Shown here: one piece after another, positions 1 through 64,000 of the stretch
Position numbering within the stretch: the first letter of the stretch is position 1
How the letters are laid out: the number at the start of each line of letters is the position of its first letter
Assembly: GCA_016214565.1 (NCBI GenBank)
Contig: JACROE010000002.1
Coordinates: 344,007-408,006, forward strand
Length of the DNA stretch: 64,000 bases
Source of the DNA: Candidatus Kerfeldbacteria bacterium
GTDB taxonomy: Bacteria > Patescibacteriota > Patescibacteriia > UBA10025 > JAHIVO01
Direction: 5' to 3'
Notes under the pieces: generated by a model
What the model was told of the DNA's origin: nothing
Database searches by the model: none
What the model saw: only the letters and a program-made list of their open reading frames with translations
Position numbers and translations under genes: made by a program

Positions 1-668
1 GGCCGCACGCGCTCCTCACCAGCGGAAAACATTCGGTTGGTTACATCAACTGTCCTGAACTCTTCCAATATCCGCTCATCAAGGAAGTGATGGCCGCTCA
101 GCAGGCGCGAATCCTCATGGATGCCGGCATCGAGTTCGGCTCCATCGATTGGGTGCTGGGCTCGCCCATGGCCGGCATCACGTTCAGCGACAGTGTGGCT
201 GGATTCCTTGGCGCTCGGTCTGCCTACACCGAGGAAAAGGACGGGGTAAAAAAACTCGTCCGCTTCGGCATCAAACCCGGCGACACGGTCCTCCAGATAG
301 AGGAACTCGTCACCGAGGCGACCACGCTACGCGCTCAGCAGACGGCGCTGATGGAAGCCACTGACGGTGGTGCCAAGCTGATACCGTTTGTCGGTATCTT
401 CTTCAATCGTTCAGGCGAGACGAAATTCGGCGATCAGCAGTATGTTTCGGTCGTTGACCAGAATATGCCGCGCTGGACGCCGGAAGATTGTCCTCACTGC
501 CGCAACGGTTCTGAGGCAATCCCACCGAAGAAACCCCATTCCAATTGGGTGCGCTTGACTACAAAACCAGAGCCGCCCCTTGGCTGGAGTTGTCCGAGCT
601 GTCAGTCGGGGAATCCCGGCTCCAACACCATCTGCCAGCAGTGTGGCACTTCAAAACAGATGGCCTAA
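1..668 (+). CDS. Type I phosphoribosyltransferase, most likely orotate phosphoribosyltransferase (5' end cut by the window edge), with a C-terminal RanBP2-type zinc-finger extension
   Basis: The frame is open to position 1. The sequence LTSGKHSVGYINCPELF resembles the OPRTase N-terminal motif (F.LSSG..S.YY.D). A PRPP-loop-like stretch VLQIEELVTEATTL is present. The C-terminus carries WSCPSCQSGNPGSNTICQQCG, matching W-x-C-x2-C-x3-N-x6-C-x2-C, and an upstream CPHC. The next gene is pyrB-pyrI. Confidence 0.5.
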   Translation, partial: PHALLTSGKHSVGYINCPELFQYPLIKEVMAAQQARILMDAGIEFGSIDWVLGSPMAGITFSDSVAGFLGARSAYTEEKDGVKKLVRFGIKPGDTVLQIEELVTEATTLRAQQTALMEATDGGAKLIPFVGIFFNRSGETKFGDQQYVSVVDQNMPRWTPEDCPHCRNGSEAIPPKKPHSNWVRLTTKPEPPLGWSCPSCQSGNPGSNTICQQCGTSKQMA

Positions 669-858
669 CCTCTGCTCATTGTCACACTATAGATACTTAC
701 CCTCTGCGAGCTCTCGAACCCCCTTCGAGAGCTCTCTTTTTTTCCATTTGACGCTTTGCCATGCACGTGTTACCCTCTGGTTAATTTGGACAAAAAACAA
801 AATTAACATAGTTTTCTTAACAATCTAGCCACCCTCATGGAGGGTAGGAGGTTTTGTT

Positions 859-2340
859 GTGTACACACATATCTTAAGCACCAATGACTTCACCAGCCGT
901 CAGGAAATTGAAGTCATGGTGAAGGCCGGACAAAGCATGGTAAAACATGCCTTGGCTAGAACCTACAGCACCAAATTCCCTGACAAGAAAGCAGTGCTGG
1001 CATTTTTCGAACCATCGACGAGGACGCACAAGTCCCATAAGCAGGCTGCGCTTAATCTCGGTATGCGAATCGACGAATTCTCGGGTGCTGAAGGGACATC
1101 CCTGATGAAACACGAGTCACTGGCTGATACCGCCCGGATGATTGCCGGCCAAGGTGCCGACATCCTGGTCCTGCGCGCTACCCAGGAGGGCAGTGCGCGC
1201 TGGGTGGCGGAAGTTATCGAACAGTACGGCCACCAGGTGACCGTCATCAATGGCGGTGATGGCAGAAACCAGCACCCCACCCAAACACTCCTGGATCTTC
1301 TCACGATCCTGGAGAAGAAGGGGCGCTTAGACGACCTGCATATTGGCCTGGTCGGGGACCTGGCGAATGGCCGGACAGCCGTCTCGCTGATCCAAGCGCT
1401 GAAGCATTTCGACAATATCAGGGTTACCCTGGTGGCACCGAAAGGTGCAGAGATGCTGCCGCAGTACAAGGCGGGCATCAATATCGTGTGCGAAAGCGAA
1501 TCTATGGAAGCACTGCGCGACTGCGACGTCATCTATGTGACCCGATTCCAGTTGGAGCGGATCACAGATCCAATCCTCAGACAATCGGTTCAGGGTAAAT
1601 ATGTGTTCAATAAGAAATTCTTGGACTCGTGCCAACCCGACGTCATTGTCATGCATCCACTCCCCTCAGTGGAAGAGATTGCCGCGGACATTAAGCACGA
1701 CCCCCGCATGGTCGCCTTTGAACAGGCTGAATACGGTATCCCCGCCCGAATGGCTGTTTTTGTCCGAGCCTTGCTTGATCCGTTCCAGGGCCTGGGGCAG
1801 TGGTCGCCTGATCGGGATCTGCTCAGCGAAAGTCGCGAATTTCCGATTGCGGCTGATATGAAGCCGGTGAAGTTCTTCCAGCCGATCAACCACGGCACCG
1901 TCATCGACCACATCCCGTCTGGGGAAGCGATCAATGTAATCCGCATTCTCGAATCAATCAGCTGCATTACGGATGAACTGCCGCGCCAGTTGGTGCAGCA
2001 TGTACACACCCGCAAATACGAGGGTCAAAAAGATGTCCTGCTCCTGCCGGACATCATGCTCGACCCCATCAGCGCGGCCACGGTGCAGTACATTTTCCCG
2101 GAAATAACGGTCAACGAATTCCCGGGAAACAACATCAAGGTCAAACGGACATATAAAGTCCCCTCCCATGTCGAGGGAATCTTCCGCTGCCCAAATGACA
2201 GCTGCATCACCAACCGCGAACCGGAAGCGATCTCACGGTTCCGTATCATCAATCGCTCCATGACACATTCGTCTGCCCGCTGCATCTATTGTGAGCGAGA
2301 TTTCACTCACTATCAGTTGCTCATGTGCCTGGCTGCTTAG
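859..2340 (+). CDS. pyrBI: Aspartate carbamoyltransferase catalytic chain (PyrB) fused to the regulatory chain (PyrI)
   Basis: GTG start with AGGAGG 7 nt upstream. The N-terminal ~310 aa carry PyrB motifs: STRTH(K), HPTQ, LVGDLANGRTA, MHPLP. The C-terminal ~150 aa carry PyrI motifs: NHGTVIDHIP, CPNDSCITNREPE and the zinc site CIYCERDFTH. Both lie in one uninterrupted ORF. Confidence 0.8.
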   Translation: MYTHILSTNDFTSRQEIEVMVKAGQSMVKHALARTYSTKFPDKKAVLAFFEPSTRTHKSHKQAALNLGMRIDEFSGAEGTSLMKHESLADTARMIAGQGADILVLRATQEGSARWVAEVIEQYGHQVTVINGGDGRNQHPTQTLLDLLTILEKKGRLDDLHIGLVGDLANGRTAVSLIQALKHFDNIRVTLVAPKGAEMLPQYKAGINIVCESESMEALRDCDVIYVTRFQLERITDPILRQSVQGKYVFNKKFLDSCQPDVIVMHPLPSVEEIAADIKHDPRMVAFEQAEYGIPARMAVFVRALLDPFQGLGQWSPDRDLLSESREFPIAADMKPVKFFQPINHGTVIDHIPSGEAINVIRILESISCITDELPRQLVQHVHTRKYEGQKDVLLLPDIMLDPISAATVQYIFPEITVNEFPGNNIKVKRTYKVPSHVEGIFRCPNDSCITNREPEAISRFRIINRSMTHSSARCIYCERDFTHYQLLMCLAA

Positions 2341-2498
2341 GCCGACACAATCATCTGATGACCTTTTTCATTCAACTCTCTCACCCGCCGTACCAGTCCA
2401 AGGTATGGCGGTTTTTTATCCTATTGACATACCATTAAAATGCACCCTACACTAAAGTAATTTATCAAAGAGCACATTCAAACCATCGGGAGAATCAT

Positions 2499-2828
2499 AT
2501 GACTGCACGTGAAGTGGTTGTCGCCATGGGCGCCCTACTAGGGTACCCTGTTTCCTGCTTCTCTTGGATCATCGCTTCCTACCGCAAACGGATAGGAAAA
2601 GGGTGGCACTTTTTCGGTATATCCCTTGGCGGGTTTGTCAGTTGGGCTATGTTGATTAGCAGTTTCTTCACGAATAGCTTTGTGAAAATTCTGCTCGTCC
2701 TGGGAAGCATTGCCCTATACCTCGCTTTGATGGGAACCTTCCTCCTCTTAGTGAGGTATTGTCAAAAATTAATTGACAAAATCGAAGCCGAACGCTACCC
2801 CCATCTCCGCTCAGTCAAACAAGTATAG
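2499..2828 (+). CDS. Hypothetical small membrane protein
   Basis: ORF of 109 aa with hydrophobic segments. No recognisable motif. Confidence 0.3.
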   Translation: MTAREVVVAMGALLGYPVSCFSWIIASYRKRIGKGWHFFGISLGGFVSWAMLISSFFTNSFVKILLVLGSIALYLALMGTFLLLVRYCQKLIDKIEAERYPHLRSVKQV

Positions 2829-2982
2829 GTAATCCTAGGCCCAATCTTGCCAGGAGGCACTCATGTCTCCTGGTTTCTTTTTGAAATTTCATTATAAATA
2901 TGGTAGAATAGCGCCCATTGAGGGCGCGAATGATCCTCTTTAATTTGTACCCACTCGCGCTCCAACCCCGTACATCAACCCT

Positions 2983-5643
2983 ATGTATCTGCAACGACTG
3001 GTCATCCAGGGATTCAAATCGTTCGCCAATAAAACTACCCTCGAATTCAAACCGGGCATCACTGCTATCGTTGGGCCGAATGGGTCAGGCAAATCAAACA
3101 CCGCCGACGCAGTGCGCTGGGTTTTGGGCGAACAAAGCCTCAAATCAATCCGCGGCAAAAAGTCCGGCGACGTCATTTTTGCTGGATCGGATAAGAAAAC
3201 CCGTTTGGGATACTGCCAAGTGGACATGATTTTGAATAATGAAGATCGCAAAGCCCCGATTGATTACTCCGAAGTCGTCATCACCCGCAAAATGTCCCGC
3301 GACGGTGAAGGGGAATACTACATCAATAAAAATAGAGTGCGCTTGCATGACATTCTCCTACTCTTAGCCAAATCTAACTTTGGCCAGCGCACCTACAGCA
3401 TCATCGGCCAGGGGACGGTAGACGCATTCTTGGCCGCCAGTCCGACCCAGCGAAAAGAATACTTTGATGAAGCCGCCGGTGTCCGCCAATTTCAGATCAA
3501 GAAAGAACAAGCAGAAAATAAGCTCAACCTAACTCGAGAAAACCTCCAACAGGCTGAATTACTGATCCAGGAAATCGAACCCCGCGTCCGTTCCCTTACC
3601 CGTCAGGTTCATCGCCTCGAGAAACGCGAAGAGGTTTTGAAAGAATTAAAAGGCATCCAACACACCTACTACACAGGCACCTGGAATGATCTCCAGCGCC
3701 AGCATGCAACCCAGGATGAAAAATTCCAAAAGACCGATGCCGCCCGTGCCAAGCTGGAACAGGATATGCGTGCCACTGAACAAGAAATGCAGGAATTAGC
3801 CGGCGGGTCATCGCGCCAAGATCGTTTCAGCGAATTACAACGCCGCTACGCAGAAATCATTGCCGAAAAAAATCGACTCTTGCGCGACCAAGCCTCACTC
3901 AAGGGGAGAATCGACAGTGCCCGACACCAATCGGGCGACGTCAATACGGTTTGGCTCGAACGTCGTCAGGAACAGCTCACCGGTACTCAGTCTTCGCTCG
4001 AAGCAGCGGTTACTGCCGCACATACTGAAGTAACTGAGCAACAAATGATTGTTGCCGCGGCTGAAAAAAAATGCCAAACCCTCGAGAGCGATTATCGCAC
4101 CACCAGTGAACGTTTAACCGCGGCAAAAGACGAACTGACAACCAGCAAAGCGATCACCGTTCCTGAAATCGCCACTGAGCTTGAGCTGATTTACGACCGC
4201 CAAAAAACTCTACTCGAGCATCTCCAAGCAACCACGACGCCCGATGACCTCCGTAGCCTGACTGCCGAGGCGCAGGCGCTCTCCAGCCAAATCGCCCAAC
4301 TCCGCCATAAAGTGCAAAAGTCTGGCACCGGGGACCCGCTTGCCGTGATGCAACTCCAAGAATCGATCACCACCATTCTCCGTGAAAAAGAATCCGCCAC
4401 CCATACGCTGACCACCGCCCAGGTAAAATTACACGTAGCTCAAGAAAAAGAAGCGATGCTCCAGGGACAATATGGACAAACGAAATCAGAGCTGGAAACC
4501 GTCACAAAAGAAATAGAGCGGAGCGGCCAGTCATCGGATAGCGCTACATCCAGCATGCAAACAGAGCTCAAAGATCTCCAGAAAAAAGTGGCTGACCTGG
4601 ATGCACAATTAAACAAAATCAATGCTGAATTCAGCGGATTTAATGAACAGGAGCAGGCTCAGAAAGAAAAGGTATTTGCTTTACAACAGAAACTCCACGA
4701 ACAACAGCAATCACTCAATGCCATTACCACGACCTTGGGCGAAATCCGAGTCGAGCTCGCAAAACTTGAGACGCGCCAGGAAGATCTCGAGCGCGAAATG
4801 GTAGATGAATTATCCGATGAAGAGCGCGACGCTATCTATGCCACCAGCTCCAAGGCATCACCACAACCAGAATTATTTAATGATATCCAAAAACTGAAAA
4901 AACAACTGGAACTTATCGGCGGCATCGACACCCAGGTGGCAGAAGAATATCAGCAATCAAAAGAACGGTATGATTTCCTGACCCACCAGAGCAACGACTT
5001 GAACGCAGCCATCGCTGACCTAGAAAAAATTATTGCCGAATTAGACGAAACCATTAAAGCCCAATTTACCAAGGCGTTTGAACAAATTAGTAAACAATTT
5101 ACCGAATACTTCAAGATTCTGTTCAAAGGTGGCAACGCCAGCCTAAGCCTCGTTAAAGAAGAACTACCCGCGCCGGGCAGCGAAATTGATGACGAAGATG
5201 CCGAAGAAGCAGCGGAGGATGACGAAGATGCCGAAGAAGCAGCGGAGCCGCAGCCAGCTCAAAAAGGCACCGGCGAAAAAGTGGTAACCGGAATTGATAT
5301 CCATGCCACCCCGCCCGGCAAACGCCTCCGCGGTATTAGTATGCTTTCTGGTGGCGAGCGCGCTATGACCTCAATCGCCTTACTCTGCGCAATTATTCAC
5401 AACAATCCGTCACCCTTCGTCATTCTGGACGAAGTAGATGCGGCATTGGACGAATCGAACTCCCTGCGTTTTGCCTCCATCGTTGAACGATTATCCTCAA
5501 AAACTCAGTTCATTATCATCACCCATAATCGAGCAACCATGAATAAAGCGCGTATCCTCTATGGCGTCACCATGGGCGATGACGGGGTCTCGAAGCTCCT
5601 CTCCATGAACATGGAGCAAGCTGAGAAAATCGTTAATCGCTAA
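2983..5643 (+). CDS. smc: SMC-family chromosome partition ATPase (short form, 886 aa)
   Basis: N-terminal LVIQGFKSF and Walker A GPNGSGKSN. The middle is coiled-coil and Q/E-rich. The C-terminus has the signature LSGGERAMTSIAL and Walker B ILDEVDAALD. It is about 300 aa shorter than a canonical SMC. An acidic 10-aa tandem duplication (DDEDAEEAAE twice) lies at about 5188-5250. Confidence 0.8.
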   Translation: MYLQRLVIQGFKSFANKTTLEFKPGITAIVGPNGSGKSNTADAVRWVLGEQSLKSIRGKKSGDVIFAGSDKKTRLGYCQVDMILNNEDRKAPIDYSEVVITRKMSRDGEGEYYINKNRVRLHDILLLLAKSNFGQRTYSIIGQGTVDAFLAASPTQRKEYFDEAAGVRQFQIKKEQAENKLNLTRENLQQAELLIQEIEPRVRSLTRQVHRLEKREEVLKELKGIQHTYYTGTWNDLQRQHATQDEKFQKTDAARAKLEQDMRATEQEMQELAGGSSRQDRFSELQRRYAEIIAEKNRLLRDQASLKGRIDSARHQSGDVNTVWLERRQEQLTGTQSSLEAAVTAAHTEVTEQQMIVAAAEKKCQTLESDYRTTSERLTAAKDELTTSKAITVPEIATELELIYDRQKTLLEHLQATTTPDDLRSLTAEAQALSSQIAQLRHKVQKSGTGDPLAVMQLQESITTILREKESATHTLTTAQVKLHVAQEKEAMLQGQYGQTKSELETVTKEIERSGQSSDSATSSMQTELKDLQKKVADLDAQLNKINAEFSGFNEQEQAQKEKVFALQQKLHEQQQSLNAITTTLGEIRVELAKLETRQEDLEREMVDELSDEERDAIYATSSKASPQPELFNDIQKLKKQLELIGGIDTQVAEEYQQSKERYDFLTHQSNDLNAAIADLEKIIAELDETIKAQFTKAFEQISKQFTEYFKILFKGGNASLSLVKEELPAPGSEIDDEDAEEAAEDDEDAEEAAEPQPAQKGTGEKVVTGIDIHATPPGKRLRGISMLSGGERAMTSIALLCAIIHNNPSPFVILDEVDAALDESNSLRFASIVERLSSKTQFIIITHNRATMNKARILYGVTMGDDGVSKLLSMNMEQAEKIVNR

Positions 5644-5686
5644 GAGTCTTGACAGGATACCCCCTTTTCACTACCATACACCTACT

Positions 5687-6028
5687 ATGTTAATGATTCG
5701 CTTATCTCGAGTCGGAAAAAAGAAGCACCCCCTGTATCGGGTTATCGTTTCAGAGAAAACCAAGGATACCACGGGCGACTATCTTGAACTGCTCGGAACC
5801 TATAATCCACACACGCGTGAAACCAATCTGAAGGTTGATCGGGTAAAACACTGGCTCTCCCATGGCGCCCAAGCCTCAGGGACTGTTCATAACTTACTGG
5901 TTGATCAAAAATTGGTAACCACGGCAAAAGTCAAAGTGGCAAACATCAAAAAGAAGGCCGCTCCTGAAGGGGAGTCGAAACCTGCCGCAGCGCCAGCCGC
6001 ACCAGCGACTCCGCCTGCAGCTGCCTAA
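5687..6028 (+). CDS. rpsP: 30S ribosomal protein S16 with an Ala/Pro-rich C-terminal tail
   Basis: IRLSRVGKKKHPLYRVIV matches the S16 N-terminus. The alternative start codon at 5693 would give MIRL. The tail is KKKAAPEGESKPAAAPAAPATPPAAA. Confidence 0.85.
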   Translation: MLMIRLSRVGKKKHPLYRVIVSEKTKDTTGDYLELLGTYNPHTRETNLKVDRVKHWLSHGAQASGTVHNLLVDQKLVTTAKVKVANIKKKAAPEGESKPAAAPAAPATPPAAA

Positions 6029-6143
6029 AAGCTAGGCCACTGCATATCCTTCCCCTTGCTCAAATAGAGTTGTTTACACGCATGGAGGGAGTTCACTAAT
6101 ACGCATGTTACTCATGCGGGTATATTTTATTTTAAGATTATAT

Positions 6144-8309
6144 ATGAAAAAAATTAATTTCAGCATTGCCCTGTTTGCCCTCTTGATAGCGCCGCTCCAA
6201 AGCAGCGGCCTCATCGCGCCTGAACTGATCGCAGAGGAAATTGATACGTCAATCCAAATTCAAGAACCGGTTCAAGACCCGGGGATTGTAGCGACATCAG
6301 CATACGCGCATCAGCGACATGAACCCACCTCCACCGCTACTCCGGCACGCTACCTTCAAGAGCGAACACTGCGCTGGCCAACCCTCCGTCTGATTGAGGA
6401 TAGTTTTGTCGCAACAAAGGTGAGCACCACCAATGTCATCCCCACGGTCGGCATGGTTATTACCGACAATACCACCCTCGAACCAGGCACCTATAGTAAT
6501 AATGTGCCCGGTAGCACCTTTATTACCATTGCTGCGGATAATGTGACGCTCGATTGTAATGGTGCCATCCTCGAGGACGTTACACCTAATCATCTGACTG
6601 ACGGTATTAAAATCGCATCAGGCCTCAATAATGTCACCGTGACCAATTGCACGCTAAAAAATATGTTTTTGGGCATTATCTCGGGCAGTAGCGATCCCGA
6701 TGGCCCGATCAGCACTGGTCTGACGATCACCCAAAATACATTTTTACAATACGCCACCGATGTTGAGCTCTACTATCTCAACTACTGGAGCCACCTCATG
6801 ATTAGAAATACCAATAATTCAGAAATCTCCTACAACAGGTCAGAACCGTTTGATGTTAAACGGCACTGGGCCAACGGCATTTTCATGAGCCTCTGGGAAT
6901 CCGACCACAATGATGTGCACCATAACACCAGCGTAAGTATGACCGGCATTCATGTGACGCTGAATTCTGACAGTAATAATATCCATGACAATGAATTTGG
7001 CTTCAGCTACTGGCAGAATGGTGGCATAGAGATTGACCGTGCCAGTGATTCGAATAACATCCACCATAATCAAGCTAGTTACTACAATTATGAGCCAACG
7101 TCGCCAACCCTTGCGGGAAGTGGCATCATGCTACATGGATTCACCGCATCGGACGCTCCACGGTACCAGGAGGCAGCCCATCATAACATTATCACCGACA
7201 ACACCACCGTCAGTAACTATAAAATGATCTCAGCTATTTCTCTGGTGCACGACGCGCATGATAATCTAATCACTCGCAATACCGTGAATGGTGCCTATGT
7301 TGGTATCGAGGCCTATTTTGGCCAAACTGATGCTGGTGGATCACCCACTTATTATTTCCCGCACCACAACACGATCGACGGTAATTCCACTGTCCAATAC
7401 GACCCCAATACCAATACCGAGGGAGTCTGGCTCGGAAACGGAACACATCACTTCACGATCACCAACAACACATACACCGGTGGCTACCATGGTGTACGAG
7501 CCATGTACTTGGTGGGTAGTACGGAAGCGCCACAGGTGCCTATCACTGATATGGTTATCCAAGATAATCGTATGTTAAATATGGTTTCCTTCGGACTATT
7601 CAACCCTAATGAAGATGTGATTGAACGGTGGAATATTTATCATAATTACTTTTCACACAATGGCTCTGATCCGAATCTGATTGATGGTGCCCTCGAGCTC
7701 CAGAGTTCATCTTCAGAAATATTTGCCTACGAGAACACATTTATAGATAATGGACTCAATGGGGAAGGAAATTACGATCAATTATGGAGCTCGCCTCAAA
7801 CCCAACTCCAACGCGAAGGGCGTGGCAATTACTATAGTGACTATGACGAGCCCGGTGAAGGATGCAACGATACTGATCTCAATGGCATCTGTGATCTCCC
7901 GCGAAATTTTTCCACCGGGGCAGTTGATGCCAACCCGCTGGTCAATCCCACCTTCTGCGCCAATAACAATTGCCCACCCGTGTTTAGACCGATCGCGCCA
8001 CTCACCGTCAATGAGCAAGACATGGCGATCATCTGGGTGAATGCGTACGATTACGAACATGATCCGCTCACCATCACCGTAAGCGATAAACGATTCCAAT
8101 CGTATGATGGATGTTGGCCAGGACGCAATGCCTGGGTCTGGTGGACTAATATTGATAGCAGCGGAACGTACCCCGTCACCGTGACCGTCAGCGATGGCGT
8201 CAATCAAGTACAGCAATCAACGGTCGTCACCGTTCGCGATACCTGTTTCAAAGATAAATGGGGGAGGATGCGTTGCTTAAATTATGCGCAACGAGTTTCC
8301 TGTTATTAA
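6144..8309 (+). CDS. Secreted right-handed parallel beta-helix repeat protein (NosD/pectate-lyase-like fold) with a C-terminal cadherin/Ig-like domain
   Basis: A signal-peptide-like start MKKINFSIALFALLIAPLQS at the internal ATG at 6144. Many repeats of the type NNxIxxNxxxG / ITxNT / HHN typical of beta-helix proteins. A C-terminal VTVSDG segment. Confidence 0.6.
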   Translation: MKKINFSIALFALLIAPLQSSGLIAPELIAEEIDTSIQIQEPVQDPGIVATSAYAHQRHEPTSTATPARYLQERTLRWPTLRLIEDSFVATKVSTTNVIPTVGMVITDNTTLEPGTYSNNVPGSTFITIAADNVTLDCNGAILEDVTPNHLTDGIKIASGLNNVTVTNCTLKNMFLGIISGSSDPDGPISTGLTITQNTFLQYATDVELYYLNYWSHLMIRNTNNSEISYNRSEPFDVKRHWANGIFMSLWESDHNDVHHNTSVSMTGIHVTLNSDSNNIHDNEFGFSYWQNGGIEIDRASDSNNIHHNQASYYNYEPTSPTLAGSGIMLHGFTASDAPRYQEAAHHNIITDNTTVSNYKMISAISLVHDAHDNLITRNTVNGAYVGIEAYFGQTDAGGSPTYYFPHHNTIDGNSTVQYDPNTNTEGVWLGNGTHHFTITNNTYTGGYHGVRAMYLVGSTEAPQVPITDMVIQDNRMLNMVSFGLFNPNEDVIERWNIYHNYFSHNGSDPNLIDGALELQSSSSEIFAYENTFIDNGLNGEGNYDQLWSSPQTQLQREGRGNYYSDYDEPGEGCNDTDLNGICDLPRNFSTGAVDANPLVNPTFCANNNCPPVFRPIAPLTVNEQDMAIIWVNAYDYEHDPLTITVSDKRFQSYDGCWPGRNAWVWWTNIDSSGTYPVTVTVSDGVNQVQQSTVVTVRDTCFKDKWGRMRCLNYAQRVSCY

Positions 8310-8429
8310 CTCATTGCTTGACACCCTCCCGGCGGCATTGATATCCTACTGGTACGCCAGCGCTGTGTTGGTCGACGCACCTGGTCATGCACTTTACACG
8401 ATTAATCAGTAACTAACGAATCGACGAAC

Positions 8430-8783
8430 ATGGCTGCAGAAAAAGACCAAGAGTTTGTCGAGTACGTGGTCAAAGCCCTCGTTGACCGTCCGGAAGATGT
8501 TTCATCTGACCGAACCGTCGACGAGATGGGCGTGTTAATCACTCTCAAAGTGAACCCCCAGGACCTCGGCCAAGTAATTGGTCGCCAGGGCCAAACGGCA
8601 AAAGCGGTACGCACCTTGCTCCGCGTTGTCGGCGCCAAGAACCACGCACGCGTCAACTTAAAGATTCATGAACCCGAAGGTTACCGCAAAGGCAACCGGG
8701 GCGGTTCACGAGACGAAGGATCGCGAACATCGGGTCCACAAGAAGAAGCTGATACTTCAGCTGTCGATGACCTCAAAATATAA
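8430..8783 (+). CDS. KH-domain RNA-binding protein (KhpA/YlqC family)
   Basis: VKALVDRPEDV...LKV...DLGQVIGRQGQTAKAVRTLL is the KH GxxG motif (GRQG). Its position between rpsP and trmD is canonical. Confidence 0.75.
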   Translation: MAAEKDQEFVEYVVKALVDRPEDVSSDRTVDEMGVLITLKVNPQDLGQVIGRQGQTAKAVRTLLRVVGAKNHARVNLKIHEPEGYRKGNRGGSRDEGSRTSGPQEEADTSAVDDLKI

Positions 8784-8856
8784 GATTTGACTTATCAAGT
8801 CACCAACAAACCGTTCCGGTATACCCGTGACGGTTTTTGGTTTATACTACCTTCAT

Positions 8857-9513
8857 ATGTACCGATTCGACTTACTCACCATCTTCCCTGACATTTTTGA
8901 CTCGTATCTCGGGGCAAGCATCCTCAAACGCGCCCAATCAAAAAAACTGATCGAGGTGCACGTCCATGATATTCGGAAATTCGCCACTGACAAGCACCAC
9001 ACGACCGACGATCGCCCCTACGGTGGCGGCCCGGGCATGGTGATGAAGGTGGAGCCGATCTTCCGCTGTCTAAAATCTATCAGACGCAAAAGAAAGTCAC
9101 GCATTATTCTGCTGTCGGCAAAAGGAAAGACGTTTGATCAAGCCGCGGCGAAGAACTATGCAAAAAAATACGACCAGCTCATTCTCATCGCGGGGCATTA
9201 TGAAGGCGTCGATGAACGAATCATGAAATACGTGGACGAAGAAGTGTCCATTGGTAATTATATACTCACCGGTGGGGAGCTGCCGAGCTTGAATATTGTC
9301 GACGCTGTATCACGGCTATTGCCCGGCGTCCTGGGGGATGACACCTCATCGCACGACGAATCATTTAGCTCACCCAACTACCGAGAATACCCCCACTACA
9401 CACGCCCCGAAGTCTTCCGTGGTGCACGCGTCCCGCGAGAGCTCCGCTCGGGTAACCACCGAGTCATCGAGGAGTGGCGAAAACGCCATCAAACGTCAAA
9501 ACGTTCGTCTTGA
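8857..9513 (+). CDS. trmD: tRNA (guanine37-N1)-methyltransferase
   Basis: MYRFDLLTIFPDIFDSYL...DDRPYGGGPGMVM...LIAGHYEGVDER matches TrmD. The internal ATG at 8857 fits the usual TrmD N-terminus; the ORF-track start at 8827 adds 10 aa. Confidence 0.85.
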   Translation: MYRFDLLTIFPDIFDSYLGASILKRAQSKKLIEVHVHDIRKFATDKHHTTDDRPYGGGPGMVMKVEPIFRCLKSIRRKRKSRIILLSAKGKTFDQAAAKNYAKKYDQLILIAGHYEGVDERIMKYVDEEVSIGNYILTGGELPSLNIVDAVSRLLPGVLGDDTSSHDESFSSPNYREYPHYTRPEVFRGARVPRELRSGNHRVIEEWRKRHQTSKRSS

Positions 9514-9541
9514 CCTAGTTAGAATCTGATTTCTAACGGGG

Positions 9542-9570
9542 TTGACACTCCGCTACAAATCCTCTACAAT
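9542..9570 (+). promoter_or_regulatory. Near-consensus sigma70 promoter, TTGACA-N17-TACAAT, in the 16S leader region
   Basis: ttgaca at 9542-9547, a 17-nt spacer, then tacaat at 9565-9570, about 420 nt upstream of the 16S 5' end. Confidence 0.5.
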
Positions 9571-9985
9571 AATCCACACCACGATTGGGTGGCAAATATT
9601 TCGCTAAGTTGACATAAAAAACGAAAGGAAATGGCCTAGCGAGCATAATCATTACGAAAACTTCAAGATTTCTTCGTGATATTGTGCATCCTGAGCTACT
9701 CGGGATTTTTTATTTAAACTCTGATGCGAACTATGCCGTGGAGTGCACCTGCGTTCAAGCCAGGATGTCCTCAACAAAGCACGGCGCGCCATCACCATCG
9801 ATTTGGAGTCCGTTGACAACTGAAAAGTGGTAAGAATATTACCAGATTCCACGGTTATTATCACGCGCGAAGAGCGCTGGTAAGGAATCACAACCTGTTT
9901 TGATCACTTCAGGTTAAGAAAAAGTGACATAAGTAATATAGAGCTATTTCATCCGGCAAGGCCGGATGAAACGAATTCTCTTTTT

Positions 9986-11470
<1,485 letters not shown>

Positions 11471-11686
11471 CTAAGGAGTAACTGCTCACAGAACTTCACG
11501 GTTCTGATGGGCACACTGGTCGTCTATCCGCCCGCAAGGGCGAGATACACAGTCGGAACTCTGGCCAATTCTTATCGCTTTTCAGCTGTCACATGGATGC
11601 AAATGAAGACACAGCTCGTATTGTGCTTTTCTCAGGAAACCTGCTAGAATGTGAAGCAATCAATAGCTGTGTTTTTTTATTTACAG

Positions 11687-11810
11687 GGGCGACTAGCTCA
11701 GCTCCGACGCAAGGTCGGAGCCCCGACTTCCCGAAATTCGGGAACGTCGGGGATGGTTACCCGCTCGAACGACTGGCGTCGTCCAGTCGGGCGGGGAGCG
11801 CGTCGCGCTA
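11687..11810 (+). other. Duplicated tRNA-Ile 5' fragment (15 nt) followed by a cluster of GC-rich hairpins
   Basis: gggcgactagctcag at 11687-11702 is identical to nt 1-15 of tRNA-Ile at 11860. It is followed by hairpins ctccgac-gcaag-gtcggag, ccccgac-ttcccgaaattcgggaa-cgtcgggg and cgactgg-cgtcgt-ccagtcg. Confidence 0.6.
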
Positions 11811-11859
11811 GGATAAATAAAAAAACCAAGTGGCCATTTACATACTTTCTGCTGATCGC

Positions 11860-11936
11860 GGGCGACTAGCTCAGATGGTTAGAGCGCGTCACTGATAATG
11901 ACGAGGTCTCAGGTTCGATTCCTGAGTCGCCCACCA
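11860..11936 (+). tRNA. tRNA-Ile (anticodon GAT), CCA encoded
   Basis: Hand fold: acceptor gggcgac/gtcgccc, D arm gctc-agatggtta-gagc, anticodon arm cgtca-ctGATaa-tgacg, T arm tcagg-ttcgatt-cctga. Confidence 0.9.
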
Positions 11937-11973
11937 TCATTTCCAATCACACGTGTCCTCATTAAAAAATACC

Positions 11974-12070
11974 GAGCCTGCCCATGGGCAGGCGAGGAAA
12001 AGGAGAAATGTGTACGAAGGTGGAGTTGCCTGCTGAAAGCGGGAAACGGAACCGGAGTTACCATTTCGAC
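11974..12070 (+). repeat. Conserved ~100-nt tRNA-upstream element, copy A
   Basis: Hairpin gagcctgcccatgggcaggc, then gaggaaaaggaga, then acgaaggtggagt, a variable hairpin, then aaccggagttaccatttcgacgt ending at the +1 of a tRNA-like 5' half. It shares these blocks with copies at 21651 and 55702. Confidence 0.6.
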
Positions 12071-12114
12071 GTGCCTGGATAGCTCAGTGGTAGAGCGTCC
12101 GCCTCAGGCGGAGC
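12071..12114 (+). other. Orphan tRNA 5' half (acceptor plus D arm only) followed by a hairpin. No 3' half is present
   Basis: gcctggatagctcagtggtagagcg: the D arm tagctcagtggtagagcg is identical to the downstream tRNA-Phe but the acceptor differs. No anticodon or T arm could be folded. It is followed by the hairpin tccgcc-tca-ggcgga. Confidence 0.5.
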
Positions 12115-12145
12115 GTCACCTGTAAAATAGCCTTCTCCTCTCAGC

Positions 12146-12217
12146 GCCGCGGTAGCTCAGTGGTAGAGCGCAGCCCTGAAGAGGCTGGCGTCGTCAGTTC
12201 GATTCTGACCCGCGGCA
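12146..12217 (+). tRNA. tRNA-Phe (anticodon GAA), no CCA encoded
   Basis: Acceptor gccgcgg/ccgcggc, D arm gctc-agtggta-gagc, anticodon arm cagcc-ctGAAga-ggctg, T arm gtcag-ttcgatt-ctgac. Confidence 0.85.
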
Positions 12218-12304
12218 CTGAGAGGAGAAAGAGCGCCTTCTGCTATCCACGGACAACAAAAGCTCTCCAGGCACCACGCCTTCATCAGTTTCATCACCCG
12301 GCGA

Positions 12305-12673
12305 ATGAAGAAAATATATTACAACAAAGTCATTCGCGATAACATCCCACAGCGGATCGCTGCCGCGGGAGCGGATTACCATGTGCGTACGTTGCCGAAG
12401 AAAATATTTGAACGTGAACTGATTAAAAAAGTTGAAGAAGAGGCGAGTGCATTACCAAAAGCTAAGGATACCGCGGAGTTGGTCAGCGAACTCGCTGACG
12501 TAATGGAAGTCATTGCCGAAATCCAGAAACTTAAAAAAATCCGTTCAACCGATATTACACGGGCGCGCAAGGTAAATATGAAAAAGAAAGGCGGCTTCCG
12601 CAAACGATTATACTTATCCTGGGCAGAAGATAATGGGTACCGCACCAACGAAAAACGAAATGTTAAAAAATAA
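12305..12673 (+). CDS. MazG-like nucleoside triphosphate pyrophosphohydrolase (house-cleaning NTP-PPase family)
   Basis: YNKVIRDNIP...EL..KV.EE..E.....ELADVMEVI..I.....KKGGF.KRL is the small MazG/HisE-like all-alpha NTP-PPase pattern. Confidence 0.6.
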   Translation: MKKIYYNKVIRDNIPQRIAAAGADYHVRTLPKKIFERELIKKVEEEASALPKAKDTAELVSELADVMEVIAEIQKLKKIRSTDITRARKVNMKKKGGFRKRLYLSWAEDNGYRTNEKRNVKK

Positions 12674-12750
12674 CGGGGTGTAGCTCAGTTGGCTAGAGCG
12701 CTTGCTTTGGGAGCAAGAGGCCGCTGGTTCAAGTCCAGTCACCCCGACCA
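12674..12750 (+). tRNA. tRNA-Pro (anticodon TGG), CCA encoded
   Basis: Acceptor cggggtg/caccccg, anticodon arm cttgc-ttTGGga-gcaag, T arm gctgg-ttcaagt-ccagt. It lies immediately upstream of proC. Confidence 0.85.
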
Positions 12751-12767
12751 TAACATAATAGTAAGCG

Positions 12768-12807
12768 CCTCCGACGGTACCGTCGGAGGAGGCCGCTGGT
12801 TTCCGGC
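12768..12807 (+). repeat. Perfect 22-nt palindrome (cctccgacggt/accgtcggagg) followed by a tRNA-Pro variable/T-arm-like duplicate (aggccgctggtt)
   Basis: The stem ctccgac/gtcggag is the same core as the first hairpin after the tRNA-Ile fragment at 11703-11721. No T-run follows. Confidence 0.5.
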
Positions 12808-12845
12808 AAAGCCGAGATCTCGTCGTCCAAAATAAATCCGCCATC

Positions 12846-13643
12846 ATGAAACATACAATAGCCATCATTGGATGCGGAGAAATGGGTGAGCAAATTCTTG
12901 CTCGTCTTATCCAGAGCTATACTCCGGATGCTATTGTGATTACCCGAAAAAATAAAATACGGGGTGAAGCAATTGCTCAAAAGTATGGCGTCACATACTC
13001 GAGTTCAAACAGCACGGCGGTAACTAATGCCCAGATTATTTTTTTATGTATTAAGCCTCAGGATTTCAAGGGTGTCCTCCTAGAAATTGCCCCCCATGTT
13101 GCTGCACCCATAATTATTAGCATTGCCGCAGCCATCTCTCAATCATACATCATGAGTCAAATACCAAGGGCGGTGGTACTCCGATATATGCCGTCTCCAT
13201 TGATTGCTGAGCGAAAAGGGGTGGCGTTACTGGTGCGCGATAAACAGAATGGACAAAGAACAAAACAAATCATCTCACAACTCAACGCTTGGTCATCAAT
13301 GCTTCAAACCATTCCTGATAAAGATATGCATATCTACACCGTGCTTGCGTCATGCGGCAGCGCCTTCGTGGCAGCGTTACTACTTAAAATTTTTGCCGTC
13401 ATTGGAGATTCCCCCACACATAAAAAAATCCTGACAAAAGTAATTAATGACACGATTATATCTCTGGTAAAGAAGCCGACCGTTCAATGGAGAAAAATGG
13501 TCGCACACGCTTCTACCCCCGGAGGGGTCACTGCTAAAGGGATTCAAGTAATTAATAGCAAAGCGACGACGTTCCTCATCAAAAAGGTTATCCGAAATGC
13601 AGTGCGGCAATCCCAACGAATTCAAAAAAAATCCGAACAATAA
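12846..13643 (+). CDS. proC: Pyrroline-5-carboxylate reductase
   Basis: IAIIGCGEMGEQI (Rossmann GxGxxG) ... YGV ... IIFLCIKPQDF ... LLEI. The length and motif order match ProC. Confidence 0.7.
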   Translation: MKHTIAIIGCGEMGEQILARLIQSYTPDAIVITRKNKIRGEAIAQKYGVTYSSSNSTAVTNAQIIFLCIKPQDFKGVLLEIAPHVAAPIIISIAAAISQSYIMSQIPRAVVLRYMPSPLIAERKGVALLVRDKQNGQRTKQIISQLNAWSSMLQTIPDKDMHIYTVLASCGSAFVAALLLKIFAVIGDSPTHKKILTKVINDTIISLVKKPTVQWRKMVAHASTPGGVTAKGIQVINSKATTFLIKKVIRNAVRQSQRIQKKSEQ

Positions 13644-13656
13644 TTAACAAACTCAT

Positions 13657-14013
13657 ATGACCGACCAACTCACCACGAAACGGTGCATCCCGTGTGAAGG
13701 CGGTATCCCGCCCCTCAACGACGCAGAAATAAAGAAACTCATGCCACAGGTGCCTGGCTGGTCTGTCACCATGACCAAACAGAAATCGCGGGACGTCCAG
13801 GCGCTGACCAAAGAATTCACCTTCAACAATTTCCGGGCAGCCATGGCTTTCCTGCGCCAGGTGGAGGAACTTGCTGAATCCGAAGGCCATCATCCTGATT
13901 TCTCAGTGCATTACAATCGCGTCGTTTTTATCATCTGGACTCATGCTATTCGTGGGCTGCATGAGAATGACTTCATCCTGGCCGCCAAGATTGATCAGCT
14001 TATTACTGGGTAA
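13657..14013 (+). CDS. Pterin-4a-carbinolamine dehydratase (PCD/DCoH)
   Basis: C.PC.GG...L...E...L......W......L...F.F.NF.AA.AF...V...AE.EGHHPD..V.YN.V...WTH...GL..ND...A..ID. Confidence 0.8.
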   Translation: MTDQLTTKRCIPCEGGIPPLNDAEIKKLMPQVPGWSVTMTKQKSRDVQALTKEFTFNNFRAAMAFLRQVEELAESEGHHPDFSVHYNRVVFIIWTHAIRGLHENDFILAAKIDQLITG

Positions 14014-14124
14014 AACCACCCAAATAGCCCAAATTCGGCTATCCACAATTCATCCAAAGCCCCAAAAAAGGCCCCCCTTGACTAATAGGGGGTCTTCCGG
14101 TATACTGGTTTTTCAAATACTTTT

Positions 14125-15798
14125 ATGAAAGTAACAAGCGAACCTGCTGAAGGAGACCCTTCGCATAGTAGCCAGTCAGAAACGCTCGACTCGCTGAAAG
14201 CAGCAGTCATGCAGAAAAGCCCGATCTTGGCTGAAATAGTCCAGGAGCACGGCAATAAAAACTTACGATCCTACACGCGTAATTTCTTGGAGTTTTCGGG
14301 GATGCCCCAGCTGGACGCACGTCGCTCCGAGCTGATTTCAGTTACCCGTGAGTTGGTTGGACAACGCCTCGGTGACTCAGTCGGCGAAGCAGTGGCACAA
14401 CAATTACGTGACTACCCACTGGTATCAACCACTGACCATCATGGTCCGATTGACCATCCTTTTTTCGTGAATGCAAATCTGATTGGTGCGCTTTCCTATG
14501 ACCGCGAGCGAGACGCTACATTAAATCATCTGGTAGTCTTTTCATTTGCCTCGGTATCAGTCAATAACGCCTCAGCCTATCCCCGTGGACTGTTGGTCCA
14601 TGGTGGCATGAATGGCTCAGGCAACCTCTTACGTATTCCAATTTTACCTGATAAAGAAAAGATGGGCGTGGTCTGGAAAACACGCGCCTATACTGCCGCT
14701 GATATTGCTCGAGCGCATCAGCTATTGGATAAAAAACTCCAATCAAACGATATCATGCCCGAACGGCATACAGCTGTAAAAAAAGTTGTTGATGATTTCT
14801 TTGCCGACTCCGAAGTATTGTCAGAACCGGATCTCAATGCGCAGATTACCCAACTCAATTATAAACTCTGGCCACAATTGTTCCGCAATGAACATCAATC
14901 AACCTCAGCCACACCTGATCTTGTCTATTTAGAAATCGAAACGCTCGTGACGGAATTACTCACCCGCTTCCATTTCAATAATCCCGAATCCCCACTCTAC
15001 CGACTCTTATTTGAAAAATCTGATCGTGATGCCGCTCTCGAACACTGTGACGGTATCCCGGGTGGATTTAATAATGCCCAAGCGACGGGTACGCATTTCT
15101 TCTGGGCCTTGAATGACCGCGCTCATCGAAAACGTATGGCACTGGAAGGTGATACCTTACACGCCGCGGACATGGATCTGCATGTACCGCTCACCCCAGA
15201 AGCAATTACTGAAGGATTGCGCACCAAACAACTGATGCCCAGCATGTTACTGTGTTACCAAGTAGTTGCATTGTACTATGGCATGAAATGTCTCGGTGGA
15301 TTCTCCCAGGTCTCTGACCTCACCCGCACCAAAGCCGCCTGGATCAAAGTACTTGAGAATGCCGGATTGGCAAATGAGGCGGCTCAGGCTGCCACTATCC
15401 CCACCGCCACCTATGGCGGCGACGGATTAGTGCTCGCCTATCTCCAAACCATCAGCGGCTCGCTGGTTCCGGCCACAGGTATCGACATGCTGCTTGGTGA
15501 AGGCACCGCCAGCTTAGAACATTTCCGAGCACTGGCGGAAAAGGTGACACTCAATGAAATGCTGTATGCTATGCTTCCCGAAATCTATTCCGTCTTCTAC
15601 ACTGCCGAGCAGCGTGATGCCGCACTCCAGGCGATTACGCCTGAGCAAATCCTGGAGCAGACCGGCCTCCGTGCCAAATTAACTCTGGGCGCTCAGACGA
15701 TGCGAACGGCACCAGCTACCGCAACGATTGAAGTGCCAATACGCAATGCAGTGCCAGCAAAAACATCTCCTTTGCCACAAGTAGAAACCACGTCTTGA
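14125..15798 (+). CDS. Hypothetical protein (557 aa), no recognisable domain
   Basis: Long ORF with uniform coding character. No motif I can name. Confidence 0.5.
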   Translation: MKVTSEPAEGDPSHSSQSETLDSLKAAVMQKSPILAEIVQEHGNKNLRSYTRNFLEFSGMPQLDARRSELISVTRELVGQRLGDSVGEAVAQQLRDYPLVSTTDHHGPIDHPFFVNANLIGALSYDRERDATLNHLVVFSFASVSVNNASAYPRGLLVHGGMNGSGNLLRIPILPDKEKMGVVWKTRAYTAADIARAHQLLDKKLQSNDIMPERHTAVKKVVDDFFADSEVLSEPDLNAQITQLNYKLWPQLFRNEHQSTSATPDLVYLEIETLVTELLTRFHFNNPESPLYRLLFEKSDRDAALEHCDGIPGGFNNAQATGTHFFWALNDRAHRKRMALEGDTLHAADMDLHVPLTPEAITEGLRTKQLMPSMLLCYQVVALYYGMKCLGGFSQVSDLTRTKAAWIKVLENAGLANEAAQAATIPTATYGGDGLVLAYLQTISGSLVPATGIDMLLGEGTASLEHFRALAEKVTLNEMLYAMLPEIYSVFYTAEQRDAALQAITPEQILEQTGLRAKLTLGAQTMRTAPATATIEVPIRNAVPAKTSPLPQVETTS

Positions 15799-15841
15799 CG
15801 CCAGTGGTTTTTCGCCGTACAGTACAGCATACGGAAAACGT

Positions 15842-16168
15842 ATGACTGGCAATTTTTACCAACGCGTCTATCAGATCGTTCCACAAATTCCGAAAGGGAA
15901 GGTGGCCACCTACGGCCAGATCGCGGGCCTGATCGGCTCGCCCCGCGCCGCCCGTATGGTTGGTTGGGCACTGCATGCGATCGATACGACAGGATTGGAT
16001 GCACTACCCTGGCAACGAGTGATCAATCGCGAAGGCCGGATCAGTACCACCTGTGAGACGCACGACTGCCACGAGCAAGCAGCGCTACTGAAAAAAGATG
16101 GTGTCGCGGTAACCAAGCGCCAAGGCAACTATTACATTGACCTGAACCAATATCTCTGGGATCCTTAA
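15842..16168 (+). CDS. Alkyltransferase-like protein (MGMT/Ogt DNA-binding domain lacking the active-site cysteine)
   Basis: VYQIVPQIPKGKVATYGQIAGLIGSPRAARMVGWAL fits the O6-alkylguanine transferase DNA-binding domain. PWQRVIN stands in the place of the catalytic PCHRV motif. Confidence 0.7.
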   Translation: MTGNFYQRVYQIVPQIPKGKVATYGQIAGLIGSPRAARMVGWALHAIDTTGLDALPWQRVINREGRISTTCETHDCHEQAALLKKDGVAVTKRQGNYYIDLNQYLWDP

Positions 16169-16272
16169 CAACATCCCTGCATGCCGAGCTTCGGATTTAT
16201 TCCGAGCGAGGCATACAACTAAAGGGAAAAAGAGTAATGAGGAATAACCGTAGGTGTTTCCTCATAACACGT

Positions 16273-16346
16273 GCGGGTATGGTATAGCGGTATTACCTCA
16301 GCTTTCCAAGCTGATGAGAGGGGTTCGACTCCCCTTACCCGCTCCA
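16273..16346 (+). tRNA. tRNA-Gly (anticodon TCC), CCA encoded
   Basis: Acceptor gcgggta/tacccgc, anticodon arm tcagc-ttTCCaa-gctga, T arm agggg-ttcgact-cccct. Confidence 0.8.
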
Positions 16347-16349
16347 ACA

Positions 16350-16378
16350 AAAAACAAGGCAATCAAGCCTTGTTTTTT
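16350..16378. terminator. Bidirectional rho-independent terminator
   Basis: aaaaa-caaggc-aatcaa-gccttg-tttttt lies between tRNA-Gly (+) and the end of the minus-strand glycosyltransferase gene. Confidence 0.6.
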
Positions 16379-17457
16379 GATTCCCCAATTAATATTTCTA
16401 TCCAATGTTCCAGTGAATCGGCGAATGCTTCCAGTGAGTACCGTTTTATCGCGGCGGGGATATGTTGTCGATCTAGTTGCATGGCTTCTCTGACTGCTCG
16501 GACAAAAGTTGGCACCTCGGCATCCATACTTACTAAACGACCGACTGAGGGGGTAATTACATCAGATATTCCACCCGCCGGAGTTCCCACCACGGGCGTA
16601 CCGCATGCCAGAGACGCCATGACCGTACCGGGAATACCTTCCGGGGATAGATAAGGTGCGAGCATAACGCTAGCACTGCCGATCACCTGAGCAAATGCCC
16701 GATCAGGTAAAAATCCGTGATAAGACCACTGTAATTGAGGATACGGCTCAACACACTGCATAAAGTATTCAGGATCTTGTTTCCTGCCACAAATATCCAA
16801 TGGCAGGGCAAGACGATGGGCGACCGCCGTTGCTATATGAAGCCCCTTTTCTCTATAAATCCGAGCTGCCCATATCAGCCGTCGCTGAGGATTCAGTGAA
16901 GGCCGAAATATTGCAGTATCCACGGTAGTACCAATAGGAAAAATAGTCGGATGGGTAACTTGGGGATAGCTGGCCGCCTGTGACTTACTTAAAAACGCAA
17001 TCTGATCAGGGGAGCGCCGATAAGCAGCTCGCAATGCCCGATCAATACTGTGGTTTTGCGACCCCACCGTAACAATATGGCCGACGGGAGTGGTAAAATG
17101 AACCGAGGCTTGATATGCGGGGATGTCATATTGTAGGCCAATGATGCAATCAAACCGATTCTGGACCAAGCGCGCGGCTTCCCACATTGCCACCACGGCA
17201 TTTCCCGATGGATACATCGGCTCTGTCTGACGCGATATCTTGGTGGCGTCAAATGGTGGCGTTCCGGCCACGGTTATAATCGTGGCGTCAATTCCAGTAC
17301 TCCCCGGGAGTGCCATAACCGTAATGTGATACCTTCGCTTGCCTAATGCACGTATCATGTCTCGAATCCGGCGCTCCACACCTCCATTTTCACCAGATCC
17401 AATTGGACCAAGCGCTGGCGCAATCAACAAAATGCGTTTTTTCTGAAGTGAAGTCAT
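16363..17457 (-). CDS. GT4-family (GT-B) glycosyltransferase
   Basis: C-terminal E..G....EA.ACGTPVVGT.AGG..DVI is the GT4 motif. N-terminal RILLIAP with a glycine-rich stretch. Confidence 0.65.
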   Translation of the reverse strand: MTSLQKKRILLIAPALGPIGSGENGGVERRIRDMIRALGKRRYHITVMALPGSTGIDATIITVAGTPPFDATKISRQTEPMYPSGNAVVAMWEAARLVQNRFDCIIGLQYDIPAYQASVHFTTPVGHIVTVGSQNHSIDRALRAAYRRSPDQIAFLSKSQAASYPQVTHPTIFPIGTTVDTAIFRPSLNPQRRLIWAARIYREKGLHIATAVAHRLALPLDICGRKQDPEYFMQCVEPYPQLQWSYHGFLPDRAFAQVIGSASVMLAPYLSPEGIPGTVMASLACGTPVVGTPAGGISDVITPSVGRLVSMDAEVPTFVRAVREAMQLDRQHIPAAIKRYSLEAFADSLEHWIEILIGESKNKA

Positions 17458-17629
17458 ACCCTCATCCTACTCCAGCGTCGTAAAATCGTACAATCATGCA
17501 TTTTGACGAACCTGTCCACATAATGCAAATCATTATCGGCGATCCAGGAACAGAGCTATGTGCTACAATGGGTAGTACGGAAAACGATTTGCTCTTACCT
17601 TAGCACCGGAAAAGGTCAAGACTTGATCA

Positions 17630-17678
17630 AAACTACATATAGTGGTATCATTACCTCTAGCGACACTACATCTTGTGT
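17630..17678 (+). promoter_or_regulatory. Two NrdR-box-like 16-mers about 33 bp apart, upstream of nrdD
   Basis: aaactacatatagtgg at 17630-17645 and acactacatcttgtgt at 17663-17678. They are 12/16 identical to each other and resemble the NrdR consensus acaCwAtATaTwGtgt. An extended -10 tgctacaat lies at about 17565. Confidence 0.35.
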
Positions 17679-17741
17679 GCATAGGCTTGATTCGTGCCGC
17701 TGCAAATTTTACATCAATAAATACTAACAAAAATCATCACT

Positions 17742-19889
17742 ATGTTTACCAAGATACGTAAGCGGGATGGACGCGTCGTCGCCTTTGATCCCGAGCGAAT
17801 TGTGAACGCCATAACCAAAGCAGGCCAAGTAACTGGCGAATTCGACCGCGAGGTAGCGAAACATCTCACCTTACGCGTCTTAAGCGTGGCTGATCAAGTC
17901 ATCAACGGTGATGGCATCCCATCGGTTGAACAGATTCAGGACATTGTTGAAGAAACACTACTCTCCTCAATGTACAAAAAAACAGCCAAAGCCTATATCA
18001 TCTACCGAGAGCAACATTCTAAAATGCGCGAAATTGCCGACACCGCCCACGTCAATCTGGTTGACCAATACCTAGATGAACTCGACTGGCAGGTGAATGA
18101 GAATAGTAACATGTCCTTCTCCTTACAGGGACTCAATAATTACATCTCGTCGGAAATTAGCAAAATTTATTGGCTGAACAAAATTTACCCCAAAGAAGTG
18201 CGTGATGCGCATACCAGTGGCGATTTTCACATGCATGATTTGAATATTTTATCGGTTTATTGTGTCGGCTGGGATCTCTACGACCTGATGAGCCAGGGTT
18301 TCCGTGGTGTCGCCGGAAAAATTGAAAGCAAAGCACCAAAGCATCTTCGTTCTGCCATGGGGCAAGTCGTAAATTTCTTCTACACCCTGCAGGGTGAAGC
18401 AGCTGGCGCTCAAGCGTTTTCAAATTTCGATACCTTACTCGCCCCGTTCATCCGCTATGACAAGCTGACCTATAAGGAAGTAAAGCAAGTCATTCAGGAA
18501 TTCCTTTTCAATATCAATGTCCCAACCCGCGTCGGCTTCCAAACACCTTTCACCAATATCACTCTGGACTTCACCGTACCCTCGACCTTTGCGGAGCAAC
18601 CAGTGATCATTGGCGGGGTACCGCAGAAAGAGCAATACAAAGATTTCCAAAAAGAAATGGACATCTTCAATAAAGCGCTGCTCGAAGTTATGCTCGAGGG
18701 TGACGCCAAAGGCCGCGTCTTCACCTTCCCCATCCCGACCTACAATATCACTAAAGACTTTGACTGGGAGAGCCCGATTGCCGATCTGCTCTGGAAAATT
18801 TCCGGCAAGTACGGCATTCCCTATTTCTCCAACTTCATCAATTCAGACATGAGCCCAGAGGACGCTCGCTCCATGTGCTGCCGCTTGCGCCTCGATAATC
18901 GCCAACTGGAAAAACGCGGCGGCGGACTCTTTGGTGCGCACCCCCTCACCGGTTCAATTGGTGTCGTCACGATAAATCTGCCGCGCCTGGGCTTCACCTC
19001 GCGGAATGAAGAAGAATTCATCACCAACCTTGAGCGGTTGATGGATATTGCCAAGAACAGCCTAGAAATCAAGCGAAAAATCCTCGAACGCTTCACGGAA
19101 AAAGGCCTCTACCCGTATACCAAATACTACCTGCGCCACATGCGTGAACGATTTAATGAATACTGGAAAAACCACTTCTCTACCATCGGCCTCGTCGGCA
19201 TGAACGAAGCGGCGGTCAATCTGTTGGGCAAAGATATCGGCACCGAAGAAGGGCACGCTTTTGCCGAACGAATTCTCTCCTTCATGCGCGACCGATTGGT
19301 TTCCTACCAGAAAGAAACGGGAAACAACTACAACCTTGAGGCTACCCCAGCCGAAGGCACCTCCTACCGATTGGCGAAAAAGGATAAAGAAAAATATCCA
19401 ACCATCATCGCGGCGAATGAGGCAGACTATCAGAATAACGCCGAACCATTCTATACCAATTCGACTCATTTACCAGTCAATTACACACACGACATGTTTG
19501 AGGTGCTCGACCTGCAGGACTCACTGCAAACCAAATACACCGGCGGTACCGTCATCCACCTCTTCCTGGGCGAACAAATCACTGATGGAAATGCCGTGAA
19601 ATCAATGGTGAAGAAAATCTGCGAAACCTATCGACTACCCTATTTTACCTTTACCCCTACCTTCAGCGTCTGTCCCACCCATGGATACTTAAGTGGTGAA
19701 CATCCTACCTGCCCTTCCTGCACCGCTCAATGTGAAGTGTACTCCCGTGTGGTTGGCTATCTCCGACCAGTTCAACAGTGGAACAAAGGCAAGAAAGAGG
19801 AGTTTAAGAACCGAACTATGATCCAGCCAGCGGTAGCGCCGCAAGTAAAAACCCCAACGGCTAAAGTACCGGTGACGGCCAACAGTTAA
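17742..19889 (+). CDS. nrdD: Anaerobic (class III) ribonucleoside-triphosphate reductase
   Basis: N-terminal ATP-cone (IRKRDGRVVAFDPERIVNAI). C-terminal zinc ribbon CPTHG...CPSC and glycyl-radical motif RVVGY. Confidence 0.85.
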   Translation: MFTKIRKRDGRVVAFDPERIVNAITKAGQVTGEFDREVAKHLTLRVLSVADQVINGDGIPSVEQIQDIVEETLLSSMYKKTAKAYIIYREQHSKMREIADTAHVNLVDQYLDELDWQVNENSNMSFSLQGLNNYISSEISKIYWLNKIYPKEVRDAHTSGDFHMHDLNILSVYCVGWDLYDLMSQGFRGVAGKIESKAPKHLRSAMGQVVNFFYTLQGEAAGAQAFSNFDTLLAPFIRYDKLTYKEVKQVIQEFLFNINVPTRVGFQTPFTNITLDFTVPSTFAEQPVIIGGVPQKEQYKDFQKEMDIFNKALLEVMLEGDAKGRVFTFPIPTYNITKDFDWESPIADLLWKISGKYGIPYFSNFINSDMSPEDARSMCCRLRLDNRQLEKRGGGLFGAHPLTGSIGVVTINLPRLGFTSRNEEEFITNLERLMDIAKNSLEIKRKILERFTEKGLYPYTKYYLRHMRERFNEYWKNHFSTIGLVGMNEAAVNLLGKDIGTEEGHAFAERILSFMRDRLVSYQKETGNNYNLEATPAEGTSYRLAKKDKEKYPTIIAANEADYQNNAEPFYTNSTHLPVNYTHDMFEVLDLQDSLQTKYTGGTVIHLFLGEQITDGNAVKSMVKKICETYRLPYFTFTPTFSVCPTHGYLSGEHPTCPSCTAQCEVYSRVVGYLRPVQQWNKGKKEEFKNRTMIQPAVAPQVKTPTAKVPVTANS

Positions 19890-19902
19890 TCGTCCGACTG
19901 CC

Positions 19903-20592
19903 ATGCGCATCGGCGGACTCCAAAAATTTTCGATGATTGATTACCCCGGTTTGGTGAGCGCGATTGTGTTCACCACCGGGTGTAATTTTCGTTGCGGATA
20001 TTGTCACAATCCTGAACTAGTAAAACCAGAGTATTTTCTCCCGCCCATCCCCGTGGAAGATATTTTAGAATTTCTTCGGGCACGTCAGGGCAAACTGGAG
20101 GCCGTGGTTATAACCGGTGGCGAGCCAACTGTTCATCCCGACTTACCGCAATTCATTGGCGCCATCAAAGCGCTGGGATACAAAATCAAGCTGGACTCCC
20201 AGGGCACCAACCCCGCCATGCTCGACTCACTCATTCAGGATCGATTGATTGACTATATAGCCATGGATATTAAGGGTCCCCTTAATCGATATGCAGAAAT
20301 TACCAATATGCCGGTTAATCCGGCTGATATCCAAGAAAGTATCCGCTTGATTATGGCGTCAGGGTTGCCCTATGAATTCCGCACCACCATTGTCCGCGAA
20401 CAGCTTGGTACCGCAGACTTTCGATCAATGGCTCAGCTTATCCGCGGAGCAGAAAAATATTACTTACAAAAATTTATCCCAACTAAGGCTAACGACAGCT
20501 CATTTTTAAACAAGCACCCGTATACCGACGATGAATTACGGGAAATTATGAAAATATTCTCTCAGACCGTCGAGACCGTGGGTATCCGGTAG
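19903..20592 (+). CDS. nrdG: Anaerobic ribonucleotide reductase activating protein (radical SAM)
   Basis: CNFRCGYCHN is the CxxxCxxC radical-SAM cluster motif. The gene lies directly downstream of nrdD. Confidence 0.8.
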   Translation: MRIGGLQKFSMIDYPGLVSAIVFTTGCNFRCGYCHNPELVKPEYFLPPIPVEDILEFLRARQGKLEAVVITGGEPTVHPDLPQFIGAIKALGYKIKLDSQGTNPAMLDSLIQDRLIDYIAMDIKGPLNRYAEITNMPVNPADIQESIRLIMASGLPYEFRTTIVREQLGTADFRSMAQLIRGAEKYYLQKFIPTKANDSSFLNKHPYTDDELREIMKIFSQTVETVGIR

Positions 20593-20793
20593 GGCACCCC
20601 CTGGATCAATGCGCGGACCCCTCGAGGGGCTTGACCAAATTAATAGTCCGTGCTAATCTGATTGACTCCAAAATCTGCACCCTACATGATAGGGTGTTTT
20701 TTGGTAAAAAAAATAACTAAAATTAGCCAAAAACCATAGTAATATAATCAATTAATGGCTAATTTTAGCGAATTTATAAATTAATGTTTTTCT

Positions 20794-21300
20794 ATGTTTT
20801 CTAGACAATTCGTGAGTCACAGAAAAACAAAACTCATAATCTCTGCCGTTTCATTCGTCGTCCTTTGGCAATTCTCATTTCCCCAGTCAGTCATTGCTGA
20901 AAGTGCCCTCGTCGAACAGATTACTTTTGCCCCAGTGCCTGCCGCGATCGAGGTGCAATCTCCAAATCTGCATCGGCTCCCGGAAAACCCTGACATACCC
21001 CGCCCAGAAGCTAAACGAACCATGCAAATCACGGTGACGGCTTATTCTTCAACGGTTGACCAAACTGACGGTGATCCATTTACCACTGCCTCAGGTACCC
21101 AGGTTCGAGACGGTATTATTGCCGCTAACTTCCTGCCAATTGGCTCAAAAGTCCGATTTCCTGAATATTTTGGAGATAAAATATTTGTAGTCGAGGATCG
21201 CATGTCTGCCCGGTATTGGCATACTGCAGATATCTGGATGCCAACCCGCGAAGCCGCTATCCAATGGGGCGTCCGGTACATCACGGTTGAAATCCTATAA
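20794..21300 (+). CDS. 3D-domain (MltA-like) cell-wall protein with an N-terminal signal anchor
   Basis: TAYSSTVDQTDGDPFTTASG...GIIAAN...IGSKVRFPEYFGDKIFVVEDRM...ADIWMP is the 3D domain (TAY..TDG.P..TASG). Confidence 0.7.
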   Translation: MFSRQFVSHRKTKLIISAVSFVVLWQFSFPQSVIAESALVEQITFAPVPAAIEVQSPNLHRLPENPDIPRPEAKRTMQITVTAYSSTVDQTDGDPFTTASGTQVRDGIIAANFLPIGSKVRFPEYFGDKIFVVEDRMSARYWHTADIWMPTREAAIQWGVRYITVEIL

Positions 21301-21305
21301 TGAAC

Positions 21306-21331
21306 AAAACCCCAGTCCAACTGGGGTTTTG
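21306..21331 (+). terminator. Rho-independent terminator
   Basis: aaaac-cccagt-ccaa-ctgggg-tttt. Confidence 0.65.
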
Positions 21332-21425
21332 TAATGGCTAGATTCCTTGATTTTTCAAAGGCTTTTTGATACTATTCACCATACATTCATCAGTTTTTGA
21401 TGCACTTTTTAGATGATTCTCACGA

Positions 21426-21492
21426 GGCCACGTAGTCCCGGTCCGTCACCGGACCGAGGATCCTCGATTCGCTCAAGCGAATCGGGACCAAG
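21426..21492 (+). other. Duplicated tRNA-Cys 5' fragment (ggccacgtag) followed by two GC-rich hairpins
   Basis: 10 nt identical to the tRNA-Cys start at 21539. Then hairpins cggtccg-tcac-cggaccg and cgattcgc-tcaa-gcgaatcg. Confidence 0.5.
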
Positions 21493-21538
21493 TCATGCAG
21501 AAAAAACCTTTACAACCAAAAATGAGGCACTCATCCAT

Positions 21539-21613
21539 GGCCACGTAGCCAAGTGGTAAGGCGACGGTCTGCAAAACCGTTATTCAGGGGTTCGATTCCC
21601 CTCGTGGCCTCCA
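21539..21613 (+). tRNA. tRNA-Cys (anticodon GCA), CCA encoded
   Basis: Acceptor ggccacg/cgtggcc, anticodon arm acggt-ctGCAaa-accgt, T arm agggg-ttcgatt-cccct. Confidence 0.85.
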
Positions 21614-21650
21614 CTTCGATACGTCAGTGCTATTCCTCTCATAACTACTC

Positions 21651-21750
21651 CGAACAAATGCGAAGCATTTGTGAGGATAAGGAGAAATGAAACGAAGGTG
21701 GAGTGACCGATGTGAAATCGGGCACGTAACCGAAGTTACCATTTCGACGT
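21651..21750 (+). repeat. Conserved ~100-nt tRNA-upstream element, copy B
   Basis: Hairpin caaatgc-gaa-gcatttg, then gaggataaggaga, acgaaggtggagt, a variable hairpin, then aaccgaagttaccatttcgacgt ending at the +1 of tRNA-Gly. Confidence 0.6.
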
Positions 21751-21827
21751 GCGGCAGTAGTTCAGTTGGCTAGAACGTCTCCTTGCCAAGGAGAAGGTCG
21801 CCGGTTCGAATCCGGTCTGCCGCTCCA
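21751..21827 (+). tRNA. tRNA-Gly (anticodon GCC), CCA encoded
   Basis: Acceptor gcggcag/ctgccgc, D arm gttc-agttggcta-gaac, anticodon arm tctcc-ttGCCaa-ggaga, T arm gccgg-ttcgaat-ccggt. Confidence 0.9.
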
Positions 21828-21837
21828 TCCCATCATC

Positions 21838-22296
21838 ATGCATCATCGTGATATCGTCGTGGTTCTCTATAATATCCGCAGCCGGTTCAATGTAGGCGCG
21901 CTTTTTCGCACTGCTGACGCCGCTGGCGTGAAGCGCATGATCCTGTGCGGCATCACGCCACAACCACCGCACCCGAAGATTGATAAGGTAGCGCTGGGCG
22001 CGGAAAAAACGGTGCCTTTTACCTACTATCGACAAACGAAACGAGCGCTTGATGATCTCCACAAACAAGGGTACCAACTCATTGCTCTCGAACAGTCAGC
22101 CGAGAGTATCCACTACACGAAACTGAAATACCCAAAACGCTGCGCGCTCCTGATTGGTAATGAGGTATCAGGATTACCCTACCGATTGCTCAAACAGTGC
22201 GATCACATCATCGAAATACCCATGCATGGCCGGAAAGAATCCCTGAATGTTGGCATAGCCACGGGTATTATCCTCTTTGACAGTATTCGTAAATAA
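21838..22296 (+). CDS. SpoU/TrmH-family RNA 2'-O-methyltransferase (SPOUT)
   Basis: LIGNEVSGLP...IPMHG..ESLNVGIATGIILF are the C-terminal SPOUT motifs. The start was trimmed to the ATG at 21838; the longer ORF-track start reads through tRNA-Gly. Confidence 0.7.
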   Translation: MHHRDIVVVLYNIRSRFNVGALFRTADAAGVKRMILCGITPQPPHPKIDKVALGAEKTVPFTYYRQTKRALDDLHKQGYQLIALEQSAESIHYTKLKYPKRCALLIGNEVSGLPYRLLKQCDHIIEIPMHGRKESLNVGIATGIILFDSIRK

Positions 22297-22302
22297 CAAC
22301 AT

Positions 22303-22389
22303 GCCGCCGTGGTGAAATTGGTATACACGAGGGACTTAAAATCCCTTGGGGGCAACCCCGTGTCGGTTCAAGTCCGACCGGCGGCACCA
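22303..22389 (+). tRNA. tRNA-Leu (anticodon TAA), long variable arm, CCA encoded
   Basis: Acceptor gccgccg/cggcggc, anticodon arm aggga-ctTAAaa-tccct, variable stem gggg-caa-cccc, T arm gtcgg-ttcaagt-ccgac. Confidence 0.85.
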
Positions 22390-22402
22390 TTATCTCAGAC
22401 CT

Positions 22403-23359
22403 ATGTCCACCGTATCTCGTGAACTCCGTTCGACGAACGGAAAACCAAACCTTGTCTATTGTTCCGGCAAAGGAACGCTCGGGTCATATCCTTTCAATCA
22501 TCCCCAATACCGTGAATCAATCACGGACTTTATGCGTTTGGCGGAAAAAAAATTTGCCGTCTTCCTTGTCCGCGGTGCTGACAAACATATAGGCAATGGC
22601 GTCTTTACCGACGGTTATCGCGTCACCAGAGGAACGTTCAAACGATTCAATAAAAAAATTTACGCTCGGGTGGTATTTAATAAAGCACCACTCAAAAGTA
22701 ATGGTGGGCGAGATTGGTCAATTCTTAATCAATGGCAGCTTATACAGATTACAGATAATAAATGGCGCACCTACCAACTGCTCAAAAAATTCATGAAGCC
22801 CACCTTCCGTACGACTGATAAGAAATCATTCGCTGCTGCGCTCAAAAAAATAAAAGGGGAGCGCGTCGTGTATAAACCAATCCATGGCAGTGAAGGAAAG
22901 GGAATTGTAATCGGATCAAAAACTGTCGTTGCTAAAAAACTGCGCCGCTACGACGGCCTAATACAGGAATACATAGATACGAGCAGTGGCGTCCCCGGAG
23001 TCTGCCGCGAACGACATGATATGCGGGTCCTGCTGATGAATGGTACAATAGTGCAGTCATACGTGCGCATCCCGCGTCCTGACTCGCACCTGGCAAATAT
23101 TGCTCAGGGTGGCCGCATGCTCGAGATTCCATACTCAGCCATCCCGCCGGCTGCAAAAAAAATAGTGAAGCAGATTGATCGATTATTTCGCCATATTTCT
23201 CCACGCATGTACGCTGTTGACTTCGGATTTGAACAAGGAAGACCTTATATTTTTGAACTCAACCCTCGCGCCGGCTTCCCCTACAAAGCCTGGAAGCGAT
23301 ATTATCACCACTGGCACCAGAGTTTACTGAAAACTCTCTGGAGCGCCCTAACGCACTAG
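22403..23359 (+). CDS. ATP-grasp ligase (RimK/alpha-L-glutamate-ligase-like)
   Basis: VYKPIHGSEGKGIVIG...DMRVLLMNGTIV...YIFELNPRAGF shows the ATP-grasp signature (glycine-rich loop, E-x-N magnesium site). Start trimmed to the ATG at 22403, past tRNA-Leu. Confidence 0.65.
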   Translation: MSTVSRELRSTNGKPNLVYCSGKGTLGSYPFNHPQYRESITDFMRLAEKKFAVFLVRGADKHIGNGVFTDGYRVTRGTFKRFNKKIYARVVFNKAPLKSNGGRDWSILNQWQLIQITDNKWRTYQLLKKFMKPTFRTTDKKSFAAALKKIKGERVVYKPIHGSEGKGIVIGSKTVVAKKLRRYDGLIQEYIDTSSGVPGVCRERHDMRVLLMNGTIVQSYVRIPRPDSHLANIAQGGRMLEIPYSAIPPAAKKIVKQIDRLFRHISPRMYAVDFGFEQGRPYIFELNPRAGFPYKAWKRYYHHWHQSLLKTLWSALTH

Positions 23360-23363
23360 CCGT

Positions 23364-24917
23364 ATGCAATCTAAAATAGGAGCCTATCTCGGTCTGTCTA
23401 TCCTCCTCATGAGTTTATGCAATCCGGTTTTCGCTCAAAGCGAGGAGATCACCCCGATAGAACAAACGCCGCTCACCGCTGAATCAGTCATCGCTGGCAC
23501 CCTGACGCCGCGCATAATCACTGAAGATTTTATTGAATTTGGGAAAAAAACACTATTTGACGCCACTGATTCGATACTCAATCCGGATGCGGGAGTGGCC
23601 ACCTATCGCTGGGATTTTTCTGACAGCACCATTGCTCAGTTCGGTCCAGAAATTTTATATCAATTTTCCGGCACGGGCATCCACCGCGTTGCACTCACCA
23701 TCACCCAGGCAGACCAATCAGTTACCATAGAAAAAGAAGTCTTCGTATACGACACTCGCATGCTCATGATTGCCGACCGGGAAATCGTGCAGAACCTCGA
23801 TGCGATCGTTAAACAAGCGGCTAATAATGGCGTGCTGCTCAAGGTGTTATCATCCACTGAAGCAGAAACTGGTTTTTTAACTGAAGAAAAGCTTATCCCC
23901 TTGATTGCCCAAGAGGCTGATTTTATCACTACCGCGGACGTACTCATTTTTTATACGAATGGCAGTGTCGGCCTGCAATCATTTACCCGCTATTGGCAAA
24001 ATTTGGTTCCGGAGAAAAAAATCAACCTCGAATCAAAGTTGGTCGTTTCAATCACCGACCAAAATATGGCGATTGCGGCAGAATTAACCCAGCAATCATT
24101 CCGCGTTATCGCCCCTCGCTTCATCTTGCTCACCCGTAAAGAATCTCTCAATCCAATTTTTGAGACTGATGAGGACGCCGAACTCGTCCCCAATCTCGAG
24201 AGTCGAGCGATTGAATACCGTATCGTCGATTCACGCAGCGAAAAATCAAATTTCTTTTTCCTGTCGCACGCAATTTCGACATTTATTGCCAAGGGTATTC
24301 CGACGAATACCATCTATTTGATTTTAGCCGTACCATTTATTGCGTTCATCATCACTTTTGCTCGACAAGTGATAGGCATAACTGCCTTCGGCCTGTATAC
24401 GCCACTGGTCATCGCCCTGGCACTACTGATTCTCGGACTCTGGGTCGGTTTAGGCACAGTGTTGGTGGTCGTGGCGATCAGCTATCTGCTCCGACTCGCG
24501 CTCAGCCGATTTCGGCTTCTGTACATACCCAAAACAAGTCTAATCCTATCAGCCATTGGCCTATCCTTCCTCGCCGTCATCTGGATCGTATCATTGTATG
24601 AATTATCACTGGCAGCTACCCTCGCCATTTTCCCCATGCTCGTCATGTCTACCATTTCAGAAAAATTTTTGTCAGCTCAATCAGAAGAAGGTCTCGGGAG
24701 CGCTCTTTCAGGCGTGGTTACAACGATTGTCGTGTCTACCGTCGCCTACTACGTCGTCGTCTGGGACACCTTCACCAATCTCATCATGTCCTGGCCTGAA
24801 TTAATTTTGGTACCGCTCCTGGGCACCATTATCCTAGGAAAATTCACGGGCCTTCGATGGACTGAGTATGTTCGATTCCGTTCTCTCCTCAAAGAAAAAA
24901 CAATCGAAGAAGAATAA
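23364..24917 (+). CDS. Membrane protein: signal peptide, a ~300-aa extracytoplasmic domain, and about 7 transmembrane helices at the C-terminus
   Basis: N-terminal MQSKIGAYLGLSILLMSLCNPVFA. The C-terminal 230 aa are a series of hydrophobic helices. It sits between two ATP-grasp genes, consistent with the '7TM plus inactive transglutaminase-like' partner of RimK-related ligases described in comparative-genomics work. Confidence 0.55.
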   Translation: MQSKIGAYLGLSILLMSLCNPVFAQSEEITPIEQTPLTAESVIAGTLTPRIITEDFIEFGKKTLFDATDSILNPDAGVATYRWDFSDSTIAQFGPEILYQFSGTGIHRVALTITQADQSVTIEKEVFVYDTRMLMIADREIVQNLDAIVKQAANNGVLLKVLSSTEAETGFLTEEKLIPLIAQEADFITTADVLIFYTNGSVGLQSFTRYWQNLVPEKKINLESKLVVSITDQNMAIAAELTQQSFRVIAPRFILLTRKESLNPIFETDEDAELVPNLESRAIEYRIVDSRSEKSNFFFLSHAISTFIAKGIPTNTIYLILAVPFIAFIITFARQVIGITAFGLYTPLVIALALLILGLWVGLGTVLVVVAISYLLRLALSRFRLLYIPKTSLILSAIGLSFLAVIWIVSLYELSLAATLAIFPMLVMSTISEKFLSAQSEEGLGSALSGVVTTIVVSTVAYYVVVWDTFTNLIMSWPELILVPLLGTIILGKFTGLRWTEYVRFRSLLKEKTIEEE

Positions 24918-24926
24918 CCGGCGCCT

Positions 24927-27263
24927 ATGTCATTCATGTCCACTGCCGGAGGTATCCTCGGCATCAATGCTCGCAATCTGCTCTACGTCTCTCGGTTTAA
25001 TTCAAAAAAGAACCGGCGCTTAGCGGATGACAAACTGTTTACCAAGCGCTTCTTGCAAGCGCGGGGAATTGGCGTGGCAAAATTATATGCACAGATAACT
25101 AATACTGCCGGCTTGCGCGCCTTCAATCCTGCAGTACTGCCAAAACGATTTGTAATAAAGCCAAACAAAGGGTACGGCGGCGAGGGAATTATCGCGATCC
25201 AGGATACCAAATCCGGAAAATATATCGATGCCAGCGGCACCGGCTACAGCTGGGCGGAATTAACCGAGCACTGCTTGTCCATCCTCGATGGCCGCTATGC
25301 AATTTCTGGACTGGGGGACACGGTTCTATTTGAAGAACTACTGGAACCGCATGAATACTTCCGGGGTATTGCTGCGACGGGCTTACCAGACATCCGTATT
25401 ATTGTTTTCAAATATGTACCCGTCATCGCTATGCTCCGACTTCCTACAGCCGCTTCAAATGGCAAAGCAAATCTGCATTTAGGAGCTATCGGTGTCGGCA
25501 TCGACCTCGGTACCGGCCGAGGCACGTTTGGCGTCCGTGGACGTAACCTCGTGCGAAAACTGCCCAATGGCGAACCGATTCGATCTATTCTCGTGCCACA
25601 GTGGCACGACATTTTGCTCACCGCCTCCCAAACCCAATACCATACCCAAATCGGCTATTTAGCTGCTGATGTCGCCCTGACCACCCATGGGGTAAAAATT
25701 TTGGAACTCAATGCCCGGGCGGGACTGGCTATTCAAATCTCGAATCAAGCATTACTACGGAAACGTCTGGAGAAAGTCAGCGACCTGAAAGTAACATCGC
25801 CCAGCGAGGGTGTGAGATTGGGGCAAACATTATTTACCAAAATTCTGGCTGACAAAAAACAAACCAGCGCACCAAAAACAACCCCAAAGCCAATCATCGG
25901 TTTATTTGAAGCCGTCAATATATTAAACGTTCCTGGCGTGACGCAGCTCAAAGCAAAAATCGACCCCCATAGCGAACATACCATCATTTCTGACTCGCTG
26001 CCCCTTCCTGAATCAACCAAGCTGCTCGGCATAACCATACGGGATAAAAAGCTGCGGCTGCCGGTCGAGCGCGGCACGCTTCCCCCAGGAGATTACCAGA
26101 TTATTATTGCCGGAAAATACTTATCTGACTTTTTAATTGACTCAAGTGCCAAACGGACGGACAAAACAACTCCTACCAGCACCGCACCAACAGCCGAAAA
26201 AATTATTAAAAATATTGATCAACGTTTAGCCAGCTTAAGCGAATCTCTACATGTTTTAGCTCGCCTCAAACCGCAGAATCTTTCTGAAGCGCGTGAAGCA
26301 TTTCAAGTATCGCCGCATACTTCTCCCCAATTTATCTATTCCACGCCTACCGCTCTCATCCAGAGCACGCGGGTTGAACTACGTAAACTTCCACGCCGCG
26401 TCGACCATCCACTGATGCCGCTCTTTCTAGAAAAAATTGAAGAAATTGAACGTAAATTAAAATTAATCGAAGGAGTGGGCCAAGCCAACCTCACCGAACG
26501 TTCACAGTCGGTCTACGGTGCGGTAACTGAACGGCACTACCGCGATGCGCTGCGACTCATCAAACAGACGCCACACGTAGACGACACCAGCAAAATATTA
26601 CGAATCGAAGAGGTGATCCGCCGTATGGAACGCTATATGGAAGAAAAGAAGCTGTCTCGTTGGAAAATTAAAGTGATTGAGCAGGCCACTGCCGGCATGC
26701 AAGTGACCAGACAGAATACAATTTTAGTGGACAAAAAAGCCCGCATCTCAGAAAATCGTTATCGGGCGTTGGTGGCCCATGAAATCGAAACGCATATTTT
26801 TAGGATGGAAAACGGCCGCCTGCAAAAATTCCGCCTGTTTGAGCACGGTACCGCAGGATATTTGAGCATTGAAGAAGGTTTAGCTATTTACAATCAAAAT
26901 AGGCTGCACCTTAACCTGGGCGATAAATTTTTCTCCCCAGCGCTCAACGTGATCGCCATTTACCTCGGCATGCAATTATCATTCGCTGACCTCTACCACC
27001 AACTCACCGACATCTACGGTCTCGATGCTGATCGTGCCTGGCGTACCTGTGTCCGGGTCAAACGTGGCATGACGGACACGAGCCAACCAGGCGCCTTCAC
27101 CAAAGATAGTATGTATTTTGTCGGGAATCAGCAGATTGAATCATATGTCGCTACGCACGGCGCCGAAGCGCTCAAAAAATTATACGTCGGGAAAATAAAA
27201 ATCAGCGACACGGAATATATCACTGACTTCCGCAGTTGGCCAATCAAATATTTCCCTGAGTAG
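24927..27263 (+). CDS. Fusion protein: N-terminal ATP-grasp (alpha-L-glutamate ligase-related) plus C-terminal DUF1704/QEGLA-motif HExxH metallopeptidase-like domain (MATCAP-like)
   Basis: N-terminal GILGINARNLLYVSRFN...LADDKLFTKRFL...VIKPNKGYGGEGI...LHLGAIGVGIDLGTG is ATP-grasp. The C-terminal half has ALVAHEIETHIF (HExxH) and SIEEGLAIYNQ (QEGLA-type motif). Confidence 0.7.
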   Translation: MSFMSTAGGILGINARNLLYVSRFNSKKNRRLADDKLFTKRFLQARGIGVAKLYAQITNTAGLRAFNPAVLPKRFVIKPNKGYGGEGIIAIQDTKSGKYIDASGTGYSWAELTEHCLSILDGRYAISGLGDTVLFEELLEPHEYFRGIAATGLPDIRIIVFKYVPVIAMLRLPTAASNGKANLHLGAIGVGIDLGTGRGTFGVRGRNLVRKLPNGEPIRSILVPQWHDILLTASQTQYHTQIGYLAADVALTTHGVKILELNARAGLAIQISNQALLRKRLEKVSDLKVTSPSEGVRLGQTLFTKILADKKQTSAPKTTPKPIIGLFEAVNILNVPGVTQLKAKIDPHSEHTIISDSLPLPESTKLLGITIRDKKLRLPVERGTLPPGDYQIIIAGKYLSDFLIDSSAKRTDKTTPTSTAPTAEKIIKNIDQRLASLSESLHVLARLKPQNLSEAREAFQVSPHTSPQFIYSTPTALIQSTRVELRKLPRRVDHPLMPLFLEKIEEIERKLKLIEGVGQANLTERSQSVYGAVTERHYRDALRLIKQTPHVDDTSKILRIEEVIRRMERYMEEKKLSRWKIKVIEQATAGMQVTRQNTILVDKKARISENRYRALVAHEIETHIFRMENGRLQKFRLFEHGTAGYLSIEEGLAIYNQNRLHLNLGDKFFSPALNVIAIYLGMQLSFADLYHQLTDIYGLDADRAWRTCVRVKRGMTDTSQPGAFTKDSMYFVGNQQIESYVATHGAEALKKLYVGKIKISDTEYITDFRSWPIKYFPE

Positions 27264-27639
27264 GGTAGCGATAGGCTCGAGCGATCCGGATATCTCGTCG
27301 AATACGCGCTAGCAATGCCGCCTCCCGTTGATACCAGTACAGCGGACGAATTTTTTTATACACGATGAAGGAAATTCGCTGGCCATAGAGCACTCGATTC
27401 GGATGATTGAGAATATACAATTCTGTTTTACCTCGTTTTTGAATACGCTTGCCGGGCACGCCAAAAACAGCCAGCGCCCGATACGAGCGTCCGCGTAAGA
27501 CCGTGCGGGCAACATACACCCCCGCAGTTAACCCGGTTCCCCGTAAGACGGAACCAGAAAAATTTGCCGTGGGGTAGCCTTGGCGCTCTCCAATTTGTTC
27601 ACCGCGAATGACCATGCCCTGAACTACAACCGGCTTCAT
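27244..27639 (-). CDS. Riboflavin kinase (stand-alone RFK domain)
   Basis: VVQGMVIRGEQIGERQGYPTANF...AGVYVA matches the RibF C-terminal kinase domain pattern. Confidence 0.7.
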   Translation of the reverse strand: MKPVVVQGMVIRGEQIGERQGYPTANFSGSVLRGTGLTAGVYVARTVLRGRSYRALAVFGVPGKRIQKRGKTELYILNHPNRVLYGQRISFIVYKKIRPLYWYQREAALLARIRRDIRIARAYRYPTQGNI

Positions 27640-28412
27640 GAAATCGCCCTTATTAGTGCGTTATGGATTTTGCCATTGGAAGCAACGACCCCCGTGCTCT
27701 GCAGATGCCATGGCTTTCCGTCCATATTGGTCACCCGACCACCTGCCTCGCGCACCATGAGTACGCCCGCGGGAGCGTCCCAAGCACTGACCCCCGGGGG
27801 AGTCATGACGGTCGCATCACTTCGACCCACGGCGGTATACGCTAAATTAAGAGAACCACTCCCTAAATACCGAGAATTAAACACGCACTGATCGAGCCGG
27901 CGTTGCAGCATAATATAGTTACGATGTGATATAGGATGATGCGTCCGACCAATCAGCACCAAAGCGTCACTGAGTCGATGGGTAGTAGAAACGCGCAATC
28001 GCTTCCCATTCAACCAAGCGCCTGCGCCGGCTTCGGCAACATACAATTCTTTAACGAAGGGTGCATAAATCACCCCGCATAAAACTTCCCCTTGATGGAG
28101 GAGCGCTAGAGTCGTACAAAAAAGTGGGGATTGCAGAGCAAAATTGACCGTGCCATCCAAGGGATCAATAGTCCAGCGGTATGTATCGGTATTATCCTCT
28201 AACCCCGTTTCTTCACTTAAAAAATCATGCTGCGGGAAATGTCGACGAATGGTGTGAAGAATGATGTCATTCGCCTCCATGTCCGCATGGGTAACAATAT
28301 CATGTCGTCCTTTACGCTGAGCACCCTGAGTGGTGACATGACGAAATCGTTTCATCAATTGATGACCGGCTAACCGAGCTGCCTGGATAGCTACGTTTGT
28401 GTATTGCTTCAT
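27636..28412 (-). CDS. Inositol monophosphatase-family phosphatase (SuhB-like)
   Basis: WTIDPLDGTVNF and AWDAPAGVLMVREAGGRV are IMPase signatures. Confidence 0.8.
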   Translation of the reverse strand: MKQYTNVAIQAARLAGHQLMKRFRHVTTQGAQRKGRHDIVTHADMEANDIILHTIRRHFPQHDFLSEETGLEDNTDTYRWTIDPLDGTVNFALQSPLFCTTLALLHQGEVLCGVIYAPFVKELYVAEAGAGAWLNGKRLRVSTTHRLSDALVLIGRTHHPISHRNYIMLQRRLDQCVFNSRYLGSGSLNLAYTAVGRSDATVMTPPGVSAWDAPAGVLMVREAGGRVTNMDGKPWHLQSTGVVASNGKIHNALIRAIS

Positions 28413-28915
28413 AAATCATTCACTCGGATTAAGGTAAGTTCGTTGGTAGCCGTGTCATACAAGGCAAAAGTGGGCGGATACACCATGTTAGCTACATTGC
28501 CAGGATTAATCATACGCGTCGAACCAATGGTTTCCTCCCACGGCTTATGATTATGCCCGTAGAATACCAGATCATATTCTCCCGACTGCGCCAGCTTCTT
28601 GGCAATGTCCGGATAGTGATTAATAGCGATCTTTTTATTATCCAAGGTAAATTCGCCAATCTCCTGATAGATAGTCACATTCTTGGCACTGCCATCCTGG
28701 ATTTTCGTCAGCATGCGAAATGGGTCACCGTCGACATTGCCTAAGCTGAGATAAATTGGTCCTGGGAAAGCTTCGGCGATGCGTACCATCGTGATCGGGG
28801 CGCACACGTCACCACAATGAATCATAGCCTCGGCTTTTTCATTTTTGAGATAAGCTAAAACTTTGTCTATGTTGGCCCAATTGTCATGGGTATCGGAAAT
28901 AATGGCTAATTTCAT
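28409..28915 (-). CDS. Metallophosphoesterase (YfcE/MJ0936-like)
   Basis: IISDTHDN...HCGDV...GNVD...GHNH are calcineurin-like phosphoesterase motifs. Confidence 0.75.
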   Translation of the reverse strand: MKLAIISDTHDNWANIDKVLAYLKNEKAEAMIHCGDVCAPITMVRIAEAFPGPIYLSLGNVDGDPFRMLTKIQDGSAKNVTIYQEIGEFTLDNKKIAINHYPDIAKKLAQSGEYDLVFYGHNHKPWEETIGSTRMINPGNVANMVYPPTFALYDTATNELTLIRVNDL

Positions 28916-28927
28916 AGATACTCACTA

Positions 28928-29566
28928 TTATATATAATCCTGTAATGCATAATACACCGTCGCCAGGTAATCGCGAAGGATGGAGCGGAATTCAATCAAG
29001 TTGCGATACGGATTGCTCTGAAAGTCAGCACTGGGATAGGCAGCTATACAGGTAATCGTCACCCCTTCTTTCTCAAATACCGCGCACGCTCGTCGTGTAT
29101 GGAAGTAGGAGGTAACTACCAGGGCGGTGTTCCAGCCCCGCTTTTCCATAATGCGCTTTGAATTAACCGCATTCTCGTGAGTGTCCCGCGCGTCGATTTC
29201 CTCTACGATCGTATCGTGAGGCTGACCATGCTGTTCTGCAAAAGCGCGCATAATTCTACTTTCTCTCAAATCAGTTGTATCAACCAATCCTCCGGTCAAA
29301 ATAAGTACCGATCCAAATCGCTCGCGCCACAACTCCATGCCTCGATACACGCGCTCCTGAGGCCCATACGGCAATGATTCTGTTTCCACGATCACTCCGC
29401 CACCCAAAACAATGATAACATCCGACTTTCGCGGCACCTCGTCACGGACGAGCGGCTGCGCTAACCACTGATTAAGCGGGGTATACATCGCACAGAGCAC
29501 CACCAGCAACCCGGCCAGCGTCACCCACATGAGGAATAGTCGCATAACTTGCCACGGTGATCTCAT
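28928..29566 (-). CDS. DUF218/YdcF-like (SanA/ElyC family) protein with an N-terminal transmembrane anchor
   Basis: DVIIVLGGGV, ILTGG and HMRRA-like segments. Confidence 0.6.
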   Translation of the reverse strand: MRSPWQVMRLFLMWVTLAGLLVVLCAMYTPLNQWLAQPLVRDEVPRKSDVIIVLGGGVIVETESLPYGPQERVYRGMELWRERFGSVLILTGGLVDTTDLRESRIMRAFAEQHGQPHDTIVEEIDARDTHENAVNSKRIMEKRGWNTALVVTSYFHTRRACAVFEKEGVTITCIAAYPSADFQSNPYRNLIEFRSILRDYLATVYYALQDYI

Positions 29567-30396
29567 ACGTCTCGTAATTTAATTAATGTGTTTACATCGA
29601 CAATCCGTGCCGCGCCATCCGGCGTCTCAATGATGCAATCAACGTCCCGCAATCGGGGATGGCCAATAATCGCCCGCCAGCCCGCCATGCCAATGGCGCC
29701 CTTACCAATATGTTCGTGACGATCAAGGCGTGAACCAAAACCGCCCTTGCTATCATTGGCATGCAATACCGTCAAACGGCGCAAGCCCACCAGACGATCA
29801 AAATCAGCAAATGTTTTATGCACCGTTGCCAGGGTACGCAAATCATATCCAGAAGCAAATAGGTGACAGGTGTCGAGACAAACGCCAACTGATGGATGCG
29901 TCACACCTTTGAGTATCGTGGCGATCTCTTCAAATGATCCGCCAATCACATGGCCCGCCCCGGCGGCATTTTCGATTAAAAATTGGCAGCTTCCACGGTA
30001 CCCATCAAGCGCCTGGCGCAAACCCGCAATCGTCAATTTAACCGCCTCAATGGCTCCAACGTCGCGGGCTGACCCCAAATGCGTCATCAGGGCGCGGACG
30101 CCCAAAGCCGATGACCGTTCCAATTCTTCCCGAATAATACGCGCGGACGCCTGTCGAATCGCGGCTTTACCCGAGGCGAAATTGATGTAGTAAGGCGCGT
30201 GAACATAAGCATGCGACAAGCCATGTTCCGCCATGGCTGTCTTATAACTGGCAATCACGTCAGGGGTAATCTTCCCGGCCGCTCCACCGCGCGGCGAGCG
30301 AGTAAACATTTGGAAACACTCAGCGCCCTCGGCATGGGCGTTTGCGGGAGCATTGAAGATACCTCCGGCAATCGATACATGAATGCCAATATACAT
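29563..30396 (-). CDS. nfo: Endonuclease IV (AP endonuclease, TIM-barrel)
   Basis: IGIHVSIAGG...FQMFTRSPRGG...HAPYYINFAS...LIENAAG...CLDTCHLFASGYD. Confidence 0.85.
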   Translation of the reverse strand: MYIGIHVSIAGGIFNAPANAHAEGAECFQMFTRSPRGGAAGKITPDVIASYKTAMAEHGLSHAYVHAPYYINFASGKAAIRQASARIIREELERSSALGVRALMTHLGSARDVGAIEAVKLTIAGLRQALDGYRGSCQFLIENAAGAGHVIGGSFEEIATILKGVTHPSVGVCLDTCHLFASGYDLRTLATVHKTFADFDRLVGLRRLTVLHANDSKGGFGSRLDRHEHIGKGAIGMAGWRAIIGHPRLRDVDCIIETPDGAARIVDVNTLIKLRDV

Positions 30397-30399
30397 AGG

Positions 30400-31683
30400 C
30401 TAGGCGCGATTGCGCTCGCGGAAATAATCAAAAACTTTTCGATTGCGTAAAATAGTCCTCAGATAATCGCGATATTCCGGCGACTGTAATTGCTTGAGGG
30501 TGTCTGGCTGATCGGCCACGCCCTGTTGTTCCTTTTCCACCGCAGCAGTGAGTTCGGATTCCTCAACCGTAATTTTCTCAGCCACCGCTAAGGCGCGTAG
30601 GATGAGAGCTGTTTTGACGCGCCGCTCAGCGCGCGGAGTTAATTCAGTGCGCAATCCCGCCCGATCTTTTTTGATACTTTGCAGATAATCATCAAACTTC
30701 ATGCCCTGATGCGATACATCGTGCTCCAATTCATGCAGCATGCGGTCTAATTCATTTGAAATAAGAATCTCGGGAATCGGATCAAACGTCGTCTGATTAA
30801 TCAATTGATCAATAATGGCTAATTCCCAGCGCTGCTGCTCTTTCTCCGTTTTCTCCTCAGTAATATTTTTTTTAATTTGTTCCCGCAGTGCTGCCAAAGT
30901 TTCAAATCGACCAACGGTTTTGGCCCAAGCATCATCGAGTGGCGGCAAGGTGACTTCCGCGACACTCTGCACCGTCACCCGGAAGGTGGCCGGTTGCCCC
31001 GCTAAGTGTTTGGCGTGGTACTGCTTGGGAAACGTTAAGGTAAATTCTTTTGTCTCACCCTTTTTCGCACCAACCAGCTCGTCTTCAAACCCAGGAATAA
31101 AATTCCCCTCGCCAATCACCACGCGCTGCTTTTTTCCACTGCCACCCTCAATCGGCACATTATCACGAAATACTTCGAGGTCAATCTCGGCCACGTCGCC
31201 CGACTGCAGAGGCCGGTCAACCGGTTGCTCAGCGCCAAACATCCGCCGCAACCGCGTTATGGTTGTGTCGATTTCTTCATCAGTCACCGTCACTTCTTTG
31301 TGTGCCTCACGGACTTTGTGGTAGGAACCAAGCTTAATCTGCGGCACCAAGGCCACCGTGGCGGTATACACCAATTCATTTCCCGGGGCGAGCTTCTCCA
31401 CGCTCACTTCAGGCGTGCCAATGGTCTGGAGATTATGTTCTACGACGGCCTGCGGATACGTGGCAGCAACAACTTTTTCTGCGGCATGCTGGTAGATGCG
31501 CATCGCGCCCACCTCGCGTTCCAGGATATCACGTGGGGCTTTGCCCGGTCGGAAACCGGCAATCCGCACTTCCCGATTAATCTCCTGAGTGGCCTGCTCG
31601 AGATAGGGCGCCAGATCATCATGAGGAATACTGATGGTCAAGACCGCAGTGCTGTTCGATTGTTTCTGAAGAGTACTTGTCAT
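30400..31683 (-). CDS. tig: Trigger factor
   Basis: The N-terminal ribosome-binding region with IAGFRPGKAPR (FRPGKxP signature), a central PPIase-like region and a C-terminal helical arm. Confidence 0.85.
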   Translation of the reverse strand: MTSTLQKQSNSTAVLTISIPHDDLAPYLEQATQEINREVRIAGFRPGKAPRDILEREVGAMRIYQHAAEKVVAATYPQAVVEHNLQTIGTPEVSVEKLAPGNELVYTATVALVPQIKLGSYHKVREAHKEVTVTDEEIDTTITRLRRMFGAEQPVDRPLQSGDVAEIDLEVFRDNVPIEGGSGKKQRVVIGEGNFIPGFEDELVGAKKGETKEFTLTFPKQYHAKHLAGQPATFRVTVQSVAEVTLPPLDDAWAKTVGRFETLAALREQIKKNITEEKTEKEQQRWELAIIDQLINQTTFDPIPEILISNELDRMLHELEHDVSHQGMKFDDYLQSIKKDRAGLRTELTPRAERRVKTALILRALAVAEKITVEESELTAAVEKEQQGVADQPDTLKQLQSPEYRDYLRTILRNRKVFDYFRERNRA

Positions 31684-32222
31684 AATTTATTCTTTTGAAT
31701 GCGAAGCGAATAAGCTATTAAATTTACGAGAATATGGAGGCTAAACCCGACCACCAAAGCTGTACCAATCATCTGCCACGTCGGAACAACCGAAAGGCTG
31801 ACGAATCCAGCGGCCCCCAATACATAGTCAATCTGATCAAACGGCATCCAGGAAACGCCTGGCGCGATGCCAAATTGACGCTTGGCAATACTTTTTACCA
31901 TATCTCCAATCAGTGCGCCAGCGCCCAGCAGGAGTGGGAACACGATGCTGGCCGATGAATAATCCAATAAGCTGATGTCGTGCGCCCAATCATACGACTG
32001 GTACAACCACTGCTGGAGATAAAAAAACGCCGTGCCCGCAATCATTCCCGTGATAACCCCCCGCCACGTTTTGTGATCACCCAGGATACGCTTTCCCCGC
32101 CACGTATGGCCAGCATCAATAGGCAGCGCAGGTACGGGTAAAAACCGGGACATGGACGCGCCCATATTTGCTATCCCCGCCGGAAGGAAAAACCAGATTA
32201 CCTGCCCAATAAAGAACCACAT
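31680..32222 (-). CDS. DUF46/CDP-archaeol-synthase-like (CarS/CdsA-related) integral membrane CTP-transferase
   Basis: PIDAGHTWRGKRILGDHKTWRGVITG resembles the CarS/CdsA cytidylyltransferase motif. Five transmembrane segments. Confidence 0.5.
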   Translation of the reverse strand: MWFFIGQVIWFFLPAGIANMGASMSRFLPVPALPIDAGHTWRGKRILGDHKTWRGVITGMIAGTAFFYLQQWLYQSYDWAHDISLLDYSSASIVFPLLLGAGALIGDMVKSIAKRQFGIAPGVSWMPFDQIDYVLGAAGFVSLSVVPTWQMIGTALVVGFSLHILVNLIAYSLRIQKNKL

Positions 32223-32335
32223 GCCATTACAAAAAACAGTACATTAAGTACTGCCATTGTATCAGGTTCAACCTAATAATTAAAGTTGGGATAGAATACT
32301 ACGATGCCACCGTGCATATTCCCAACATTCCCGAA

Positions 32336-33793
32336 TCAATCTTTTGGTCGGACATCGACAATGCGCTTCTCCTTCAATTCTGTCTCCATGCCCAGCATGC
32401 GGAGCAGCTCATCTAAGGGCTTCTGACGGATAACCGCCGAGACAAAGATTTGATTATGTACCAACTTGTTCACCGTATGCTCCAATTGGGTAAAATCAGC
32501 TCCGGCTTTTGGCGCGAGATATATGGTAATCTCATCCAGTCCGTGCGGGTCATTATCTTTTTTAGAAATTTCAACTTGCCACTCCTCAATTTCCGGCAAA
32601 CCTGACAAGAGAGGATAAAAATCATTCAAATTTACTAATTCACCTTTTACTTTCGTGAGGTGAAATTCTTTGATCTCGGTTGTCCGCTGCAAATCAATGC
32701 CAATGCGTGGCACAGTTCGGCCACAATACTGGCACGGACTGTAGTCAATCCCGGTGGTCATGTCACCAGTGCGATAGCGAACAACGACTGATCCGCGCCA
32801 ACCAAAACTGGTGTAAACGAGCTCACCCGGCTGTCCCTCAGGAACTCGTTTTCCGTCCGTATCAATTACTTCAAAATAACCTAAATCAGGATACAGGTGA
32901 TACCCTGACTTTTCATGACACTGAATCCAGGCAGTCTTGGCTTCAGTAAAAGCGTATGTACTCAAGAATCGAACATTCGGAGCGCCGAGCTGAGCCAATA
33001 ATGCTTTTACTTTCGCGCGCATACCTTCGCTAGCGCGTTCACCACCGGTAATAAATGTTTCCAGGCCTGAGAAGTCACGCTTCTGTTTCACCGCTTCGCG
33101 TAACAGGTGATAGCCATACCCAGGGATGCAAACGAATAACCCCGCTTTCATGCCTTCGAGCGCATCCATAATTTTCTGTGTGCCCATGACCTTGCCACCG
33201 CCTGTTTGCAGTGAAGTAATCCCCAATTGCACCAGCGCGTTATACGCTTGCCAGAAAGCAAGGTGAGGCGCATAGGGAAACGCATTGATTGCCACCTTAT
33301 CGCGTGACACATGTGCAACGCCAAACATGCGCTCACCCGCCTCCTTCAGAATCTCAATGTCTGATTCAGTGTAACCGAATGCCGTGGGCAGGGCACTGCG
33401 ACCGGTCGTAAAATGAAGATGAATGGGTTTGTATAATTTTTCTAATTTCCGCTTTACGTCCTGACCGGTGAGTTTCCCCCAGATGACTTTAGCCAAGAGC
33501 GATATTGGGGCGTATTTCTTAATCAAATGCTCATCAGGCTGCAGCATGAAGGTACGCGGCTTGCCCTTATCATCAGCGGTTGGAGCGATATCTGCCTTCG
33601 TGGTAAATGGGACGCGCTGTAAATCATCGACGGTACGAATTGATTTGAAATCAATATTATTCTTTTTGAATAATTCTCGATAAAACGGCGAGTAGGGTAA
33701 TTCATGCTGAAAGAAATAGGCGACTCGTTTATTTTGTAATAAGCGTTGTTCCTCAAGTGACATCTGGGTGATGCGGTTCCAAAGATATGACAT
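32336..33793 (-). CDS. Adenylate-forming enzyme of the phenylacetate-CoA ligase / F390 synthetase (PaaK-like) family
   Basis: Domain order and motifs (TGGERASEG, YAFTE, SFGWRGSVVVRYRTGD) resemble the PaaK/CapK family. Confidence 0.55.
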   Translation of the reverse strand: MSYLWNRITQMSLEEQRLLQNKRVAYFFQHELPYSPFYRELFKKNNIDFKSIRTVDDLQRVPFTTKADIAPTADDKGKPRTFMLQPDEHLIKKYAPISLLAKVIWGKLTGQDVKRKLEKLYKPIHLHFTTGRSALPTAFGYTESDIEILKEAGERMFGVAHVSRDKVAINAFPYAPHLAFWQAYNALVQLGITSLQTGGGKVMGTQKIMDALEGMKAGLFVCIPGYGYHLLREAVKQKRDFSGLETFITGGERASEGMRAKVKALLAQLGAPNVRFLSTYAFTEAKTAWIQCHEKSGYHLYPDLGYFEVIDTDGKRVPEGQPGELVYTSFGWRGSVVVRYRTGDMTTGIDYSPCQYCGRTVPRIGIDLQRTTEIKEFHLTKVKGELVNLNDFYPLLSGLPEIEEWQVEISKKDNDPHGLDEITIYLAPKAGADFTQLEHTVNKLVHNQIFVSAVIRQKPLDELLRMLGMETELKEKRIVDVRPKD

Positions 33794-33803
33794 AGTGTGT
33801 TCG

Positions 33804-34499
33804 TTAATTTTTCCTATTAATATGTGTTAACCCATCAATACGATCCATAATAAAATGTGTAGCTTCAACCAACACATCCTTACTCAAGTCCCGCCCGTAG
33901 TACTGCGTCAGTTCAAATGGCTTGCCGATGTGGATTTCTAACGCGTGTGGGTTTAAGAGTATATTTTTTATAACCTGGCGCCGGCGATACAATTTCGGAA
34001 GATCAGGACGCACCGTCACGTCGTGCACCATGCCTATAGGCACAATCGGCACCCGATTCCAGATGGCCAAGCGAGCCGTACCAGTCTTTGCCCGCATCTT
34101 TTCTTCATTATACTCCTGAATGATCCCCTCCGGAAAAATACCAACAATGTTTCCCTTTTTTAAATACGTGTCCGCAATCTCAAGCGAACGGTGCGGGTTG
34201 TCTCGTTCAAATGGAATACAATTCGCCCATTTTTCTGCTACAATTTTTTCCCAATACCAGCCCCAGGGGGCCGTATTTGAAATAAATGCGATCTTCTGTT
34301 TGAGATAGGGTAACAGCACTGCGCCAATAAACACGCCGTCCAATGGCCCAAGATGTTTACAGGCGATAAGATAGGGCCCCTGCAAAGGTACGTTTTCCAA
34401 ACCAACCGTCTTCTTGATAAAAAACCGAACGAAGGGAAAAAGAGTTCGACGAGAAATTGGATAAAACATACTATTGGTGTGGGGTAATAGGGGCGCCAA
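33804..34499 (-). CDS. Lysophospholipid acyltransferase (PlsC family), variant HxxxxD box
   Basis: IACKHLGPLDG (H-x4-D) and GIFPEGI (FPEG). Confidence 0.65.
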   Translation of the reverse strand: MAPLLPHTNSMFYPISRRTLFPFVRFFIKKTVGLENVPLQGPYLIACKHLGPLDGVFIGAVLLPYLKQKIAFISNTAPWGWYWEKIVAEKWANCIPFERDNPHRSLEIADTYLKKGNIVGIFPEGIIQEYNEEKMRAKTGTARLAIWNRVPIVPIGMVHDVTVRPDLPKLYRRRQVIKNILLNPHALEIHIGKPFELTQYYGRDLSKDVLVEATHFIMDRIDGLTHINRKN

Positions 34500-35112
34500 T
34501 TAATGCGCCAATGGTGCGCATTAAGTCATCAGTGGCGCGATGCAATAATTCACGAGTGATTGGTTGATGACGATACGCACTCAAATCCAATGGCTTACCA
34601 AAATGAATAGCAATGTGACGATCGGGTCTCAAGAAGCTAGCAAATGAGCTGAGCATAGAAAAGCCCATCGTGTTTTGAATGCCAACTGGAATAAGCGGCA
34701 CTCCGGTTGCCAGCGCCATGCGGATTGCCCCAGTCTTGCCCAACATTAACTGCGGTGGATGGGTATTTCGGCCACCTTCCGGAAAAATACCCACGGTCTT
34801 TCCGGCGCGCGCCAGCTCAATCATACGTTCTAATGATCCGCGAACATTGCCCGGTTGCAGCCGTACCATCCCCCAATACCGGGTAGCCAGCGGCCCACCC
34901 CAGAGACGCCACATAATATCGAGCGTTAAAAATTGGATTGGTTCGGCTAAGTACGGCAACATGGTCATGGCAATGGCGGGCCCATCAAAAAACCCCACGT
35001 GATTCAAAGCCAAAATATACGGGGGTTTTTGAGGAATATTCTCCGTGCCGGTCACCGGCGTGATCACGCGGCGGCCAAGCGGGCGCAACAGTCGAAAGAA
35101 AAGCCGATACAT
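34471..35112 (-). CDS. 1-acyl-sn-glycerol-3-phosphate acyltransferase (PlsC family)
   Basis: LALNHVGFFDG (NHxxxxD) and GIFPEGGR. It is tandem with the preceding paralog and overlaps it by 29 nt. Confidence 0.7.
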   Translation of the reverse strand: MYRLFFRLLRPLGRRVITPVTGTENIPQKPPYILALNHVGFFDGPAIAMTMLPYLAEPIQFLTLDIMWRLWGGPLATRYWGMVRLQPGNVRGSLERMIELARAGKTVGIFPEGGRNTHPPQLMLGKTGAIRMALATGVPLIPVGIQNTMGFSMLSSFASFLRPDRHIAIHFGKPLDLSAYRHQPITRELLHRATDDLMRTIGALIGAPITPHQ

Positions 35113-35136
35113 AGGCTGGTCTTCGAGGAGAAATAA

Positions 35137-37131
35137 TTAAATAATGATCCCAATAATCAAAATAGCAACGATATTGAGAATCTTAATCATGGGATTAATG
35201 GCTGGGCCGGCCGTGTCCTTGTATGGATCGCCAACCGTGTCGCCAGTTACTGCCGCTGCATGAGCCGAAGATCCTTTGCCACCATGATTACCTTGCTCGA
35301 TGTATTTCTTGGCATTGTCCCAAGCCGCACCGCCGGTGGTCATGGAAATGGCCACAAAGATGCCAGTCACGATACTCCCGACTAATAATCCACCCAGAGC
35401 AACGGGGCCAAGGATCCAGCCCACGAGGATGGGAGCGAGTACGGGCGTCAGCGCCGGGATAATCATTTGTTTAATCGCTCCTTTAGTCACAATATCAACC
35501 GTGCGGGCATAATCTGGTTTCTCGGTTCCCTGCATAATGCCGGGTTTCTCTTTAAACTGCCGTCGCACTTCATTCACGACATACCCCGCCACAGTACCCA
35601 CTGCTTGCATGGCTTGGGCGCCGAAGAAATAAGGCAGTAAGCCGCCAATAAATAATCCCACAATCACATACGGATCATCCAGAGAAAAATCAAAAAATTT
35701 TCCTTGAGCCGCCAGTTCCTCAATATATGAAGCAAAGAGGACAATCGCCGCGAGACCGGCCGAACCGATGGCGTAGCCTTTCGTGATTGCCTTCGTCGTA
35801 TTGCCGACCGCATCCAATGCATCAGTGACTTCTCGAACGTCCTCGGGCAATTTTGACATTTCAGCAATGCCGCCAGCGTTGTCTGTAATCGGACCAAATG
35901 AGTCAATCGTGACGATGATGCCGGCGAGTGACAACATGCTCATCACCGCGATAGCAATACCATATACATCAGCTAAGGCATACGCACCGAGAATACCCGC
36001 GGCAATCACCACCACCGGCAATGCGGTTGATTTCATGCTGACCGCGAGTCCGGTAATAATATTGGTGCCGTGACCTGTCTCAGAGCTCTCCGCCACTGAT
36101 TTCACCGGGCCGTATTTGGTCGAGGTATAATATTCAGTCAATAGAACGATCAGTGCAGTTACGACCAAACCAATCAATGCGGCAAAATAAATGCTGAGCG
36201 TAGTGTACTGTCCATTATCAGCCATCAACCAATTAGTAATAGGGAAGAAACCAATCGCGGCTAAGACGCCAGATACGATCAACCCCTTATACAGAGCCCC
36301 CATAATGCTTTTCCCTTTGCCCAATCGGATAAATATGACACCAAGGATAGAACAGATAATTGCCAGCGCACCAATCACCAGTGGGAAGAGTAGCGCATTT
36401 TCGAAATTATCAAACGTCAATGAACCGAGTAACATTGCGGCTACGGCCGTGACCGCATAAGTTTCAAATAAATCAGCTGCCATACCCGCACAATCGCCAA
36501 CGTTATCTCCCACGTTATCAGCAATCACAGCTGGATTGCGTGGATCATCCTCGGGAATACCCGCCTCTACTTTACCCACTAAATCCGCGCCCACATCTGC
36601 TGCTTTGGTATAGATACCGCCGCCGAGCCGGGCAAAAATTGAGATTAAACTACCACCAAAACCAAGACCAACTAAAGCAGACACGTCTTTGGTAATGGCA
36701 TAATAACCAGCGACACCCAATAACCCTAAACCAACCACGAGTAAACCAGTGACGGCACCACCGCGTGCGGCGATGGCTAATGCCGCGCCAAGCCCCGATC
36801 GAGCTGCTTCAGCAGTGCGCACATTGGCGCGGACAGAAATATTCATGCCAATATAGCCAGCAACAGCCGAAAGAATTGCACCAATTACGAAACCAATACC
36901 AGTTTGGATGTCCAGGAGCCACCAGAGTAAACCAAAAATAAACACCGCAATAACAGCAACCGTGCGATATTGACGGTTGAGATACGCACGTGCGCCCTGC
37001 TGAATAGCCAGCGCAATTTCTTGCATGGTTTCATTACCTGCGGGCTTGCGTAAGATCCAACGAACTAACCAGAGGCCATAAAGAATAGCGGCAATAGCGG
37101 CGGCCAGAGAGATATAGAGTGCGTTTGACAT
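35137..37131 (-). CDS. hppA: Membrane-bound proton-translocating pyrophosphatase, K+-independent type
   Basis: [43 protein letters not shown] and [13 protein letters not shown] are present. GNTTKA (Lys rather than Ala) predicts K+ independence, following the published A/K rule. Confidence 0.85.
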
Positions 37132-37156
37132 ACTAAATAGTAAGTATGATTAATTA

Positions 37157-38512
37157 TTATTCTTTTGGTTCATCAGCCGGGGTTTCGGGTTCCGCGGGGA
37201 CTGCTTCCGATGCGGCGGCTTCAGCCTCCGTCACTGCCTCTGGAGCCGCGGCGGGGGCATCAGCGACCGATTCTGCGCTCGCGTCAGCTGTTCCCTCGGC
37301 TGCTTCTGGTCTCTTGGGACGCTCACCTGACTCAGAAACAATATCAATCTTCCAGCCAGTCAGCTTCGCTGACAATCGGACATTCTGGCCAGATTTACCG
37401 ATGGCTAAAGATAACTGATCTTCTTTTACTTCCGCTTTAGCGGTTTTTTCCTCGAGATTCGTTTGAACACTTAATACCTTAGCGGGGGAAAGGGCATTCG
37501 AAATAAATTTCACCGCGTCATCATCCCATTCAATAATATCAATTTTTTCACCACCAATTTCGGAAATAATAGTCTGCACGCGGGAACCGCGCTGGCCAAC
37601 GCAGGAGCCGACCGGATCAATATTTTTCTGATCGGTCCAAACGGCAATCTTAGTCCGGGATCCCGCTTCACGGGCAATTGATTTTATCTCCACTGAACCA
37701 TTGCCAATCTCAGGGACTTCCAAACTGAACAGTTTGCGCACCAATTCGGGATGAGCGCGGGACAACAGAATTTCCGGTCCTTTCGGTGTAGTACTCACGG
37801 AAACAACGTAGAATTTTAGACGCTGCCCCGGCGTATAACGCTCGTGGGGCACCTGCTCCGCCGGAGGCACGATAGCAGTAGCCTGACCCAGGTCAATTAA
37901 AACGACCCGACCCTCGACGCGCTGCACGGTGCCATTAATCACTTCCCCTTCCTTATCTTTGTACTCACGGAAAATCATATCTCGCTCAGCTTCACGCAGG
38001 CGCTGAATAATAACTTGTTTAGCTGTTTGTGCAGCCATACGGCCATAGGCAGCCGGGGGGAATAGTTCAGTTTTAATCTCGTCACCGAGTGCTGCACCTG
38101 ATGTGATCGCCTGTGCCTCAGTCAAGGTAATCTCGGTTTTTGGATTAAACCGCTCAAATTCTTCGGTAGCCTCCTCTGTTACCGGGGTAACGGGAGCGAC
38201 GGGCGTCACCGCATCGGACGATTCCGCTGCGGCTGCCTCGGCGGCCGCTTGGCGTTCCGCTAATAATTTTTCTGTAAGCTCCTTTTTCTCGTCCGTCACG
38301 ACAGTCTTCACATCAAAGACGCGCGCTGAGCCGTCTTCCATATTGAATGTAACTTTGATATTCTGGTTCTTTTCACCAAAATCTTTTCGATAGGCCACGG
38401 CTAAAGCCGCCTCAATCGTTTCGATAACCGAATCAAGCGAAATATGCTTCTCTTCGCAAATAATTTTTGCTGCTTCTAATATCTCTTGTGCTTGTGATTT
38501 CATACGCGCCAC
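37157..38512 (-). CDS. nusA: Transcription termination/antitermination factor NusA, with an acidic/Ala-rich linker and tail
   Basis: N-terminal domain, S1 domain (GEVINGTVQRVEGRVVLIDLG), two KH domains (GQRGSRVQ, GKSGQNVRL). Confidence 0.85.
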   Translation of the reverse strand: MARMKSQAQEILEAAKIICEEKHISLDSVIETIEAALAVAYRKDFGEKNQNIKVTFNMEDGSARVFDVKTVVTDEKKELTEKLLAERQAAAEAAAAESSDAVTPVAPVTPVTEEATEEFERFNPKTEITLTEAQAITSGAALGDEIKTELFPPAAYGRMAAQTAKQVIIQRLREAERDMIFREYKDKEGEVINGTVQRVEGRVVLIDLGQATAIVPPAEQVPHERYTPGQRLKFYVVSVSTTPKGPEILLSRAHPELVRKLFSLEVPEIGNGSVEIKSIAREAGSRTKIAVWTDQKNIDPVGSCVGQRGSRVQTIISEIGGEKIDIIEWDDDAVKFISNALSPAKVLSVQTNLEEKTAKAEVKEDQLSLAIGKSGQNVRLSAKLTGWKIDIVSESGERPKRPEAAEGTADASAESVADAPAAAPEAVTEAEAAASEAVPAEPETPADEPKE

Positions 38513-38598
38513 GATAATTTAGTACTAAAAAAACCAGTTATCATCATGATAACTAGTTATGCCATGAGTATAGACCAGCGAGAACCAGCCGTCAAGCC

Positions 38599-38958
38599 TC
38601 ACTCGAGCGGCATATGTCGATAATAGGTCAGGGGGCCATCGGGACGCACGATCGCCAGATCAAAGCGATATCGATTCGTCCACTGTACATTGGAGACGTA
38701 TAGGCTGATGCTCGCAGCTAACCGCTCCTGTTGTAACGGATGGAGGACTGGGAATCGCCCCAACCAATCTACCGATCGAGTTTTTACTTCAATAAATACC
38801 AATTCGTGAGCGCGGCAATCATAACTTATGATATCAATCTCACCATAACGGCAATGCCATTGCCGCGCCAATATCACATGTTGATTCCTGGCGAGATACT
38901 GCGCCACACGCGCCTCTCCTTGATTGCCAATTTTTTTCTGATACGACATATCTTCCAC
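38599..38958 (-). CDS. YraN-family (UPF0102) endonuclease
   Basis: GEARVAQYL...YGEIDII...LVFIEVKTR. Confidence 0.75.
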   Translation of the reverse strand: MEDMSYQKKIGNQGEARVAQYLARNQHVILARQWHCRYGEIDIISYDCRAHELVFIEVKTRSVDWLGRFPVLHPLQQERLAASISLYVSNVQWTNRYRFDLAIVRPDGPLTYYRHMPLE

Positions 38959-39004
38959 ACACTCAATTAGCGTGGGGAAGGTTTACTGACGTATAGATCT
39001 GAGA

Positions 39005-39589
39005 CTAGGCGTGCCGCTCGAAAACTAAGCCAAAATGATACGGCCCCGCCTCGATTTCACGGCGAAATTGAAAATGATGCTTCTCCAATAATGTCATAAC
39101 CGCCTCCGGCTCGATTCGATGAGTAGCGGGCGGGCCAAACTGCATATTGCTCTTTCGCCAATCAACGACAACTACGGTACTTCCCGGCTTGCCGATACGT
39201 TCAATTTCATTAATGATATTGTCTTGAGCTTTTGATTGTGACAGCAGCTGCACGAGGAGCGTCATGTCTATCGAATGATCATGAATTTTTTGTGCTCCAC
39301 CCACGCGCTCGGCATCTGACCAAACGGTGGTGAGATTCGCCAAACCAAACATTTTTGCTTTGCTTCTCAGCGCGGAGAGGGCGTCCTTCAATATGTCGAC
39401 AGAATACACATGTCCCGCATCGCCAACGATGCGCGCCGCCGCAATGGAAAAATATCCGCCGCCGCACCCAATATCGGCCACGTGCTTCCCGGCAACTAAT
39501 CCTGCCTTGGCTAAAATATTTTCCGGATGGAGAAAGGTAGAGCTTGAATGTGTAAAGCCAGTCATAAGAGTGTACTCATAGTATAGCAC
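39005..39589 (-). CDS. Class I SAM-dependent methyltransferase
   Basis: VADIGCGGGYFS (motif I) and VYSVDI (motif II). Confidence 0.7.
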   Translation of the reverse strand: MLYYEYTLMTGFTHSSSTFLHPENILAKAGLVAGKHVADIGCGGGYFSIAAARIVGDAGHVYSVDILKDALSALRSKAKMFGLANLTTVWSDAERVGGAQKIHDHSIDMTLLVQLLSQSKAQDNIINEIERIGKPGSTVVVVDWRKSNMQFGPPATHRIEPEAVMTLLEKHHFQFRREIEAGPYHFGLVFERHA

Positions 39590-39596
39590 AAGTGCT

Positions 39597-40214
39597 TTAT
39601 CCCCGCTGTACTATTGCCCGGATCGGCGCGTACGATCGCCGATGAATCGGAGACGCGCCATGCTGACGGAGTGCTCGCTGGTGCCATGCCGTGCCATACC
39701 CTTTGTGCTGAGCAAAACGGTAGAGTGGATAACGCCGATCATAGTGCACCATCATTCGATCGCGAAAAACTTTTGCCAGAATTGATGCAGCGGCAATGGA
39801 CATAATCTGAGCATCACCATCTATAATGGAATGGACGGGAATGTTCAGCGCGATCTTGAGCGTGCCATCAACTAAAGCAACATGCGGTAATTTCGGCAAC
39901 AACTCCAGGGCATGGGCGATGACGCGTATATTCGCTTCGCCCACGCCGACTCGATCTATCTCTGCCGAACTGATTGAGCAAATTTGATAGGCGAGCGCCT
40001 GCCCACAAATCTCATCACATAATTGTTCTCGATGTCGAGGAGACAATAGTTTTGAATCACGCAATCCGGGTAACGAATTGTTTGCCGGCAGAATAACCGC
40101 CGCAGCCACAATCGGTCCAGCCCAGGCGCCGCGCCCCGCTTCATCCGCGCCGGCAATCAACCGGTACCCCTTCCGACGATATTCATTTTCAATCTTTTGA
40201 TTTGGATATTGCAT
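39597..40214 (-). CDS. rnhB: Ribonuclease HII
   Basis: IAGADEAGRGAWAGPIVAAAVIL. Start trimmed to the internal ATG giving MQYPNQ. The 74 codons that extend the ORF-track reading frame upstream have no homology support. Confidence 0.75.
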   Translation of the reverse strand: MQYPNQKIENEYRRKGYRLIAGADEAGRGAWAGPIVAAAVILPANNSLPGLRDSKLLSPRHREQLCDEICGQALAYQICSISSAEIDRVGVGEANIRVIAHALELLPKLPHVALVDGTLKIALNIPVHSIIDGDAQIMSIAAASILAKVFRDRMMVHYDRRYPLYRFAQHKGYGTAWHQRALRQHGASPIHRRSYAPIRAIVQRG

Positions 40215-40769
40215 AACCACAGTATATACCTTAATCAACAATTTCCTAATAACAAAAAAGTGCGCCGGGTGAGGCGCGCCGATAAGGGGAAAGAGTGATA
40301 AGAAAAAAACCCGAAGGTGTGTTCTTATGGAATTGAAAAGGAGGTGTAGCGCACCAATAATATATTGTTTTATATGCGACACCTCCCTGATGGGAGTGTC
40401 GTGAGCGTTAACCGCTCGTATGTAGGTCGGATGCACCGACGCACATATGAGCAGTTAATGCCACATATGAAACTCCCATTATGTTGCCTTTTGCGTTGGA
40501 TTTTTCAAAAAGCGAATTTCTCTACCTTCTTGTGGTGTTCTCTCTGCTATTTTTTTGTTTTGCGCAAAGAGTTACCTTTTTGTTTTGTTTCGTTTTTTGT
40601 TCGCGATGTCCAACTGCATCGCTCCAAAAGTAGAGAAAGCATACAACCGAACTCATTCGGGCATATCGCTTCCGCTACCTTACTGTGGATAAGTTTTCAA
40701 ATTTCGTATGCGACCAGTATATCATAATAAAAGACCAATGTCAATAGTTTCTTTTGGCTAATATTAAAT

Positions 40770-40800
40770 AAAAATAAAAAATGGTTTAAATTAAACCATT
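40770..40800 (-). terminator. Rho-independent terminator downstream of the cmk-like gene (minus strand)
   Basis: Palindrome aatggtttaa-at-ttaaaccatt followed on the minus strand by tttttatttttattt. Confidence 0.6.
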
Positions 40801-40819
40801 ACTACTAATATTTTTTCGT

Positions 40820-41380
40820 TTACTTCAAGCGGCTTTGGACAAACTCCCAGACTTGCCGATATTCGGCTTCAGGCGTCAGATCAGTCGTGTCTAAAAACAA
40901 ATCGTAATGCGCGGGAGAAAAAATATCCAAATGATAATACTTTTGGTAGCGCAATTGATCGCTGGCAAGCCGTGCGCGAACCGCATTCTCTACCGCAACG
41001 TAATCCGTGAGATTTACACCCTCATTCCGATCCTGCGCTCCCTGCCGTATTGCGTCCCAGATGCGCTGGCTGCCGACCTCCACTGATACGTCAAGGAATA
41101 TCTTAATCGCGTGGGGAATAAAATGGAATGCGGTGCGACTTTCAATAATAAAGTCATCCTTCGTTTTACCTAATTCCGTCAGATACTCATCAAACTCCGT
41201 GTCGCCCTCAGGATGGGACTCGCTCCAAGCGTTAAATTCCTGAAGGGTCATCCCTTTCCGTCGCGCCATCTCGCGCCGCATGCCGCCGATGTAGATGCGC
41301 TCATAGCCAAGCGCCGCCGCGAGCCTGGTCGCGACGGTGCTTTTGCCTGAGCCTGGTTTGCCGTTCAAACTAATAATCAT
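40820..41380 (-). CDS. P-loop nucleoside-monophosphate kinase, cytidylate-kinase-like
   Basis: ISLNGKPGSGKSTVATRLAAALGYERIY. Start set at the ATG giving MIISLNG, which removes the overlap with pnp. The longer ORF-track start at 41503 is possible but would overlap pnp by 130 nt. Confidence 0.55.
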   Translation of the reverse strand: MIISLNGKPGSGKSTVATRLAAALGYERIYIGGMRREMARRKGMTLQEFNAWSESHPEGDTEFDEYLTELGKTKDDFIIESRTAFHFIPHAIKIFLDVSVEVGSQRIWDAIRQGAQDRNEGVNLTDYVAVENAVRARLASDQLRYQKYYHLDIFSPAHYDLFLDTTDLTPEAEYRQVWEFVQSRLK

Positions 41381-43655
41381 TGATCGGGCGTTGACGATTG
41401 AAGCGATGATTACCGCCATGGGAACCATGAGACGGACGATTAAAGGGACGTCGTGGACGATCCTGCACGCCCTCGGGGTCAGTCGATGGAGCGGATTGAT
41501 CAAAAACTTTATGAGACAATTCCACGCGACCTTTTTCTTTGTCTACCCCCATCACCTTCACCTTGAGTGGGTCGCCAACTTTTACGACATCGGAGACGCG
41601 ATTGATTCGCTGATTTCTAAATTGTGAAATGTGAACCATGCCGTCTTTGCCAGGAAGCACTTCGACGATAGCGCCGATCTCACTTCCGGTATTACGATCC
41701 GTAACGATGCGGGTGACGACGCCATCGTATACCTCGCCGACAGTTAAGTCGTGGGTAAGATTCTTGATCCAATCAATTGCCTTTTTAGACATATCGGCAT
41801 TTGTCGAGGTCACCATGATCAAACCGGTGTCCTCAATATCAATCTGCAATACATCCTCACCACCGCATTCCTCAATAATCTTATTGATTGTTTCACCGCC
41901 TTTACCGATGACTTCACGGATTTTTTCAGGATCAATCTGCACTGCGGTAATGCGCGGTGCGTATTGAGACATTTCGGTACGAGGCGCGGGTATAATTTGC
42001 GTCATTCGTTCCAAAATTGCCAAGCGAGCTTTTAAGGCGGCGGCGAGCGTATCACCGATCACCGCGAAATCAATGCCGTGCAATTTCACATCAAGCTGAA
42101 TAGCGGTAATACCCGTGCTGGTACCCGCAACTTTGAAATCCATATCACCATCATGATCCTCCACGCCTTGAATATCAGTCAGCAACCGGTAATTGGATGA
42201 ATTATCCGGATCAGTAATTAAGCCAATAGCAACGCCTGCAACCGGCGCGAGAATCGGCACGCCTGCATCCATCAAAGCAAGCGATGATCCACAAGCGGAC
42301 GCCTGGGATGAAGAACCATTTGACGAGAGCACCTCAGATACAACACGAATGGTGTAGGGGAATGATTCTTTTGACGGGAGCACAGGCTCAAGCGCCTTCT
42401 CAGCGAGAGCCCCATGACCGATCTCTCGGCGGCCAGGGGAGCGAACTGGTTTTGCTTCGCCCACCGAAAAGCCAGGGAAATTATAATGATGCATATAGCG
42501 CTTCTTGCCGCTCTCTTCCATGGTGTCGAGCACTTGCTCATCTCCGGGAGAACCCAGGGTGACAATGGAGAGTACCTGCGTTTCACCACGATTAAATAGT
42601 CCGGAGCCATGGGTGCGAGGCAGTAGGCCCACTTCACACCACACTTCACGAAGTTCATCGATTGACCGGCCATCAACGCGCTTGCCTGTCTCAAGCACCA
42701 AACGCCGCACTTCCCGATAATACGCTTCATCAATAAGCCCAATGCCCTTGGCACGGTGTTCTTTCGACACTGCATTATCGGCCTTGAGCATGGCATCGAG
42801 CTCGGTTTTGACCGCTTCCAATGCAGCGGCGTGTTCTTGTTTGCCACGTATCTGGAATACGGCTGGTAATTTTTCCTGGAGGAACGCGTTTACTTTTGTT
42901 TCCACGGCCTGCCAGGTCTGCTGTTCTTCAGGCGCAGCGGGAGTGCCAATCACTGACATTTTAGTCCGACCAACTTTTGCTTGGATTTCCCGGATAAATG
43001 TCACGATGCCACTGCTTTGTTTAAAACCAAATTCCATGGCCTGCAACATGACATCTTCCGGAATCTGTGCGCCACCCGCTTCGATCATCACTACTTTTTT
43101 GTCAGTGCCAACGACCACTAAATCCAAATCGCTTTTCTCGCGTTGTTCATATGATGGATTCAAAATCCATTCACCATTCACCCGGCCAACCCGTGAGCCA
43201 GCCACCGGACCATGCCAGGGGATATCAGAAACGGACAAAGCAGCTGACGCGGCAATGAGCGAAACAACATCCGCGTCATTCTCTTGGTCAACTGATAGTA
43301 CGGTCACCACGACCTGAATATCATTCCGAATTGATTCGTCGAAGAGTGGGCGAATCGAACGATCCACCATACGCGCGGTGAGCACTGCTTCATCAGTCGG
43401 ACGGCCTTCGCGCTTGATGAAGCGGGAGCCTTTAATTTTCCCGGCCGCATACAGGCGCTCTTCATAATCCACCATCAGCGGAAAATAATCGATGCCATCG
43501 CGGATGGTATCACTTAATACTGCCGTAGCGAGGACAACCGTACCGCCATATTGAACGGTACAGGAGCCATTGGTCTGTCCGGCAAGTTTGCCGAACTCAA
43601 ATGTCATTTCTTTACCGGCTACCGTCGTGGTAAACCGTTGGGGAGTAGGAACCAT
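41370..43655 (-). CDS. pnp: Polyribonucleotide nucleotidyltransferase (PNPase) with a basic C-terminal tail
   Basis: Two RNase-PH domains, a KH domain (GKGGETINKIIEE) and an S1 domain (VGEVYDGVVTRIV). Confidence 0.9.
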   Translation of the reverse strand: MVPTPQRFTTTVAGKEMTFEFGKLAGQTNGSCTVQYGGTVVLATAVLSDTIRDGIDYFPLMVDYEERLYAAGKIKGSRFIKREGRPTDEAVLTARMVDRSIRPLFDESIRNDIQVVVTVLSVDQENDADVVSLIAASAALSVSDIPWHGPVAGSRVGRVNGEWILNPSYEQREKSDLDLVVVGTDKKVVMIEAGGAQIPEDVMLQAMEFGFKQSSGIVTFIREIQAKVGRTKMSVIGTPAAPEEQQTWQAVETKVNAFLQEKLPAVFQIRGKQEHAAALEAVKTELDAMLKADNAVSKEHRAKGIGLIDEAYYREVRRLVLETGKRVDGRSIDELREVWCEVGLLPRTHGSGLFNRGETQVLSIVTLGSPGDEQVLDTMEESGKKRYMHHYNFPGFSVGEAKPVRSPGRREIGHGALAEKALEPVLPSKESFPYTIRVVSEVLSSNGSSSQASACGSSLALMDAGVPILAPVAGVAIGLITDPDNSSNYRLLTDIQGVEDHDGDMDFKVAGTSTGITAIQLDVKLHGIDFAVIGDTLAAALKARLAILERMTQIIPAPRTEMSQYAPRITAVQIDPEKIREVIGKGGETINKIIEECGGEDVLQIDIEDTGLIMVTSTNADMSKKAIDWIKNLTHDLTVGEVYDGVVTRIVTDRNTGSEIGAIVEVLPGKDGMVHISQFRNQRINRVSDVVKVGDPLKVKVMGVDKEKGRVELSHKVFDQSAPSTDPEGVQDRPRRPFNRPSHGSHGGNHRFNRQRPINDY

Positions 43656-43829
43656 AGTTCTTTCCTTTCGTAACTACCGCATCAGAGTCTGCACTATGGA
43701 TACGAGCTCATAAACTTGTGCTCCGGAGTACATCGAATCCTGATGTACTGCGGTGAATAAGCCTACGAAACGTCGCACCTGCATGTGCTCCATCTCAATG
43801 TAGTAGATATATTAATTATCAAATAAATT

Positions 43830-44348
43830 TTATCGACCGATAAATCGGCGACGAGGTGCAATTAAATATTTCTTTTTGTCTTCACTTAAATCATGAAATT
43901 CGTCAGTGACGGCGCGAAGATTTGATGAGGCGGATTCGCCAAATGCGATCACCTCGACAAAGACGCCAAGGTTTTTCAGATAATTTATCAACGGTACGAA
44001 GTCGCCATCACCGGTTACCAGCACCACAACGTCCAGTTTCGGCGCCAATCGAACCGCGTCGATAGCCACACCAATATCCCAATCGCCTTTTTTGTTGCCA
44101 CCGTGGAATATCTGCAGCTCTTTCATTTTTACTTCAAAGCCTTGGTTGTCCAGCGCTTCAAAAAATTTCTGTTCATCAACGTTGTCCGCCTTGATGACGT
44201 AGGCAATCGCCCGGATCAGCTCTCGGTCAGCCACCGCCGTATCAAGCACGGCGCCAAAATTAACCTTTGCCCCGTACAAATTCTTTGCGGAGTAATAGAG
44301 GTTTTGAACGTCGACGAAAACACCGACGCGTTGAGCTTTAAGTTTCAT
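43830..44348 (-). CDS. NYN-domain (LabA/DUF88-like) predicted RNase
   Basis: VGVFVDVQNLYYSA...VVLVTGDGDFVPLI is the NYN/PIN-like nuclease pattern. Confidence 0.7.
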   Translation of the reverse strand: MKLKAQRVGVFVDVQNLYYSAKNLYGAKVNFGAVLDTAVADRELIRAIAYVIKADNVDEQKFFEALDNQGFEVKMKELQIFHGGNKKGDWDIGVAIDAVRLAPKLDVVVLVTGDGDFVPLINYLKNLGVFVEVIAFGESASSNLRAVTDEFHDLSEDKKKYLIAPRRRFIGR

Positions 44349-44617
44349 TACTTCTTCTTAAGTTTCAGCTTAACTGACAAGTCTTCGAAACTTTTCGCAT
44401 TCTCCTTCTCGAGATATCGCAGGAGACGACGACGCTGTCCTACTTTGCGCAGGAGACCACGACGTGAAGAGAAGTCTTTCTTGTGATCCTTAAGGTGGCC
44501 AGTCAAGCGCTTAATCTCTTCCGAGAGTATTGCAATTTGGACCTCGGCGGAGCCAGTGTCCTTCTCATGCACTTTATACTTCTCGATTATCTTATCCTTT
44601 TCCTTTTTGGTTAGCAT
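44348..44617 (-). CDS. rpsO: 30S ribosomal protein S15
   Basis: [14 protein letters not shown]...[38 protein letters not shown]. Start trimmed to the ATG preceded by GAAAGGAA. Confidence 0.85.
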
Positions 44618-44865
44618 AATTGTTCCTTTCAGGCGAATCCGAGTAAAAGGGGCTAACCATCGACCCAAAACCCAGTATTCGTCTTCATAAATTAAGTACC
44701 CATAGTATACGAAATAGACCCACCCTGTCAACCCCGCTAGAAACGACATTGAAAATGAGTCCTTCCGTTTCTGATGGAGTCAGTCAAAGCTTAAGCCACC
44801 AAAACGCAGGGGATGATTGCGAATTTTGACTCCATGCCTAATGTGTCGTAAAATGACGCCACACT

Positions 44866-45723
44866 ATGACCAACGAGTGCTTCACCATGATGAATCAATA
44901 TCTAGACGTTGTTCGGCAAGACGGCTCAATCCAGGCTGCAAAAAATTACCAAGCCTACCTCCGTAAATTTTTTACCATGACCCAGTGTCAAACGATTAAT
45001 GGCATCACGGCCGAACATGTACAAACATTTCGCAACCAGCTCCAACAAACGAGAACCAGCCGAGCCGAATTAATGCGTACATCGACAATCAACTATCACC
45101 TCATTGCACTGCGTTCATTTATCCGGTACTGTCACGAGCAGGGGATGACCCAACTCACTGAAACGGCTATTCCTCTGCTGCCCGCGGCTCGGCATGCCCG
45201 CCCCTCTATTACCCACTATGACCTAAGTCAGTTTCGCGAAGCGCCACTCACCGCCACAAATGCAGAAATCATCCAGCGTCGAGATAAAGCCTTGATTGAA
45301 TTATTACTCACCACGGGGTTAAAGGTTTCCGAAATTGCTTCACTCAAACGCACCGATGTGCAATCAGGAAAAAATATTCTTGCGATCCGCGGTCTCCGCG
45401 ACACTGTCCGTACCCTCAACCTTACGAAACAAACTCACCATTGGTTGCGCCAATATCTTCAGATGCGGCGCGACGACGCAACCGCACTCTTTGTTCGTCA
45501 TGACAAAGCGCAAAAAACTACCCCAAACGCGCTGACGGCACGGAGTATCCAACGTATTATCAAGCGCTATGCGCTCTCCTCAGGTTTAGGCAGGGACGTC
45601 ACGCCAGAATCACTACGTCAGCAATACGCTAAAATCTTGGCGGCCAATGGTGAAACTATTCAAGAGATCAAAAAACGTTTGGGCCACGCGTCAAGTACTA
45701 CCACTAAGCGATATACAAAATAA
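44866..45723 (+). CDS. Tyrosine recombinase (XerC/D-phage integrase family) with non-canonical active-site residues
   Basis: N-terminal SAM-like domain. The catalytic domain aligns with Xer boxes: ELLLTTGLKVSEIASL (Arg-I replaced by Lys), TPESLRQQYA (HxLRHS replaced by ExLRQQ), LGHASSTTTKRYT (His and the Tyr nucleophile retained). Confidence 0.65.
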   Translation: MTNECFTMMNQYLDVVRQDGSIQAAKNYQAYLRKFFTMTQCQTINGITAEHVQTFRNQLQQTRTSRAELMRTSTINYHLIALRSFIRYCHEQGMTQLTETAIPLLPAARHARPSITHYDLSQFREAPLTATNAEIIQRRDKALIELLLTTGLKVSEIASLKRTDVQSGKNILAIRGLRDTVRTLNLTKQTHHWLRQYLQMRRDDATALFVRHDKAQKTTPNALTARSIQRIIKRYALSSGLGRDVTPESLRQQYAKILAANGETIQEIKKRLGHASSTTTKRYTK

Positions 45724-45734
45724 TTAATACGCAT

Positions 45735-45799
45735 GCCCCTGTAGTTCAACGGACAGAACAAGAGCCTTCTAAGCTCTGGATGCAGGTTCGACTCCTGCC
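45735..45799 (+). tRNA. tRNA-Arg (anticodon TCT), CCA encoded
   Basis: Acceptor gcccctg/cgggggt with two G-U pairs, D arm gttc-aacggaca-gaac, anticodon arm agagc-ctTCTaa-gctct, T arm gcagg-ttcgact-cctgc. Confidence 0.75.
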
Positions 45800-45825
45800 G
45801 GGGGTACCACTCACACGACACAGCT

Positions 45826-48366
45826 ATGAATACCCAGCGCGAGTTACTCCTCACCTTTTGCACGAAAACCGTCGAAGCACTCAATCAAGAGCTTGGCGTC
45901 AAATCTGACCAGGGTTTGAACGATACTGAAGTTGCCGAACGCCAAAAAAAATTTGGCGCCAATGAAATGCACCCTCATCAAATAGGCATCGGGAGTGTGT
46001 TTGCTCGCCAATTCAAATCAGCCTTTATTTATCTGCTTTTAATCGCGGCGGCGATTGTTATTGTGGCCGGAGAAACGCTCGATGGTATTATTATAATAAT
46101 TTTTGTGCTAATTAATGCTACGCTCGGATTTGTTCAGGAATACCGCTCTGAACGGGCGCTCAAATTATTACAACAATATGTTAAAACAGAAACGTCGGTC
46201 AGGCGACATGGTGAACTGCATCGGATTGACGCACGCGAATTAGTCCCCGGAGATATTGTTATAATCCAAACTGGCGATTCAGTCCCGGCCGACGTACGTT
46301 TACTCAAGGTATCGGGGTTACTGGTTAATGAAACCGCGCTGACTGGTGAATCAGTGGCCGTGGATAAAGATGCCGATGCTCTTGAAGCGCAGCCAGCTGA
46401 TCTCTATGCCGCACGTAATCTCTGCTTCTCTGGTACGTCCGTTGTTCAAGGAGAAGCCGAAGGAATCGTCATCGCAACCGGTCTCCAAACCGCCATCGGA
46501 AATATTACCCAGCTCACCACCGAGGCCGTCAAAGAAAGTAACTTCGCCAAAGGCATTGGCCGTTTTAGCAAATTCATTTTGCAAATGATCCTGATTACAC
46601 TGGTTTTTGTCTTTGTGGCAAATCGTTTAATCAAAGGGTCTGAAGTAAGCCTCATCGAGCAACTGGTATTCTCGCTGGCTCTCGCAGTCAGCGTGATTCC
46701 CGAAGCACTGCCGGTTGTTTCGACCGTTTCATTAAGTCGTGGCGCCGTAGAATTAGCCAAGCGCAAAGTGGTGGTAAAACGATTAACCTCAATCGAAGAT
46801 ATCGGTGGTATCGATGTATTGTGCTCCGATAAAACAGGAACGCTCACAGAAAATAAATTATCTCTCACCCACTACTGGCCGCAGGAGAGTGAACAAACGC
46901 TCCTCTTTGGCAACCTAGCGGCGCAGCAGGATGAAGAAAAGCACGAACCCTTTGACGCGGCACTATGGGAAGCTGCGCCCGACGACGTTCGCCGGCAGAT
47001 TGACCGCTACACTCGTATCACTGAATTTCCTTTTGACCCGGTACGACGACTCAATGGGGTCGTGGTACAAAACGGAGTGAAGACATTCAGTATCATTCGC
47101 GGCGCACCAGACGAAATCCTCAAACGCTGCACCACGCTTGATGCCGGCACACAAGCAGCAGCTGCCAAGTGGCTCCGCGAACGCGGCCACGCCGGTGAAC
47201 GAGTATTAGCAATCGCCACAGGCCCTGCTGCGCAGGAAATATTGCCCGATACCCCCTATGAGCTGATTGGCATTATGTCATTCGTCGACCCCATCAAAGA
47301 ATCAACCTTTCGTGCTGTGACCAAAGCGCGCGCACTCGGCGTGTCTATGAAAATCATTACCGGCGATGCGGCAGAAGTAGCCGGGGCCGTTGCTCAGCAA
47401 ATTAAACTCACCGCACACCCCGATCATGTCATGAGCGGTTCCGATTTTGAAAAACTATCACTAATGGAGCGACGACAAGCTGTAGAAAATTTTTCGGTGT
47501 TTGCCCGCGTCAACCCTGAACAAAAATTTGCCATTATCGATACACTCCAATCGCATCATAATGTTGGTTTCTTGGGCGAGGGGATTAATGACGCACCGGC
47601 CCTTAAACGTGCTGGTGTTTCGTTGGTGGTCCAGAGCGCGGCCAGCATTGCCCGAGAAGCGGCCGACATTATTCTCCTCCAAAAAAACCTTGAAGTCATC
47701 ATCGATGGGATCGAATACGGGCGCACGGTTTTTGCGAATACCATCAAATATCTCAAAGCCACCCTGGCGTCAAACTTTGGGAACTTCTACGCCATTGCCT
47801 TGGGATCGCTATTTATCAGCTACTTGCCAATGCTTCCTCTGCAAATATTATTAGTAAATCTTCTGTCAGACTTTCCCATGATTTCCATTGCCACTGATAA
47901 CGTAAAAAAATCTGAAGTGACGCGGCCTCAGCGCTACAATGTTCGCGAAATCGTTTATATTGCCACGGTCCTTGGCGTGGTTAGCACCGTCTTTGACTTC
48001 ATGTTCTTTGGGTTCTTTTTTCGCGAAGCTCCGGCTGTACTCCAAACCAATTGGTTTATGGGGAGCATTTTGACTGAACTCGTTTTTCTCTTTTCGATCC
48101 GCACCAGTCTGCCATTCTACAAAGCTGCCAAACCATCACGGTATATACTATTCTTAACCGGCGCGGCAGTTGTACTGACAGTTTTGATTCCCTACTTACC
48201 GTTTGGTCAATCAGTATTTAAATTTGCTCCTCCGAGCATCGGTCATCTAGCGATTATTTTTGGCCTGGTTATTGCATATTTCGCCTGCAGTGAAATAGTA
48301 AAAAATATGTTCTACAAATTGGCAACCCCTCACACAACGTCCTCACACTCCCATGCAACTCAATAA
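45826..48366 (+). CDS. Cation-transporting P-type ATPase (type II, Ca2+/Mg2+-like)
   Basis: CSDKTGTLTEN (phosphorylation site), TGES, PEAL, TGD, GEGINDAPALKRAGV, 10 transmembrane helices. Confidence 0.85.
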   Translation: MNTQRELLLTFCTKTVEALNQELGVKSDQGLNDTEVAERQKKFGANEMHPHQIGIGSVFARQFKSAFIYLLLIAAAIVIVAGETLDGIIIIIFVLINATLGFVQEYRSERALKLLQQYVKTETSVRRHGELHRIDARELVPGDIVIIQTGDSVPADVRLLKVSGLLVNETALTGESVAVDKDADALEAQPADLYAARNLCFSGTSVVQGEAEGIVIATGLQTAIGNITQLTTEAVKESNFAKGIGRFSKFILQMILITLVFVFVANRLIKGSEVSLIEQLVFSLALAVSVIPEALPVVSTVSLSRGAVELAKRKVVVKRLTSIEDIGGIDVLCSDKTGTLTENKLSLTHYWPQESEQTLLFGNLAAQQDEEKHEPFDAALWEAAPDDVRRQIDRYTRITEFPFDPVRRLNGVVVQNGVKTFSIIRGAPDEILKRCTTLDAGTQAAAAKWLRERGHAGERVLAIATGPAAQEILPDTPYELIGIMSFVDPIKESTFRAVTKARALGVSMKIITGDAAEVAGAVAQQIKLTAHPDHVMSGSDFEKLSLMERRQAVENFSVFARVNPEQKFAIIDTLQSHHNVGFLGEGINDAPALKRAGVSLVVQSAASIAREAADIILLQKNLEVIIDGIEYGRTVFANTIKYLKATLASNFGNFYAIALGSLFISYLPMLPLQILLVNLLSDFPMISIATDNVKKSEVTRPQRYNVREIVYIATVLGVVSTVFDFMFFGFFFREAPAVLQTNWFMGSILTELVFLFSIRTSLPFYKAAKPSRYILFLTGAAVVLTVLIPYLPFGQSVFKFAPPSIGHLAIIFGLVIAYFACSEIVKNMFYKLATPHTTSSHSHATQ

Positions 48367-49033
48367 AAAAATTATCGTTATTACCGGAGCCAGCAAAGGT
48401 CTGGGAAGTGCATTAGCGGAAGCCGCGCTCCGTGAAGGCGCCCGTGTCGTTCGCTCTGCACGCGTGCTTCCCCGTGGCAGTTCACGATATACCCCAAACG
48501 AAATATGGATCCGCGCTGATGTCACCAAACCGGCTGACATGGACCGACTGGCGAAATCAGCAATTAAACATTTTGGCACTATTGATATTTGGATTAATAA
48601 CGCTGGCGTTCGTATCCCGCATGGACCGATCGAAAAAATCAACATCCCCCGCATGCATCGCATGATGGAGGTTAATCTCTTTGGCATGCTCTATGGCTCT
48701 CGCACAGCGCTCAACCATATGAAACGCCGCCGACAGGGAACTATTATTAATATACTTTCCACGAGTGCACTGACCGGCAGAGCCAATTCTGCTGCTTATT
48801 GTGCAAGTAAATACGCGGCAACCGGATTTACCAAATCACTCCGGCTCGAAGCAGCGCCAAAAAAAATTTCGGTGATCGGCGTCTACCCGGGTGGCATGCG
48901 CACGAATTTCTTCGATGAACAACGGCCGGCTGACTACGACAAATACATGAATCCGGCGTATGTAGCCGAACGCATCATCGCCAACCTCAAACGATCCTCC
49001 CCGCGAGAAGAGCTTATTATCAAACGAACATAA
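48353..49033 (+). CDS. Short-chain dehydrogenase/reductase (SDR)
   Basis: ITGASKGLG (TGxxxGxG), NNAG, S...YCASKYA (YxxxK). Confidence 0.8.
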   Translation: MQLNKKIIVITGASKGLGSALAEAALREGARVVRSARVLPRGSSRYTPNEIWIRADVTKPADMDRLAKSAIKHFGTIDIWINNAGVRIPHGPIEKINIPRMHRMMEVNLFGMLYGSRTALNHMKRRRQGTIINILSTSALTGRANSAAYCASKYAATGFTKSLRLEAAPKKISVIGVYPGGMRTNFFDEQRPADYDKYMNPAYVAERIIANLKRSSPREELIIKRT

Positions 49034-49036
49034 CGC

Positions 49037-49747
49037 ATGCATATTCCTGATGGATTCATTAATAATAACATCACCGGTCCGGCACTAGGATCAGCGGGTG
49101 CATTTGCCGCCGTAGCATTTCACAAAATATATCGAGAAGTAATGCAACGAGTTGCGGTGGCGCATAAGCAGCTGGCCACAATACCGGCGACCTCAGCTGA
49201 AATAACGACACGCCAAACTGCGGTCTCGAAATCGGGAAAGCGACAGCTGTGGCAGATGGCGACTGTCGGCAGTTTTATTTTTTTGATACAGCTTATTGAC
49301 GTACCGCTCATCAATGGGACGCCGGGTCACCTCCTCGGCGGAGCGCTTGCCGCTTTCATACTCGGTCCCTGGGCAGCGATGGTTACCATGGCAATCGTAT
49401 TATCGATTCAGGCGATCATACTCGGCGATGGCGGCACGATTGCGCTTGGTATTAATTTTCTCACTATGGGCGTCATAGCTATTTGGACTGCCTGGGGAAT
49501 GAGCTCTATGATAAAGAAAAAAACTCATGCCATACTCGGCCTAAGCACGGCGCTATCGGTCATAATCACTGCGCTGGTGACGGCTACCATTATGCAATTT
49601 GACACTTCCCGGTTTGGCGGAAACGTTCAGTCATTTATACTCACACACTGCGTTATCGGTATCGCGGAGGCGGGCGTCACGATAGTACTCATCCGCTGGT
49701 GGCAATCTCAAAAACAATCAATCGCGATCGCTGATATAAAAAAATAG
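49037..49747 (+). CDS. CbiM/NikM-like ECF-transporter substrate-capture membrane protein
   Basis: The MHIPDGF N-terminus is typical of CbiM/NikM. About 6 transmembrane helices. Confidence 0.5.
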   Translation: MHIPDGFINNNITGPALGSAGAFAAVAFHKIYREVMQRVAVAHKQLATIPATSAEITTRQTAVSKSGKRQLWQMATVGSFIFLIQLIDVPLINGTPGHLLGGALAAFILGPWAAMVTMAIVLSIQAIILGDGGTIALGINFLTMGVIAIWTAWGMSSMIKKKTHAILGLSTALSVIITALVTATIMQFDTSRFGGNVQSFILTHCVIGIAEAGVTIVLIRWWQSQKQSIAIADIKK

Positions 49748-49807
49748 GCGGCCAGCTGACCGGTTTGATACGAGGGCTTGGCGTGTCGCCAGGTCTGATT
49801 GATTACA

Positions 49808-50467
49808 TTACAGAAATTGAATAATCAAGTTGGTAGCGAAGAAAGCGACTCCACCCAATAAGTGCACGATAATCGGCAAGGCAATTCGCCGGTAACGCTC
49901 CATTATGTATCCAAGAAATAAACCAAAGCTGAAGGTGACGAGCATCATCATCCAGCCGTATTGTAAATGTGAAATCGAATATAGAAATGACGAAATAACA
50001 ACCGCCACCCACGGCCGCGGTATCCAATGTCGAATCTGCGCCCAAACATACCCTCGAAAAATATATTCCTGAAGCGGAATGCTGAGAAGCACATAGAAGA
50101 GCATGGTAAATAGGAACAACGGTTGATGTGCGGCACCGGTCCAAGGTGAAATGTCAAAATATCGACTGACGGTACCGGCCAAACCAAATAAAACACCGAG
50201 GACGCCCGCAGTGGTCAACATGGTAATAATCCCAAGTATGGTAAGGTCGAGAGTACGAATGCCGAGTAGCTGGCGAATCGAACGATCGTCTTGCAGCGAA
50301 TAAAAACACCACAAGCTGCCGTAGGCAATTAATAAATTGCTAATCATGCTAACCCCAAATCGAGAATCGTGATAGAGCGGATAAAATACAAAAAAGAGTA
50401 CGGCAGCACCAATAATCAGTAATAAAAATCGTATGGCACGGATATGCATATCTCTATCATACCCCAA
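49808..50467 (-). CDS. CPBP-family (CAAX) intramembrane metalloprotease
   Basis: EEYIFRGYV (EExxxR) and SFLYSISHL (FxxxH), in a multi-transmembrane protein. Confidence 0.75.
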   Translation of the reverse strand: MGYDRDMHIRAIRFLLLIIGAAVLFFVFYPLYHDSRFGVSMISNLLIAYGSLWCFYSLQDDRSIRQLLGIRTLDLTILGIITMLTTAGVLGVLFGLAGTVSRYFDISPWTGAAHQPLFLFTMLFYVLLSIPLQEYIFRGYVWAQIRHWIPRPWVAVVISSFLYSISHLQYGWMMMLVTFSFGLFLGYIMERYRRIALPIIVHLLGGVAFFATNLIIQFL

Positions 50468-50547
50468 AATTGCCTAGTCTTCTAGAGGCATTCTTGATTT
50501 TACCGATACACTACACTATACTAATTCAATCTCACTCATGTTGACGC

Positions 50548-50637
50548 GCGCCGTTAGCTCAGTTGGTACCCCTTGTCCGGCAGAGCCGGACCGGGGCCCC
50601 GGCCCGTAAGGGCCAGGGGGAGCAGATCATATTTCAT
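50548..50637 (+). other. Duplicated tRNA-Lys 5' fragment (21 nt) followed by GC-rich hairpins
   Basis: gcgccgttagctcagttggta at 50548-50568 is identical to nt 1-21 of tRNA-Lys at 50895. Then ccggcagagccgg and ggggccccggcccgtaagggccaggggg hairpins. Confidence 0.6.
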
Positions 50638-50904
50638 ATGCACTTTCTCTACATATTACGCAGCAAAGTTGACCACAACCTGTACATCGGCATTGCTGAA
50701 GATGTTGAAAAAAGAATTGCACAGCACAATGCCGGTCGAGTACGATCTACAAAAAGTAGAAGACCATTACAGCTCGTGTACCAACAATCATTTCCAACTC
50801 GCCAAGAGGCTGCTAAACAGGAATGGTTACTCAAACATACGCCCGGTGCCGGTAAGCAAAAACAACGACTCGTTGAAAATTATCGACAATCTATGCGCCG
50901 TTAG
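50638..50904 (+). CDS. GIY-YIG nuclease-superfamily protein (YhbQ/UPF0213-like, 88 aa)
   Basis: FLYILRSKVDHNLYIGIAEDVEKRIAQHNAG is the GIY-YIG motif (Y.L.S....LYIG...D...R...HN.G). Its stop codon lies inside the first nucleotides of tRNA-Lys. Confidence 0.7.
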   Translation: MHFLYILRSKVDHNLYIGIAEDVEKRIAQHNAGRVRSTKSRRPLQLVYQQSFPTRQEAAKQEWLLKHTPGAGKQKQRLVENYRQSMRR

Positions 50905-50967
50905 CTCAGTTGGTAGAGCAGATCCCTCTTAAGGATACGGTCGGGGGTTCGAATCCCTCACGGCGCA
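50895..50967 (+). tRNA. tRNA-Lys (anticodon CTT), no CCA encoded
   Basis: Acceptor gcgccgt/acggcgc, D arm gctc-agttggta-gagc, anticodon arm gatcc-ctCTTaa-ggata (one G-A mismatch), T arm ggggg-ttcgaat-ccctc. Confidence 0.7.
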
Positions 50968-51116
50968 AAGCCTGAATCAGGCCATATCAAAAACCCCTGC
51001 TCAAAATGTCCGCCGCAAAACTTCGGCCGACTCCGCGGGGGTTTTTGCTACCCAAAAAGAAAACCGCCGGTAGAAAGCCACCAGCGGTTAGATTCAAATG
51101 TATTCTCCTATAAAGA

Positions 51117-52601
51117 TCAATGTTGTAACTGTTCGTCATGCAAGACCAGACGCGGTCGTGTTTCGACGATAAGTTCGCCCCCCTCCGGCTCCCAGCCTTC
51201 ATTGTAGGTACGGCCAGCTGGTGGAACAAAACCAGTATCTTTGAGACACCGGTCAATCGTCTCAGGACGAGCGCTCTTCCCATCAGGAAGACGTGGAAAA
51301 TGCGCGCACGCGCCGGTAACCCGCCGTGTACCATTGCCATTGTGACCATTACCGTTAGCAGTATGATCAAATTGCTGGCGCACCACGATCCGATGCAAAC
51401 ATTCGATAATGACGAACTCCAGCGCTAATCGGCGAAGTTCATGCGTGTCTTCTGGAATGGACTCCAGAATCGACGCGGGGAGGTGAATGTTCAGATCCAA
51501 TAGTGACCCCCTCAATTCATACTCCATACAGCCAAGGCGCCTCACATGAAACACGATATCCATGTCAGGCCAGGGACTGCCATTGGGCAAAAAGGTGATA
51601 GACTGAATCCCCAGATCCTGCACCAGTGATAGCTGATGCACATCAACGCGATCGCGTCCGTTTTTCCGAATCAGCCGAGCCGGTTCAGTGCGGATCTGCT
51701 CGCGGTGGCGACGCATGACCGGCGCAATCTCCGGTAATCCATGCTGAAACCAACGGCACCATTCACCCGCTTTCTCACGAGCGATCTGCCATCGCTGATT
51801 GTAGGATGCCATATATGCGGTCATGGCCGTCAATTGGCGATCCTCTACTACCCAGATGGGGTGCGCCGAATTGAATGGCGTCCGCTCATGATCAGCCACG
51901 GTTTTTCCTTCTGCCTTGAGCAATTGCTTGATGTTGCTCACCGACATCATGTTGAACTGTGGGCTGCCCACACCAACGACCTGGAAGACAAACCAAAGCC
52001 ACTCGACTGCTGCGACGTCCCCATCAGCCGCCAATTGGATAAGATTGGTGATCCAAGCTTTATAGAGGTGCTCCACGCAGTGACAGGAATCCTGAATCAG
52101 CCATAACAATCTTGGTTGGGCCGACTCAGGGATGCTTTTGAAACCGCGTAATCCGCACCGCAATGTCTTCCGCAACTGTTCATTGCAGGCGGGAAACGCC
52201 ATGCGACAAAACATCTGCGTATTAGCTGGACTAGAGCTGATATGGAGTAACAATCGAATCAGTAAATGGACACGAACCAGCTCAAACGGGGCTGGCATGA
52301 TATCAATCTCCCGCGTGACCAATTCATCGACGATCATCATTTCACCCCGCTCAATGCACGAGATGATAATAGCGTCAGCCAATGCTTTAAACCGAGGCGA
52401 ATCGGTACTCACCGAATATATATGCCCCGAAGCGACTGCCTCGATTACGACACGAAGTGCCTGCCGCCGGCCCGCAGCATCATGCTCCGGTCGAAAAAGG
52501 AAATTCACCACTTTGTTGATTCGCCGATCAGACTGATCACGAAAAATCTGAGTAAGCCACCCATCCAGATTAGGAATTTGGACACCAGCTGCTGTTCCCA
52601 C
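51117..52601 (-). CDS. Hypothetical protein (494 aa), Cys/His/Arg-rich, no recognisable domain
   Basis: Long ORF with uniform coding character. Reverse orientation between tRNA-Lys and the CCA enzyme. Confidence 0.5.
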   Translation of the reverse strand: MGTAAGVQIPNLDGWLTQIFRDQSDRRINKVVNFLFRPEHDAAGRRQALRVVIEAVASGHIYSVSTDSPRFKALADAIIISCIERGEMMIVDELVTREIDIMPAPFELVRVHLLIRLLLHISSSPANTQMFCRMAFPACNEQLRKTLRCGLRGFKSIPESAQPRLLWLIQDSCHCVEHLYKAWITNLIQLAADGDVAAVEWLWFVFQVVGVGSPQFNMMSVSNIKQLLKAEGKTVADHERTPFNSAHPIWVVEDRQLTAMTAYMASYNQRWQIAREKAGEWCRWFQHGLPEIAPVMRRHREQIRTEPARLIRKNGRDRVDVHQLSLVQDLGIQSITFLPNGSPWPDMDIVFHVRRLGCMEYELRGSLLDLNIHLPASILESIPEDTHELRRLALEFVIIECLHRIVVRQQFDHTANGNGHNGNGTRRVTGACAHFPRLPDGKSARPETIDRCLKDTGFVPPAGRTYNEGWEPEGGELIVETRPRLVLHDEQLQH

Positions 52602-52720
52602 ACGAAACTCCTTCCTGTTTTCTATTGTTAACGTTTATTCTCAATGAACGATATCCCACCTTAGCAATCTTTTTTTCATATTGTCAAGGCTGCAGGGATA
52701 GAGTAGGGTACTAAGTAGCT

Positions 52721-54172
52721 ATGCATTCACTCGCCGCGCTGACGCGCAATACTCAATTGACCTTTCTCGCTGCTTTTCGGCGTGATTTCCCCCATGCGGA
52801 AATCTTTGTAGTGGGCGGCATTGTCCGGGATGCCCTCATCGGTCGGTCGTCAAAAGACTACGATCTCGTGATCCGCAATGTGCCTGCCAAAAAACTACAC
52901 GCCTGGCTCCAGCGCCATGGCCATGTCGATCTGGTAGGACGATCATTTGGCGTATTTAAATTTTTACCCAAAGGTAACACACTGACGGAACCGATTGATA
53001 TCGCCTTACCACGCACTGAACATGCCTGGGGGACTGGCGGCTATCGCGACGTTGAAATCCAGTCCAACCCAATCCTACCGATTGAAGATGACTTGGCGCG
53101 ACGCGACTTCACCATCAACGCGCTTGCCTATGATGTGATCACCAAAACATTGATTGACCCCTACAACGGTCAACCGGATATTCAGAAAAAAATTATCCGA
53201 ACCGTTGGCGCCCCGTCGAAACGTTTTGGCGAAGATTATTCTCGGCTGTTGCGAGGGTTGCGCTTCAGCGCCCAATTAGGATTCACCATTGAACCGAAAA
53301 CCTGGCGCGCACTAAAAACATCAATGCGGCATATCAATAAAAAGCTTAACGGCGAATATGTGGTGCCCCGGGAAACCATTGCCAGCGAAATGAAAAAAAC
53401 GTTCGTGAGTATTCCGGCGATAGCGTTTGACCTGTATGACCAATCGGGTGCCATTAAAGAACTGATGCCCGAATTGCTCCCGATGAAGCGCTGCCCCCAA
53501 CCAAAACAATTCCACTCTGAAGGCGATGTCTGGAAACACACGCGACTGTGTTTATCTAATCTGATGGCGCCTGCTTTTTCCAAAAAATTTCCCGGAACAC
53601 CACTGACGGCCGAGCTTGTCTTCGCCGTACTTTGGCATGACATCGGCAAGCCAGCCACTCTGAAACGCAGTGATCGGTTGCGGTTCAATAACCATGATAT
53701 CGTGGGAGCTCGCATGGCACGCGCCATCATGGATCGCTTACGGCTTTCAAGCGCCGGAGTTAACACCGCTCATATCGAATGGCTGATCAGCCGGCATATG
53801 ATCGTGGCCAGCACCAAATATTCACCCATGAAAAAGACAACGATTGAAAAATATTTCTACCACGAGCAAAATCCGGGAGAACAATTGCGTAAGTTGAGCT
53901 ATGTGGACATCCTCTCCACCCTCGCCGCCCGCACCGGCAAGCCGAATCTGACTGACTACCGTGCACTGGAGCGTCAAATCATGAGCATCAAACCCCGCCG
54001 CGGTAATCGACTGGCGCCAGACTTGCTCTCCGGCAATGACATCATGCGCGCTCTGCATCTTCGGCCGGGCCCGCGCATTGGAAAAATCAAATCAAAGCTC
54101 CGCGAAGCGCAATTGCGCGGCACGATCAAAACTAAATCCCAAGCACGGGCATATCTCACCAAACTCTCATGA
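52721..54172 (+). CDS. cca: CCA-adding enzyme / class II tRNA nucleotidyltransferase with an HD domain
   Basis: IFVVGGIVRDALIG...DYDLV (Pol-beta-like head), RRDFTINALAYD, LWHDIGKPAT (HD). Confidence 0.8.
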   Translation: MHSLAALTRNTQLTFLAAFRRDFPHAEIFVVGGIVRDALIGRSSKDYDLVIRNVPAKKLHAWLQRHGHVDLVGRSFGVFKFLPKGNTLTEPIDIALPRTEHAWGTGGYRDVEIQSNPILPIEDDLARRDFTINALAYDVITKTLIDPYNGQPDIQKKIIRTVGAPSKRFGEDYSRLLRGLRFSAQLGFTIEPKTWRALKTSMRHINKKLNGEYVVPRETIASEMKKTFVSIPAIAFDLYDQSGAIKELMPELLPMKRCPQPKQFHSEGDVWKHTRLCLSNLMAPAFSKKFPGTPLTAELVFAVLWHDIGKPATLKRSDRLRFNNHDIVGARMARAIMDRLRLSSAGVNTAHIEWLISRHMIVASTKYSPMKKTTIEKYFYHEQNPGEQLRKLSYVDILSTLAARTGKPNLTDYRALERQIMSIKPRRGNRLAPDLLSGNDIMRALHLRPGPRIGKIKSKLREAQLRGTIKTKSQARAYLTKLS

Positions 54173-55110
54173 CCACCTATACCGCAACGACCTCGGATGC
54201 AGCAAAACGACTGGACGTGTTCCTTCACGAGCAGCTGCCTGATTTGACGCGATCGCAAATCCAGAAGCGGATAAAGGTCGGCTTAGTTTCAATCAATGGT
54301 AAATCACCCGCGGTCCACCAATTCCTTAAGGCAGGTGATGTTATTGCAATGATTGACACCATGCCCGAGGCTCCAATGGTATTGCCAAATACGGCACGGG
54401 CAAAAACCCTGCCCGCAATTCCCATACTGGCAGATACGCATAAGTATGTCGTCATCAATAAACCCGCCGGTGTCCTGGTGCACCCAGCCGCCGTCACTGA
54501 CGAACCCACGCTGGTGGATTGGTTTGTGCAGCACAATCCTCAGAGTGCTAAGGTGGGCGAAGATCCGATGCGGCCGGGGATTGTCCATCGCCTGGATCGT
54601 GACGTGTCTGGGCTGATGGTGATCGCCAAGACCCAAGACGTATTCGATGACCTCAAAGAACAATTCAAATCCCACAGCATTGAAAAATGGTACTACGCAC
54701 TGTGTATCGGCCAACCGCAGAAGGACGAGGGAGAAATTCGATTTAATATTGATCGCAGCACGCGGGCAGGGCATAAAATGGCGGCTGTCCCGGAGCATGA
54801 AGCGCGGGGACGTCGGGCAATCACCCGATTTGAAGTAGTCGAACGATTGCCCGGGCACAGCTTACTCAAATTAGACATCCTCACCGGACGCACTCATCAA
54901 ATCCGCGTGCATCTCAATGCCTTCAATCTGCCGATCGTCGGCGATCAGCTATACCGGCATCCAAAGGCCAAAACGACTATCACGACGAATCGTATCTGCT
55001 TGCAGGCGTACCACCTAGTATTTACTGACCAAGCGGGCCATCGACTGACGTTTGACCTCCCTTTAGACCCCACCATTAAGGCCCTGTGTGACAAACTGCG
55101 CCGGGGTTGA
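54169..55110 (+). CDS. RluA-family 23S rRNA pseudouridine synthase (RluD-like, with N-terminal S4 domain)
   Basis: HRLDRDVSGLMVIAKT (the catalytic Asp motif HRLDxxTSG). N-terminal S4-like RLD.FL. Confidence 0.8.
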   Translation: MTTYTATTSDAAKRLDVFLHEQLPDLTRSQIQKRIKVGLVSINGKSPAVHQFLKAGDVIAMIDTMPEAPMVLPNTARAKTLPAIPILADTHKYVVINKPAGVLVHPAAVTDEPTLVDWFVQHNPQSAKVGEDPMRPGIVHRLDRDVSGLMVIAKTQDVFDDLKEQFKSHSIEKWYYALCIGQPQKDEGEIRFNIDRSTRAGHKMAAVPEHEARGRRAITRFEVVERLPGHSLLKLDILTGRTHQIRVHLNAFNLPIVGDQLYRHPKAKTTITTNRICLQAYHLVFTDQAGHRLTFDLPLDPTIKALCDKLRRG

Positions 55111-55173
55111 CAGGTCAGAGCAATATCGGTATGCTGGTGATTACTTAAAAAGAACTAATCGCCGTTTTTTTGT

Positions 55174-55521
55174 ATGAAAAAAACTATCGCAGAATTGAAC
55201 AAGCAGCATCTCAAAACAGACCTGCCGGACCTCAAGCCCGGGCAAACCGTGGCCGTATACCAAAAGATTATTGAAGGAGAGAAAGAGCGTATCCAAAAAT
55301 TTGAAGGTACCATCTTAGGCCGTAGTGGTGGCAATGGTATCAATGGCACAATCACCGTGCGTAAGATTGCCGAAGGTGTGGGCGTAGAGAAAATATTCCC
55401 TATCAATCTCCCCACCATCACCAAAATTGAAGTGCTGAAGACTGCCCGTGTCCGACGAGCCAAACTCTACTACCTCCGCTCCTACAAAAAGAAATTGAAG
55501 GAAATTAAGGGCAAAAAATAG
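55174..55521 (+). CDS. rplS: 50S ribosomal protein L19
   Basis: PDLKPGQTVAVYQKI.EG.KERIQ.FEG.I...G.G...T.TVRKI..GVGVE..FP..LP.I.KIEVL. Confidence 0.85.
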   Translation: MKKTIAELNKQHLKTDLPDLKPGQTVAVYQKIIEGEKERIQKFEGTILGRSGGNGINGTITVRKIAEGVGVEKIFPINLPTITKIEVLKTARVRRAKLYYLRSYKKKLKEIKGKK

Positions 55522-55552
55522 GACTCAGGCTGTCCCTTCCTAAATTTACGAG

Positions 55553-55639
55553 CGGACGTGGCGCAATTTGGTAGACGCGCTAGCTTGAGGTGCTAGTCCC
55601 CGTGAGGGGTTGGAGGTTCAAGTCCTCTCGTCCGCACCA
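55553..55639 (+). tRNA. tRNA-Leu (anticodon GAG), long variable arm, CCA encoded
   Basis: Acceptor gcggacg/cgtccgc, anticodon arm ctagc-ttGAGgt-gctag, variable stem cccc-gtga-gggg, T arm ggagg-ttcaagt-cctct. Confidence 0.8.
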
Positions 55640-55701
55640 ATCCATTGCCGAATGATCCTCAAGTCATGCTCGGCCATATCCTTTTTCAATCAGAATATCC
55701 C

Positions 55702-55801
55702 GAGCCTGCCCATTGGCAGGCGAGGAAAAGGAGAGTGTGCGCCAAGGGTGGAGTTGCTTTGCGGAAGCAAAGAAACGTAACCCGCGCCGCACAGTCGACG
55801 T
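55702..55801 (+). repeat. Conserved ~100-nt tRNA-upstream element, copy C
   Basis: Hairpin gagcctgcccattggcaggc (1 mismatch to copy A), then gaggaaaaggaga, ccaagggtggagt, hairpin gctttgc-ggaa-gcaaag, ending ...cagtcgacgt directly before G-1 of tRNA-His. Confidence 0.6.
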
Positions 55802-55877
55802 GGTGGCTATAGCACAGTGGTTAGTGCGCTGGTCTGTGGCACCAGACACGAGGGTTCGAATCCCTCTAGCCACCCCA
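55802..55877 (+). tRNA. tRNA-His (anticodon GTG) with an encoded G-1, CCA encoded
   Basis: G-1 plus acceptor gtggcta/tagccac, discriminator C, D arm gcac-agtggtta-gtgc, anticodon arm ctggt-ctGTGgc-accag, T arm gaggg-ttcgaat-ccctc. Confidence 0.85.
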
Positions 55878-55926
55878 AAAAAGGTTTCATCATAGCAATA
55901 TGGTGGAACTTTTTTTGTATGACACG

Positions 55927-56619
55927 CTATCGATCTGATGATTTTCGGGCGAACTGAAAAGAAAACCAGAGTACAATACTAATAAATACTCCATACGCGA
56001 GCACAAACGACGCTGTATGGTGCCATATGCCAGGCTTATAGATTGGCAATCGTTTCATGAGCAGCACCAAAGGATTTGGCTCATAATAATCAAACGAAAA
56101 AACTAAATTACTCGCATAGGCCTCCCCATTGATCAATAATCGGCCGTCGGGATACCAGTCGTGCGGCAACGCAAGCCACGTCAAACCATCGGCATTCGCT
56201 TGATCGATAGACAAAATAAACTGTGCATCTTTTGAATGAGCCACCGGCGGTAGAGTCAGGGTAATAGTTTGAGGTCCTGGCTCAGGACTGATGGTGACGA
56301 CCTGCTCGAGCAAACGCTCACGCTCACCATAGGAACGAACAGAGGCGCGGATATCATGACTAAGGCGCTCATTAATGACGGTAAATTGAATTCTGGCTAA
56401 ATCTGGTTGAGACGCAATAAAAGCCTGTTCAAGAACAGCCGGAACGCCGGGATCAAATGTAATAGACTGGGCGTGGGCATAGGTAAAAACTGGATTGCCT
56501 TCTGTATCATAATATCGTGTCGAAATAACAAAAATTAACACAACCGCTCCCACAGCGCTCGCCAACACGACGGTGAGTAAGATTGGTAACCGATGTTGTT
56601 TAGGTAATACGGCAAACAT
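55927..56619 (-). CDS. Hypothetical membrane-anchored protein
   Basis: Start trimmed to MFAVLPKQ..., which abuts the upstream gene's stop. One N-terminal transmembrane segment and no motifs. Confidence 0.4.
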   Translation of the reverse strand: MFAVLPKQHRLPILLTVVLASAVGAVVLIFVISTRYYDTEGNPVFTYAHAQSITFDPGVPAVLEQAFIASQPDLARIQFTVINERLSHDIRASVRSYGERERLLEQVVTISPEPGPQTITLTLPPVAHSKDAQFILSIDQANADGLTWLALPHDWYPDGRLLINGEAYASNLVFSFDYYEPNPLVLLMKRLPIYKPGIWHHTASFVLAYGVFISIVLWFSFQFARKSSDR

Positions 56620-56620
56620 A

Positions 56621-58105
56621 TTATAAGTAATATCGAGGAAGGATATAAAAGAAAAGCGCGCACACATTAATGAGAATAATCCCATTCGTGAGAGATAAGT
56701 ACAGTGCTCGATGAAACTTTTGCGGCAGCAATTTCTGCAATCCAACCACCAATAGAATAGTTAATGGGGCGATAACCGGGAAGAGGTAGCGCCCATCAAT
56801 CGGGAAACCAGGCATTATGCCGGTAGTCAAAAGTGATTTGAGAAAAATCAACAATAATAATCCCTCCAGAGCCACGATGAAAATGCATAATAGTAGCATT
56901 TGCATCATGTATGATTGAGGTTGCTGACGCCTAGTAACCACAAGATGTACTAACCCAAAAAACCCAAGTCCAGCACTGATGGCAAAAAGTACCTGGTACA
57001 GCGAGCCCAAAGCAAATTCATGACAACAACCAAAGGCGGAAAAATAAGTAAGAAACATATAAAAATATCTCAGTACAATGGCGGTAATCATAAGTCCCGC
57101 TCCTGCACCACTGACCGTAGCCGAATCAAAATTGCTCAGCCCCGTAATCTGACTTGATCCGATCTGCCCCACTGAATCGGAAAAAAACCACCACCCCGCA
57201 ATTGCCAGCGTAACCCCAACAATAATTAAAGCATATGCCGCACAGCGCCGAAAATTTCGCTCTCTCATGCACTGAATAAGATAAAAAATCCCCAATGGCA
57301 CGGCAAATACGATGAATTGAGGCTTGGTCAATACGCCTCCTGCAAAAATTAACCCCAACCATAACGCCTGCTGCCACTGCATCTTTTCCGAGAGATATTT
57401 AACCAGGAGATACACCAATAGCGTGCCAAAGGTAATTAATAAATGATCATTGTTCAATCCTGAGGCCGTATACGCCAGTCGGGGCATGAAGCCGATCAAT
57501 GCCGCAACGGTCAGCGCACCCAGATGACTAGTCAACACACGTCGCGCCAGTTGATAAGCAAAAAATACGGTCAGCAATAAAAAAATAATATTAAACGCTC
57601 GCATCGCGTACGACCGAGTTATAATGTCGGCATGATAAAAAAGTAAATAAGGGATTGCCTCCAATGCATAATACAATGGGGGATATCGATATGTGGGATT
57701 CTGATAGTTATCCAGGGAGGTGCGCCGATCCAGGCCAGCCAGCGCCGCCAGAGCTTGACCAGATCGCTCCCCGGCATCAAAATCTTGATGCTGCACCAAC
57801 CCCCGCATCGAAGCGGCCTCTATGATTTCGCTATTTTCTAAAAGCGCATCAGCGGCCCGCATTTCATCCGATTGGGTGAGCGTTGCATCGGTCTGCGGAT
57901 GAACCCCGACTGCAATCGGGAGCCGCCGCTCCTCGACGAGAAAAGCAGTGTACGCATAATGTTCTATCTCGTCATAATTTTGCCACAGCGGCACGACCAT
58001 AACGAAAACAAGCTCGTTCACCATAACGGCGAGTAAGAGCAACAAAATCAGTTTGTGGCGAATAAAAAAATTTTTTATCCCGAATGGCATAGGTTGTGCC
58101 CTCAT
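56621..58105 (-). CDS. GT-C-superfamily membrane glycosyltransferase (ArnT/PMT, GT39/GT83-like)
   Basis: About 11 transmembrane helices with an early extracytoplasmic loop (DE-like acidic motif near the N-terminus), an architecture typical of undecaprenyl/dolichyl-phosphate-sugar transferases. Confidence 0.45.
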   Translation of the reverse strand: MRAQPMPFGIKNFFIRHKLILLLLLAVMVNELVFVMVVPLWQNYDEIEHYAYTAFLVEERRLPIAVGVHPQTDATLTQSDEMRAADALLENSEIIEAASMRGLVQHQDFDAGERSGQALAALAGLDRRTSLDNYQNPTYRYPPLYYALEAIPYLLFYHADIITRSYAMRAFNIIFLLLTVFFAYQLARRVLTSHLGALTVAALIGFMPRLAYTASGLNNDHLLITFGTLLVYLLVKYLSEKMQWQQALWLGLIFAGGVLTKPQFIVFAVPLGIFYLIQCMRERNFRRCAAYALIIVGVTLAIAGWWFFSDSVGQIGSSQITGLSNFDSATVSGAGAGLMITAIVLRYFYMFLTYFSAFGCCHEFALGSLYQVLFAISAGLGFFGLVHLVVTRRQQPQSYMMQMLLLCIFIVALEGLLLLIFLKSLLTTGIMPGFPIDGRYLFPVIAPLTILLVVGLQKLLPQKFHRALYLSLTNGIILINVCALFFYILPRYYL

Positions 58106-58203
58106 TATAGGAGCTTTACCCCAAATAATCCACTGGCTACCACGGGATCAACACCCGACAATATTTACCGAACAACACGAAAAGTGGTAGCGCCAGTTCA
58201 ATA

Positions 58204-59547
58204 ATGAGGTATAATGGATATACTATGGATGTGCAGAAAACCATTAGTTCTGAGGGGTCACCGGCAGATGCCTGGCGTGGCATTGGGATGATCATCTTCA
58301 TCTGCGGGCTGGCGTGGTTTGGCTACCACACGCTCTACACTACCTTTGTTGACCGGGACGTCTTTTCTGATTTCCCCACCTATTACTTTTCCGCAACCGC
58401 GCTAAGCCAAGGAGTTGATTTTTATGATCAATCAACCATTGCCCAATTAGGGCGGGAAATTCCATACGCGAAAGATATGGGCGCCTACCTGTATCCTCCG
58501 GTTCTGCTGGAATTACTCACCCCGTTAACCACGCTGGGCTATCAGCCGGCAAAAATTATTTGGGCATTGATTTCCCTCGTCGCGCTCTTTTTCATTGGGA
58601 AAGAGCTGTGGCGCCGGATACGCCCTGAGCAGCGAGATCTATTTTGGGGACTTTCCGGATTTCTGCTCATGTCGTGGCCGATGAAACAAGTGCTAGTACA
58701 TGGACAATTGGAACTTATCATCCTTTTTCTGATTTTGGTGGCTTTTCGTTGGTCACAGCATAACCATGCCGCCCGAGCGGGGATCGCGCTCGGCATCGCC
58801 ACTACTTTGAAACTATATCCCGCTTTTTTCTTCCTTTACTTCATATACAAAAAGCAATGGGGATCGCTCTGCTATGGAATCGCCACCATACTTGTGCTGA
58901 TAGGCATTTCATTTGCCATGCTGCCCGGGGAACGGCTAAATACTTTTACTACTTCGGTCATGCCAAAACTGCTCCGCGGAGAAGCCAGCCAGCAAACAGT
59001 GGGGGGTAAAATCTCATATGCCGGAACAAAATATTGGCCAAATAACTACTCACTCTCTGGATTATTCGCCCATACCATGACCAAGCAGGATGTAAGTCAG
59101 GGATTGATCGATGCGCCAAAAGCTGCCACGGCGCTCTACTATGGCTCAGCCATCGCCGTGCTGCTGACCACGCTCTATCTGCTCTTTGTTCGGCGAGCCC
59201 AGGACAGCCTACTATCTCTGTCACTGCTCAGCATTACCTTTCTCCTGATTAATCCGCTGGTCTGGGAGTACTACCTGGTACTTGCCATACCTGCATTTTT
59301 TTGGTTTTTTGATTCCAGCACCCCACCAAACAAATTCGCGAGATACGCCTTTATTATCATGGCGCTGGCATTCGCCGTCATCTGTTTGGATATATATTAT
59401 TGGTACCCATTTATGCGGCAAGGTGTGGGCACGCTGATTATGTCAATAAAGATTATTGCACTACTGTCAATCTACGGGGTATTGACCTGGAGATCATGGT
59501 CATCATCGCGCGACACCCTTCCGACGCCAACATTGAATCGAGGATAG
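58204..59547 (+). CDS. DUF2029/GT87-like polytopic membrane glycosyltransferase
   Basis: Multi-transmembrane protein. The YLYPPVLLELLTPL segment resembles the GT87/DUF2029 mannosyltransferase-like family. Confidence 0.4.
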   Translation: MRYNGYTMDVQKTISSEGSPADAWRGIGMIIFICGLAWFGYHTLYTTFVDRDVFSDFPTYYFSATALSQGVDFYDQSTIAQLGREIPYAKDMGAYLYPPVLLELLTPLTTLGYQPAKIIWALISLVALFFIGKELWRRIRPEQRDLFWGLSGFLLMSWPMKQVLVHGQLELIILFLILVAFRWSQHNHAARAGIALGIATTLKLYPAFFFLYFIYKKQWGSLCYGIATILVLIGISFAMLPGERLNTFTTSVMPKLLRGEASQQTVGGKISYAGTKYWPNNYSLSGLFAHTMTKQDVSQGLIDAPKAATALYYGSAIAVLLTTLYLLFVRRAQDSLLSLSLLSITFLLINPLVWEYYLVLAIPAFFWFFDSSTPPNKFARYAFIIMALAFAVICLDIYYWYPFMRQGVGTLIMSIKIIALLSIYGVLTWRSWSSSRDTLPTPTLNRG

Positions 59548-59661
59548 ACTCGAATACGCCACGCCCCCACTTGACGACCCAGATAGAATTGAATAAGGTA
59601 GCGGGACAAACCTAACAACGCTCACCAGTCACCATCACAATCCAGAAAGGGAGGTTCGCAC

Positions 59662-60090
59662 ATGCTAACCCCAATCGCCATTGCCGCTGATCATGGCGGC
59701 TTTGAGCTCAAACAAGCGCTCATTGAAGCGCTCGACGCGCGAGGCTACCAGACCCACGATTTTGGCACTAAGACCAATGATCCGGTCGACTACCCGGACT
59801 ACATCCGTGACGTATGCCGCGCAGTCAGTAAGAGCTGGCACGGCATCCTGATCTGCGGCACGGGCATCGGCATGTCCATCGCCGCTAACCGGTTCCACGG
59901 AATCCGGGCAGCCCTCTGCCATGATACAGAGACGGCTCGGCTGTCGCGCCAGCACAACAATGCCAATGTACTATGTCTGGGTGGTCGAGTGCTTACCGCC
60001 GAACAGGCGATCGAAATTGTCACTGTTTGGCTGACCACCGAATTTTCCGGTGAGGAACGCCACCAACGCCGCCTCGACAAAATTGAATAA
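59662..60090 (+). CDS. rpiB: Ribose-5-phosphate isomerase B
   Basis: IAIAADHGGFELK...ILICGTGIGMSIAANR...RAALCHD. Confidence 0.85.
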   Translation: MLTPIAIAADHGGFELKQALIEALDARGYQTHDFGTKTNDPVDYPDYIRDVCRAVSKSWHGILICGTGIGMSIAANRFHGIRAALCHDTETARLSRQHNNANVLCLGGRVLTAEQAIEIVTVWLTTEFSGEERHQRRLDKIE

Positions 60091-60115
60091 CGACTCACAA
60101 CGCACACTCAAATCC

Positions 60116-60146
60116 GAGGGGAAGAATCATTTCCCCTCGTTTTATT
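60116..60146 (+). terminator. Rho-independent terminator after rpiB
   Basis: gagggg-aagaatcattt-cccctc-gttttatt. Confidence 0.55.
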
Positions 60147-60203
60147 ATCAGTCAGCCGCTGCATTATCACACCCCAGAGCAACCATAAGTAATCAAGGCA
60201 TCC

Positions 60204-60238
60204 AAAAAACACCCCCGAAGGGGTGTTTTTCGTTTTTT
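60204..60238. terminator. Bidirectional terminator hairpin
   Basis: aaaaaa-cacccc-cgaa-ggggtg-tttttcgtttttt. It serves the minus-strand RRM gene and/or plus-strand rpiB. Confidence 0.55.
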
Positions 60239-60264
60239 GCGAATATTATTCGCGAGAGTGATGA

Positions 60265-60528
60265 CTAGCGGGTGCGATCCTGCTGCGGGCGAGCTTCGCT
60301 CACCTTGACAGGTCGTCCACCGATCTCTTTACCATCGACTGACTGAACCGCTGTTTGCGCTTCGGCATCCGAGGACATTTCCACGAAGCCAAATCCGCGT
60401 GAGCGGCCGGTCATACGATCGGTAATCACTTTCGCTGACGTGACGGTGCCGGCCTCAGCAAATGCATTGCCGAGTTCTTCATCAGTCACGCTGTAGGAAA
60501 GATTTCCTACGAAGAGCTTGTTACCCAT
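60265..60528 (-). CDS. RRM-domain RNA-binding protein
   Basis: KLFVGNLSYSVT (RNP2) and RGFGFVEM (RNP1). Confidence 0.85.
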   Translation of the reverse strand: MGNKLFVGNLSYSVTDEELGNAFAEAGTVTSAKVITDRMTGRSRGFGFVEMSSDAEAQTAVQSVDGKEIGGRPVKVSEARPQQDRTR

Positions 60529-60674
60529 TTTGCGTTGTGTAGACTTAGTTGTTAACTCGCTCTTTCTAGGAAGACCTTTACCATACTAGCACGATTATGC
60601 GCTAGATTCCCTAAAAAAAGGCGAACAACCGCATGCTACCATGTGCGGTGGCGGGTGTCAATGAAGCGGCGCCC

Positions 60675-61250
60675 CTAAAATGGCAGGGTATAATTGAGCG
60701 ACGCGGTTACTTTTTCGTCCCAACCAGTCGTATCAATCGGTACCGTATGTACGTCCGGGCCTAATTTATACTTCAATGCCTTGTGCCGGAGGGCGTACTC
60801 GTAAATATCTCGCGTGATACGTACGTCGTCAGTGCAGTACTGGCGTAATTTCTCAATCTCGCCATTTTTCCACCACGTGATCGCATCAAGCCCCTTGCCA
60901 CTCTTATGAATCCCGAGCGTACCAGCAGCGAGCATATCCAGCGAGACCCGGCGTCCCAACGACTTATACACGGCACTCAAGAGATCGAGACTTTTTATTT
61001 TCGTCAGATCGCCAGGATAATATCGATTCAATACCGGAATATCAAAATAATCAGAATTGAAACCAATCATCAGATCGGTCTTCTCCAACAATTTCCAGAG
61101 TTTAGGAAATTCCGGCTCCATAAAACTGTGAAATGTATCAGTGTCATACTCATACACAACCAGCAGGGATATTTCCAGCTTCTGTGGATTGGCCGAACCA
61201 CGGTCGCCAAATCCATTCTTCGTTTCAATGTCGAATACAACTTTATGCAT
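60675..61250 (-). CDS. RNase-H-fold 3'-5' exonuclease (PolB exonuclease-domain-like)
   Basis: VVFDIETKNG (Exo I DxE), FNSDYFDIPVL (Exo II) and the Y...D region. Start trimmed to MHKVVFDIE. Confidence 0.55.
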   Translation of the reverse strand: MHKVVFDIETKNGFGDRGSANPQKLEISLLVVYEYDTDTFHSFMEPEFPKLWKLLEKTDLMIGFNSDYFDIPVLNRYYPGDLTKIKSLDLLSAVYKSLGRRVSLDMLAAGTLGIHKSGKGLDAITWWKNGEIEKLRQYCTDDVRITRDIYEYALRHKALKYKLGPDVHTVPIDTTGWDEKVTASLNYTLPF

Positions 61251-61352
61251 ATGAATTGACCTGTAGTGTACCAAAAAATACTAGCCCTGAAAAGCATTGA
61301 CAGCGCCAGCCCGAGGGAGTAGGCTACGAAAATAACCGCACATTCATCTTTC

Positions 61353-61631
61353 ATGGAGGATTGTATGAAGGTCTCGTTTTTGAATCCGGTCAACTGGATC
61401 ATCACGATCGCTCTGCTGATTGGCATGATACTCTCCTATGTCATCGGCTCATGGGTCTTCTGCCCGCTCCTCAGCGCAATTGAGCGCACCAAAGCTGGGC
61501 CAGGACTTCCCACCCCCATTTTCCTCATGCTCTTCTTGATCGTCTCGCCGTTTCTATTCATTCTCTGGCTTGAGTCCATACCGGAAACCATCCGGAGAAA
61601 TGCAGAAACGAACGACGTTGCAACCATCTAA
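61353..61631 (+). CDS. Small membrane protein (two transmembrane helices)
   Basis: ORF with two clear hydrophobic helices, followed by a terminator. Confidence 0.4.
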   Translation: MEDCMKVSFLNPVNWIITIALLIGMILSYVIGSWVFCPLLSAIERTKAGPGLPTPIFLMLFLIVSPFLFILWLESIPETIRRNAETNDVATI

Positions 61632-61657
61632 CATGGCACTTGGTGCCGCGCCCTAAC

Positions 61658-61696
61658 GCCCGTCTTGTTATTCAATGTAAGGACGGGCTTTTTTTA
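61658..61696 (+). terminator. Rho-independent terminator
   Basis: gcccgtc-ttgttattcaatgtaag-gacgggc-ttttttt. Confidence 0.65.
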
Positions 61697-61708
61697 TGGT
61701 AAAATGAA

Positions 61709-61969
61709 ATGCGTCAGCCTAAATCATTAACTGTCATCCATATGGTCCTCGATTTCAAAGACGATATCGTCGATGAAGACGGTATACTCAACCACTACTC
61801 CTATAGCGAGAAAATGGAAAAATTCGGATCGCTCATGAAGCTCGCCAAAGAAACTCATCAAAAACAACGCGTCGAGTTCAAACACAAAGGCCGCACCTAT
61901 GAATTCGTCGTGGATGGAGATGGTACGGGCAGTTTACGAAAAAAACCCATTACCTCAAGCTGGTTTTAA
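61709..61969 (+). CDS. Hypothetical small protein (86 aa)
   Basis: ORF only. Confidence 0.3.
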   Translation: MRQPKSLTVIHMVLDFKDDIVDEDGILNHYSYSEKMEKFGSLMKLAKETHQKQRVEFKHKGRTYEFVVDGDGTGSLRKKPITSSWF

Positions 61970-62483
61970 AGAAAGGAAAAAGGGTGCCCACAAAGATATG
62001 TCGGCACCCGTCTATGGCTTTCGTCAAGCGAACATGCGGAGTTGGCTACCGCCACAGACACAAAGTCGTGGAAAAGAAAAAACAAGAATATTTTTACAAC
62101 ACCATTTCACCATCAAACGCCTTCTTACAAGAGCTTGATCTCCGCGGGGATATCCCGACAGATATACAAATGCCGGCATGGCAAGAGAAAGGTGTTGGGA
62201 AAAACGGAAATATATATCAGCGCACCAAGCGCTGTGGAGCGCACGGTGTGCGTAATACGGATTTGAAAAAAAGTGTTTGTTTTTCCGTTTCTTGTCCTTC
62301 GCTATCCACGGATCGAGTCCGGGTTCGCTGGAGTAGAAAAGGTGCGAGCTGACTGTGTATAAGTATAACAAATTATTTCCACGTGTAAACAACTTTATCA
62401 ACAGTTTGAAACGTGATACGATACCCCTATCACGAGTATTGACAGTATCGAGAAATTAGGATATAGTGCTCGGTTATTACCCT

Positions 62484-64000
62484 ATGAGCCAATCAACTAC
62501 ACGTATCATGGAAAACGTCAGCGATACCATCGCCGTATTCCGTGAGCGCCACAATGAAGAATCAATTGCCGGAGCAAAAGATGAGCCAAAAGTGGCCGTC
62601 AATGAAACGGTCAGCAAAATGGCATATGTTTACGAAAAACTCCGCCAAGCGATTGATTATCAGGAAGAGCATCTGATTCGGAAAAATGCCATCGCCCGCA
62701 TCCTCAAACGGCGTATTTTTGTCAGCGATCGTCCGGCGCACATGGCTGCCCCGCTGATACGCGAACTGATTCGAGCTGGCTATTTGCCAAATAAATATTT
62801 CCCCGAACGGCGATTGCCAGACGTCGAATCCATTATTGTAAAATATGTTTACCTGATTGATGCCATCACCCGCACTATGCCCGACCCAAAAATACGTCGG
62901 CGATTGCATAATTGGACATTATCGGTGATGTCATTTGAAATAGAGGATTACCTAAAGCCATCCATTCGAGATGATGCTATGGTTGAATTGATGTACAAAA
63001 CATTGCATGAGCAAGTTGATTTATCAAAAGACATCTTTAATCCCGAGGATCGAGATATCCAAATATATATTGCCATTCATCGGGCTTTGATCAAGTCTGA
63101 CTCAGCCATGCTACGCTACCACCTGCTCTACTACTATGCTCCCCAATGGCGCTTCAGCACACCGACAGAAGCGGTGCCCTTCGCTCAGACACTGCCTGAT
63201 TTGATGAACCGCATCGAAAGCCAGATCAATCATCCAGTCAATGATCGGCTATACAATTACATGAAGCGTTTTGGTCCAATCTTTACTGTTCTCAAAGATG
63301 TTTTTCAAAATTTCCCCGACCGTGCCGATCAAATTGTTGGCGACCCAAATCAACTGGAACAAGCAGTTCATGATGCGTGCAATAAACGCTACACGACAGC
63401 GGCTGCCAAACTCAGTCGCGGTGTCGTGCGAAGCATTATTTATATTTTTCTCACAAAAACTATTCTTGCATTCACCCTCGAATTACCGTATGAAATTATT
63501 TTTTTGAAGCATGTTAAATTTCTTCCATTGATCATCAATGTTACCTTTCACCCAATACTCATGTTTTTGATCGCAACCTCAATGCGCGTTCCCGCTGATG
63601 AGAATACGCGAATAATTCTACAAGGCATTCGGGAGCTAGTGTACGATTTACCGGAAAAGGAAATTCTCAAGAAGCGCCAACGCACCGTCCGTTCAAGCGG
63701 AGTGCTCAATACAATTTTTAACATTTTATATGCACTCGCCTTTATTATCTCCTTCAGCGCTATTATCTGGGTGCTAATGTCTCTTGAATTCTCGATTGTC
63801 TCCGGCCTCTTATTCCTTTTCTTCCTGAGCGTTATCAGCTTCTTTGGTCTCCGTTTGCGTCAAACCGCTAAAGAATTGGTCATTCTTGATCGTCGAGACA
63901 ATTCACTGAATATTATTTTTGATTTTTTCGCATTACCCGTGCTGCGCGTCGGTCGATGGATTTCTCGAAAAACATCGAAGGTCAATGTTTTCATGTTTAT
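62484..64000 (+). CDS. Hypothetical protein running off the 3' end of the window, with C-terminal transmembrane helices. Not listed in the supplied ORF track
   Basis: Starting at the ATG at 62484, I translated this frame through about 63660 and found no stop; the remaining ~340 nt to position 64000 were not translated. The translated stretch reads MSQSTTRIMENVSDTIAVFRERH...ILKKRQRTVRS. The six-frame ORF track lists no ORF covering this span and instead shows an antisense ORF at 62562-62909 and a +2-frame ORF at 63271-63507. No domain was recognised. Confidence 0.6.
   Translation, partial: MSQSTTRIMENVSDTIAVFRERHNEESIAGAKDEPKVAVNETVSKMAYVYEKLRQAIDYQEEHLIRKNAIARILKRRIFVSDRPAHMAAPLIRELIRAGYLPNKYFPERRLPDVESIIVKYVYLIDAITRTMPDPKIRRRLHNWTLSVMSFEIEDYLKPSIRDDAMVELMYKTLHEQVDLSKDIFNPEDRDIQIYIAIHRALIKSDSAMLRYHLLYYYAPQWRFSTPTEAVPFAQTLPDLMNRIESQINHPVNDRLYNYMKRFGPIFTVLKDVFQNFPDRADQIVGDPNQLEQAVHDACNKRYTTAAAKLSRGVVRSIIYIFLTKTILAFTLELPYEIIFLKHVKFLPLIINVTFHPILMFLIATSMRVPADENTRIILQGIRELVYDLPEKEILKKRQRTVRSSGVLNTIFNILYALAFIISFSAIIWVLMSLEFSIVSGLLFLFFLSVISFFGLRLRQTAKELVILDRRDNSLNIIFDFFALPVLRVGRWISRKTSKVNVFMF

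Follow-up and report, generated by a model that had tools for sequence, protein, structure and literature searches.

Three copies of one element at tRNA genes

The window, by which we mean the whole 64,000-nucleotide stretch of Candidatus Kerfeldbacteria DNA analysed here, carries on its + strand three copies of a conserved element, at 11964-12072 (copy A), 21641-21750 (copy B), and 55692-55801 (copy C), A-rich tail included. The original prediction had placed three such copies here, each ending exactly at +1 of a tRNA; the placement is borne out, except that copy A runs to 12072, 2 nt further than the end of 12070 first given. As predicted, the final T adjoins +1 of tRNA-Gly(GCC) (21751) in copy B, G-1 of tRNA-His (55802) in copy C, and a tRNA-like 5' half (12073) in copy A. 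ARAGORN and Rfam agree on the start of tRNA-Gly(GCC) (21751-21827) and on that of tRNA-His (55803-55877, with G-1 at 55802). All three copies share one order, which also stood up to re-examination: a hairpin, GAGGA(A/T)AAGGAGA, 9-10 nt, (A)AGG(G)TGGAGT, a variable hairpin, ACG(G/T)AACC, and a terminal ...TCGACGT. This shared order is far beyond chance, and the 13-mer GAGGA(A/T)AAGGAGA occurs exactly three times in the 64 kb. Hairpin 1 differs between copies A and C by a single loop base and is a different hairpin in the same place in copy B, while hairpin 2 is unlike in all three, with compensatory changes, again as first described.

Each copy is itself preceded by a tRNA gene 35-60 nt upstream, tRNA-Ile for copy A, tRNA-Cys for copy B (36 nt), and tRNA-Leu(GAG) for copy C (60 nt), which places all three within tRNA transcription units; 8 of the 11 tRNAs of the window have no copy. 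The RNA adjoining copy A (12073-12276, + strand) is a tRNA-Phe-like molecule that keeps its acceptor strands (GCCUGGA/UCCAGGC) with ACCA and its D-arm, and has the hairpin UCCGCCUCAGGCGGA. A reduced variant of the element precedes tRNA-Gly(TCC) at 16184-16272 (+ strand; fold z = -5.6), with domain 1 intact (CC-GA-hairpin-GA-GG), a purine-rich linker, and a domain 2 reduced to a single hairpin ending 4 nt before +1. The covariance models described below do not detect this variant, which is ~90% conserved in a relative (L111, 14681-14772).

A covarying two-domain fold

The copies fold far better than dinucleotide shuffles (z = -5.2, -6.4, and -6.1; 0 of 200 shuffles as good), and they fold into one shape, two hairpin domains each closed by C-G pairs and a tandem G.A loop. 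The general form is CC-GA-(hairpin 1)-GA-GG, an AAAA linker, and domain 2, G-GA-(P2, GAAAUG...CAUUUC)-GA-C, with two unpaired nucleotides last. In domain 2 of all copies, P2 leads inward to an internal loop and an invariant GGU/ACC pairing; past a symmetric GNA/GNA loop come helices P4 and P5, capped by a GNRA-like loop. In copy A, the A-rich 5' tail AAAAAATA (11964-11971) corresponds to an A/T-rich tract found before CCGA in most of the 17 copies considered below. The predicted domain 1 follows at 11972-11997 (helix P1, the tandem G.A loop, and hairpin 1 at 11976-11993), and the fold and the alignments assign 11998-12072 to the linker, domain 2, and the 3' dinucleotide. Domain 2 of this copy is closed by the pair G12002-C12070, with its tandem G.A loops at 12003-4 and 12068-9, then P2 and the inner elements just listed, and its final dinucleotide is GU (12071-72). 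Copy B likewise ends 2 nt past its closing C21748.

Compensatory changes are already present at 14 of 30 pairs among the three window paralogues. Across 17 distinct copies from eight sources, 91.8% of alignment cells pair and double changes occur at 24 of 30 pairs; domain 1 taken separately has double changes at 8 of 9 pairs and 95% of cells paired. The same 17 sequences contain 112 compensatory cells, compared to 12-21 when pairing partners are slid by 1-3 columns, and none of 500 shuffles reaches 112. The alignment behind these main counts was fitted to the model, and was therefore cross-checked with MAFFT and RNAalifold, which independently of the model recover the same helices, with compensatory changes at 21 of 29 pairs. 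The + strand has 16 G.U pairs compared to 5 A.C pairs; this excess, together with the tandem G.A and GNRA-like loops on that strand, points to the tRNA-sense strand as the one that folds.

P2 and the GGU/ACC pairing are conserved in sequence and not merely in pairing, as are the loop nucleotides GAGG-AAAA-GGAG, GGUGNAG, and ACGNAACC. Conserved loops, P2, and GGU/ACC together suggest a specific recognition surface. The proposal that the element is a structured RNA rather than random spacer, with a covariance model and a scan of relatives named as its check, has thus fared well: the scan found further copies, and the larger alignment shows strong covariation.

Occurrence in related genomes

A covariance model built from the window copies, R1, scores the copies at E values of 1e-19 to 1e-29, and no other score above 21 bits turns up in ~690 kb of unrelated loci, a clean separation of true copies from background. 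The window has a bacterial 16S rRNA, and its L19 protein is 100% identical to that of a Candidatus Kerfeldbacteria MAG, which makes it part of a CPR/Patescibacteria genome. We report a further 14 distinct copies, spread over seven relatives (genomes or metagenome contigs), which were reached through L19 synteny and one metagenome pattern scan, with ~20-kb stretches of each read. Copies precede tRNA-Lys and tRNA-His in L050, tRNA-His in each of L054, L080/L098, and L089, tRNA-Gly-GCC in L064, and, at full size, tRNA-Gly-TCC in L061; L070/L114 has four copies and L116 two. The Cys-element-Gly(GCC)-Leu(TAA) order around copy B is orthologous in L064, and the Leu-element-His order around copy C is orthologous in L050, L054, L080/L098, and L089.

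An exact-pattern scan of 185,579 GTDB species genomes, among whose representatives the source species is apparently not included, gave 47 matches, none of them scored by R1; these are chance matches within EF-Tu, FtsH, alanine dehydrogenase, and other coding sequences. Two pattern scans of viral contigs yielded 10 loci and zero covariance-model matches. An Rfam search had also been proposed as a check, and the element matches no family: at gathering thresholds, Rfam 15 (4227 models) retrieves only 16S rRNA and tRNAs from the window, and a permissive search (E up to 10) with copies A and C and the four L070 copies returns inconsistent matches of 10-25 bits, far below threshold. The element has not been described before. 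It is a structured RNA of ~105-115 nt that is confined to a CPR/Patescibacteria subgroup around Candidatus Kerfeldbacteria, and at least eight genomes conserve its fold. Neither a nuclease nor a transposase or integrase gene was found directly beside any copy, nor any candidate gene for a partner, and the 64-kb window contains no RNase P RNA or protein gene.

Two kinds of junction with tRNA sequence

The junction with tRNA is obligate: at 16 of 16 distinct loci the element adjoins tRNA sequence, 13 times at tRNA +1 and three times within the T-loop of a partial tRNA. In 9 of the 13 copies at +1, the closing GAC is followed by 2 nt, and in two (L054 and L116) by 5 nt; two decaying copies (L050 at tRNA-His, and L070 #1) sit at tRNA +1 with 2 nt past their degenerate ends. 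Position -1 is mostly U. At these 13 of 16 loci the element has the placement of an RNase P leader, on the same strand and contiguous with +1 of a tRNA with normal acceptor stem and T-arm.

The three T-loop copies (two in L070/L114, one in L116) end in ...CGACGC, joined to position 58 of a partial tRNA-Met, with the same 2 nt (GC) between the closing pair and A58 in all three. Each belongs to a larger unit that reads, in order, the reverse complement of the T-loop and T-stem 3' part, an A-tract, the element, AAUCCCACC...CCA, and then a copy of the downstream spacer of the intact tRNA; tRNA positions 58 to the 3' end thereby sit in a hairpin whose 5' arm is the T-loop/T-stem reverse complement. 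This hairpin vehicle also carries unrelated GC-rich structured inserts in L050, L054, and L116. The units stack in tandem, and relatives with 71% identical Lgt proteins have different ones. Partial repeats of the att type, an intact tRNA plus a direct partial copy, are found at the three T-loop copies, and no part of the tRNA is duplicated at the 13 copies at +1. No integrase was found in the T-loop-copy loci.

Patchy presence, relocation, and decay

The element comes and goes at single tRNA genes. The Leu-His junction lacks it in L097 and in L099, where tRNA-Leu and tRNA-His are only 2 nt apart, a spacing which implies that the RNase P of this group copes with structure near its cleavage site. 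tRNA-Lys has the element in L050 and none in the window, behind the same promoter, which in the window is followed by a 5' tRNA-Lys fragment, a GIY-YIG open reading frame, and the intact tRNA. tRNA-Gly(TCC) has the reduced variant in the window, kept in L111, and the full form in L061. Copy A, in the Ile-Phe spacer, is 83% identical to the L050 copy at tRNA-Lys, 5' flank included, even though the two lie at different loci. The tRNA-His copies of these two genomes are orthologous and yet only 52% identical; the Ile-Phe spacer of L111, which is from the same genome as L050 and is the locus equivalent to that of copy A, has no element. Moreover, conserved loops or P1 have been lost in the copies before tRNA-fMet (L070 #1) and tRNA-His (L050). 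The patchy presence, the 83% compared to 52% identity, and the degenerate copies indicate a module that is dispensable in cis, relocates, and decays. The suggestion of a lineage-specific tRNA leader cassette, possibly mobile, is supported by these copies in relatives, which lie at tRNAs and are patchy and relocated.

Other insertions and partial tRNAs in the lineage

The tRNA genes of these genomes show further irregularities. Inside the tRNA-Phe-like RNA that adjoins copy A, an intact tRNA-Phe (12146-12218) is nested within a 12-bp stem. A nested tRNA-Phe is also found in L111 (9689-9980); the 11-12-bp stem around the inner tRNA has a wholly different sequence there (TTCTCCTCTCAG/CTGAGAGGAGAA in the window genome, CTTTATCATGT/ACATGATAAAG in L111), and the outer acceptor stem of the window differs from the inner one by paired changes. 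The nested arrangement suggests a maintained RNA architecture.

At window 50494-50968, a promoter (TTGATT-17-TATACT) is followed by a 5' fragment of tRNA-Lys broken in the D-loop (50546-50568), GC-rich hairpins, and an 88-aa GIY-YIG nuclease reading frame (50638-50904; Pfam E 6e-17) that runs at its end into the intact tRNA-Lys(CTT). A GIY-YIG reading frame also lies directly ahead of tRNA-Lys in L099, and the arrangement resembles a homing-type insertion bringing along its own replacement for the tRNA 5' part. A tyrosine recombinase gene (Phage_integrase, E 1e-23; window 44866-45809) ends 12 nt before tRNA-Arg(TCT).

Fragments of the 5' part of tRNA-Ile, tRNA-Cys, and tRNA-Gly, broken in the D-loop or the anticodon loop, are found 60-160 nt ahead of the intact gene, with GC-rich hairpin inserts in between (window 11686-11859 and 21426-21538; L111 9358-9441 and 14773-14876; L112 10650-10750 and 19200-19480). 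L111 additionally has a tRNA-Ile anticodon-arm fragment with a 42-nt hairpin in its loop; break-points are in tRNA loops throughout. Units of the T-loop kind with other structured inserts are found downstream of intact tRNAs in L050 (10800-10945), L054 (10625-10755), L116 (6600-6710), and L114 (11700-11760), and the inserts of L054 and L116 have a common 3' end, ...GACGAGCUYGGGGGAGRAG. These inserts may be further families of RNA or DNA elements. The hairpin UCCGCCUCNGGCGGA recurs at window 12098-12112, in L054, and in L070/L114. Downstream of tRNA-Pro, window 12751-12845 has a perfect hairpin, CCTCCGACGGTACCGTCGGAGG, and after it a direct repeat of that tRNA's variable-loop/T-stem 5' segment, GGAGGCCGCTGGTT.

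Two features of gene order (window 8827-11470 and 55174-55521) may also be mentioned. The 16S rRNA gene is followed by tRNA-Ile and the 23S rRNA gene is absent within the window, i.e. the rRNA operon is unlinked, as reported for many CPR. The genes trmD and rplS, usually neighbours, are 45 kb apart both in the window and in the relative L111/L050.

Comparison with known systems

Ordinary bacterial pre-tRNA leaders and spacers are short, unstructured, and unconserved. The element resembles them in lying on the tRNA strand within tRNA operons, ending at +1 (G-1 for tRNA-His) with position -1 mostly U; it differs from them in being a conserved, covarying two-domain fold of ~100 nt whose last helix reaches to -3. 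In eukaryotes, the 3' ends of MALAT1 and MEN-beta are made by RNase P at a downstream tRNA-like structure, such as mascRNA; in the dicistronic tRNA-snoRNA genes of plants, which Kruszka et al. reportedly described in 2003 (cited in PMC12045711), the passenger RNA is downstream and is released by RNase Z. In both cases, a functional RNA shares its transcript with a tRNA-type structure and has an end that is set by a tRNA-processing enzyme and protected by structure. Both are eukaryotic, and for the element such processing is a proposal; neither resembles the element in sequence or structure, and the mascRNA model matches only the tRNA itself.

A designed RNase P riboswitch (Ender et al. 2021, PMC7897497) is similar in that the tRNA-proximal leader forms the 3' strand of a structured leader, a sequestration that controls access of RNase P, but it is synthetic and contains a theophylline aptamer, whereas the element has no known ligand or alternative fold. 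Group I introns are common in tRNA genes of Patescibacteria, where they occupy the anticodon loop, exceed 200 nt, and self-splice (PMC13011429). They share with the element the phylum, a patchy distribution, and a structured RNA at tRNA genes that is, or in our case would be, removed by RNA processing; the element is instead ~100 nt and is located either outside the mature tRNA or within a partial copy's T-loop, and this size and position, with no model match, exclude a group I intron. Integrative elements that target tRNA genes and leave partial tRNA repeats, such as tycheposons (bioRxiv 10.1101/2020.12.28.424599), resemble our loci in the partial tRNA copies that flank an insert beside an intact tRNA, in tandem insertion, and in degenerate remnants. 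They differ in that our units are ~200-350 bp, have no integrase, and have break-points also in the D-loop and anticodon loop, and in that the inserted cargo here is a covarying hairpin RNA or DNA.

T-box leaders, too, are structured leaders tied to tRNA, and the UGG of the element could in principle pair with NCCA. T-boxes, which have a specifier loop and an antiterminator, lie upstream of aminoacyl-tRNA synthetase or amino-acid genes; in our case there is no RF00230 match, the downstream gene is always a tRNA, and no loop triplet tracks tRNA identity or anticodon. In copy B, GGUGGAGU (21695-21704) has 8 bp of complementarity to the 3' end of tRNA-Gly (21819-21829, GCUCCA plus 2 nt), a pairing used in the joint minimum-free-energy fold; L064 and the His and Lys copies do not preserve this complementarity.

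Several further known classes do not fit. Models of self-cleaving ribozymes (hammerhead, twister, twister-sister, pistol, hatchet, HDV-like, and hairpin) give no match at E<10, and the hammerhead core CUGANGA...GAAA is missing, the flanks of hairpin 1 being CCGA...GAGG. For IS200/IS605 palindromes (PATE) or TnpB/IscB omega-RNA, no TnpA or TnpB reading frame lies near any copy in the loci examined, the two domains are unrelated in sequence, and the left flanks are A/T-rich with no fixed oligonucleotide common to them. A MITE does not fit either: the ends AAAAAAUACCGAG... and ...CAUUUCGACGY are not inverted repeats, and the +1 copies have no direct repeat at their junctions. A small reading frame with an SD-like AAGGAG and an AUG (GAGGAAAAGGAGAAAUG) is broken between copies by 1-nt indels right after the AUG, which is itself GUG, ACG, or AUA in some copies; by hand translation the peptides range from 5 to about 28 aa or more and are unrelated. 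TIGR-Tas or box C/D-like guide RNAs (PMC12045711) have an unrelated architecture, and the G.A loops of the element are symmetric 2x2 loops and not K-turns.

Interpretation

Our preferred reading, held tentatively and at a little short of an even chance, is that the element is a tRNA-sense leader RNA, cut from its tRNA by RNase P and left with a helix-protected 3' end, which spreads among tRNA genes like an insertion. It would be transcribed as a pre-tRNA 5' leader or inter-tRNA spacer. RNase P, whose RNA is present in CPR genomes generally (PMC8172020), would cut at tRNA +1, usually 2 nt past the closing pair, and so free the element with both ends in helices, as a self-contained small RNA that would resist exonucleases. 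Such a cut leaves a near-flush, protected 3' end, which would give a reason for the near-constant spacing. The invariant purine-rich loops (three of the G.A type, GGUGNAG, ACGNAACC, and AAAGGAG) may form the surface by which a trans-acting partner recognizes the RNA. By whatever mechanism it moves, the module would be gained, lost, relocated, and left to decay at single tRNA genes as an insertion is, and it may be tolerated there because normal tRNA processing removes it, as happens with the self-splicing introns of CPR tRNA genes.

Some points count against this leader reading. By the standards of E. coli and B. subtilis, a leader paired up to -3 would be expected to impede RNase P (PMC7897497), though the basal G-C pair and two G.A pairs may breathe. 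Hairpins of single-stranded DNA from the same strand would yield equal covariation. And the three T-loop copies, the main observation outside the leader model, have no whole tRNA after them, so that RNase P release does not explain them; they suggest a process at the level of DNA or of end joining.

There is also a DNA-level alternative that we consider unlikely, in which the fold forms in single-stranded DNA, as in folded attC/attP hairpins or IS200/IS605 ends, and serves as the end or recombination site of miniature integrative or transposable elements targeted to tRNA genes. The element is indeed always the right-hand end of the inserted DNA, adjoining host tRNA sequence, and the T-loop units have a composite build (reverse complement of the T-loop/T-stem 3' part, cargo, position 58 to the 3' end, and spacer copy); their tandem stacking and differences between relatives are as in tRNA-targeted integrations (bioRxiv 10.1101/2020.12.28.424599). 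A GIY-YIG nuclease is found in other tRNA-gene insertions here and a tyrosine integrase adjoins tRNA-Arg, and hairpin 1 of copy B contains GCGAAGC. That mini-hairpin is very stable in DNA. Yet no transposase or integrase lies beside a copy, terminal inverted repeats, a target-site duplication, and a conserved target oligonucleotide at the 5' junction are all absent, and the two domains are dissimilar, in contrast to the left- and right-end hairpins of IS200/605 elements. Unpaired purine loops that are conserved, like the GNRA-like loops, would moreover be more usual in RNA, and every copy is in sense orientation within transcribed tRNA units.

The helix near the cleavage site can also be read as functional. 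We think it improbable that the element is a cis-regulatory switch in which the basal helix of domain 2 (leader -3 to about -12) limits access of RNase P and so tunes tRNA maturation, a folded state that a ligand or protein might stabilize through the conserved loops. [quoted passage not shown] A switch is hard to reconcile with the tRNAs served, since His, Gly-GCC, Gly-TCC, Lys, Met, and fMet show no obvious logic and the same tRNAs lack the element in close relatives, or with decaying copies that persist ahead of essential tRNAs and three copies that precede just a tRNA 3' fragment. No alternative, mutually exclusive pairing was found.

Quite improbable, in our estimate, is a module independent of RNase P, either a self-cleaving ribozyme or the site of a "ruler" endonuclease, cut a fixed 2 nt past the closing pair, which would make the tRNA 5' end or the 5' end of the tRNA 3' fragment. 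It would make sense of a distance from closing pair to junction that is fixed in most copies, and of the same GC before A58 in all three T-loop copies, where there is no RNase P substrate, and the two-domain architecture with conserved internal loops would suit it. However, L054 and L116 have a spacing of 5 nt and the reduced variant one of 4 nt, Rfam ribozyme models give no match even at E<10, and to our knowledge no class of self-cleaving RNA cuts at its very 3' end unless it pairs with downstream sequence. With a nucleolytic ribozyme the tRNA would bear a 5'-OH, and RNase P is kept in CPR genomes.

A transcription signal, either a promoter of the downstream tRNA or an antisense terminator made of hairpin 1 and a T-tract on the minus strand, is scarcely credible: an A-rich tract lies upstream of many copies, and hairpin 1 of copy A followed by TCGGTATTTTTT on the minus strand has been called terminator-like, but that T-tract is missing in copies B and C, so that the minus-strand terminator is confined to copy A, prediction gives no sigma-70-like site within or beside any copy, covariation spans the whole 100 nt including domain 2, and G.U pairs exceed A.C pairs, with the G.A loops becoming C.U mismatches on the minus strand. 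The earlier suggestion of a tRNA promoter is thus unsupported, and most copies moreover lie inside tRNA operons behind another tRNA.

Taken more broadly, there is some chance, though a small one, that the element is active instead of a passive passenger, either as a natural switch or "ruler" in the leader, by which RNase P is controlled or replaced in making tRNA 5' ends, or as the structured end of a new miniature mobile element. In the latter case it would join precisely to natural tRNA ends, at +1 and at position 58 in the T-loop, and would, if real, account for the many loop-broken partial tRNA copies in this lineage.

The landscape in which the element lies is unusually dynamic, with nested tRNAs, partial tRNAs broken in their loops, and GIY-YIG and hairpin insertions, and the element could show how selfish elements colonize the essential single-copy genes of minimal genomes without killing their hosts. 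Its clean separation from background by the model makes the model usable for annotating CPR genomes, where non-coding RNA is almost unexplored and where structured RNA classes with covariation support and no assigned function are rare leads. The element is coupled to tRNA maturation in organisms with a reduced, divergent RNase P, and that physical coupling makes it a natural test case for the effect of leader structure on tRNA 5' processing.

Follow-up and report, generated by a model that had tools for sequence, protein, structure and literature searches.

A gene pair encoded by Candidatus Kerfeldbacteria (Patescibacteria/CPR), consisting of a seven-helix (7TM) membrane protein with a glutamate C-terminus and an enzyme in which an ATP-grasp ligase and a MATCAP-type metallocarboxypeptidase are carried on one chain, belongs, as a new variant, with the ligase–7TM–peptidase systems of the Rlo type. 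The gene order, the domain identities and folds, the pairing of the two genes, the membrane topology and the -E(E) end together form a solid description of this module. We consider it an even proposition that the fusion enzyme both extends, probably by glutamylation, and trims the C-terminal tail of its own membrane partner.

The conserved gene pair and its optional neighbour

The genome encodes the three genes as originally predicted, on the plus strand of the window (the whole stretch of 64,000 nucleotides that was analysed), with a gap of 4 nt (ccgt) between gene 1 (22403–23359, 318 aa) and gene 2 (23364–24917, 517 aa), and one of 9 nt (ccggcgcct) between gene 2 and gene 3 (24927–27263, 778 aa, without a signal peptide). 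A tRNA-Leu lies just 5' of gene 1 (22303–22389); the TTG at 22346 was rejected as the gene 1 start because it falls within this tRNA, and the ATG at 22403 is therefore the correct start.

Within GTDB species genomes, 295 stretches related to gene 3 were found, the best 80 of which were analysed as loci; nearly all of these 80 are fusions of full length (a contig end truncates two of them) and they derive from Patescibacteria-type genomes, with some records under other taxon labels. In 73 of the 80 species-level reference-genome loci the fusion gene is immediately preceded, on the same strand, by the 7TM gene, an arrangement far beyond chance, while a gene 1-type ligase is found at only 18 of 81 loci and in three different arrangements. 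The conserved unit is the pair of 7TM and fusion genes rather than the three-gene cassette that had been proposed, and gene 1, outside this core, is a patchy accessory. No further neighbour recurs across the loci besides the 7TM gene and the gene 1-type ligases of those 18 loci. The module is widespread in Patescibacteria, and the extra ligase, present in this genome, is optional. Individual loci differ in other ways: one CPR locus (L089) contains an additional FGase and another ligase, and at a second (L002) the fusion is followed immediately by a gene for a DUF4015 putative glycosyl hydrolase. A Halobacterium plasmid ORF joins a 7TM module, via its tail, to an RloC-like ATP-grasp.

The description of gene 1 as a RimK-like ATP-grasp holds, with matches to Pfam ATP-grasp_3 (6.6e-10) and to the Pfam RimK domain (2.7e-8; 34.1 against a threshold of 21). 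In NCBIfam it comes closest to two alpha-L-glutamate ligases, MptN and RimK, but far under the cut-off of either (for TIGR00768, the RimK family, 51.1 bits against a curated 143.4). Judged by these scores, gene 1 belongs to the RimK-like superfamily of ATP-grasps and is not a RimK orthologue. The ATP-grasp residues K158, D273, E285 and N287 do not vary among 23 members of a family that is small (687 cluster representatives among 1.84 billion), and comparison of gene 1 with the ATP-grasp of gene 3 gave no significant similarity.

Domains of the core proteins and the glutamate terminus

The prediction that gene 2 encodes a secreted domain attached to about seven transmembrane helices is borne out by a Pfam 7TM_transglut match (1.2e-28, aa 315–508), a PKD domain, a signal peptide and an AlphaFold model with a mean pLDDT of 85.7. 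From its N-terminus the protein comprises a signal peptide with a predicted cleavage site (aa 1–24, MQSKIGAYLGLSILLMSLCNPVFA; 23364–23435, plus strand as for all features below), helical at residues 2–17 of the model; an extracellular PKD beta-sandwich (aa 57–126; 23532–23741); an extracellular alpha/beta, flavodoxin-like domain (aa 131–290; 23754–24233), which stands where RloB has an inactive transglutaminase domain; the seven-transmembrane bundle defined by the 7TM_transglut match and the model helices (aa 314–494; 24303–24845); and a cytoplasmic juxtamembrane helix and tail (aa 495–517, TGLRWTEYVRFRSLLKEKTIEEE; 24846–24914), modelled as a helix at 499–511 followed by a low-confidence end. 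NCBIfam RloB matches the C-terminal half only. The juxtamembrane motif G-L-R-L-x-E-Y-x-R-F-R is conserved in the homologues, and just 8–12 residues follow its [RK]F[RK]. Hydropathy and the positive-inside rule are consistent with an N-out/C-in topology which, with the disordered tail tip, therefore places the gene 2 tail in the same compartment as the gene 3 enzyme.

Gene 3 had been divided into an ATP-grasp half and a peptidase half. Both domains were matched (ATPgrasp_ST, 6.3e-55; TIGR02291, 1.5e-72; MATCAP/DUF1704, 2e-37; TIGR02421 QEGLA, 1.8e-40), but the supposed linker holds a third domain, which has a retropepsin fold. Among 583 matches there are at least 120 homologues that are full-length, at 765–801 aa. 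The RloC-like ATP-grasp ligase domain (aa 8–303; 24948–25835) scores 186.8 bits against Pfam ATPgrasp_ST (cut-off 31.4) and 244.3 bits against TIGR02291, which is below the cut-off of 314.2, and shares 39–40% identity with RloC of Aeromonas and of Legionella. Residues K78, E136, D248, E260, N262 and R264 are conserved in 78 of 78 tallied sequences, and position 137 is variable (E, Q, A, S or L). As in ATP-grasp enzymes generally, K78 would be the ATP-binding lysine and D248, E260 and N262 would bind Mg.

The middle domain (aa 320–408; 25884–26150) has a retropepsin fold of the RimB/RloA (DUF785/PF05618) type, and its presence links the module with the RimK/RimB and RloABC systems. The catalytic D-T/S-G position is occupied by DPH (25962–25970); across 79 homologues this triplet reads DPH in 41 and D[ST]G in 9, with other forms in the remainder, and by this measure the domain is mostly degenerate in the fusion.

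The C-terminal domain (aa 431–767; 26217–27227) has the three-dimensional fold of MATCAP and matches MATCAP/DUF1704 (PF08014) over aa 464–767 with 129.5 bits (cut-off 27). Against TIGR02421 it reaches 139.4 bits, compared with an equivalog cut-off of 338.65, and is on this basis classed as a homologue, not an equivalog, of the QEGLA protein. The peptides HEIETH and SIEEGLAIYNQ are both found in the gene 3 protein; the former (26778–26795), however, is not the HExxH that was originally named but HExxxH, the same as the HEIGTH of MATCAP. In fact, HEIETH...EEGLA aligns column for column with HEIGTH...TEEGLA of MATCAP, in which the metal-binding and catalytic role of HExxxH has been defined and EEG named as the putative third metal ligand (PMC10499314); the alignment places this ligand in the EEGLA ('EEG'/QEGLA motif) at 26871–26885. 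HExxxH is kept in 79 of 79 homologues and [EQ]-E-G is invariant. Both catalytic centres, ligase and peptidase, are intact and invariant across the family.

Also significant is the end of the gene 2 protein, which reads ...TIEEE, the terminal Glu-Glu-Glu (GAA GAA GAA, 24906–24914, then TAA) being the candidate acceptor site. The C-terminal residue is Glu in all 120 CPR database homologues and in all 74 locus-derived homologues, and 82% of the 7TM homologues end in EE; CPR homologues of down to 37% identity have one to four terminal Glu residues, with positions -3 and -4 varying freely. The background is far lower (among neighbouring ORFs of the same genomes, a final E occurs in 4.6% and a final EE in 0.2%), and gene 2 is the sole ORF ending in EE within the window. 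As in a substrate of the RimK–S6 type, the Glu-Glu is free, C-terminal and in the same compartment as the ligase; S6 of E. coli also ends in ...EE. By contrast, among 120 classical RloB proteins of Proteobacteria, whose operons encode a secreted retropepsin and no MATCAP, a single one has a terminal Glu.

A candidate tail-modification cycle and its alternatives

What we infer is that the gene 2 tail is the substrate, and likewise the nature of the residue added and of the physiological output. The ectodomain of gene 2 (PKD plus flavodoxin-like) faces outward, and seven helices and a basic juxtamembrane helix lead to a short, free cytoplasmic tail ending in Glu; gene 3, as a cytoplasmic enzyme, would dock on this side of the membrane. 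The RloC-like ATP-grasp domain would spend ATP in adding residues to the alpha-carboxylate of this tail, most likely alpha-linked glutamates and less likely one capping residue, and the MATCAP-type HExxxH/EEG domain would take them off again. The retropepsin-fold domain would descend from a RimB/RloA-type polyglutamate protease, has lost DTG in most lineages and would now probably be a dimerisation or acidic-tail-binding module; gene 1, as a second RimK-like ligase, would assist initiation, elongation or the addition of another kind of residue. Overall, the length and charge of the 7TM tail would be set reversibly, in a manner dependent on ATP and amino acids, with probable consequences, by analogy with Rlo phenotypes, for envelope or osmotic homeostasis. 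A ligase and a peptidase on one chain could run a futile cycle unless regulated. The earlier idea of adding and removing a C-terminal amino acid at the membrane is retained in its essentials, with sequence and structure, invariant active sites and the -EE tail in its favour, but is amended as to the gene unit, the metal motif and the number of domains.

The Halobacterium fusion of a 7TM tail with an RloC-like ATP-grasp speaks for a ligase that touches the 7TM protein directly on its tail side. The same fusion, however, lacks a free 7TM C-terminus, and RloB of Proteobacteria lacks the Glu terminus, so that the ligase of these relatives must have another substrate, as could the one here. Both features would agree with the synthesis and turnover of a free product, poly-alpha-glutamate or another short peptide, for which the 7TM protein would serve as anchor, regulator or exporter and the -EE as docking site, primer or product mimic. 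RimK also produces free poly-alpha-glutamate, polyGlu of at least 8 residues is cut by the periplasmic RloA, and RloBC/RloA of Proteobacteria may work in this way. Stand-alone bacterial QEGLA proteins beside GshB-like ligases and FGase, in proteobacterial operons without a membrane partner, fit small-peptide metabolism, and the FGase and extra ligase at L089 suggest stepwise peptide chemistry. We nevertheless regard a free product as an unlikely, if serious, explanation: it leaves unaccounted for a Glu end that is found in 120 of 120 homologues, in the MATCAP-linked family only and at the amino-acid level; a peptidase that is cytoplasmic and fused to the ligase could not reach a product once exported; and the 7TM family shows no recognised transporter motifs, with no energy-coupling partner in the locus.

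It is more doubtful still that the fusion modifies the acidic C-terminus of some other protein, for instance a cytosolic or ribosomal one, with the 7TM protein only recruiting or regulating it. S6, the protein that RimK modifies, has its gene elsewhere in the genome, and five Peribacteria-type loci, which also count against the tail as the substrate, have the fusion without an adjacent 7TM gene. Against this stand the tight linkage of 7TM and fusion genes described above, the lack of any other ORF ending in EE within the window and the absence of a second recurrent candidate from the neighbourhoods. Little credence is given to amidation of an envelope glycan or lipid carboxylate by the ATP-grasp, beside which MATCAP would act as an unrelated amidase: the Pfam name 'sugar-transfer associated ATP-grasp', the envelope phenotypes of rlo mutants, the altered vesicle production of a Shewanella mutant in an inactive-transglutaminase (RloB-type) protein and the DUF4015 gene at L002 would all suit it, but glycosyltransferase or polysaccharide genes do not recur near the module across the surveyed loci, and the nearest characterised relatives of the three catalytic or ex-catalytic domains work on peptide C-termini. 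Finally, the notion that the GAA/GAG codons serve ribosome binding at, or translational coupling to, gene 3 and are unrelated to the protein tail, as the purine-rich sequence and the gene 2 stop merely 9 nt before the gene 3 start might suggest, is not supported and almost certainly wrong, since -EE is retained irrespective of distance, at 12 of 12 loci with 69–1708 nt to the next gene (one having an intervening gene), and GAA and GAG interchange synonymously at both terminal positions.

A self-contained, reversible cycle of C-terminal polyglutamylation or single-residue capping on a Patescibacteria membrane protein, written and erased at its -EE tail by one polypeptide from the same operon, is put forward tentatively. 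If true, RpsF and SdeA would be joined by a third type of bacterial protein that is polyglutamylated, and the cycle would represent a prokaryotic counterpart of the TTL(L)/MATCAP code of tubulin tails, perhaps related to it by evolution as far as the eraser is concerned. The literature that was searched contains no paper linking MATCAP with ATP-grasp enzymes and no established function for bacterial MATCAP homologues; a ligase–MATCAP fusion facing an ...EE tail suggests that the trimming of acidic C-terminal tails may be the ancestral job of the MATCAP family. Few multi-domain systems are conserved throughout the reduced Patescibacteria genomes; this module is one of them and therefore probably matters for their envelope or host-associated physiology.

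Comparison with known systems

In the operons of the TIGR02421 'flavohemoglobin expression-modulating QEGLA motif protein', as in the Kerfeldbacteria module, a DUF1704/MATCAP domain adjoins an ATP-grasp ligase. In annotated proteobacterial records, however, the FGase/QEGLA/GshB-like ligase neighbourhood is without a 7TM gene; the ligase is GshB-like and a gene of its own, and the FGase amidohydrolase is a separate gene in alpha- and beta-proteobacteria and fused to the QEGLA protein in Vibrio.

MATCAP (KIAA0895L/TMCP1) and TMCP2, which oppose TTL and TTLL enzymes in the eukaryotic tubulin cycle, trim ...EEY tails in dependence on the Glu before the last residue, and polyglutamate chains are shortened by them as well (PMC10499314). 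Tails ending in ...EE(Y) are common to both cases, but gene 3 is only 25% identical to MATCAP, its ligase belongs to the RloC/RimK branch, ligase and peptidase share one polypeptide, and the candidate substrate is not cytoskeletal. The extension of the RpsF C-terminus with Glu by RimK, and its removal by RimB (PMC12239564), is likewise a pairing of an ATP-grasp alpha-L-glutamate ligase that lengthens a protein C-terminus with a retropepsin-like peptidase that takes the Glu off. Here, by contrast, the candidate substrate is a membrane protein from the same operon, the peptidase with an intact site is a metalloenzyme rather than an aspartic protease, and neither ligase reaches the RimK family cut-off.

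The published neighbourhood of ligase, 7TM protein and retropepsin is that of rloABC (PMC12239564). In Pseudomonas aeruginosa, RloA is a secreted retropepsin that cleaves polyGlu, RloB combines an inactive transglutaminase domain with a 7TM module and RloC is an ATP-grasp enzyme, and loss of RloA is suppressed by loss of RloB or RloC (mBio 2025, PMC12239564). The Kerfeldbacteria module shares with it a 7TM_transglut (PF14402) gene adjoining the gene of a PF14397/TIGR02291-like ATP-grasp of about 40% identity, a domain of the RimB/RloA fold, and the juxtamembrane motif G-x-[RK]-L-x-E-x-x-[RK]-F. Instead of a separate, secreted and catalytically intact retropepsin with DTG, however, it has a cytoplasmic one that is fused behind the ligase and in which DTG is mostly absent across homologues (DPH here), and a MATCAP metallocarboxypeptidase has been added. 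The ectodomain of gene 2 is a PKD plus flavodoxin-like structure in place of the inactive transglutaminase (PF14400), and its tail ends in -EE, unlike that of the classical RloB; the CPR variant thus supplies an explicit candidate substrate, the invariant glutamate (-EE) terminus of the 7TM partner.

Locus organization and the conserved two-gene core

The cassette comprises three plus-strand genes at 22403-23359 (gene 1, 318 aa), 23364-24917 (gene 2, 517 aa) and 24927-27263 (gene 3, 778 aa), which are separated by 4 and 9 nt, respectively, in agreement with the arrangement originally described. The gene 1 ATG follows 13 nt after the end of a tRNA-Leu(taa) gene (22303-22389), which also covers a TTG at 22346, so the longer gene 1 ORF that could be initiated there and would run through the tRNA is spurious. 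Genes for tRNA-Cys and tRNA-Gly are found just upstream of the tRNA-Leu gene (21539-21613 and 21751-21827), and an ORF that is SpoU/TrmH-like by sequence (21766-22296) begins within tRNA-Gly, so that its true start lies further downstream. On the reading of their ORF translations, the more distant upstream genes resemble an anaerobic ribonucleotide reductase (715 aa) with its radical-SAM activase (229 aa; both within 17742-20592) and a secreted 3D-domain-like protein (20794-21300). Gene 3 and a flavokinase-like gene that converges on it from the minus strand (27244-27639) share 20 nt at their 3' ends (27244-27263), where no terminator-like site could be identified; promoter and terminator scans gave no signal exceeding the shuffled expectation.

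The gene 3 protein is 100% identical to an annotated protein of a Candidatus Kerfeldbacteria MAG, which places the organism in the Patescibacteria/CPR. It belongs to a widely distributed family of fusion enzymes, with at least 120 full-length members (765-801 aa, down to 43% identity) among 583 matches in a database search. Scanning of one genome per GTDB species yielded 295 related stretches, and the best 80 of these consist almost entirely of full-length fusions, two being truncated at a contig end, from Patescibacteria-type genomes, including Kerfeld-, Magasanik-, Uhr-, Parcu-, Gracili- and Peregrinibacteria/Peribacteria. One record among the best 80 is labeled Nitrospirota, and many fusion-carrying contigs (e.g. 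L006, L009, L013 and L016) bear the name 'uncultured Gammaproteobacteria bacterium' in their TPA_asm MAG entries, a label that their neighboring genes and closest homologues suggest is wrong.

A gene 2 homologue comprising an ectodomain and a 7TM module is situated directly upstream of the fusion gene, on the same strand, in 73 of the 80 loci, while gene 1-type ligases occur in just 18 of 81; clustering of all neighboring ORFs revealed no other recurrent partner. The original prediction of a three-gene unit is thus revised to a conserved core of two genes (genes 2 and 3), to which gene 1 is accessory. The gene 1-type ligases are found in three arrangements: upstream on the same strand, as in the window, divergently oriented in one or two copies (Magasanikbacteria-type loci) and, in a single case, downstream. 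The core itself also varies. A Buchananbacteria locus encodes a 7TM-only partner of 269 aa, and at five Peribacteria-type loci (L057, L063, L064, L069 and L076) the fusion gene directly follows leuD, with leuA nearby and no adjoining 7TM gene. An expanded CPR cassette (L089, 5001-10520 of a Logan SRR22388311 contig) encodes, in order, a 7TM protein (tail ...KDLGE), an FGase-family amidohydrolase, a RimK/R2K-like ligase that is unrelated to gene 1, and the ATP-grasp-MATCAP fusion. In a further locus (L090, 6692-9017) the fusion is called as two ORFs of 171 and 595 aa, probably due to a frameshift or assembly error, and ca. 3 kb upstream of that cassette is a ribosomal protein S6 gene of unusual length (195 aa; 1391-1978).

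Domain structure of the two enzymes

The assignment of gene 1 as a RimK-like ATP-grasp ligase is upheld by matches to Pfam ATP-grasp_3 (6.6e-10) and RimK (2.7e-8), with the alpha-L-glutamate ligases MptN and RimK as the nearest NCBIfam models, albeit with scores far under their cut-offs. The ATP-grasp residues are retained across the family, which is small (687 cluster representatives among 1.84 billion in a representative-library search). Two family members of about twice the usual length, P0364 (648 aa) and P0368 (640 aa), each contain two matched stretches and, by sequence, look like tandem-duplicated or fused ligases. A recent origin of gene 1 by duplication of the gene 3 ligase domain was rejected, as the similarity between them is not significant, and phmmer searches of the PDB sequences with gene 1 and the gene 3 ATP-grasp domain returned no matches.

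The predicted DUF1704 and ATP-grasp matches of gene 3 were likewise recovered, with ATPgrasp_ST (6.3e-55) and TIGR02291 (1.5e-72) in the N-terminal part and MATCAP/DUF1704 (2e-37) and TIGR02421 QEGLA (1.8e-40) in the C-terminal part, although, in distinction to the equivalogs of the two TIGR models, gene 3 scores below both cut-offs. The HEIETH sequence had been labeled HExxH; the actual motif is HExxxH, the unusual motif of MATCAP itself, which together with an EEG motif has been described for the MATCAP/TMCP family (PMC10499314). A profile of 20 homologues searched against all PDB sequences gave human MATCAP as its sole match (E 2e-21), with HEIGTH of MATCAP opposite HEIETH and its TEEGLA opposite EEGLA in the alignment. 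Residues 305-778 were modeled by AlphaFold with high confidence (mean pLDDT 92.5).

Between the ligase and MATCAP domains, a conserved region (residues ~320-408; consensus GLxE...AKIDPH...GKxLxDFLID) has no Pfam match in the window protein. In place of DPH, some Peregrinibacteria- and Gracilibacteria-type homologues have DTG or DSG, and matches to Asp_protease_2 and gag-asp_proteas, both of the retropepsin clan, were obtained for 4 of 29 aligned members (~3e-4). Gene 3 is, then, an RloC-like ligase joined to a RimB/RloA-type retropepsin fold and a MATCAP domain. Across 79 homologues the HExxxH and [EQ]EG motifs are invariant, as are the ATP-grasp catalytic residues, whereas just 9 of them have D[ST]G as the retropepsin triplet, 41 have DPH and the remainder carry other degenerate forms (DPT or DAT in the five-locus Peribacteria-type subclade). 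The metallopeptidase is thus the hydrolase that stays constant, and the retropepsin domain is for the most part a relic that may plausibly have been retained for dimerization or for binding of an acidic tail.

The glutamate tail of the membrane protein as a candidate substrate

Gene 2 contains a signal peptide, a PKD domain and a 7TM_transglut module (1.2e-28), as expected for the predicted secreted domain attached to a 7TM protein, and the NCBIfam RloB model covers its C-terminal half only. The structural model (mean pLDDT 85.7) consists of a signal helix, a PKD sandwich, a flavodoxin-like alpha/beta ectodomain, seven membrane helices and a juxtamembrane helix (residues 499-511) with a low-confidence tip; as it lacks a transglutaminase core, derivation of the ectodomain from a diverged transglutaminase is unsupported. 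The extracellular N-terminus, the seven helices and the positive charge in loops 381-386 and in the tail place the C-terminus in the cytoplasm, and the tail is thereby predicted to share a compartment with the gene 3 enzyme, which has no signal peptide.

The protein ends ...GLRWTEYVRFRSLLKEKTIEEE. A terminal Glu is present in all 74 locus-derived 7TM partners and in 120/120 database homologues (down to 37% identity), the latter ending in a single E (22), EE (78), EEE (12) or EEEE (8). Position -2 is Glu in 82% and otherwise mostly Gln, positions -3 and -4 vary freely, and just 8-12 residues follow a conserved [RK]F[RK] motif. Compared with this, 4.6% of 502 other ORFs of the same loci terminate in E and 0.2% in EE, and no ORF in the window other than gene 2 ends in EE. 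The acidic tail is not a general RloB feature, being absent from 119/120 classical proteobacterial RloB proteins, which combine an inactive transglutaminase with the 7TM module, even though the juxtamembrane motif is common to both groups. Neither does it represent a ribosome-binding site for gene 3, since EE is kept in 12/12 loci with gaps of 69-1708 nt and GAA and GAG alternate at both terminal Glu positions.

Related enzymes provide precedents. RpsF receives C-terminal glutamates from RimK and loses them again to the retropepsin RimB, polyglutamate is cleaved by RloA, and the lethality of losing RloA proteases is suppressed by deletion of rloB or rloC (PMC12239564). MATCAP/TMCPs trim residues from ...EEY tubulin tails in a manner sensitive to the penultimate Glu, and likewise shorten polyglutamate chains (PMC10499314). 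Each of the enzyme families represented acts on Glu-rich protein C-termini. The most economical explanation is that the -E(E) terminus, which is free in the 7TM partner, would be lengthened by the gene 3 ligase domain, most likely through addition of alpha-linked glutamates, and trimmed back by the MATCAP domain. Accessory ligases such as gene 1 may help initiation or elongation, or add a different residue. The synthetic peptide RSLLKEKTIEEE is a candidate substrate for the gene 3 enzyme.

An unannotated 584-aa ORF beside transposase genes on Halobacterium sp. DL1 plasmid CP007061.1 (L085, 5164-6918), in which a 7TM_transglut module without an ectodomain is fused via its tail to an RloC-like ATP-grasp, unites RloB and RloC in a single chain on an archaeal plasmid, and independently indicates that the ligase works at the tail face of the 7TM protein. 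The same fusion, together with the Glu-less proteobacterial RloB, implies that the ligase of these relatives must act on another substrate. A serious, though less likely, alternative is therefore that the module synthesizes and trims a free peptide or polymer, which it may also export. The pairing of ATP-grasp and MATCAP is, moreover, not always linked to the membrane: alpha- and beta-proteobacterial stand-alone QEGLA proteins occur in operons with an FGase and a GshB-like ligase that lack a membrane partner. These operons show that the ATP-grasp/MATCAP pairing is ancient and recurrent, with an inconstant membrane link. A distant protein as the substrate is improbable, and glycan amidation very improbable. 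For the tail extension and trimming model, the physiological output is probably envelope or osmotic homeostasis, by analogy with the rlo phenotypes and a Shewanella mutant in an inactive transglutaminase of the RloB type.

Comparison with known systems

These proteins are named in databases only as 'DUF1704 / tyrosine-phenylalanine carboxypeptidase domain-containing protein' and '7TM domain-containing protein', and no paper linking MATCAP/DUF1704 with ATP-grasp enzymes or describing the architecture was found in the library searched (Iyer et al., 2009, being outside its scope). For a CPR module that is both enigmatic and widely conserved, the analysis thus yields a substrate hypothesis open to sharp experimental tests, and it points to a possible parallel in prokaryotes to the tubulin-tail code.

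The conserved proteobacterial operons (L087, 4436-8207, and L088, 4448-8210, from alpha-/beta-proteobacterial replicons) encode an N-formylglutamate amidohydrolase, a QEGLA/MATCAP protein (632 aa, including a ~275-aa N-terminal stretch without a Pfam match) and a GshB-like ATP-grasp, while in Vibrio (L086, 5113-7104) FGase and MATCAP domains form a single 663-aa protein. The FGase of the expanded CPR cassette belongs to the same family as these companions of the stand-alone QEGLA proteins, for which NCBI uses the name 'flavohemoglobin expression-modulating'. By homology, the window module belongs with the Rlo-type ligase/7TM/peptidase systems, although it differs from RloABC proper in having neither a transglutaminase ectodomain nor a separate, secreted, active retropepsin. 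In its mode of action it would resemble RimK/RimB on S6 and TTL(L)/MATCAP on tubulin.
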